A DNA stretch of 64,000 nt. It comes from a virus. This document shows positions 1 through 64,000 of the stretch, piece by piece. Where the stretch lies: the IMG/VR virus record IMGVR_UViG_3300017975_000002. One strand, written 5' to 3'. The notes below the pieces were generated by a model that worked only from the letters and a program-made list of their open reading frames with translations, was not told the DNA's origin and searched no databases. Within the stretch, counting starts at the first letter, position 1. Each line of letters begins with the position of its first letter. Made by a program: the position numbers and the translations under genes.

Positions 1-32792: not shown

Positions 32793-33329
32793 ATGAGTGA
32801 CGCGCCCACTGTTAGCATCAAGTACTCCGAGTACGAACGACTCCGCACTGGTCTCGATAACGCAAGCTCGAAGATTGCGGAATTGACTAAACAGCTCGAA
32901 GACGCCCGTCTTATTGACCCTGCGGGTACCATCAAGCAATACAACATCGCTTTGTGCGCTGCTCTGAAAATTGTCCAGTTCGCAGTCGCCAACAATGATC
33001 CAGCGACGGTACGTGGCTGGCCGTTCGAGGCACTGCGCGACATCGCGCGAATGATCAAAGAGCTACCTGGGATTCCAAGGAACTTTGATGAACTGCCGTT
33101 AGTGTTCGAAGAAGTAGCTGAGCGTGCTGCAAGCTATGAAGCTACGCGTCAACAGAACCGTCGTGCAGCTGTATTTGCAACGGCCGCCGACTTTGGACCG
33201 CAGACGCCAGAAGCAGCGCTGGTCCACGGAATACGCGTGCGCGCCGATGGAAGTGACGCGCAAGCGACGCCTCCTTCAGGATCCGCGACAGTCACCGTTA
33301 CCGGTAACGATTCAAAAACCTCGGAGTGA
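32793..33329 (+). CDS. hypothetical protein
   Basis: 178-aa ORF; plus-strand transcription resumes here (TTGACT -35-like at ~32758). Confidence 0.5.
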   Translation: MSDAPTVSIKYSEYERLRTGLDNASSKIAELTKQLEDARLIDPAGTIKQYNIALCAALKIVQFAVANNDPATVRGWPFEALRDIARMIKELPGIPRNFDELPLVFEEVAERAASYEATRQQNRRAAVFATAADFGPQTPEAALVHGIRVRADGSDAQATPPSGSATVTVTGNDSKTSE

Positions 33330-33643
33330 CGTGGTATGGTTGGTTCGTGGCCACCGCGGACTGTCCCACTGCACCATCCTCAGCCTCTGTTTGTGATGTC
33401 CTAAACGGACGCCGAGGCGGCCTCCCAAAACTCGCGGGCCACTGGTTGTTGCGGTCGGCGCTCATGATGCCTGGTCTCTACATCGCAGGTATTCGCGACA
33501 AACGTCTTGTCACAGGCGCTTTAGCGGGCTCGACGTTGATTACACTGTTCTTACTGACGTTCACAGCGGTGCAACGCGGCCGGATGCAGTCCAAACAAAA
33601 GCCAGAGCTACGTATGCGCTACCGTCGACGGCTAGCTGCCTGA
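33326..33643 (+). CDS. small membrane protein
   Basis: GTGA overlap; two predicted TM segments. Confidence 0.45.
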   Translation: MTWYGWFVATADCPTAPSSASVCDVLNGRRGGLPKLAGHWLLRSALMMPGLYIAGIRDKRLVTGALAGSTLITLFLLTFTAVQRGRMQSKQKPELRMRYRRRLAA

Positions 33644-33674
33644 TGACTAAGAAGAAACAGAGGAGCTGCTAGTC

Positions 33675-33857
33675 ATGAGAGCTTCGGAAGCGATAAAGCT
33701 GCATCCACACGACGAAGTTTGGGTTCGATTATCAGGCGATTGGATTCCAGGCTACGTAGTTAGCTATCCGAGCAAGTCGAAGGATGGAGTATTCGTGGAC
33801 GTTCAGACGCATACAGAAGGTTTCCTCGCGGACATTCGTCACACCGACCTGCGTTGA
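33675..33857 (+). CDS. hypothetical protein
   Basis: RBS gaggag; 60 aa. Confidence 0.45.
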   Translation: MRASEAIKLHPHDEVWVRLSGDWIPGYVVSYPSKSKDGVFVDVQTHTEGFLADIRHTDLR

Positions 33858-34011
33858 AAATTGTGCAGTACGCGATCGGCGACGTATTTCGAGACACCGT
33901 GACGTGCTCTGTGTGCGGTTTCGCGCGTGGTGTACGTGTACCGCTGGCGTGTTGTTGCCGTGGCTGGGTGACATTCTTTCGCGACTTCCTAGCAGCACAT
34001 CAGATTGGCGA

Positions 34012-34464
34012 TCAGCCAGCTACGCGCTTGAGCAGCTCGATAAAGCGTGGGTTTGAGAGCGCTCTAGAGCCGCGTGCACGCCGGATCCGTCCTACGATCT
34101 CATCCGCGTTCATGCCGTAGGCAGCGTGGAGCGCCATACCTATGACAAGTCCAGATCGGTTCCATCCCATCCTGCAGGTAACGAGGACAGGTTGGCCCGC
34201 ACTTAGGTAGCGCGCCACCGTACGGCCTACGGACTTCGCAATTTGGGCTTCCTGCAGCGGCACTGAACGAGTTGGATCATCGTCTAGCGGCGCTCGCAGC
34301 ACAGTCAGTCCTGGAAAGTACGCTGACTCGGGCTGAAACTCCTTTGCACACAGTACGAGCGCACCTAGCCAGCGATACCGTCCTGGCTGTGGCGCGCTGC
34401 CCATGAACAAACCTGGTACGACGAGATCTGCGTCGACGAGCTTGGATAAGCGGCCAGGCATCAA
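34012..34464 (-). CDS. dual-specificity/tyrosine-type protein phosphatase (CX5R)
   Basis: 'VLVTCRMGWNRSGLVIGMALHAAY' is the cysteine-phosphatase P-loop (C-x5-R-S). Confidence 0.7.
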   Translation of the reverse strand: MMPGRLSKLVDADLVVPGLFMGSAPQPGRYRWLGALVLCAKEFQPESAYFPGLTVLRAPLDDDPTRSVPLQEAQIAKSVGRTVARYLSAGQPVLVTCRMGWNRSGLVIGMALHAAYGMNADEIVGRIRRARGSRALSNPRFIELLKRVAG

Positions 34465-34470
34465 CGGGCT

Positions 34471-35226
34471 TCACCTCGCCGCCGCGTGCGTTTTTCGCAT
34501 ACGCGCGAAATGTACTGCCTTGCCAACTGCAAGCGTTGCAAGTACCGCGATAGACGCGGTTGAAATGATTTGCAAGGCCGTCTGAAGACGCTCGACACGA
34601 ACAAGCGTCTTGAGCGCAGGATCACTGCTGTTCTTGTTGTTCGCAGCCTCGCCGAGCATGGCTAGCGCTTCCGGCCCGACGAAGACTTGTGGATCGCCTT
34701 CCCGATGGTGATCTGGAAATCCCTGAACCGGCTCTCCGTAAAACCAGCCTTGACGCACCGGCGTATACTGAAGATCGATTGCTGCTTCGGAATCGCTAGG
34801 CACATCGCCCAGCCCATAGTGGCGGTAACGAACCTTCGACAGAACGTCAAAACGACGTCCAGGAGTCGCATACGGGATCACGCGGCGTGTGGACCACCAG
34901 CCCGTATCAGGATCTGCCACGCGCATTTGCGGACCCCATGGCACCTGATGTGACACTTGGTAGTGGAAGAGCGCATCACGCGAGTCGTAGTACATGTTCG
35001 CGGCGCTCGGTGGAGGGTACTTTGGCAGAACGCGAAACGGACGATCCATCGCAGCCGTTGGCACTCTACGACGCGTGGACCACCAGCCCGTTCTGGGATC
35101 CGCAACGCGCATCTGCGGACCGCGTGGATCCAGGTGCGTCATCTGGTAGTGAAACAGCGCATTGCGTGAAGCCTCTTGTGGTCCACCCAAGCTGCGTTGC
35201 ATCTCATTCACTGCGATGCCCAGCAT
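34471..35226 (-). CDS. membrane-anchored protein with tandem ~50-aa repeats
   Basis: Two repeats of 'ALFHYQxxHxxPxGPQMRVADPxTGWWSTRR'; C-terminal TM. Confidence 0.5.
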   Translation of the reverse strand: MLGIAVNEMQRSLGGPQEASRNALFHYQMTHLDPRGPQMRVADPRTGWWSTRRRVPTAAMDRPFRVLPKYPPPSAANMYYDSRDALFHYQVSHQVPWGPQMRVADPDTGWWSTRRVIPYATPGRRFDVLSKVRYRHYGLGDVPSDSEAAIDLQYTPVRQGWFYGEPVQGFPDHHREGDPQVFVGPEALAMLGEAANNKNSSDPALKTLVRVERLQTALQIISTASIAVLATLAVGKAVHFARMRKTHAAAR

Positions 35227-36288
35227 TCACGCCTCCTGCGCTATGCGTCCCGTGCGTGAGTGGCGTCGACGAACTTCCACGTGCCGTGCAACACGCGTCC
35301 CGATGGCGATGACTGCCGCACCCACCGTAATGGTGCCCATGACGGCGGTCCAGAATCCGATGCGCTTGAGCGCCTTTTGGCTGCCACGTTCTACATCGAT
35401 CATCTGACGCAAGACTTCGGAGACGCTCGCGTCGCCAGCATCACCGAGGCTACCGCCTGCGGGTACAGCGCCGACATTGCGGAGCATCTCATCGATTCTA
35501 TCGAAGACCCGATCGCACGTCGCCAACGCGGATGTGCCAGTGTCGCTTACTATGACGAAAATCGTCGCATTATCAGGATCCCATGTCCCGGACAATCTGA
35601 CGCCGGATACGTTCGTGTTGATGGCAAATGTTCGACTTCTGCTCGGGCGAATTCCCGTGATTGGCGTAAGCGTAGCGCCTCGCGCTTGTAGCGCGCTTAC
35701 GATCGCAGAAAATACGTCGGACGTTACGCCCTGATAAAGACGGCCTTGCGGACAGCTTTCACCGCCAAGACCGCCAAATCCGACTGCACGTCCCGTCGCT
35801 TCGGTGAGCAAATCAGGACCAACATTGGTTCGCGCGATAACTGCGTAGTAATCCAAGCCTGATGCGTCGACCTGTTGCCACCACGCCAACGCATCATTTG
35901 CGACTGGGAAATAGAGAAGTGAAAGACGGCCGCCACCGCGTCGCACACCATAAGTGCCCAAGCCGCGCGGATCTGCCATCACGGCGCGGATCGCTTCGTT
36001 GCGAAAGGCGTCCGTTGCTTGACCGAGCCCTACAGCGCCAAGCTCTGCACCGATGAGCGTCGAACGGCCGTCATCGCCGATTCGTATGCCAACGGTTCCT
36101 GGTAGCCCATATGGACGTCCCGTCAACCATGCATCGGTCTCGTCGATGAGACCCAAGCCTCCCGCACGGAGATCTTGAGGTGTACCGTAAGGGTAGAAAT
36201 ACCCTGGCCGTTGATGGCCATACTGCAAGGTCGACGTCGCTGGCGCTACGCCAACACTGGGTGCGAATCGAACCGATGTGGCTTGCAT
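35227..36288 (-). CDS. Gly-rich protein with C-terminal TM anchor
   Basis: ORF 35227..36441 trimmed to an ATG (MQATSVRF...); C-terminal TM 'IGFWTAVMGTITVGAAVIAIG'. Confidence 0.5.
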   Translation of the reverse strand: MQATSVRFAPSVGVAPATSTLQYGHQRPGYFYPYGTPQDLRAGGLGLIDETDAWLTGRPYGLPGTVGIRIGDDGRSTLIGAELGAVGLGQATDAFRNEAIRAVMADPRGLGTYGVRRGGGRLSLLYFPVANDALAWWQQVDASGLDYYAVIARTNVGPDLLTEATGRAVGFGGLGGESCPQGRLYQGVTSDVFSAIVSALQARGATLTPITGIRPSRSRTFAINTNVSGVRLSGTWDPDNATIFVIVSDTGTSALATCDRVFDRIDEMLRNVGAVPAGGSLGDAGDASVSEVLRQMIDVERGSQKALKRIGFWTAVMGTITVGAAVIAIGTRVARHVEVRRRHSRTGRIAQEA

Positions 36289-36344
36289 CGATTCGACCTT
36301 ACCACGGTTTGAAGTACTGATCGCATGCGCGATCAGTACTTGGC

Positions 36345-37877
36345 TTAGTACGCGCGAGCGTACCGGCGACGCCGCACGAACAGATAGCCGGTCGTACCTA
36401 CGAGAGCTACGCCACCAACTGTCGCAGCCCAGAACTGCCACTTCTTGTAGAGCGGCTTCTTGTCTGCTTCATCACCGAGGTCCCACGTACCAAGCACTGG
36501 AGTCGGCGACTCGCCAACTTTTGTCATACCCGTCGGCGCAGCTGGCGTAACACTATCGCCGAGACCACCTGGCGTACCGCCAGGACAGTACACGGACCAC
36601 ATGTTGCGCGTCGTATTGAAGCGCGTGGTGCATTCACCTAGGCCGCCAGGTGGTCCGCCACCAGCCGGCGCAGCTCCGGGCTGCGGTATGCACTGACCCG
36701 ACGTTGGATCCTGTACGCACGGTGGGCACTGATCAGGATCGCACGGCACGCACTGGTTTGACGATGGATCAAGGATGCACGGCAGGCACTGCCCAGTCGT
36801 CGGATCGATCGTGCACGGCACGCACTGGCCCGTCGTCGGATCGGGCGGTGGACATGGACTTTGTGGTCCGCCTCCGCCTCCGCCACCGCCTCCGTTTCCA
36901 GGCCCTGGCCCGAAAGATGGACCGCCTGGCCAATAGCCTCTCGGAGATGGAGGACCAGGTGGAACGCCATGTTTGGGGGCATAGACGCTATGGCGTGCAC
37001 CTGCGCGTGCGAATGCGTGGCGCGGACCGCCGTGCGCGAATCGATGTTCAAATCCGTGATGCGGTCCGATGCCGAGCCCTCCGGTTGTGAGAGCTGGATT
37101 GATGAACTGACTAGGAGTGGCTCCAGCAGCAATGGCCGGGTTGACGAACTGGCTTTGCTGCATCTGTTGCCGCTGCCACCGCGCGCGACGCCACGCATCC
37201 CACTGCTGGTATCGCTGTGGGTTTGCCATACGCCATGCTTCCCATTGTTGCGGGTTCGCTTGGCGCCACGCATCCCACTGTTGGTACATACCTTCGTAAG
37301 GGGTTGGCGCAACAGCTGGAACGACAGCCGCAGGCGCAGCGGCTGGAACGACTGCCGCAGCAGCCGGTACGACTGCCGCAGGAGCAGGAGCCGCTGCTAC
37401 AGGCACGATTGTGAGACCTGCAGGTGCCACAGCACGTACGGCCGCACGCGCTGCAGGAACCAAATGACGTACGTCTCGTACAACTCCTGCAGCCTGTTTG
37501 GCTATGCCTTCTGCTTGTGGAAGGAGTTGAGCGGCCGTCGAGATGATTCCTGCGCCAGGGATCGGCAACAGCGAGGCAATTGGCGCGGCTTCCTTCGCAA
37601 CTTTCTCGGCTTCATGAACTAGGCCTGCCGCACCCCTTTCTAGCTTTTTCCAGAAAGAGATACCGAGACCCGCCGGTGCTTGTCTCGCAGTGACTTCGTA
37701 ACGAGGCATTGCATGAGGATGCGGGTGAGCGTGCGGATGCTTCTCGTGTGGCTTGAAGTGCTCGTAAGCGACGTACGCTGCCCCAGCCGGACCCAGTGCA
37801 AGAGGCGCTACCTTTTCAACGTCCTTGATCAGGCTTGAAAAAGAAAAGCCGAGACCGTTGTATTGAGCGTAGAGCAT
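36345..37877 (-). CDS. Pro/Ala/Gly-rich membrane-anchored protein with Cys repeats
   Basis: - A Gly9 run.
- Five or more 'DPTTGQCVPC'-type repeats.
- HPHAHPHPH and QQWEAWR repeats.
- C-terminal 'DKKPLYKKWQFWA'-TM-RRRR, shared with 46784..47674. Confidence 0.55.
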   Translation of the reverse strand: MLYAQYNGLGFSFSSLIKDVEKVAPLALGPAGAAYVAYEHFKPHEKHPHAHPHPHAMPRYEVTARQAPAGLGISFWKKLERGAAGLVHEAEKVAKEAAPIASLLPIPGAGIISTAAQLLPQAEGIAKQAAGVVRDVRHLVPAARAAVRAVAPAGLTIVPVAAAPAPAAVVPAAAAVVPAAAPAAVVPAVAPTPYEGMYQQWDAWRQANPQQWEAWRMANPQRYQQWDAWRRARWQRQQMQQSQFVNPAIAAGATPSQFINPALTTGGLGIGPHHGFEHRFAHGGPRHAFARAGARHSVYAPKHGVPPGPPSPRGYWPGGPSFGPGPGNGGGGGGGGGPQSPCPPPDPTTGQCVPCTIDPTTGQCLPCILDPSSNQCVPCDPDQCPPCVQDPTSGQCIPQPGAAPAGGGPPGGLGECTTRFNTTRNMWSVYCPGGTPGGLGDSVTPAAPTGMTKVGESPTPVLGTWDLGDEADKKPLYKKWQFWAATVGGVALVGTTGYLFVRRRRYARAY

Positions 37878-37978
37878 GTAAAAGCGCCTTTCCTGGCGGA
37901 TGATCGCGCGCGCGATCGATGATGGAAACGCTACCTGGTCGTACCTGTGTTTGTCAAATCTTCTGAGGCCATGATAGC

Positions 37979-38746
37979 TTGACCAGCATGAGTCGATCGT
38001 CGATTTCTACCCATTCCAGGTTCTCGCGCGGGCAGAAGGCAGCGATTGCAACGATGGTGATCAGTGGTTTTGCGCTGGTAGCGGGCGCGATTGTCTACGC
38101 TCGATCGCGCCGACGTGAACGGACTGCCCTAGGTGACGTTCAAGCGCGTATCAAGCACGGCAACATGACACTCACACACCACTACGATGCGGAAATGCCG
38201 ATCCAGAAGCGCGTGGGTATTCTGCAAGACTTAGTATGGAACGGTGTGCGTCAACCGCAAATGCGTGAGCTAGCACTTGCGATCACTGGTCAGGGCGATC
38301 GAAATGTGACAGTTGGAAAACGCAAATTCCGTGTGCGCGGTGCGAACTGTCCTCCACGTGACGGGCTTTGCGAAGCCGAAGCAGTCTACAACTGGGTGCG
38401 CAACAACGTTCGCTACACCGGCGATGTCGCGCCCGTGAAGATGCCCAACGGCGCCGTAGAGGGCATCGACCTATTTCAGTCGCCACTTCGCACTGTCGAA
38501 TTCGGCGGCGAGGATTGCGACGGGCATTCTGTACTCAATGCAACGCTGCTGTCCCTAAACGGCGTCCCTGCAAAGTTCCGAATCACGGCGCCTGGCAAGA
38601 CTGCTGACTGGCAGCATATCTACACGCTGGCAGGTCTCGCGAAAACGCGTCCAAGCAAGTGGATAGCACTCGACACGACGCTTCCTGGCCAAGACATGTT
38701 CGGTAAAGAGGCTCCGTACGGAAAGCACGTCGATTTCGTGGCGTGA
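37979..38746 (+). CDS. transglutaminase-like cysteine protease-fold protein with N-terminal TM
   Basis: 'GGEDCDGHSVLNATLLSLNGVPAKFRI' resembles the transglutaminase-core Cys motif; N-terminal TM helix. Confidence 0.5.
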   Translation: MTSMSRSSISTHSRFSRGQKAAIATMVISGFALVAGAIVYARSRRRERTALGDVQARIKHGNMTLTHHYDAEMPIQKRVGILQDLVWNGVRQPQMRELALAITGQGDRNVTVGKRKFRVRGANCPPRDGLCEAEAVYNWVRNNVRYTGDVAPVKMPNGAVEGIDLFQSPLRTVEFGGEDCDGHSVLNATLLSLNGVPAKFRITAPGKTADWQHIYTLAGLAKTRPSKWIALDTTLPGQDMFGKEAPYGKHVDFVA

Positions 38747-38763
38747 ACACGAGAAGAGGGATC

Positions 38764-39081
38764 ATGCCGAAGAAGCAATCGTGTCAGCTCCTCGTTCACT
38801 CGCTGCGCGCCGATCAGCGAACCTTTCCAGTGAGCCAATCCGGTTGGCACGACGCGCTCTCGCATGCGAGCGAGATAGCCAGGCAAAATCCGAGCAACTT
38901 GTGGATCTCTCGTGTCGATCTTCGTTGCGGCAAAGGCCAGGTCGCAATGTACAAGTGCCGTCGTGAGTTGACCCATCGTCCCGTTGAAGGCATCCCACCT
39001 CTCGTTCACTGCGAACTAGAAGTCACGCGCGGTTCAGAGCGAGCGATCGCTGGACGTCGTAGGCGTCGCGCGCGTAAATAA
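38764..39081 (+). CDS. hypothetical protein
   Basis: ATG with RBS agaggga (trim of ORF 38743). Confidence 0.4.
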   Translation: MPKKQSCQLLVHSLRADQRTFPVSQSGWHDALSHASEIARQNPSNLWISRVDLRCGKGQVAMYKCRRELTHRPVEGIPPLVHCELEVTRGSERAIAGRRRRRARK

Positions 39082-39085
39082 ACGC

Positions 39086-39607
39086 ATGGCGAAGGCAAGA
39101 CACTGGCTGGGTTCAGCTAAGGACGATTACGACTGGGAGTCCTTCATCAAGGGCGCTGCCTTCGCTTTCTGGGCAAGTCCGTACATGTCCGAAGTCGAAA
39201 ATCTCTACGAGGACGCCAGAGAAGCAGAGCGTGCAGGCAAATTCCGCAAGGCTGAAGCGCTCAAGGAAGCCCACGACGCACTGTCGCCAGGACCTGGTGG
39301 CGCCTGGGAAAGTGTCCTGCCTGATACGCCACCGTCGGCTATAGCCGTCGCAAAGAAGTTCACCAAGGCCGTTCGCGAGACATTAACCGAAGACCAACTC
39401 GACGAAGTCTTCTCCAATTTCTCCTCTAGAGATGCTGGTTACTATGGTGCGATGCAGTCACAGGGCGAAGGCGTTGGCTGGTTCGATGAGGGTGTCCATG
39501 TTGATCCGCCACGCGGATTTGAGTGGGACACCGCTATCCATAACGACATCTACAAGGCAATCAAACGGGAGGCGCACGAGGCTGGCGTCAGGTTGCCGCG
39601 TCGGTGA
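39086..39607 (+). CDS. hypothetical protein
   Basis: 173-aa ORF. Confidence 0.5.
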   Translation: MAKARHWLGSAKDDYDWESFIKGAAFAFWASPYMSEVENLYEDAREAERAGKFRKAEALKEAHDALSPGPGGAWESVLPDTPPSAIAVAKKFTKAVRETLTEDQLDEVFSNFSSRDAGYYGAMQSQGEGVGWFDEGVHVDPPRGFEWDTAIHNDIYKAIKREAHEAGVRLPRR

Positions 39608-39610
39608 CAG

Positions 39611-39943
39611 ATGATCACGCGACGTGCGGATAAGAATGGCTACTTGGTCTATCGAAATTCGAAGACCGACAAAGTCGCGCGTGCATGGCTAGAGGATTTG
39701 GCCGACATCGCGGACATCTGCCACACCTGGCAGAGTCGCCAAGGTGGTCCGTGTGACCGTCTAGCAGCCGGCGACTACGCGTACAAAAATCTCCAATGCG
39801 CGCTCGAAGAACTGGTCGATGTAAAAGATCTCGTCGACGCAGGTGAGATTGATGCTGACGTAGACGGTGACGACTACATTGATCTCGCTACTGCAATCGA
39901 AGATCTCACAGGCATCCTTCGACGCATTGACAAGATCGCATGA
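39611..39943 (+). CDS. hypothetical acidic protein
   Basis: 110-aa ORF. Confidence 0.5.
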   Translation: MITRRADKNGYLVYRNSKTDKVARAWLEDLADIADICHTWQSRQGGPCDRLAAGDYAYKNLQCALEELVDVKDLVDAGEIDADVDGDDYIDLATAIEDLTGILRRIDKIA

Positions 39944-40362
39944 CGATACGCGCAGACCTAACAGTGCCGGAGATTGTCGAGTTGCTGGCGCATCTCGACT
40001 ATCAAGAACGCAAACAGGTCATTTTCGACTTGCTAGCTGCGGGCGTCGATCCTCAAAAGATCATCACTGTCGTGCGCGACCTGTCGAGGCAGCACGACTT
40101 ACGCGTTCAACGCAATCTGCGTGTGATTTGGTGGACCTTTGCTGTCGCAATGGGCAGCCTAAGCGCATTTCACGGCTACCGTCGAAATAGAAATGTGGGC
40201 TGGAGCCTCGCTTGGTTTGCGGCAGGGACGATTTTGCCGTTCCCTACTATCGTCATCGCGCTCGCTCAGGGTTACGCACAACCCAAGCGATTGAAGAACG
40301 ATCAACGACGGCGGCGACGAAGCCCGCTCACGGCAGGTCGAAGCTTCGCTGCGCGTGGCTGA
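39940..40362 (+). CDS. membrane protein
   Basis: ATGA overlap; two TM segments; poly-Arg tail. Confidence 0.45.
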   Translation: MTIRADLTVPEIVELLAHLDYQERKQVIFDLLAAGVDPQKIITVVRDLSRQHDLRVQRNLRVIWWTFAVAMGSLSAFHGYRRNRNVGWSLAWFAAGTILPFPTIVIALAQGYAQPKRLKNDQRRRRRSPLTAGRSFAARG

Positions 40363-40622
40363 TGTGGCTTTCGCGCGTAGCGCACTCCGGCGCCGATCAG
40401 AAATACCGTCGCCGTAATAAATGCCGTCGTGATGATCGCGGGCGGTAGCGCGCGTGCGAGGAACTCACCCGATGGCGGCAGCTTCACATCGACGTGCAAC
40501 GTAAAGCCGGTTTTGGCGAGTTCCTGCATTGCTGCAGCGGCTGTGCTGACAGCTCCGGCAGCAGCCATAACCATTTCAGGCGTGAAGCCTTGTGGCAGCG
40601 AAATCTGGCCGAGTTGAATCAT
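40302..40622 (-). CDS. small membrane protein
   Basis: ATGA overlap with the upstream HTH gene; C-terminal TM plus RRRRR. Confidence 0.3.
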   Translation of the reverse strand: MIQLGQISLPQGFTPEMVMAAAGAVSTAAAAMQELAKTGFTLHVDVKLPPSGEFLARALPPAIITTAFITATVFLIGAGVRYARKPHQPRAAKLRPAVSGLRRRRR

Positions 40623-40780
40623 GGTTTTGGTTTCCGGCGAAAACGAAAGTACTGCACGACTTCGCCAGGTAAAAACCGAATGCGATTACCGACACGCATA
40701 TGTGGCAGATCATTTAGCCGCCGCCGAATTGTGGCTGGACTGATTTGCAAGTAGTCCGCAAGCTGCTTTGGCGTCATTGG
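40619..40780 (-). CDS. MerR/excisionase-like HTH DNA-binding protein
   Basis: ORF 40619..40894 trimmed to 'MTPKQLADYLQISPATIRRRLNDLPHMRVGNRIRF', an HTH_17/Xis-like motif. Confidence 0.5.
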   Translation of the reverse strand, partial: PMTPKQLADYLQISPATIRRRLNDLPHMRVGNRIRFLPGEVVQYFRFRRKPKP

Positions 40781-40894
40781 CTTTTCATTAGGACGTGGCA
40801 CATAAGGTGCGTCTGGCGCGTCCGGTGTTGTCGAATCAGGAGGTACAAACGACGGTGTCGTATCTCCTAGAGGTGCGCGTCTCCTTCTTGCCAC

Positions 40895-41066
40895 GGTCTG
40901 AACCTAACTGATGTTGGCTGAGCGATCAAATCATCACTGCGCCTATCAGTGTACGTCTTTTGATCCTCCCTGATCATCCCAGTATACGTTCTGATCACTA
41001 CGTAACGATCGAAAATTACTGACTATTCGTATTGATCGCTCCTGCGATCGGCGGTAGGGTCTTTAC
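40895..41066. promoter_or_regulatory. AT-richer divergent control region with repeated TGATC/GATCA motifs
   Basis: Lies between the minus-strand HTH gene and the plus-strand structural block; contains six or more TGATC/GATCA cores. Confidence 0.3.
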
Positions 41067-42044
41067 ATGTCCGCGCCGTGGACGCAGGAACAGCATGAAT
41101 GGATGCACTTGCGTCCAGACGCTGTAATCAGGACGGGAGTTATTCAACCGTTCTGGACACGTGTGCTGAGTCCCGTCGAGATCGCGCGGCACACGATTGA
41201 TCCGTTCATCGCAAGTGTACGTGGACCTGGGCCCGCAGTCGCGCCTACACCTGATCCACAAACTATCGCGCAAGCTGCTTCGCGAGTCGCTGATCAGTTC
41301 CGTAAGGGTGAATCAGCGATTGTGCAAATCGATGATGCGAAGGTGCGTGTTCACCCTGACCAAGCGCCAGGAAACGGAATCATCGGTGCGGTTGTAAAAG
41401 CAGCACAGGCTGTCGCAAACGGGCTTCCCGTTACGATCAAGCACGGACCGCAACAGTCGTTCCTAGCGTCGCCACATGAGGAGTCAAACATGTACGGATT
41501 CGGTCGTATTGGCGGTGGCCGCAGTGCTGGTAGACACGGATTCGGACAACCTGCGGCTGCGCCAGTAGCGCCAGCTGCAGCAGCCGGACCTCCAACAGCA
41601 CCGGTGACGGTTGCTGTCCGTCCAACACCCTTCGCACATCGGGACCGGCGGTTCTTCGGACCGCGTGTTCAGATCCCGAATATCCCAGCGGTGCCCAACG
41701 AACCAGCACCTTGGAATGCGGCAGGCGCGGATCGCGGGTTCTTTCACTACTACGGCGTGATGACGCGAGACGCGCCGTATCGCGCAGTAGCGCGACAATC
41801 TGTTGCGCCATTTCAGCGTACGGTCGCTGTCCGCCAAACGCCCTTCGCACATCGCGACCGTCGGTTCTTCGGCCCGTACATTCAGATTCCGAATGTCCCG
41901 CAGGTGCCGAATGAACCAGCGCCTTGGAGCGAAGACGCGAGTCGCGGATTTTCCCACTACTACCAGACCATGACGCGGGACGCGCCGTATCGCGCTGTCG
42001 CACGTCAGTCCGTCGCACCGTTCAACCGCACTAGGTATTGGTGA
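41067..42044 (+). CDS. repeat-containing hypothetical protein
   Basis: Two near-identical ~65-aa repeats (VAVRPTPFAHRDRRFFGP...RDAPYRAVARQSVAPF). Confidence 0.55.
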   Translation: MSAPWTQEQHEWMHLRPDAVIRTGVIQPFWTRVLSPVEIARHTIDPFIASVRGPGPAVAPTPDPQTIAQAASRVADQFRKGESAIVQIDDAKVRVHPDQAPGNGIIGAVVKAAQAVANGLPVTIKHGPQQSFLASPHEESNMYGFGRIGGGRSAGRHGFGQPAAAPVAPAAAAGPPTAPVTVAVRPTPFAHRDRRFFGPRVQIPNIPAVPNEPAPWNAAGADRGFFHYYGVMTRDAPYRAVARQSVAPFQRTVAVRQTPFAHRDRRFFGPYIQIPNVPQVPNEPAPWSEDASRGFSHYYQTMTRDAPYRAVARQSVAPFNRTRYW

Positions 42045-42286
42045 TCAACATGCCCAGCGTATTCACAATCGAAGGTGTCTCTCGCGCTCGCCGTGGCCGT
42101 CGTGGTCGTCGGCGCAAGTCTCACGGCCTAGGACGGGTCGGCCAGTGCAAGACCTTCAAGAATCCTCGTACAGGAAAGACGCAGCAGACTTGCTACGTCG
42201 GAGTCGGTCCACACAGCCCAACGGGCTGGCGCATTCAGAAATCGACGTCCTCTCGGCGTCGCTGAGCCTCTAAGGAGAAACACAAG

Positions 42287-43045
42287 ATGAAGAACAAGCA
42301 ACTCGAAGGTGCATTCTCCGACGGTGAGGTCGGCGATGCTGACATGTTCGGACTCGACGAGTTCGGCATGCCAGTAGGCACAGATCCGCTGTGGGGCGCC
42401 GTCATCGGCGGCGGCCTCGGCACTACAACGGCCCTTGTCGCTCGCGCAATGACTCGGCCCTCATCCAGATGGCATCGCTATGCTGAAGGCGTCGGCTTCC
42501 TGACTGCCGGCATCGCAGGCGGTGTCATGATCGGATTCCCGGCTACGCGACGCATGGGCTGGGCCGCGGTCGCGACCGCACTGGTCACCAACGGCATTCG
42601 GCAGCTCGAACACTCGCTGTTCCCGCCGAAGTTCCATCACCATGAGCTAGCGGCCATGCATGCGAAGGCCGTCTCCAGTGATGGCACTGCCACTGCGGCT
42701 GATGCTGCCAAAGCACTTCCCGCAGGTCCTGCCGCAGCGCCTCCAGGTGGCTTCGGCATCCATGCCATCGAGCCTGGGTATCCCGTCCCGGCTGGTTATG
42801 TCCAGCCAGGTCTGGGAGCGCCCGTCGTCGAGCCAGCATACCCGATCCCAGGATCGGTCCATGAAGGCGGCGCCAGCTTCGACGGCTTCGGAGCTGAAGC
42901 TCCGGTAGGCCCACCGACCTTGCTCGATGCCGGTGACTACGGCCTGAGCAACAACCCAGCCGTGCAGCAGAACGCCAACCTCGGCGGACCGACCTTGTCG
43001 GCCCTTGGGGCGCACTTCGGCTCCACGCTGTTCAGCAACAACTGA
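42287..43045 (+). CDS. Gly/Ala-rich hypothetical (membrane/structural) protein
   Basis: Strong RBS taaggagaaacac; 252 aa. Confidence 0.55.
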   Translation: MKNKQLEGAFSDGEVGDADMFGLDEFGMPVGTDPLWGAVIGGGLGTTTALVARAMTRPSSRWHRYAEGVGFLTAGIAGGVMIGFPATRRMGWAAVATALVTNGIRQLEHSLFPPKFHHHELAAMHAKAVSSDGTATAADAAKALPAGPAAAPPGGFGIHAIEPGYPVPAGYVQPGLGAPVVEPAYPIPGSVHEGGASFDGFGAEAPVGPPTLLDAGDYGLSNNPAVQQNANLGGPTLSALGAHFGSTLFSNN

Positions 43046-43149
43046 TCACACGAGCGACTAAATCGCTGCCGCGATCAAATAGACCTCGGTAGCGTGAGAA
43101 ACGGACTCGAAAACTGGCCGGCAACGGCCCAAAACAAGGAAAACGAACA

Positions 43150-43875
43150 ATGTCCGGCATGGTAGGTACTGCACCATCAACTACAACCCTGACGCTGCCC
43201 GACGGCAGCACGATCGCCCTCGCGGACTGGATCGACGACAAGCTGTACGGCTCCGCCCAGCTAACGAACGGCCAGACGAGCCCACTGGAGATCTTCTCCA
43301 CGGGCCGCAGCCAGCCGATCCCTGGCGGTATCCGTGTCCAGACGGGTGTCGACACCAACATCCCGCGTAACGGCGACACCGGTCTGCCCAAGGACTGGGA
43401 GATGCTCGTGTACGGCTGGGGTCTGATGATCACCCGCATCATGAATGCGGGCCCCAACGGCTATCCGATCCTCGCGGACGGCATTCCGCAGGGATCTGGT
43501 ACGACCGAGTCAGACGTCCCGCTGATCAACACGCTGTTCCAGATCGATCGCGTGACGATGTTCCTCTACGAGTACAACGCGAAGATCTACACCAAGGGCG
43601 TCCTCCAGGACTACCCAGCTGGTCACGGCTACACGGTGTTCACCACGAACACCGCGACCGAGATCGCGCAGAACGGCGTGCAGTCGCCACGTGATCGCGT
43701 CGCTCTCGTGCTCCCAGTGCACGAGCGTGAGAACCTCGGCTACAAGGGCATCCTACAGCCCGAGGCGCCGCTGTTCTGGGTCCAGAACGCGACGCTCAAC
43801 GACGCCAACACGGCGCTCAACTACGCCGACATCAAGCTGTACAAGTACGGCCTCATCAAGCGTACGGTCGTGTGA
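43150..43875 (+). CDS. putative virion structural protein, paralog 1 of 3
   Basis: 241 aa 'MSGMVGTAPSTTTLTLPDGSTIALADWIDDKL...'; followed by hairpins and a terminator-like stem plus T-run. Confidence 0.6.
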   Translation: MSGMVGTAPSTTTLTLPDGSTIALADWIDDKLYGSAQLTNGQTSPLEIFSTGRSQPIPGGIRVQTGVDTNIPRNGDTGLPKDWEMLVYGWGLMITRIMNAGPNGYPILADGIPQGSGTTESDVPLINTLFQIDRVTMFLYEYNAKIYTKGVLQDYPAGHGYTVFTTNTATEIAQNGVQSPRDRVALVLPVHERENLGYKGILQPEAPLFWVQNATLNDANTALNYADIKLYKYGLIKRTVV

Positions 43876-43902
43876 AGTCTAGCTAGGCAAAAGCCTAGCT
43901 GC

Positions 43903-43944
43903 GACTTTCAAAGGCGAGAATGCAACACAGTGTTTGCGTTCTCG
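43903..43944 (+). terminator. hairpin terminator between paralogs 1 and 2
   Basis: ggcgagaa...ttctcgcc stem then tttcgtataat; preceded by a second perfect hairpin agctaggc-aaaa-gcctagct. Confidence 0.4.
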
Positions 43945-43978
43945 CCTTTCGTATAATGGCGCCCAAACGAGGAAAACA

Positions 43979-44704
43979 ATGTCCGGCATGGTAGGAACTG
44001 CACCATCAACCACGACCTTGACCATGCCGGACGGCAGTACGATCGCCCTGGCAGATTGGATCGACGACAAGCTGTTTGGCGCCGTTCAGCTGACGAATGG
44101 CCAGACTAGTCCGTTAGAAGCTTTTTCGACGGGCCGCAGTCAGCCAATCCCTGGCGGCGTTCGCGTTCAGACCAGCGTCGATACAAACATTCCACGTAAC
44201 GGTGACACCGGTCTGCCCAAGGACTGGGAGATGCTCGTATACGGTTGGGGAATCATGGTTACGCGTGTGATGAGTACGGGCCCCAACGGCTATCCGATCC
44301 TTGCCGACAACGTTTCTATTTCTGGTCTTCCCACAGGGCCTTTCACAGAGTCGCAGGTCCCGCTGATCAACACCCTGTTCCAGATCGATCGCGTGACGAT
44401 GTTCCTCTTCGAGTACAACGCGAAGATCTACACGAAGGGCATCCTGCAAGACTTCACGACTGGTCACGGCTACAAGACGTTCACGACGAATACGGACACC
44501 GAGATCGGGCAGAACGGCGTCATGTCACCACGTGATCGCGTTGCCGTTGTGCTCCCAGTGCATGAGCGCGAAAACCTCGGCTACAAGGGCATCATACAAC
44601 CTGAAGCACCACTGAACTGGAAGCAGATCGGCGCATTTGGACCGCTCAACTATGCCGACATGAAGTGGTTCAAGTACGGGCTCATCAAACGGACGGTCGT
44701 GTGA
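43979..44704 (+). CDS. putative virion structural protein, paralog 2 of 3
   Basis: ORF 43934 trimmed to MSGMVGTAP; ~75% identical to paralog 1. Confidence 0.6.
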   Translation: MSGMVGTAPSTTTLTMPDGSTIALADWIDDKLFGAVQLTNGQTSPLEAFSTGRSQPIPGGVRVQTSVDTNIPRNGDTGLPKDWEMLVYGWGIMVTRVMSTGPNGYPILADNVSISGLPTGPFTESQVPLINTLFQIDRVTMFLFEYNAKIYTKGILQDFTTGHGYKTFTTNTDTEIGQNGVMSPRDRVAVVLPVHERENLGYKGIIQPEAPLNWKQIGAFGPLNYADMKWFKYGLIKRTVV

Positions 44705-44766
44705 AGTCTAGCTAGGCAGAATCCTAGCCGTGACTTTCGTACAACAGCTCCCACAAGGAAACACCA

Positions 44767-45492
44767 ATGTCCGGCATGGTAGGAACTGCACCATCAACCA
44801 CGACCTTGACCATGCCAGATGGCAGTACGATCGCCCTGGCAGATTGGATCGACGACAAGCTGTACGGCTCTGCCCAGTTGACAAACGGCCAGACAAACCC
44901 GTTAGAAGCCTTTTCTACGGGCCGCAGCCAGCCGATCCCTGGCGGCGTTCGCGTTCAGACCAGCGTCGATACAAACATTCCACGTAACGGTGACACCGGT
45001 CTGCCCAAGGACTGGGAGATGCTTGTGTACGCCTTTGGATTTATGGTTACTCGCGTGATGAATGCGGGCCCCAACAACTACCCCATTCTCCCTGATGGAG
45101 TGCCTGCCGACATTTTTGTTACTTATACAGAATCGCAACTCCCGTCCATCAATACCCTATTCCAAATCGATCGCGTGACAATGCTCTTGTACGAGTACAA
45201 TGCGAAAATCTACACCAAGGGCATCTTGCAAGACTTCACGACCGGTCACGGCTACAAGACGTTTACGACAAACACTGTAACCGAGAACGCGCAGAACGGC
45301 GTGCAGTCGCCACGTGATCGTGTCGCTCTCGTGCTCCCAGTGCACGAGCGAGAAAACCTAAGCTTCAAAGGAATCATACAGCCAGAGGCGCCATTGAATT
45401 GGTCGCAAGTCTCCATGAGCGGGAACGGGCCGCTCGACTACGCCGACACGAAATGGTTCAAGTACGGGTTGATCAAACGGACGGTCGTATGA
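44767..45492 (+). CDS. putative virion structural protein, paralog 3 of 3
   Basis: 241 aa; ~75% identical to paralogs 1 and 2. Confidence 0.6.
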   Translation: MSGMVGTAPSTTTLTMPDGSTIALADWIDDKLYGSAQLTNGQTNPLEAFSTGRSQPIPGGVRVQTSVDTNIPRNGDTGLPKDWEMLVYAFGFMVTRVMNAGPNNYPILPDGVPADIFVTYTESQLPSINTLFQIDRVTMLLYEYNAKIYTKGILQDFTTGHGYKTFTTNTVTENAQNGVQSPRDRVALVLPVHERENLSFKGIIQPEAPLNWSQVSMSGNGPLDYADTKWFKYGLIKRTVV

Positions 45493-45525
45493 GGCAGTAG
45501 CCTGTCGATCTGCTAGGATGCCTTC

Positions 45526-45750
45526 ATGGCTCGTCGACCGCTGCGCCCTGGAGACATCGTCAAAGTCAACGATCGCATCGGAGCAATCTGCAAGCTCGAC
45601 AGCGCAGACGAGGGTAAGAGTTTTCGCATCCAGTACCGCAGTGTCGATGGCGGTGATGGCGGAGGCGAGCATTCGATTCCTGCTGAGACTCGTCGTGTAG
45701 GCCGCGTCGATGCGCTCGTCTTGAAGAAGATCTGCAAGGGCGTTGGCTAG
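45526..45750 (+). CDS. small hypothetical protein
   Basis: 74-aa ORF; weak. Confidence 0.3.
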   Translation: MARRPLRPGDIVKVNDRIGAICKLDSADEGKSFRIQYRSVDGGDGGGEHSIPAETRRVGRVDALVLKKICKGVG

Positions 45751-45761
45751 GTAAAACGCAT

Positions 45762-45781
45762 TCGATCGCGTGCGCGATCGA
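45762..45781. repeat. palindrome TCGATCGCG-TG-CGCGATCGA
   Basis: Perfect 9-bp arms; a member of the recurring GATCGC..GCGATC intergenic motif. Confidence 0.5.
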
Positions 45782-45812
45782 AATCGTGTTAGGCTGACGG
45801 CAGAGGTCATCC

Positions 45813-46262
45813 ATGTCTGCGTCCATCGCCCAACCCGTACTCATCGAAGCAACGCCCTTCATGCTTCGTTACGCGTTGAATGTGACGCGTGACGGGACTG
45901 TCGGCGAAAGCAACTTCGTCGTCCTGTACAACAACCTTATAGCCGGATTTTTGCCAGCTCATGCTGCCAATATGGCCGTCGACGTCCTCAACTTCAGCCC
46001 CCTGGTAGACGTTCTAGCGATCGAGAACGTGACTACCATTGCCGAAGCCAACCAAGCACTGATCTTCAACGAAAACATGCGTGTCAGTATCGCGCAATTC
46101 GATCCTACGCTCACATTCGGTGTAGTAGGACACGTCAACGTCTCAAGCTCCGAAACTCGCCCTCAGCTGGCCATTCAAGCATACGACTTGACTGGACCTA
46201 CAGTCGCGGAAACTACACTCGGCATCATCTCGGTCGAATTCAGACACTCGATCGCGAGCTAA
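45813..46262 (+). CDS. small structural-type protein, paralog 1 of 2
   Basis: 149 aa 'MSASIAQPVLIEATPFMLRYALNVTRDG...'. Confidence 0.55.
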   Translation: MSASIAQPVLIEATPFMLRYALNVTRDGTVGESNFVVLYNNLIAGFLPAHAANMAVDVLNFSPLVDVLAIENVTTIAEANQALIFNENMRVSIAQFDPTLTFGVVGHVNVSSSETRPQLAIQAYDLTGPTVAETTLGIISVEFRHSIAS

Positions 46263-46278
46263 CAGTAGAGGTCAAGCC

Positions 46279-46731
46279 ATGTCCGCACCGGTACTTGCGC
46301 AGCCCGTACTTATCGAAGCAACGCCCTACATGCTTCGTTACGCGTTGAACGTGACGCGTGGCGGGAGCGTTGGAGCAAGCAATAGCGTCATCCTGTACAA
46401 CAACCTTTTGCCTGGAACTTATCCGGCGCTCCCTGCCAACATGGCCGTCGAAGTCCTCAACTTCAGCCCGCTGGTGGACGTTCTAGCAGTCGAGGGCATC
46501 ACTACGGTTCAAGAAGCCGACCAAGCACTGATCTTCAACGAGAACATGCGTGTCAGTATCGTGCAGTTCGATCCTACACTCACGTTCGGTGTAGTAGGAC
46601 ACGTTAACACCATAAACGCGGAAACTCGCCCACAGTTGCTGATCCAAGCGTATGACTTGACTGGACCTACAGTCGCGGAAACTACACTCGGCATCATCTC
46701 GGTCGAATTCAGACACTCGATCGCGCAATAG
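46279..46731 (+). CDS. small structural-type protein, paralog 2 of 2
   Basis: 150 aa; ~70% identical to 45813..46262. Confidence 0.55.
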   Translation: MSAPVLAQPVLIEATPYMLRYALNVTRGGSVGASNSVILYNNLLPGTYPALPANMAVEVLNFSPLVDVLAVEGITTVQEADQALIFNENMRVSIVQFDPTLTFGVVGHVNTINAETRPQLLIQAYDLTGPTVAETTLGIISVEFRHSIAQ

Positions 46732-46744
46732 GCTACAGGGCAAT

Positions 46745-46762
46745 CGATCGCGTACGCGATCG
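46745..46762. repeat. palindrome CGATCGCG-TA-CGCGATCG
   Basis: Second copy of the GATCGC..GCGATC motif, immediately after paralog 2. Confidence 0.5.
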
Positions 46763-46783
46763 GAGCCGTGGTAGATTGACGGC

Positions 46784-47674
46784 ATGTTCGACGCTCAGTT
46801 AGCTGCCGCAGGCGGTCACGCAGCCTCCTCTGGCGGCCATCCTGGCGCTTCTGCGCCTCATGCCCCTGCGCCTCCTCATGTTCCTATCCATCCAAACGTC
46901 GAGCGAGCACGGCTGGAACGTGAATACTTCGCGCGTTTCTGGCGCGATTCACGTGTTATCTGGCCCTTCCTCTATAGCGAAACGTTCTACGAAGGTTCTG
47001 GCTTTGCCTGCGATGACAGCGGCTGCTACAGCGACAATCCCGACGTCCAAGAAGCATTCCAAGCACTGCAAGCATTGATCAACCAGTTTTCGGGCGCCGC
47101 CAACTTTGCGCCACTCGATTTGAATGGACAAATGGACTTGCGAACACTGGATGCCGCAGTACGTGCTGCGCGTATTGCAGCGCTTTTGCCTGCCGTCCAG
47201 ACGATGGAGCCTTATGGCACTCGTCAGTTGATGGAGCTGACAAGCGGGATCTATACGCCTGAATGGTTGACTCAGCGCACAGGCCAATTGCTGAGCGGCT
47301 TCAACTTCGCTCTTTCGACGGCTGAAGCTACGTGGCCCGCGCTAGTCGCGCCTGGTACTGCACCATCGGGTGCACTATCCGACGCGGAGACAGACAAGAA
47401 GCCACTCTACAAGAAATGGCAGTTTTGGGCATTGTTAGTCGGTACGGTAGCTGTCGTTGGTGGCGGCGGCTATTGGATCTACCGGCGTCGACGAGCGACT
47501 ACTACCGGTGTTGGCAATCCTGAACGGCCGCAAGTACGCTATCGCGTTGGCGGCAAAAAGACATTTGACACGCCAGAAGCGGCTAACGAGTACGCAGAGC
47601 GTATCTGGCAAAAGTCTGGTGTGGTTGTTGAAATCCGAGAAGTTCGCTCACGCACGGCTGCACGCAGACGATAG
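46784..47674 (+). CDS. membrane-anchored protein ('DKKPLYKKWQFW'-TM-RRRR)
   Basis: 296 aa. Shares the juxtamembrane motif with 36345..37877. The N-terminus is His/Ala/Pro-rich. Confidence 0.5.
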   Translation: MFDAQLAAAGGHAASSGGHPGASAPHAPAPPHVPIHPNVERARLEREYFARFWRDSRVIWPFLYSETFYEGSGFACDDSGCYSDNPDVQEAFQALQALINQFSGAANFAPLDLNGQMDLRTLDAAVRAARIAALLPAVQTMEPYGTRQLMELTSGIYTPEWLTQRTGQLLSGFNFALSTAEATWPALVAPGTAPSGALSDAETDKKPLYKKWQFWALLVGTVAVVGGGGYWIYRRRRATTTGVGNPERPQVRYRVGGKKTFDTPEAANEYAERIWQKSGVVVEIREVRSRTAARRR

Positions 47675-47676
47675 AC

Positions 47677-48126
47677 ATGCTTGCTATCACTACAACGCTG
47701 CCGCCAAGCGCACGTGAGACTGCCGAAGAGCAATACGTCCCGTTCAAGCCGCTGCTCGTTGAAGGCACAGACTTCAAGTGCACCTCTCAGATGTGCTATG
47801 GCGTTGGGCCCATTCACGGCGTTCTAGGAACGCTTCAGCTCCATCTCAATCGCATCGTTCCTGTAACGCGCGACGGCTTCATTGGACAGCAGACGAAGGC
47901 AGCCGCCGAACGGGCCGCTGGCGCCATCCTTGGCTTATATGCAGGTCTCGCGGCTACCGGAAGGCTTCGTCAATACCAGCTCAACATCGGCCGCCAAGCG
48001 CTAAGCCTGTTGCAGACACTTCAAGACGGACAGCTTTCGCGTCAGCAGATCGCTGAACAAGCTGTCCCGTTGACGATGCTATTCAGGCTCGGTGCTGATG
48101 CAGCCGACAACTTGGGCTACCACTAG
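47677..48126 (+). CDS. peptidoglycan-binding-domain (PG_binding_1-like) protein
   Basis: 'VLGTLQLHLNRIVPVTRDGFIGQQTKAAAERAAG' resembles the PG_binding_1 helical motif. Confidence 0.5.
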   Translation: MLAITTTLPPSARETAEEQYVPFKPLLVEGTDFKCTSQMCYGVGPIHGVLGTLQLHLNRIVPVTRDGFIGQQTKAAAERAAGAILGLYAGLAATGRLRQYQLNIGRQALSLLQTLQDGQLSRQQIAEQAVPLTMLFRLGADAADNLGYH

Positions 48127-48131
48127 TAGCG

Positions 48132-48293
48132 CTAACCGTGCAGCACGTGAACTGTTGCAGGCGCGAGCGCGATGAGCAGCGCTAGTACAGCCGCGAAGAA
48201 GAGCATGCGGCCGATCTCGGCTGCCTTCGAATTTGCACAGAGCAAGTACATCAAAAGGCCGCCGATAAGAGCTGCGAGGGTGAGGTATGCCAT
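48132..48293 (-). CDS. 53-aa two-TM membrane protein (below ORF-track threshold)
   Basis: Translated by hand as MAYLTLAALIGGLLMYLLCANSKAAEIGRMLFFAAVLALLIALAPATVHVLHG; two hydrophobic helices; could be holin-like. Confidence 0.3.
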   Translation of the reverse strand: MAYLTLAALIGGLLMYLLCANSKAAEIGRMLFFAAVLALLIALAPATVHVLHG

Positions 48294-48372
48294 GCTTCAT
48301 AGTACAGGCGACACGTACTCCTGTCTGTGGTGCGGCTTAACAGTGTTGGTCACTGTATAATCCTCACGTCCA

Positions 48373-48741
48373 ATGAAGCAGATCCTGTTTCTCGACGACG
48401 ACCACGAGCGTCATCACACATTCCGCGCACGTACGAAAGCACTCGGCTATCACGATCGCTTTCAGATCGTGCAGGTCTTTACGTCAGCAGACGCAATCCA
48501 GCATCTACGTGACCGTGCAGGCACGATCGAGCAGGTTTTCCTCGATCACGATTTGAGCTGCGACGACGTAGGCATGAAGGTCGTAGATCACATCTGTACG
48601 ATGCAGACGCCTCCGCCCATCGTAACGGTGCATAGTGTGAATGACGTCCGCTCCGTCGAGATGTGCACGCGGCTTGCGGAACTACGCACGATCCTTGTGC
48701 AACGCGTGCCGTTCCCGCAACTCATAGAGCAAATGCGCTAG
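48373..48741 (+). CDS. stand-alone response-regulator receiver (REC/CheY-like) domain
   Basis: 'ILFLDDD' acidic pocket, 'VFLDHDLSCDDVGMKVVDHI' phospho-acceptor region, 'IVTVHS' and 'RVPFP' (K-to-R variant). Confidence 0.55.
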   Translation: MKQILFLDDDHERHHTFRARTKALGYHDRFQIVQVFTSADAIQHLRDRAGTIEQVFLDHDLSCDDVGMKVVDHICTMQTPPPIVTVHSVNDVRSVEMCTRLAELRTILVQRVPFPQLIEQMR

Positions 48742-48996
48742 CTAACGATCGCTCTCGCGATCAGTCAGTAATCGCGCCAGCGACTGTTGCCAAGGCGCTC
48801 GCGACTTGATAGCGTGCGGTCGCTTTGACTTGTGGCGGTGACTTCCCGAACGGGTCGACGTCGAGCCGCACGACGAGGTTTGGCCACGTGCGGTCACCAT
48901 CTGCCTGATGAGTGAATTCATCTAACATTTCAAAGCTTTACGTTCGACTGTCAGAGCTTCATGCGAGAACCTTCAGCACAAACGGAGAGCCACAAC

Positions 48997-51393
48997 ATGA
49001 GCAAGAAGATCGACGCTGAGTCCTACGAGATCGAAAAGGGCCTGTACTTGGTTGCGCAGACCATCAGCCACGGAGACCCAAACAAAAAGAAGGCCGTTGA
49101 AACACCGACAAACCACATTGCGTGCATTGACGTCTCCGGCAGCATGACAAGCGACCTGCCGAAGATTCGCGAGCAGCTCAAGAAGAAACTCCCGAAGCTG
49201 CTCAAGGAAGACGACACACTCTCGATGGTTTGGTTCTCGGGCCGCGGTGAATATGGCGCGTTGTTCGAGGCCGAGCCAGTGAGCACGCTCGCGGACCTCA
49301 ACGACGTCAACAAGTGCATCGATCGTTGGCTCAAACCGATCGGGCTCACCGGTTTCAAGGAGCCGCTTCAGGAAGTCGAGAAGTTGGTCCAGCGCATCAG
49401 CAAAAAGAACAAGAACCCGTTTGCACTGTTCTTCATGTCAGACGGCTGCGACAACCAGTGGAACCGCGCTGACATCCTCAAGGTCGTCGAGCAGACCGCG
49501 GGCGGTCTTGTATCGTCAACCTTCGTCGAATACGGGTACTACGCGGACCGCATGCTCCTCTCAGCGATGGCCGAGAAAGCTGGCGGTACGCTGATCTTCG
49601 CCGAGGCGTTCGACAAGTACGAGCCGGTATTCGAAGCTGCAATGCAAAAGCGTCCCGTAGGTGGCAAGCGCATTGAAGTCGATGTCGGCGGTGACCCTAT
49701 CGGCGGATTCGCTTGGACAATGGAAGGCCAAGGCTACGCCGTTGGCAAACAGAACGATGACGGTTCTCGACCGCTCACGCGTCCATCTACGGACGGTGAC
49801 TTGGTTACGTACAACGTGAGCACAGGCAAGGCTATCGTCCCGGAGTTCACGCAGCAGCTCTACTATCTATCGCCAACGCCTGTCGGCGTTGTTGGCTCGA
49901 CACTCTCTGACCAAAGCGAGAAGTTCGCCAAAGGCGCAATGATATGCGCAATCAGCCCAGCCCATGCTGCGCTTTCGCTGTTCGCAGTACGCATGAAGCC
50001 AGAGATCGTCTACCCGATTCTCAAAGCGCTCGGTGATGTCGCCTTCATCGAACGGTTCAGCATCTGCTTCGGTAAGCAGAAGTACAGCGAGTTTATGGAC
50101 GCGGCGAAGCTTGCGGCCTTCGACGAAGGCCAACGCTTCACCAAGGGCCGTGATCCCAAGAAGGTTCCAGCCGACGATGCGTTCACCGTTCTCGATCTAC
50201 TAAGGCTTCTGGCTGAAGACGAAAGCGCGCGACTTCTACTCGATCATCCCGAGTTCAAGTACTCGCGTGTGTCGCGCAAGCGTGTCGATGCTGACGAGAA
50301 CCTGTCAGCTGACGAACAGCTGCAGATTGAAACAATCCGTAGTCAGATGGCCGGTGAGAAGTCGGTCAAGAAGCTCAAGGAGTATCAAGCCGAGATCGAC
50401 AAGATCCTTGCTTCCAAGAAGGAAGCACTCAAGTTCATAGCCGACTCGGCGCCTGACGGTTACGCGATCTCGAATCTAACGTACAACGAGTGCCGGCCCA
50501 ACATCAGCGTACTCGTGAAGAAGGCTGGTCATGTGGATCTGTCATCACGGCCTGACCACAAGAAGTACAAGATCCCGACGGACTTCGAGACGCATGTCTG
50601 GCGCAATTACACCATCGTCTGCGACGGCCTCGTGAACGTCGAGAAGCTGCCGGTTACTATTTCCGAGGCTACGTGGAAAGCGCTGCAAACTGCGGGCGTG
50701 CAGGCAGAAGCGCAACCAGGCGCTGGCAAGAACGGCGTTGGCATCGTCGTCATCGACCTCAAGCCGCTGCCCATCATCAATCGCGAGATGGTGAAGGCCG
50801 TCAGTGCCAAGTCGAGCATCGAGCTAGAGTGGGCACTCTTGAAATCGCGTGCTGCACAGAAGGTCTACAAGCACTACCAGAACGAGCTGTTTCCAGGCGT
50901 CAAGCTCAAGAGCCTAGCTGACCTCTACGGTAAGGACGGCGCCGAATGGCTCAAGGAGCAAGGCATCACGTACAACGGTTTCTCACCAAAGACGGTCCAG
51001 GCTGAAAGCAAAGACTTCATCATCGGTAAAGAGCTGGAGATCAAGCTCAAGGGCTGCAGCAAGCTCGATTCGGTGAAAGCCGTGAAAGAGAAAACGGGCA
51101 AGAAGAATCCGTGCGATGTTCTCATGTCCGATGCCATCGACGCAGTGGAGAGTTACCTCAAGAAGAACCCAAAAAACCTCCACGAGAAATGGCTAACCGG
51201 CAAGACAGACACAGCCACTGCCGAGACGCGTGGTTTGATCTACCAGACCGCTCAAACCCGCTTCGCTATCATCGTCGGACAGGTCTGGTTTCAGGAGTTT
51301 GGATCTCTCGACGAGAACACGCTGAAGGTGAACGTCGACGGTCAAGAGATCACCGGCATCGCCGAGCTTCGCGAGGTCGAGATCAAGATTTGA
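48997..51393 (+). CDS. large protein with N-terminal vWA (MIDAS) domain
   Basis: ATG with RBS ggagag (ORF 48961 trimmed). 'HIACIDVSGSM...FFMSDGCDN'; ~600 aa of unassigned C-terminal sequence. Confidence 0.75.
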   Translation: MSKKIDAESYEIEKGLYLVAQTISHGDPNKKKAVETPTNHIACIDVSGSMTSDLPKIREQLKKKLPKLLKEDDTLSMVWFSGRGEYGALFEAEPVSTLADLNDVNKCIDRWLKPIGLTGFKEPLQEVEKLVQRISKKNKNPFALFFMSDGCDNQWNRADILKVVEQTAGGLVSSTFVEYGYYADRMLLSAMAEKAGGTLIFAEAFDKYEPVFEAAMQKRPVGGKRIEVDVGGDPIGGFAWTMEGQGYAVGKQNDDGSRPLTRPSTDGDLVTYNVSTGKAIVPEFTQQLYYLSPTPVGVVGSTLSDQSEKFAKGAMICAISPAHAALSLFAVRMKPEIVYPILKALGDVAFIERFSICFGKQKYSEFMDAAKLAAFDEGQRFTKGRDPKKVPADDAFTVLDLLRLLAEDESARLLLDHPEFKYSRVSRKRVDADENLSADEQLQIETIRSQMAGEKSVKKLKEYQAEIDKILASKKEALKFIADSAPDGYAISNLTYNECRPNISVLVKKAGHVDLSSRPDHKKYKIPTDFETHVWRNYTIVCDGLVNVEKLPVTISEATWKALQTAGVQAEAQPGAGKNGVGIVVIDLKPLPIINREMVKAVSAKSSIELEWALLKSRAAQKVYKHYQNELFPGVKLKSLADLYGKDGAEWLKEQGITYNGFSPKTVQAESKDFIIGKELEIKLKGCSKLDSVKAVKEKTGKKNPCDVLMSDAIDAVESYLKKNPKNLHEKWLTGKTDTATAETRGLIYQTAQTRFAIIVGQVWFQEFGSLDENTLKVNVDGQEITGIAELREVEIKI

Positions 51394-52414
51394 ACCGGCT
51401 CCGCAGAGCATCCTCGACGATTCTGTCAATGGTGGAGCATTCGGCGCGCCAGTCTAAGCGACTGGCCGCCAGCTCAACACCAGCAACCAGAATCGCTGGA
51501 TCGCCTTCGCGTCTTGGCCCTAAGATCTTTGGCACCTGTTGACCGGTGACGCGCTCTATAGCTGTGAGTACTTGGAGGATAGAGTAGCCATGACCGGTGC
51601 CAAGATTGACGGCGCCTACGGATTCGCCGCGTGTGAGTACGTCGATTGCGACAAAATGCGCACGCGCGAGATCCCAAACATGAACGTAGTCGCGGATGCA
51701 CGTGCCATCTGGTGTCTTGTAGTCATCACCGAACACCGTGAGTGGCGGCCGTCGACCCAGTGCCGCATCGATCGCTAGCGGTATGAGGTGCGTCTCTGGC
51801 TCGTGGTTCTCGCGAAGCCAGCCATCGGGATGCGCACCAGCTGCATTGAAGTAGCGTAGCGCGGCCCATGGTAGGCCATAGGCGCGGCCATATGCTTCAA
51901 GCGCAAACTCGAAAGCGAGCTTGGTAGCGCCGTAAGGATTGATCGGCATGCATGCTGCGCTCTCTTCAAGCGGTGCCCTCTTGTAATCCGACCAAGGCGA
52001 AATGCCGTAGACCGCGGCCGACGATGAGAACACGAAGGGAATCTTGCGATCTGCGGCCATCTTGAGCAGCGGTAAGGCGCGAGTGACGTTGACATCGAAA
52101 TAGATTTCTGGATTCGTGATCGATTCGCCAACGCAGATCTTTCCAGCGAAGTGGACGACGGCGGTGATGCGATAGTCCGTGAATATGCGCGTGAGTAAGG
52201 TGCGGTCGCCGACGTCATCACGCATAAACATATGAAGGAATCCACTTCCCGCAGAGCGTGACCATTTGCTCCATTGCGCGTGATCGTGGGTCTTGCTGCC
52301 GCTCAGGTCGTCAATCACGACTACGTTGCGTCCGATTTCTACTGCACGGCGCACGAAGTGTGAGCCAATGAAACCGGCACCGCCGGTAACTAGGATGCAA
52401 CTTTGTGCGTCCAT
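51383..52414 (-). CDS. galE: UDP-glucose 4-epimerase-like NAD-dependent epimerase
   Basis: 'ILVTGGAGFIGSH', 'YGATK' and 'RDYVHVWD' are extended-SDR/GalE motifs; start at 'MDAQSCILVTGG'. Confidence 0.8.
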   Translation of the reverse strand: MDAQSCILVTGGAGFIGSHFVRRAVEIGRNVVVIDDLSGSKTHDHAQWSKWSRSAGSGFLHMFMRDDVGDRTLLTRIFTDYRITAVVHFAGKICVGESITNPEIYFDVNVTRALPLLKMAADRKIPFVFSSSAAVYGISPWSDYKRAPLEESAACMPINPYGATKLAFEFALEAYGRAYGLPWAALRYFNAAGAHPDGWLRENHEPETHLIPLAIDAALGRRPPLTVFGDDYKTPDGTCIRDYVHVWDLARAHFVAIDVLTRGESVGAVNLGTGHGYSILQVLTAIERVTGQQVPKILGPRREGDPAILVAGVELAASRLDWRAECSTIDRIVEDALRSRFKS

Positions 52415-52704
52415 GACGATCTCCTCGCGTCTAACCATCGATCTAGATAACGCGATAGGTTCATCGTGAGACGACGAATCTCAGCGCGCTTCGCTGCTCG
52501 ACGATGTTTGATCCGGATCACCGGCGGTGTGAAATCAATCGGCCCCTGAGGTCCAGGTCGGCATTCAGGGCAATCATTGATCCAGTCATGTACGACGCCG
52601 AGCAGCTCTTTGCGACTAGCGCCGCAGCGAGGGCAAGGCGGCAACGCGTAGGCATCACAGCACTCGCAACCGTCATGATAGTTGCGATGACCGCACGCTC
52701 TCAT
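52390..52704 (-). CDS. Cys-rich hypothetical protein
   Basis: 104-aa ORF. Confidence 0.35.
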   Translation of the reverse strand: MRACGHRNYHDGCECCDAYALPPCPRCGASRKELLGVVHDWINDCPECRPGPQGPIDFTPPVIRIKHRRAAKRAEIRRLTMNLSRYLDRWLDARRSSWTHKVAS

Positions 52705-53300
52705 GGCGCTATCTCAGTATCGAACTGCGAAACGATCCGCGGCACTACGGCATAGGTTTTGACGTGCGGATAGACTTCGCGTACGAGCTGGATATCGATC
52801 GGCGCCCAACATTTTCGCAAGGTCTTTAGGCAGAACGGCGCAATGCTCCGACGCATCACGTACGCATGCGTGCACATCATGTCTTTTGCTTCGTAAACTG
52901 AGCCAGCAATGTGCGTCATCGGCCGCCCTTGCAGACAGCCGTGACCAAGGTGCAGGAAATCGTAATCAGGCGGTACGTCGCGTAGTGCTTGCGCGAAGTC
53001 GTGCATGAATCCGTCATGCAACTGTGCGTCGTCTTCGAGCACAAGGTAGGCGTCGTCGGTCATTCTGGTTATCGTGTTCCACAACATGTACTGCGAGAGC
53101 CAGTTTCCCGTAGATTTAGGGCCCATGCGGAAGCCCATGTTCGGGTGGTCGACTTCGTATGGATGCCAAGTCGCGAGGCCTGCGACCGGAGCGTTCAGAC
53201 CCCAGAAGAACTCGACGTCGAGACCGTGCGACGCGAAGTGCGCCTTGGCACGCTCCATCCTCGCGGGATGTTCAGGTAAGCAGATGCAAATCGCGCGCAC
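52701..53300 (-). CDS. glycosyltransferase family 25 (LPS/LOS-type), copy 1
   Basis: 'RAICICLPEHPARMERAKAHFASHGL...EFFWGLNA' is GT25-like; GTG start by analogy with copy 2 (ORF start 53342 also possible). Confidence 0.65.
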   Translation of the reverse strand: MRAICICLPEHPARMERAKAHFASHGLDVEFFWGLNAPVAGLATWHPYEVDHPNMGFRMGPKSTGNWLSQYMLWNTITRMTDDAYLVLEDDAQLHDGFMHDFAQALRDVPPDYDFLHLGHGCLQGRPMTHIAGSVYEAKDMMCTHAYVMRRSIAPFCLKTLRKCWAPIDIQLVREVYPHVKTYAVVPRIVSQFDTEIAP

Positions 53301-53317
53301 GCTGCCAAATGTGCGGA

Positions 53318-53671
53318 TCACTTCGGCCTCCTCTCGCGCCACTCTTTCTCGATCGCCAGGTGCGTCCTCTCCAGGCGATCTTTGAGTGACAGCCTCTCGC
53401 CTGGGCGTGGCCTGACCGTGTACACGCCACTCGGGGATCGCACGACCTGCACGAAGGTCCCCAGCGACCGGGCTGCGAGAGTGGCGTCGACGTCATTCGG
53501 CACGGCGATGCGCAGACGGCCCCTGCCGCTGACGCGGCGAATGATCCAGGTGCTGATCATCCTGCCGTCGATCTCGCACTGCGGACCTGGACCAACGAGG
53601 ACGCCCTCGGCGTAGTGGCCGGGCGGGATCTCGTAGCCGGCAAGGTCGGCGGTCACTTTTGCTCCTCGCAC
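53318..53671 (-). CDS. hypothetical protein
   Basis: 117-aa ORF between the GT25 copies. Confidence 0.3.
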   Translation of the reverse strand: MRGAKVTADLAGYEIPPGHYAEGVLVGPGPQCEIDGRMISTWIIRRVSGRGRLRIAVPNDVDATLAARSLGTFVQVVRSPSGVYTVRPRPGERLSLKDRLERTHLAIEKEWRERRPK

Positions 53672-53672
53672 C

Positions 53673-54308
53673 TCACGGCGGTATCACTGTATCGAATTGC
53701 GAGATGATCCGCGGCATGACCACGTACACTTTGACGTTGGGGAACACCTCGCGCGAGAGCTGGATATCGACCGGTGCCCAGCACTTGCGCAGGGTCCGTA
53801 GACAGTACGGTACGATGGTTCGGCGTATCACGTACGCGTGCGTGCACATTACAGACTTGATGGGTCCGTACGCGTCGTTCGTGGTGTGAACCTCGTAGAC
53901 ATCACCTTTGACGTGCGTCATCGGCACGTGTTGCATGCAGCAGTGCCCGACGTACAGGAACGCATAGTCGGACGGCACGTCGTGCAAGGCCTGTTCGAAC
54001 TTTTGTGCGAAGCCTTCGTGTAGCTCGGCATCATCTTCCAGTACGAGATAGGCGTCGTCTGGCATGCGCGTCATTGCGTTCCAGACCATGTAGTGGCCCA
54101 GCCAGCAGCCTGTTGGCTTGGCGCCCATGCGGAAGCCGCAACCAGGGTGATCGATCTCGTAGGTGTGCCACGTCGCGAGACCCGCTACCGGTGCATTGAT
54201 ACCTGTGAAAAAGTCGACGTCAGTGAGGCCATGCGATTCGAAGTGACTCTTGGCCTTCTCGATTCTCGCGGGAGCTTCTGGCAAGCAGATGCAAATCGCT
54301 TTCATTCG
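53673..54308 (-). CDS. glycosyltransferase family 25, copy 2
   Basis: 'MKAICICLPEAPARIEKAKSHFESHGL'; ~65% identical to copy 1, including the upstream leader sequence. Confidence 0.7.
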   Translation of the reverse strand, partial: RMKAICICLPEAPARIEKAKSHFESHGLTDVDFFTGINAPVAGLATWHTYEIDHPGCGFRMGAKPTGCWLGHYMVWNAMTRMPDDAYLVLEDDAELHEGFAQKFEQALHDVPSDYAFLYVGHCCMQHVPMTHVKGDVYEVHTTNDAYGPIKSVMCTHAYVIRRTIVPYCLRTLRKCWAPVDIQLSREVFPNVKVYVVMPRIISQFDTVIPP

Positions 54309-54526
54309 CGACTCTTTTTGTACATAGGATGCACTGCCAGCTTGTTGAGCCACCCTTCGAGCGTCGTATATGCACCGACGATGCGCCAATGCTCATCGTT
54401 AGAGATGATGCCGTGATCATGATGCGCTTCCCAGGTCACTTCTCTCAGTTCATTGAGAGCTGCCTGAGCGCGCGCTAGCATGTCGTAGCGGCGAGCGCGC
54501 GCCAGCTTATCGTAGTCGTCTCCCAT
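54302..54526 (-). CDS. hypothetical protein
   Basis: ORF 54302..54652 trimmed to an ATG. Confidence 0.3.
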   Translation of the reverse strand: MGDDYDKLARARRYDMLARAQAALNELREVTWEAHHDHGIISNDEHWRIVGAYTTLEGWLNKLAVHPMYKKSRE

Positions 54527-54528
54527 CG

Positions 54529-55632
54529 CTAACTCCTGATCGGGCGAAGGCTGCCAATCCAACGCATGCGATCTTCGGTCTCGACGTGGCGCGAGCGTAC
54601 CAGCGCGTACGCGTCCTCCATTGTCCGCTCGCCCGTCCACGCCAAATACCATGCGATAGCAAGCGGCGAGCGCTCGTGTGCTTGCACACAGTGCACGAGT
54701 ACTTTCTTGCCCGCGGCGAGCTGTGCATGGATGACCTTAGCCATGCGATCGAGCATGGTGTTATCCGCTGTCCCGCTCAGCATGAACGGAAACTCCATCG
54801 CACCGTTAGGTTCGTTGGGCAGTTCCTCACCGCGCCCGTACTTGGCACGGTACTCGGTGACTGAGATACAGCACCAGTCTGCAGGAACGTCAGCACCCAG
54901 TGCCGTTGCGGCTTCCCGTGTGCCGACGAAAAGGTTGGGTTGGATCTCGGTGCGATGTGTCTTGTACTCCGCAAGCGCGCGATCAGCGAGCGCCGTCGCG
55001 CCGTCGATTACGCTGCGGATGAATTCGTGATCCATGCGCGTAGTTGGTGAACCGGGTGTCGCAGCGGGCTTGCGCACCACACCGCAGTGCCCGTAGTTGC
55101 GTGGCGTCAGGTTGTAGCGCTTACAGAACCGCTCCCATGCACCGTGGATCGGGCTACCCCAGGTCGTGTCGTCGCTCATGATGAGGCCGCCACCGCGAAC
55201 AAAGTGCCAAGCAACTTCGTATTCGAACGTCTGGCACCACACCTCGTGATCGGAATCGTGGAGGAAAATGTCCCACGGGCCCGTGTGCTCGTAGATGAAG
55301 GGCAGCGCCTCAGTCGATAGCTGCTTGAGCTTGCTCCATCTAGGGTGACTGACCTCGAAGACGCCGGCTGGTGGATTCGGATCGACGGAATAGAGCAGGC
55401 CACGCTCCTGTATGCCGATTTCATCGAGGGTGGCTAGGATCCGATCACTCGATATGCCGTATGACACGCCGGTCTCGACGACGATCCTCGGCGACCCGCC
55501 GCCGTCGTTGCGCTCACCAAGCAGGATCTCCCGTAGGTAGTCCTGGTAATGGTTAGGTGCGGTGTAGTGCCTCGCGTATTGTTCAGCGAGTTCGGGATTC
55601 TGCTCGCGCATCGCAGTCAAAAGTCCGGCCAT
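54529..55632 (-). CDS. fusion of a class-I methyltransferase-like domain and a CX5R dual-specificity phosphatase
   Basis: The N-terminus 'PRIVVETGVSYGISS...WDIFLHDSDHE' is Methyltransf_24/CmcI-like. The C-terminus 'KKVLVHCVQAHERSPLAIAWYLA' is a cysteine-phosphatase P-loop. Confidence 0.6.
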   Translation of the reverse strand: MAGLLTAMREQNPELAEQYARHYTAPNHYQDYLREILLGERNDGGGSPRIVVETGVSYGISSDRILATLDEIGIQERGLLYSVDPNPPAGVFEVSHPRWSKLKQLSTEALPFIYEHTGPWDIFLHDSDHEVWCQTFEYEVAWHFVRGGGLIMSDDTTWGSPIHGAWERFCKRYNLTPRNYGHCGVVRKPAATPGSPTTRMDHEFIRSVIDGATALADRALAEYKTHRTEIQPNLFVGTREAATALGADVPADWCCISVTEYRAKYGRGEELPNEPNGAMEFPFMLSGTADNTMLDRMAKVIHAQLAAGKKVLVHCVQAHERSPLAIAWYLAWTGERTMEDAYALVRSRHVETEDRMRWIGSLRPIRS

Positions 55633-55641
55633 CGCTACCTC

Positions 55642-56373
55642 CTACTGTCCAAACGGAGTAGTAAATTTTTCTTCGCCAGGAGGCCCGCCCCACTTCGCAG
55701 TGTAGCGATCGCGGTTGGCTACCCAGCGCGATTGAAACCATGCCGCTTTCTCGCCGGTCCAGCCTTGGTACCCAGCTTCTTCTAAGCGCCAGCCATGTGT
55801 AATGCCCGTGCTGTACGTAGCGCGTCCGAAGGACGGTCGTGAAACCTCAACGACTGGCCACTCGCTGACAGGTACACTTGCGATGTTGAGTCGCCGCCGG
55901 TAATCCGTGTCCTCGAAGTAGACTGGATAGTACTCCTCGTCGAAGCGACCAACGTGCTCCCAGATCGTACGATCGAAGCGGAAGCATTCCCAACCGTGCG
56001 CCAAGACGATCTCTGAAGGCTCGGCGAGCATCTTCTCGAATGTGTCCGGCGCGACAGCGCAATCGCTATTGAGCAAGATGGCCGAAGAGTAATTCGCGTA
56101 ATCCCCTAGCGACAACGCCCGACCGCAAATCCAGTTCCATGCACCTGCACAGCCTGTATTCTTAGTGGACCGCGATAGCTCGACACGGAAGAGGTTGGAC
56201 AGCGCGACCAAGTCATCCACGGCGGACGTTCGCACGAGCGCATTGTCACCGTTGTCGACGATGATCAGATATTCCGGCTTGACGGAGCTGGCTACTATGG
56301 CAGCGAGCGTCTCACGAAAGATCCAATCCGGTTCGTTGCAGCGAGGAATGCCTAGGACGAATGGTCTAGTCAT
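55642..56373 (-). CDS. glycosyltransferase family 2-like
   Basis: 'FVLGIPRCNEPDW...EYLIIVDNGDN' and the 'YFEDTDY' DxD-like motif. Confidence 0.6.
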   Translation of the reverse strand: MTRPFVLGIPRCNEPDWIFRETLAAIVASSVKPEYLIIVDNGDNALVRTSAVDDLVALSNLFRVELSRSTKNTGCAGAWNWICGRALSLGDYANYSSAILLNSDCAVAPDTFEKMLAEPSEIVLAHGWECFRFDRTIWEHVGRFDEEYYPVYFEDTDYRRRLNIASVPVSEWPVVEVSRPSFGRATYSTGITHGWRLEEAGYQGWTGEKAAWFQSRWVANRDRYTAKWGGPPGEEKFTTPFGQ

Positions 56374-56633
56374 GGTTTGGCTTTCGAAATTACAATGAAT
56401 CCGCATTTTACTTTGTCTGTAGGTGGCGTCTGCCAATTGCGCCGATGGTAGCGCCTGACAATGCCGTTGCGTTCGCGTGCGATCGCGAGTGCTCGGCGTT
56501 TGCTCCGACAACGGAGTCCGCGTCGCTGACCATCGATTGTAGCGATCACGATCCAACGACCGCGCGAAGGCTGGCCAAAGATTCGTTCATACGTGTGCCA
56601 GATGCCCACGTCGAGATCGTCGAAGCTCTTCAT
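56370..56633 (-). CDS. hypothetical protein
   Basis: ATGA overlap; 87 aa. Confidence 0.3.
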   Translation of the reverse strand: MKSFDDLDVGIWHTYERIFGQPSRGRWIVIATIDGQRRGLRCRSKRRALAIARERNGIVRRYHRRNWQTPPTDKVKCGFIVISKAKP

Positions 56634-57088
56634 TAGCCAAGCTCCAAGTGTTTGCCAGGGGCATTCTCGAACGCCGCGAGCGCGCCCTTAAGGGCTTCTT
56701 CCTCGGATGCGCCGACTGGACTGTGCCACTGCGCGACGCGCCACAGTCCCTGCTCGAACACCGCGACGCGCCACTTTCCGAACGCTAGCTCAGTCGAGAT
56801 CCATACGGGCGGGATCGTGCCGAACATTCGCCAGAACGAGCTGTAGCAGCGCCCGTCGGCCATACGGCGCCTGACCACCTTGGCGATCGCCAGCTCCAGC
56901 TCAGTGAACGTAGTCTGGCTCGGGTGCGTGCTGTCTTTGACATCTGGCCCGAGCGGCTCGGCCTTGGCGTGCAGCCTGAACGCTTCACCCGAGTCGATCA
57001 CATTGCTCGGCGGCGTCCAACCGCAAGAGCAACTGAGCACGCGATAAGCCAAGCCATTGGGGTCGCTTTTAGGCTTGTGCTCGATCAC
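56633..57088 (-). CDS. hypothetical protein
   Basis: 151-aa ORF. Confidence 0.4.
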   Translation of the reverse strand: MIEHKPKSDPNGLAYRVLSCSCGWTPPSNVIDSGEAFRLHAKAEPLGPDVKDSTHPSQTTFTELELAIAKVVRRRMADGRCYSSFWRMFGTIPPVWISTELAFGKWRVAVFEQGLWRVAQWHSPVGASEEEALKGALAAFENAPGKHLELG

Positions 57089-58104
57089 ATGAGCCTCTCA
57101 CTCCACGCACGTGGAATTCTCTCATTCACGATTTCTAGTGGCAGGTGGTAGTCGAATCCACTGACGCCTCGCTGCCGGATCCATTCGATCGTCTCGGCGA
57201 GATTTTCGTCGAGTCCGACGCGCGATTCATAACCGAGTTGCCGACGCGCCTTCTCGGCGCTGCACAACGCCACCTTCACCTCGGCTGGCCGATCTGGCAA
57301 GTAGATCGGATCGAGGTCGAAATCCAGCAGTCCCGCGATTCGCCGCGCAAGTTCGTTGATCGTCACCTCTCCGTGGTCGGGTCCGATGTTGATGACCTGC
57401 CCACGGCAGTCGTCACGCGTACCGATCTCACAGATTGGATCCACGACGTCTCGCACCGACGAGAAACAGCGCCGCTGTTGACCATCACCGTAGATGATCG
57501 GTTGCTTGCCGAGCAGCATCCGGTGGATGAAGATCGACGCGACGTTTCTGAAAGGATCTGTGTACCGAGCGCGAGGGCCCGTGACGTTGTGGGGCACGAC
57601 GATCGCGTACTCGGTGCCGTGAATCTCGGCGAGATTCGCGAGCAGCTGCTCGGCGCACACCTTACCGATTCCGTATGGGTCCACGGGCTGCGTCGGCCGA
57701 TCTTCGGTAAATCCTCTCCACCATGGCGGCGTCGGATCGGCCTTGCCATAGCGACTCATCGACGAGCAGAAGATGATCCTCCGCGCACCGCGCGCGATCG
57801 CGGCTGAGAACACGCCGGTCGACGCCGTCACGATCCCCTGCGTCACGAGGTGCGGCGAAAACACCGACAGGCCCTCGTACGGCAGCGCCGCGCAATGGTA
57901 AACGACCTCGCAACGATCGAGCGCCGCGTACATCGCGTCGAAGTCGTTGCAATCGGCATTGAGCCAGTTGATCCCGCTTGGGATGTTGTCCTCATAGCCG
58001 CCGATTAAATTGTCGACGCCGTAGACCTCGTCGCCGCGCGCAAGAAGTGCATCGGCTAGGTGACTGCCGATAAGGCCCGCGACGCCGGTAACGCAGACCT
58101 TCAT
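57085..58104 (-). CDS. NAD-dependent sugar-nucleotide epimerase/dehydratase (extended SDR)
   Basis: 'VCVTGVAGLIGSHL', 'YGIGK', 'CSSMSRYG'. Confidence 0.75.
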   Translation of the reverse strand: MKVCVTGVAGLIGSHLADALLARGDEVYGVDNLIGGYEDNIPSGINWLNADCNDFDAMYAALDRCEVVYHCAALPYEGLSVFSPHLVTQGIVTASTGVFSAAIARGARRIIFCSSMSRYGKADPTPPWWRGFTEDRPTQPVDPYGIGKVCAEQLLANLAEIHGTEYAIVVPHNVTGPRARYTDPFRNVASIFIHRMLLGKQPIIYGDGQQRRCFSSVRDVVDPICEIGTRDDCRGQVINIGPDHGEVTINELARRIAGLLDFDLDPIYLPDRPAEVKVALCSAEKARRQLGYESRVGLDENLAETIEWIRQRGVSGFDYHLPLEIVNERIPRAWSERLM

Positions 58105-58107
58105 TGC

Positions 58108-58749
58108 TCACGTCACCCGCTGCAGCACGCATCCAGTGCCAAGTGGGTACTTCTCGACGAATCCCATCGAAACTGCAAGGTCGCGTGCTTTCACAACAGA
58201 TCCGCCAGACCAGCCAATATCGTCCATGACAAGCGTCCCGCCACGAGCGATATACGGCGCGAAACGCTCGACGTCATGTATCGCAGCATCGCCGTGGTTC
58301 CCGTCGATGTGGCAGATACCGATTTCACCGTGAGATGCAACGAGTGCCTTTACGTCGACGTCTTCTGACCGTGAGCGCATAACGCGACAGATATTAGTAA
58401 GGCCATGCCAAGCGAGCCGCGCAGTGAACTTTCCGTACGCGTGATCGTGCATAGCCTGCTTACCCCACCACTCTACGTTTGCCGGATCGACTTGCCCTTC
58501 GATCGATGCCATAGCTGACCAGGAGTCGATCGCGACTCCAATACCGGCGCCAATATGTTTCAGCGCAAAGAGCTGTGGGATAAAACTGTCTCCAGTCCAT
58601 ACACCAATCTCGACGACGAGCTGCGGTCTTTGCGCGACGATCATCGAAGCAAGCGTTTGGCACTTCTCCAGAGATGTCCATGCCTGTGCTGATCTAGTCG
58701 CAGCAATGATCGCAAAGAGACTGGTGAGATCAGTTATTTCTTTGGCCAT
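58108..58749 (-). CDS. class I SAM-dependent methyltransferase (Methyltransf_24-like)
   Basis: 'VVEIGVWTGDS' and 'HIDGNHGDAA' motifs. Confidence 0.65.
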   Translation of the reverse strand: MAKEITDLTSLFAIIAATRSAQAWTSLEKCQTLASMIVAQRPQLVVEIGVWTGDSFIPQLFALKHIGAGIGVAIDSWSAMASIEGQVDPANVEWWGKQAMHDHAYGKFTARLAWHGLTNICRVMRSRSEDVDVKALVASHGEIGICHIDGNHGDAAIHDVERFAPYIARGGTLVMDDIGWSGGSVVKARDLAVSMGFVEKYPLGTGCVLQRVT

Positions 58750-58761
58750 GGTTGTTATGCC

Positions 58762-61005
58762 TCAGACCACATAGTCATCGCGCAAGCTTCGCATCACAGC
58801 GTCCACACCGAAAATAGCTAGGTTTGCACTGGAGTCGTTGACGCTATAGCTCGCGACAAGGTAGCTACCGCTTTTGTCGACTGCGAGACCTGCAGCGTAC
58901 TCAATGCCCTTCTTTTCGAAGTAGAACAGATCGGACATCTTGCGCGTCACGAAGTTGCTGTCTAGCCATACAAAGCGGTGCAGATACGTGCGAGATGCGT
59001 TTTTTGCATGGATTACATCGTGCACGAGGCACAAGTAACCGCCGCCAACAGGAACCAGCTGGGAGCCGCCGCGCAGGTGTGAGTTAGCGATAGGTAAGTC
59101 GCTCGACGCGTCGACAGTGCGCTTGCCGATGTCGAGCGCGATCATCGCGCATCGTGGCGTCAGTGCATACGCAATATGGACTCGTTGGTCAGATGTATTA
59201 GCGACCGGCATCCAGTTCTTTTGGTCATGCTCGGACCATCGTCCGCGAAGCGGTGTGGCACGAATGATCGAGTAATCATCTGCAAGTTCGCACAGAACGA
59301 TTTCGCGGAGGCCGTAGCGCTCCATGTTGAAGTCGCAGACTGTAGCTGTACAGTAGAATTTGTCTCCCGCGCGGAACAGTCGACAGTCTTCAAAGCCGTG
59401 CACTTTGAAGTCAGTACGCGGTGTCTCGTCGCGGTCGAGCATCGGTATCACACGCGCGAGCGTAAAGCCGGCGGCCGGATCACCGGCCAATTCGGTCATC
59501 ACATTGCGCGTGAAGATCGTGTCGTCTGGCGGAGTATATGAATGCCCGTTGACAATCTGGTAGTTCAACGTCCGTACAAGGCAGCGCCATTGATCGCTGC
59601 GTGCGTCGTAGTGAACACTTGGATTGGCGGCAACGAACGGTGCTTCTGGTGCGTATGGAATACGCCACGTTTTGGCGAGATAGCGTTCGTATGCTGAACC
59701 TACGTAACAGGATCGATTCGTTCGAATAAGTCCCTCTGGACCCCTACCACTGGCAAGTGCACGATCGGCGCCTGCTTTACCGACATGCCAGGCATCACCG
59801 CCTAGGTAATAGCCAGCGATAGAAACCAGGTGTGCGGCTTTCCATTCGTAAGCTTCACGCTCTACGAACAATGTCGCATTTGGCAGTGGCAGTTCCATTG
59901 CGCGACGTGCGAATAGAAACGTAAGCGGCAGGTTGTCATGCTTGTAGTAGTAGTGCTCGGCGATGGCAACCAGCGGTTCAGCACGCTTTGGATCGAACGT
60001 ATGCGCATCTAAATACGCTTGTTGGATTTCGGGCCACGGGCGATCGATGCGCGCCAACATGAGTGCTATGCGCATCGCTGCTTCGAACGTTTCTTCAGCC
60101 CAACCGCCGACGCGAACACGCTCGCGATAGTAAGTAATCGCTTCTTCAGTGCGCCCTAAGCAATCGTAAGTCTGCGCGAGATAGAACAGTGTACGCGGGT
60201 CCGTTGGCGCTTGTGCGCGGTCTGCCTCCAACAGAACAAGATCTCGCTCCCAGCGTGCACGAGTTGCTGCGAGACTTTTTTCAGAAGCCACTTTTGTTAC
60301 TTCAACGCTTGGTACACGAAGCTGGGCTGGCGGCGCGCCCGGTCGTCCGCAATATTCATGTACTCGGCCTCGGTAGCGCCAGCGACACTTCGCGCGCAGC
60401 AGGATTGGCAGGTAATACGTGCTGCTGCCGCGATGAATGCAGACGTCGTATGCCTCATGCACGATGCCTTCGCTTTTGGCATTGTCGATAACGTACGTGC
60501 GTAACGTTTCGCCGTGAACTAGACGATCATCACTATCTGGCATGATGGTGAACGTCGTGCGCAGTCCGTGAAGGTCGAGTGCGCGATTGCGGCTCGTTGA
60601 GAAGTCTACAAACGGTTCCTCGATGAGCTGACCTGGAATATTAGCGAGCACGCGCTTCACTACGTCCTGTGTACCATCCGTCGATCCTGTATCGAGGATC
60701 GTCCAGTAGTCGATGTAGGGACGAAATGATTCGAGCGTATCGGCAATGCCGTGCGCTTCGTTCTTGATGATCATCACGAGCCCGAGTAGTAACTCGGTCG
60801 CAGGCTCTGTCGGTGTTGACAGTTCTGATGAAGATGGCTTCTCCGGTACAGAAGACGCGCGCGTAACGATCTTTTCAGCCGGCTTGGTTAATTGGACACG
60901 TCCGGCTTGCTTCGTCTGCCGACGTGGTTTGGCTTGCTTGGCGCGTGCAGCTTTCATCACCATACTCTTCGGCATGCGATCGACTTCGCAGGAAGTCGCC
61001 ACCAC
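58762..61005 (-). CDS. GT2 glycosyltransferase–TPR–C-terminal domain protein
   Basis: 'LLGLVMIIKNEAHGIADTLESFRPYIDYWTILDTGSTDGT' (GT2, SunS-like) and TPR-like 'LFYLAQTYDCLGRTEEAITYY'; the start may be at an internal ATG (60966). Confidence 0.7.
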   Translation of the reverse strand: MVATSCEVDRMPKSMVMKAARAKQAKPRRQTKQAGRVQLTKPAEKIVTRASSVPEKPSSSELSTPTEPATELLLGLVMIIKNEAHGIADTLESFRPYIDYWTILDTGSTDGTQDVVKRVLANIPGQLIEEPFVDFSTSRNRALDLHGLRTTFTIMPDSDDRLVHGETLRTYVIDNAKSEGIVHEAYDVCIHRGSSTYYLPILLRAKCRWRYRGRVHEYCGRPGAPPAQLRVPSVEVTKVASEKSLAATRARWERDLVLLEADRAQAPTDPRTLFYLAQTYDCLGRTEEAITYYRERVRVGGWAEETFEAAMRIALMLARIDRPWPEIQQAYLDAHTFDPKRAEPLVAIAEHYYYKHDNLPLTFLFARRAMELPLPNATLFVEREAYEWKAAHLVSIAGYYLGGDAWHVGKAGADRALASGRGPEGLIRTNRSCYVGSAYERYLAKTWRIPYAPEAPFVAANPSVHYDARSDQWRCLVRTLNYQIVNGHSYTPPDDTIFTRNVMTELAGDPAAGFTLARVIPMLDRDETPRTDFKVHGFEDCRLFRAGDKFYCTATVCDFNMERYGLREIVLCELADDYSIIRATPLRGRWSEHDQKNWMPVANTSDQRVHIAYALTPRCAMIALDIGKRTVDASSDLPIANSHLRGGSQLVPVGGGYLCLVHDVIHAKNASRTYLHRFVWLDSNFVTRKMSDLFYFEKKGIEYAAGLAVDKSGSYLVASYSVNDSSANLAIFGVDAVMRSLRDDYVV

Positions 61006-61153
61006 AAGTCAACTGCACGCTATCAAGTCACGATCGACTTGGCAACAGTCCCAGGCGCGATCGCGCGCGCGTGGTTAGTCGAACTTGTCCAAAACGATCG
61101 CGCGAGCGATCACACGCACGTACGCGCGCCGCTCACAAAGACGCGCTGAAAAC
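61006..61153 (-). promoter_or_regulatory. intergenic region with hairpin and GATCGC..GCGATC palindromes
   Basis: cgacttc-gcag-gaagtcg hairpin, plus cgcgatcgcgcgcgcg and cgatcgcgcgagcgatc palindromes, between the tail-fibre-like gene and the glycosylation operon. Confidence 0.35.

Positions 61154-64000: not shown

Follow-up and report, generated by a model that had tools for sequence, protein, structure and literature searches.

In a large uncultured soil phage, the cluster described here forms an accessory island for glycosylation, and we see about an even chance that its soluble enzymes glycosylate virion surface or fiber proteins in the host cytoplasm, probably with a short methylated O-glycan. 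It lies on the minus strand of the window (the whole stretch of DNA analyzed, 64,000 nucleotides of IMG/VR virus record IMGVR_UViG_3300017975_000002) and comprises 13 tightly packed ORFs running from position 61005 to 51383, not ten genes as an earlier note made from the sequence had counted. Eight encode enzymes (a GT2–TPR protein, two unrelated Methyltransf_24 proteins, an SDR, a GT2, two GT25 proteins, and GalE), and five are small orphan ORFs (151, 87, 74, 112, and 104 aa). The description of a glycan-biosynthesis cluster in a phage agrees with the domains matched in Pfam, PHROG, and NCBIfam, and GalE, the two GT25 proteins, the GT2, the SDR, and the SAM methyltransferase named in that note are each matched by Pfam. 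Systems of this kind are known, but we know of no description of this enzyme set or of two of its fusion proteins. The features of the cluster and of its upstream neighborhood are as follows.

51383..52414, minus strand: UDP-glucose 4-epimerase GalE, 343 aa as called (TIGR01179, Pfam Epimerase; ORF 51383-52438)
52390..52704, minus strand: small Cys-rich orphan ORF, 104 aa, 8 Cys (called ORF)
52701..53321, minus strand: GT25 copy a, 206 aa as called (Pfam PF01755; ORF 52701-53342)
53318..53656, minus strand: small orphan ORF, 112 aa as called (called ORF)
53673..54305, minus strand: GT25 copy b, 210 aa, EDD motif (Pfam PF01755; ORF 53673-54389)
54302..54526, minus strand: small orphan ORF, 74 aa (called ORF)
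54529..55632, minus strand: fusion of Methyltransf_24 (no. 2) and dual-specificity phosphatase, 367 aa (Pfam PF13578, PF00782)
55642..56373, minus strand: GT2 glycosyltransferase, 243 aa from the ATG at 56373 (Pfam PF00535; ORF 55642-56556)
56370..56633, minus strand: small basic orphan ORF, 87 aa, overlapping the stop of the upstream gene and abutting the start of the downstream gene
56633..57088, minus strand: small orphan ORF, 151 aa (gene call in the ENA record)
57085..58104, minus strand: SDR-family NDP-sugar epimerase/reductase, 339 aa (Pfam Epimerase, 3e-43)
58108..58749, minus strand: Methyltransf_24 methyltransferase no. 1, putative sugar O-methyltransferase, 213 aa (Pfam PF13578)
58762..61005, minus strand: three-domain glycosyltransferase, ORF of 747 aa (called start at ~60957, giving 731 aa)
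61099..61116, minus strand: hairpin resembling a terminator, with a T-run behind it, separating the 445-aa jelly-roll gene from the cluster
61154..62491, minus strand: Ser/Thr-rich jelly-roll protein, 445 aa as called (AlphaFold model)
62600..63253, minus strand: Laminin_G_3/concanavalin-like protein, 217 aa (Pfam 7e-10; phrog_8510 'virion structural protein', 5e-6)
63256..63849, minus strand: Ser/Thr-rich protein, 197 aa, at the head of the co-directional block (called ORF)

The 747-aa protein begins with a disordered segment (residues 1-68), followed by a GT-A domain of the GT2 type (~74-240) with DTGSTDGT and DSDD motifs, a TPR-like helical domain (~242-442), and a GH130/GT108-like beta-propeller (~445-747). 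Its earlier reading as a GT2–TPR protein is borne out by Pfam TPR matches in the ORF and by PHROG 13126 'beta-1,4-glycosyltransferase', which covers the N-terminal half. A profile comparison with the PDB returned SunS (2e-18), GmaR (6e-14), and ThuS (1e-11), and a Foldseek search with the AlphaFold model (pLDDT 86.9, pTM 0.81) returned ThuS/SunS (~1e-14), GH130 phosphorylases (~1e-9), and Leishmania MPTs (~4e-7); by sequence profile and by fold, the GT2–TPR half has strong matches to peptide/protein glycosyltransferases only. The protein has the SunS/ThuS/GmaR-type layout, a GT-A domain followed by a TPR-like helical domain, and those enzymes are its best matches. Characterized members of this branch of GT2 glycosylate peptides or proteins; the large phage enzyme belongs to it, and a protein or peptide acceptor is predicted. 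Homology to these enzymes extends over the GT-A and helical repeat domains (profile 2e-18 to 1e-11; fold ~1e-14) and DxD-type motifs are conserved; the phage protein differs in its extra C-terminal domain and in its sole NCBIfam match, to the SunS family, which at 21.7 bits falls well under the TIGR04195 equivalog cut-off of 350. It is a SunS homolog but not a SunS equivalog.

The C-terminal part is modeled as a five-bladed GH130/GT108-like propeller fold with an E-D-x-R motif. Its HGFEDCRLF motif is invariant, and E539-D540-x-R542 is unchanged in 28 sequences. Pfam Glyco_hydro_130 gave no match at E 0.01 or better, and the propeller profile matched the GH130 enzyme Lin0857 alone in the PDB, not significantly (E 0.79), with HGFEDCRLF aligned on its GIEDARV; E-D-x-R may occupy the position of the GH130 catalytic Asp, a correspondence that rests on this non-significant alignment. 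GH130 phosphorylases and the GT108 Leishmania enzymes share the five-bladed propeller (E 1e-9 to 4e-7) and the E-D-x-R motif, whereas here the domain is fused behind GT2–TPR and lacks a Pfam GH130 match. The GT2–TPR–GH130-like family has more than 1,200 members, and the architecture seems not to have been described in the literature. Bacterial homologs occur in MAGs, mostly of Burkholderiales (29-35% identity), and no other module gene adjoins them except a GalE in L010, in a comparison that left out the high-GC loci L012 and L017 (noisy ORF lists). Distant IMG/VR homologs of GT2–TPR stand alone, without the rest of the module, and homologs of both GT2–TPR and the propeller lie on contigs binned as giant-virus MAGs (GVMAG), where binning errors are possible.

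Both GT25 copies score above the PF01755 cut-off of 24 bits (copy a 38.4, copy b 52.4) and carry the acidic DxD-type motif LVLEDDA. The earlier figure of about 65% identity between them is close to the measured 64% at the protein level (70% over aligned columns), although the segmental duplication and the conserved upstream leaders proposed with it are absent. DNA similarity starts at the AICICLPE codons and stops at the stop codon, thus being confined to the coding sequence, so that the repeat consists of the GT25 coding sequence alone, and the small ORFs after the two copies are mutually unrelated. The single L002 ortholog is nearer to each copy (78%) than the copies are to each other (70% over aligned columns), and a neighbor-joining tree does not place the two as sisters; these observations, together with the limits of the similarity, rule out a recent tandem duplication. 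Among solved structures, Mimivirus R655 (3.5e-5) and then procollagen galactosyltransferase 1 (~0.02) come nearest to copy b, a comparison biased by the lack of bacterial LOS GT25 structures in the PDB.

Two Methyltransf_24 proteins, without significant mutual similarity, are predicted to O-methylate sugars. The first (PF13578, 52.3 bits against a cut-off of 26.3) has orthologs of 67-76% identity in L002, L006, and L025, and a PDB sequence search with it gave nothing useful. The second is the N-terminal domain of the 367-aa fusion (residues 1 to ~224; PF13578, 37.7 bits against 26.3), and residues ~228-367 form a dual-specificity phosphatase with a marginal PF00782 score (34.7 bits against 33.5). 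The phosphatase P-loop VLVHCVQAHERS is intact, of the HCX5R(S) type, and conserved across the family. With both Pfam domains and this loop in one ORF, the methyltransferase–CX5R phosphatase fusion is real, and it is as unusual as first supposed: none of the other best 150 matches in 1.84 billion representatives combines the two domains, and among these representatives the fusion forms one 50%-identity cluster. A frameshift artifact is ruled out by the identity of the protein in two independent assemblies (JGI, ENA) and by two diverged orthologs, P0002 (66%) and P0003 (57%). L025 has a stand-alone phosphatase gene, 67% identical, within its cluster; most homologs of the phosphatase domain sit in unrelated early-type gene regions, and the link between the phosphatase and glycans may therefore be incidental.

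GalE passes the TIGR01179 equivalog cut-off (341 bits against 262.3; Pfam Epimerase 1e-50) and probably provides the GT25 enzymes with UDP-galactose. The second SDR, 22% identical to GalE, had been called an epimerase/dehydratase; the epimerase part agrees with its Pfam match and its YxxxK motif is present, but the TDE dehydratase motif is absent, and the protein falls under every NCBIfam cut-off, with a LegB-like top match (108 bits). The 243-aa GT2 (PF00535, 27 bits against 23.3; PHROG 29879 'galactosyl transferase', 3.8e-16) gave nothing useful in a PDB sequence search and has orthologs of 50-58% identity in all relatives. The 151-aa ORF, which has no Pfam or PHROG match, is absent from the relatives. 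Kyte-Doolittle 19-residue windows revealed no membrane span in any cluster protein (top mean ≤1.62, peaking at the Rossmann motif of the SDR), and the cluster therefore lacks a flippase, a polymerase, an ABC transporter, and a polyprenyl-phosphate transferase, as well as any acyl- or Gtr-type membrane protein.

None of 50,697 phage records matched the cluster by megablast; the module is carried by related phage contigs that reach 160–260 kb. The core order GT2TPR + MT24 + (SDR) + GT2 + MT24 + GT25 is kept in L002, L003/4/5, L006, L025, L055, L056, and one more contig, with one to three GT25 copies per relative. Domain fusions elsewhere join parts of the module, MT24::GT25 in P0016 and GT25+FkbM+GT2TPR-GH130 in P0221. 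In four of the five relatives with flanking sequence the module adjoins tail-fiber-like genes, which are mutually non-homologous: proteins of 482 aa and 350 aa in L025 (phrog_863, 2.7e-43 and 6e-29), a 518-aa tail-fiber-like protein in L002 (4e-9), a 454-aa protein with collagen-like GPT repeats in L003 (phrog_8745, 1e-6), and a 1380-aa protein in L055 (phrog_17587, 1e-36) together with one of 512 aa. Integrase genes are found close to the module in L025, in L055, and in a 23-kb contig.

The earlier note set the cluster beside fiber genes, which holds for L025, L002, L003/L004, and L055, where these genes are recognizable by PHROG, but not for the window's own neighbors at 61154-63849; their description as tail-fiber-like has no support from the sequence, and tblastn of the 461-aa and 197-aa neighbors against GenBank phages gave no matches. 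The LamG protein (Laminin_G_3 at 62600-63253) and the Ser/Thr-rich composition were correctly noticed, as Ser+Thr makes up 21-23% of the three upstream proteins compared with 7-13% of those encoded by the cluster. AlphaFold models the 445-aa protein as jelly-roll/TNF-C1q-like beta-sandwiches, a fold typical of virion-surface proteins, which makes this protein a candidate for the virion surface that may accept glycans. Homologs of the 197-, 217-, and 445-aa neighbors are missing from the relatives' loci, and these genes are thus not co-inherited with the module. The hairpin at 61099..61116 is suggestive by position alone, because such sites in the region do not exceed the shuffled-sequence count. 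A PHROG scan of 20 other ORFs in the window returned nucleotide and RNA-repair functions only and no structural genes. A collagen-type route through hydroxylysine or hydroxyproline is unsupported, because no 2OG-oxygenase, lysyl/prolyl hydroxylase, or Gly-rich fiber homolog was found within the window.

The analysis establishes the domain content with its conserved catalytic motifs, the lack of membrane components, and a conserved module that recurs beside fiber genes; which protein is glycosylated, with which sugars, in what order, and what the phosphatase contributes are our proposal, as follows. GalE would convert host UDP-glucose to UDP-galactose, and the second SDR would supply another epimerized sugar nucleotide. 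The SunS/GmaR-like GT2 domain may place the first sugar on a Ser/Thr (or Cys) of the target, which the TPR-like domain of the 747-aa enzyme would hold. The propeller, the 243-aa GT2, and one to three GT25 enzymes could then add hexoses to the chain, with a beta-mannoside and galactose the probable ones, and the two unrelated Methyltransf_24 enzymes would O-methylate the sugars. As the least certain step, the dual-specificity phosphatase domain may strip phosphate from the glycan, a sugar-phosphate intermediate, or the acceptor protein.

Several observations favor this reading: the resemblance of the GT2–TPR half to peptide/protein glycosyltransferases, the lack of membrane components, the conserved core gene order flanked by differing fiber-like genes across genomes, the Ser/Thr-rich jelly-roll and LamG neighbors in the window, and the fusions in P0016 and P0221 that tie parts of the module together. 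The nearest solved GT25 kin, R655 and the collagen galactosyltransferase, come from protein-glycosylation settings, and family members occur on giant-virus MAG contigs. Against it, the window neighbors have no homologs beside the relatives' modules and are separated from the cluster by the hairpin, fiber and envelope-modifying genes could merely share a hypervariable host-interaction region, and the solitary distant GT2TPR homologs and the possibly incidental phosphatase–glycan link weigh on the same side. Precedents include glycans on mycobacteriophage capsid and tail tube (as cited in PMC12619734), the XacN1 glycoproteins (PMC5852040), and chlorovirus PBCV-1, in which soluble viral glycosyltransferases act together with two methyltransferases that methylate a terminal rhamnose (PMC9614988).

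The main rival reading, which we hold to be less likely, is modification of the host envelope: during infection or lysogeny, the LPS/LOS core, O-antigen, exopolysaccharide, S-layer, or flagellin would receive methyl groups and galactose or other hexoses from the soluble enzymes while still on the cytoplasmic side, so that the receptor is altered, superinfection blocked, and progeny not lost on cell debris. Bacterial GT25 enzymes are best known for galactosylation of the LOS/LPS core, and since they are soluble or peripheral there, the missing membrane segments are compatible with an LOS/LPS route. The Pfam family description likewise presents bacterial members as LOS/LPS glycosyltransferases, PHROG places the glycosyltransferase matches in the category 'moron, auxiliary metabolic gene and host takeover', and phage clusters of glycosyltransferases, epimerases, and O-methyltransferases have been read as diversification of outer polysaccharides (PMC7824862, PMC12801897). 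The integrase genes close to three of the modules (L025, L055, 23-kb contig) point the same way, as do the variation in GT25 copy number from 1 to 3, expected of a diversifying surface antigen, and GmaR itself, which acts on a host-cell protein, flagellin. However, a priming transferase, flippase, polymerase, transporter, and acyl- or Gtr-type membrane protein are all absent from the cluster, its largest and most conserved enzyme is of the peptide/protein glycosyltransferase type with a TPR domain, adjacency to fiber genes recurs across relatives, and homologs occur on giant-virus MAG contigs (binning errors possible), whose hosts have no LPS. Sequence by itself does not separate virion glycosylation from conversion of host glycans.

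Decoration of hydroxymethylated phage bases with a methylated oligosaccharide, as protection against restriction and CRISPR, is improbable. Phage GT-A/GT-B enzymes and sugar epimerases do install mono- and disaccharides on 5hmC (bioRxiv 10.1101/2023.12.21.572611), among deposited phages it is Shewanella phage Thanatos, whose cytosine is pentosylated, that encodes the nearest relative of the VWA protein, and a dCTP-deaminase-like gene lies at 6415-7014. Yet the scanned window ORFs include no hydroxymethylase and no thymidylate-synthase-like or TET/JBP-type gene, which is not proof against DNA modification because the contig spans only part of the genome, and no 5hmC/5hmU-forming enzyme (a ThyS-like hydroxymethylase, or C5-MT plus 5mYOX) adjoins the module in any relative's locus (genomes partly sampled). 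Moreover, the module accompanies fiber genes and not replication genes, its eight enzymes far exceed the needs of known DNA glycans, and the SunS-like GT2–TPR is unlike the JGT/TarP folds of DNA-modifying GT-A enzymes (bioRxiv 10.1101/2023.12.21.572611). Least credible of all is S- or O-glycosylation of a small Cys-rich peptide, such as the product of the 104-aa ORF at 52390-52704, to an antibacterial glycopeptide like sublancin of prophage SPbeta: SunS and ThuS are the top structural and profile matches, SunS is prophage-encoded (PDB entry name), and a Cys-rich ORF lies inside the cluster, but that ORF is missing from all relatives that keep the enzyme, a SunT-type export/peptidase ABC transporter, a thiol-disulfide oxidoreductase, and a precursor peptide are absent from the cluster, 21.7 bits is set against an equivalog cut-off of 350, and glycocin clusters contain nothing that corresponds to the GH130-like domain, GT25, GT2, and methyltransferases.

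Sugar clusters of large phages are by default usually annotated as LPS or cell-wall genes, and to our knowledge glycosylated virions have been shown in few phages, mainly mycobacteriophages. The conserved, portable module and the protein family described here look built for protein glycosylation, and the module travels with fiber genes. If its products do glycosylate virion proteins, virion glycosylation would extend to large soil phages, with the module as a metagenome marker for them, and a peptide glycosyltransferase fused to a phosphorylase-type transferase and the methyltransferase–phosphatase fusion would become available for glyco-engineering. More speculatively, the module may represent an undescribed and widespread virion-glycosylation machinery common to large soil phages and possibly giant viruses, in which the three-domain enzyme primes and extends O-glycans on tail-fiber/surface proteins, variable GT25, GT2, and two methyltransferases diversify them, and in one lineage a recruited, methyltransferase-fused dual-specificity phosphatase acts as a glycan or acceptor phosphatase; fiber glycosylation would then be a heritable, fast-evolving host-range or anti-recognition trait outside actinobacteriophages. 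Should host glycans be the target instead, the cluster would be another receptor-masking island.

Among known systems, serotype-converting phages (GtrABC, Oac) and O-antigen clusters are alike in phage-borne sugar modification, possible change of a surface antigen, and variability among relatives, but Gtr/Wzx/Wzy systems need membrane proteins (the GtrA flippase, the bactoprenol glycosyltransferase GtrB, GtrC, Wzx/Wzy, or ABC transporters), none of which is in the cluster. Compared with glycocin and GmaR systems, the cluster lacks a glycocin precursor, export genes, and a MogR-type partner. Mycobacteriophages Che8, Corndog, and Myrna encode soluble glycosyltransferases, sometimes with methyltransferases, thought or shown to O-glycosylate their own structural proteins in the cytoplasm (cited in PMC12619734, PMC12801897). 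They differ in host group, genome size, and enzymes, the set here being the SunS-like GT2–TPR–GH130-like protein, GT25, Methyltransf_24, and dual-specificity phosphatase, and the acceptors cited for them are capsid and tail-tube subunits, whereas fiber/surface proteins are only suspected here; the likeness to actinophages is probably functional only. Giant viruses belong to another realm and infect other hosts, and the glycans of PBCV-1 are N-linked, made via glycosyltransferase families unmatched here, but they resemble the phage cluster in their soluble cytoplasmic, multi-domain glycosyltransferases (PBCV-1 A064R/A061L; Mimivirus R655/R699/L230; PMC9614988, PMC9546862), two separate glycan-tailoring methyltransferases, and virus-encoded NDP-sugar enzymes.

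From 63849 to 51383, every gene of the window is encoded by the minus strand, neighbouring genes either overlap or are a few bases apart, and the block is convergent with a VWA-domain gene at its end, where the VWA and GalE genes overlap tail-to-tail by 11 nt. The glycan-enzyme cluster within it (61005–51383), which had been described as comprising ten genes, holds 13 called ORFs, listed here from the 61005 end:

58762–61005, minus strand, GT2–TPR protein, 747 aa
minus strand, Methyltransf_24 (MT24) protein, 213 aa
minus strand, SDR, 339 aa
56633–57088, minus strand, orphan ORF, 151 aa
56370–56633, minus strand, orphan ORF, 87 aa
minus strand, GT2, 243 aa
minus strand, fusion of Methyltransf_24 and dual-specificity phosphatase (DSPc) domains, 367 aa
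54302–54526, minus strand, orphan ORF, 74 aa
minus strand, GT25, 210 aa
53318–53656, minus strand, orphan ORF, 112 aa
minus strand, GT25, 206 aa
52390–52704, minus strand, Cys-rich orphan ORF, 104 aa
minus strand, GalE, 343 aa

The cluster itself is real, and all its enzyme domains pass Pfam thresholds. GalE is also above the NCBIfam equivalog cut-off, and the same comparison gave no assignment for the second SDR (339 aa). The two methyltransferases have only their Pfam family in common, with no significant pairwise similarity. The five small ORFs interleaved with the enzyme genes, one of which contains eight cysteines in CxxC-like pairs, have no homologues in the related modules and look like lineage-specific insertions. 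All functions given for the cluster are inferred from sequence, fold, and synteny.

The 747-aa protein was modelled with confidence from a 28-sequence alignment (pLDDT 86.9, pTM 0.81; residues 1–68 disordered). Its N-terminal half matches SunS (2e-18), ThuS (1e-11), and GmaR (6e-14) by profile and the same group by fold (~1e-14); SunS and ThuS are glycocin S-glycosyltransferases and GmaR is a flagellin O-GlcNAc transferase. The protein scores far below the NCBIfam SunS equivalog cut-off. Its C-terminal 300 residues form a propeller in the predicted model, with fold matches to GH130 beta-mannoside phosphorylases (~1e-9) and Leishmania GT108 mannosyltransferase/phosphorylases (~4e-7). An invariant HGFEDCRLF motif is placed at the position of the GH130 catalytic Asp by an alignment that is not significant, and the protein has no match to Pfam GH130. 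None of the >1,200 family members is characterised. They come from large phage contigs, from contigs assigned by binning to giant-virus MAGs, and, at ~30–35% identity, from bacterial MAGs; many carry further fusions to FkbM or RfbT-type methyltransferases or to HtrL_YibB or GT25 domains. At locus L024 (10001–14917), a 1202-aa protein joins GT25, an FkbM methyltransferase, and the GT2–TPR–GH130-like unit; its gene is preceded by two stand-alone GH130-like paralogues, and two 2OG-Fe(II) oxygenase genes lie downstream.

The methyltransferase–phosphatase fusion, for which a frameshift artefact had been considered, proved real: two assemblies contain the identical protein, and it has two fusion orthologues (66% and 57% identity), of which the one on the related contig L006 lies in a matching order of genes, MT24–SDR–GT2–fusion. 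When 1.84 billion representatives were searched exhaustively with HMMER, a single entry among the best 150 spanned both halves, and the remaining ones matched residues up to ~228 or from ~225, never both. Most relatives encode the methyltransferase on its own, as a protein of 226–231 aa with 71–81% identity. The related locus L025 has the order MT24–GT25–DSP(153 aa)–GT25–GT25, and its DSP shares 67% identity with that domain of the window's fusion; many stand-alone homologues, which lie in unrelated regions of small genes on other large contigs, show lower identity (54–59%). The HCX5R(S) loop is retained in all DSP versions compared, and the C-terminal extension of the stand-alone DSPs is missing from the cluster-resident ones. 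The simplest history of the fusion is loss of the intervening GT25 and stop codon, and the phosphatase thus belongs to the module in one sub-lineage.

The internal segmental duplication proposed in the earlier note was overstated. The GT25 proteins are indeed paralogues, 64% identical to each other, but the supposedly conserved upstream leaders do not align; DNA similarity begins at the AICICLPE codons and ends at the stop codon, and the small ORFs downstream of each copy are unrelated to each other. Each copy shares 78% identity with the lone GT25 of the related locus L002 and, over aligned columns, only 70% with its partner, and a neighbour-joining tree does not place the two as sisters (no bootstrap; indicative only). 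A recent segmental duplication was rejected because similarity is confined to coding sequence and the copies are closer to the L002 orthologue. GT25 is present once in L002, L003, L055, and L056, twice in the window, and three times in L025; one gene has repeatedly been gained, lost, or exchanged.

The order of the core, GT2–TPR, MT24, (SDR), GT2, MT24, and GT25, is retained in every relative examined, and tail-fibre-like genes adjoin the module in four of the five relatives with flanking sequence, L056 being the weaker case:

L025, 12789–15286, minus strand, Gly-rich proteins of 482 and 350 aa (phrog_863, 2.7e-43 and 6e-29)
L002, 199–1755, plus strand, 518-aa protein (phrog_863, 4e-9)
L003, 3419–4783, minus strand, 454-aa protein with collagen-like GPT/GPA repeats (phrog_8745, 1e-6)
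L055, 4017–9969, proteins of 1380 aa (phrog_17587, 1e-36) and 512 aa

Where sequenced (L025, L002, L003), these neighbours contain 21–28% glycine, and in Bacillus BclA, sequence of the collagen-like GPT/GPA type carries O-glycans. None of the relatives' fibre proteins is homologous to the window's own neighbours, which are one Laminin_G_3 protein and two Ser/Thr-rich proteins. The predicted fold of the 445-aa neighbour consists of jelly-roll/TNF-C1q-like sandwiches and resembles capsid turret and cement proteins, BclA-type tips, and fibre-tip domains; its homologue on another viral contig likewise adjoins a phrog_8510-like protein. A terminator-like hairpin lies between these neighbours and the cluster, in a region where hairpin frequency is not above that of shuffled sequence. 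The fibre association put forward in the earlier note therefore holds for the module as such and is only suggestive for the window's particular neighbour genes.

In the window and in all five relatives with known coordinates (L002, L004, L025, L055, and L056), the module lies ~0–16 kb from a contig end, perhaps because assemblies break at variable fibre genes or because genome termini are close by. Tyrosine-integrase genes are found within 3–10 kb of the module in three relatives, L025 (2872–3798), L055 (19232–20263), and the 23-kb contig of P0116, hinting at a temperate lifestyle or a mobile region.

No cluster protein has a membrane-span-like hydrophobic stretch, and the cluster encodes no priming polyprenyl-phosphate transferase, flippase, polymerase, or transporter. 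To judge from this gene complement, the acceptor of the pathway must be cytoplasmic, or lipid-linked and host-supplied. We favour, with about an even chance of being right, O-glycosylation in the cytoplasm, in which virion surface or fibre proteins would receive a short, galactose-containing, methyl-capped glycan. This reading is preferred because of the SunS/GmaR-type enzyme with its TPR domain, the fibre neighbourhood of the module, the GT–MT and GT–GT–MT fusions in relatives (P0016 and P0221), the resemblance of the GT25 proteins to Mimivirus R655 and collagen galactosyltransferase, and the precedent of chloroviruses, which, like the module, combine soluble viral glycosyltransferases with two sugar methyltransferases (PMC9614988). 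The interpretation of the earlier note is plausible and somewhat strengthened. A serious though less probable rival is modification of the LPS core, or of a different envelope glycan, of the host, as bacterial GT25 enzymes act on LPS core without membrane spans, and a receptor-masking function would equally yield variable sugar islands near fibre genes (PMC7824862). DNA hypermodification is improbable and production of a glycocin-like peptide more so: the companion genes that define the former were not found among the scanned window ORFs or in the relatives' loci, and those that define the latter are absent from the cluster. Phage-encoded glycosylation islands are a known type of system; no earlier description could be found of the GT2–TPR–GH130-like architecture, of the module's composition, or of the methyltransferase–phosphatase fusion.

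The window is nearly the whole of a 64.4-kb metagenomic contig, an ENA sample yielded the same sequence in an independent assembly (L001, 47 kb), and no near match was found among 50,697 deposited phage genomes. Its gene content is that of a large tailed phage, with an RNase H, the dCTP-deaminase-like gene, the PhoH–RtcB fusion, the cREC domain, and the phrog_2426 VWA protein; the last four and three further genes are:

428–1357, minus strand, R2K-clade ATP-grasp protein
3248–5113, plus strand, first of two large VWA-domain proteins
6415–7014, plus strand, dCTP-deaminase-like protein
24925–27144, plus strand, PhoH-like N-terminal half fused to RtcB RNA ligase, 739 aa
30685–31617, plus strand, ADP-ribosylglycohydrolase
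48373–48741, plus strand, separate gene for a cREC receiver-type cyclic-phosphate processing domain
48961–51393, plus strand, second large VWA-domain protein, 810 aa, phrog_2426

The PhoH–RtcB fusion and the cREC gene together suggest an RNA-repair set, and the ADP-ribosylglycohydrolase, ATP-grasp, and dCTP-deaminase-like genes look like auxiliary or conflict-related functions. The 810-aa VWA protein shares ~34% identity with proteins from phages of ~155–175 kb, among them phages of Shewanella (Thanatos), Serratia, and Klebsiella. Related contigs with the cluster reach 160, 179, and 259 kb, and among their genes are those for endonuclease VII, GH25 lysins, and tail fibres. In L006 (2286–3156), a nucleotidyltransferase/HepT-like (MNT–HEPN type) toxin–antitoxin pair adjoins a GH25 endolysin. 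An 894-aa ORF of the window (16535–19219, plus strand), which has no PHROG match, carries a Major Vault Protein shoulder (PF11978, 4.6e-24) and a Vault_3 repeat (5.7e-10), an unusual finding on a phage contig.
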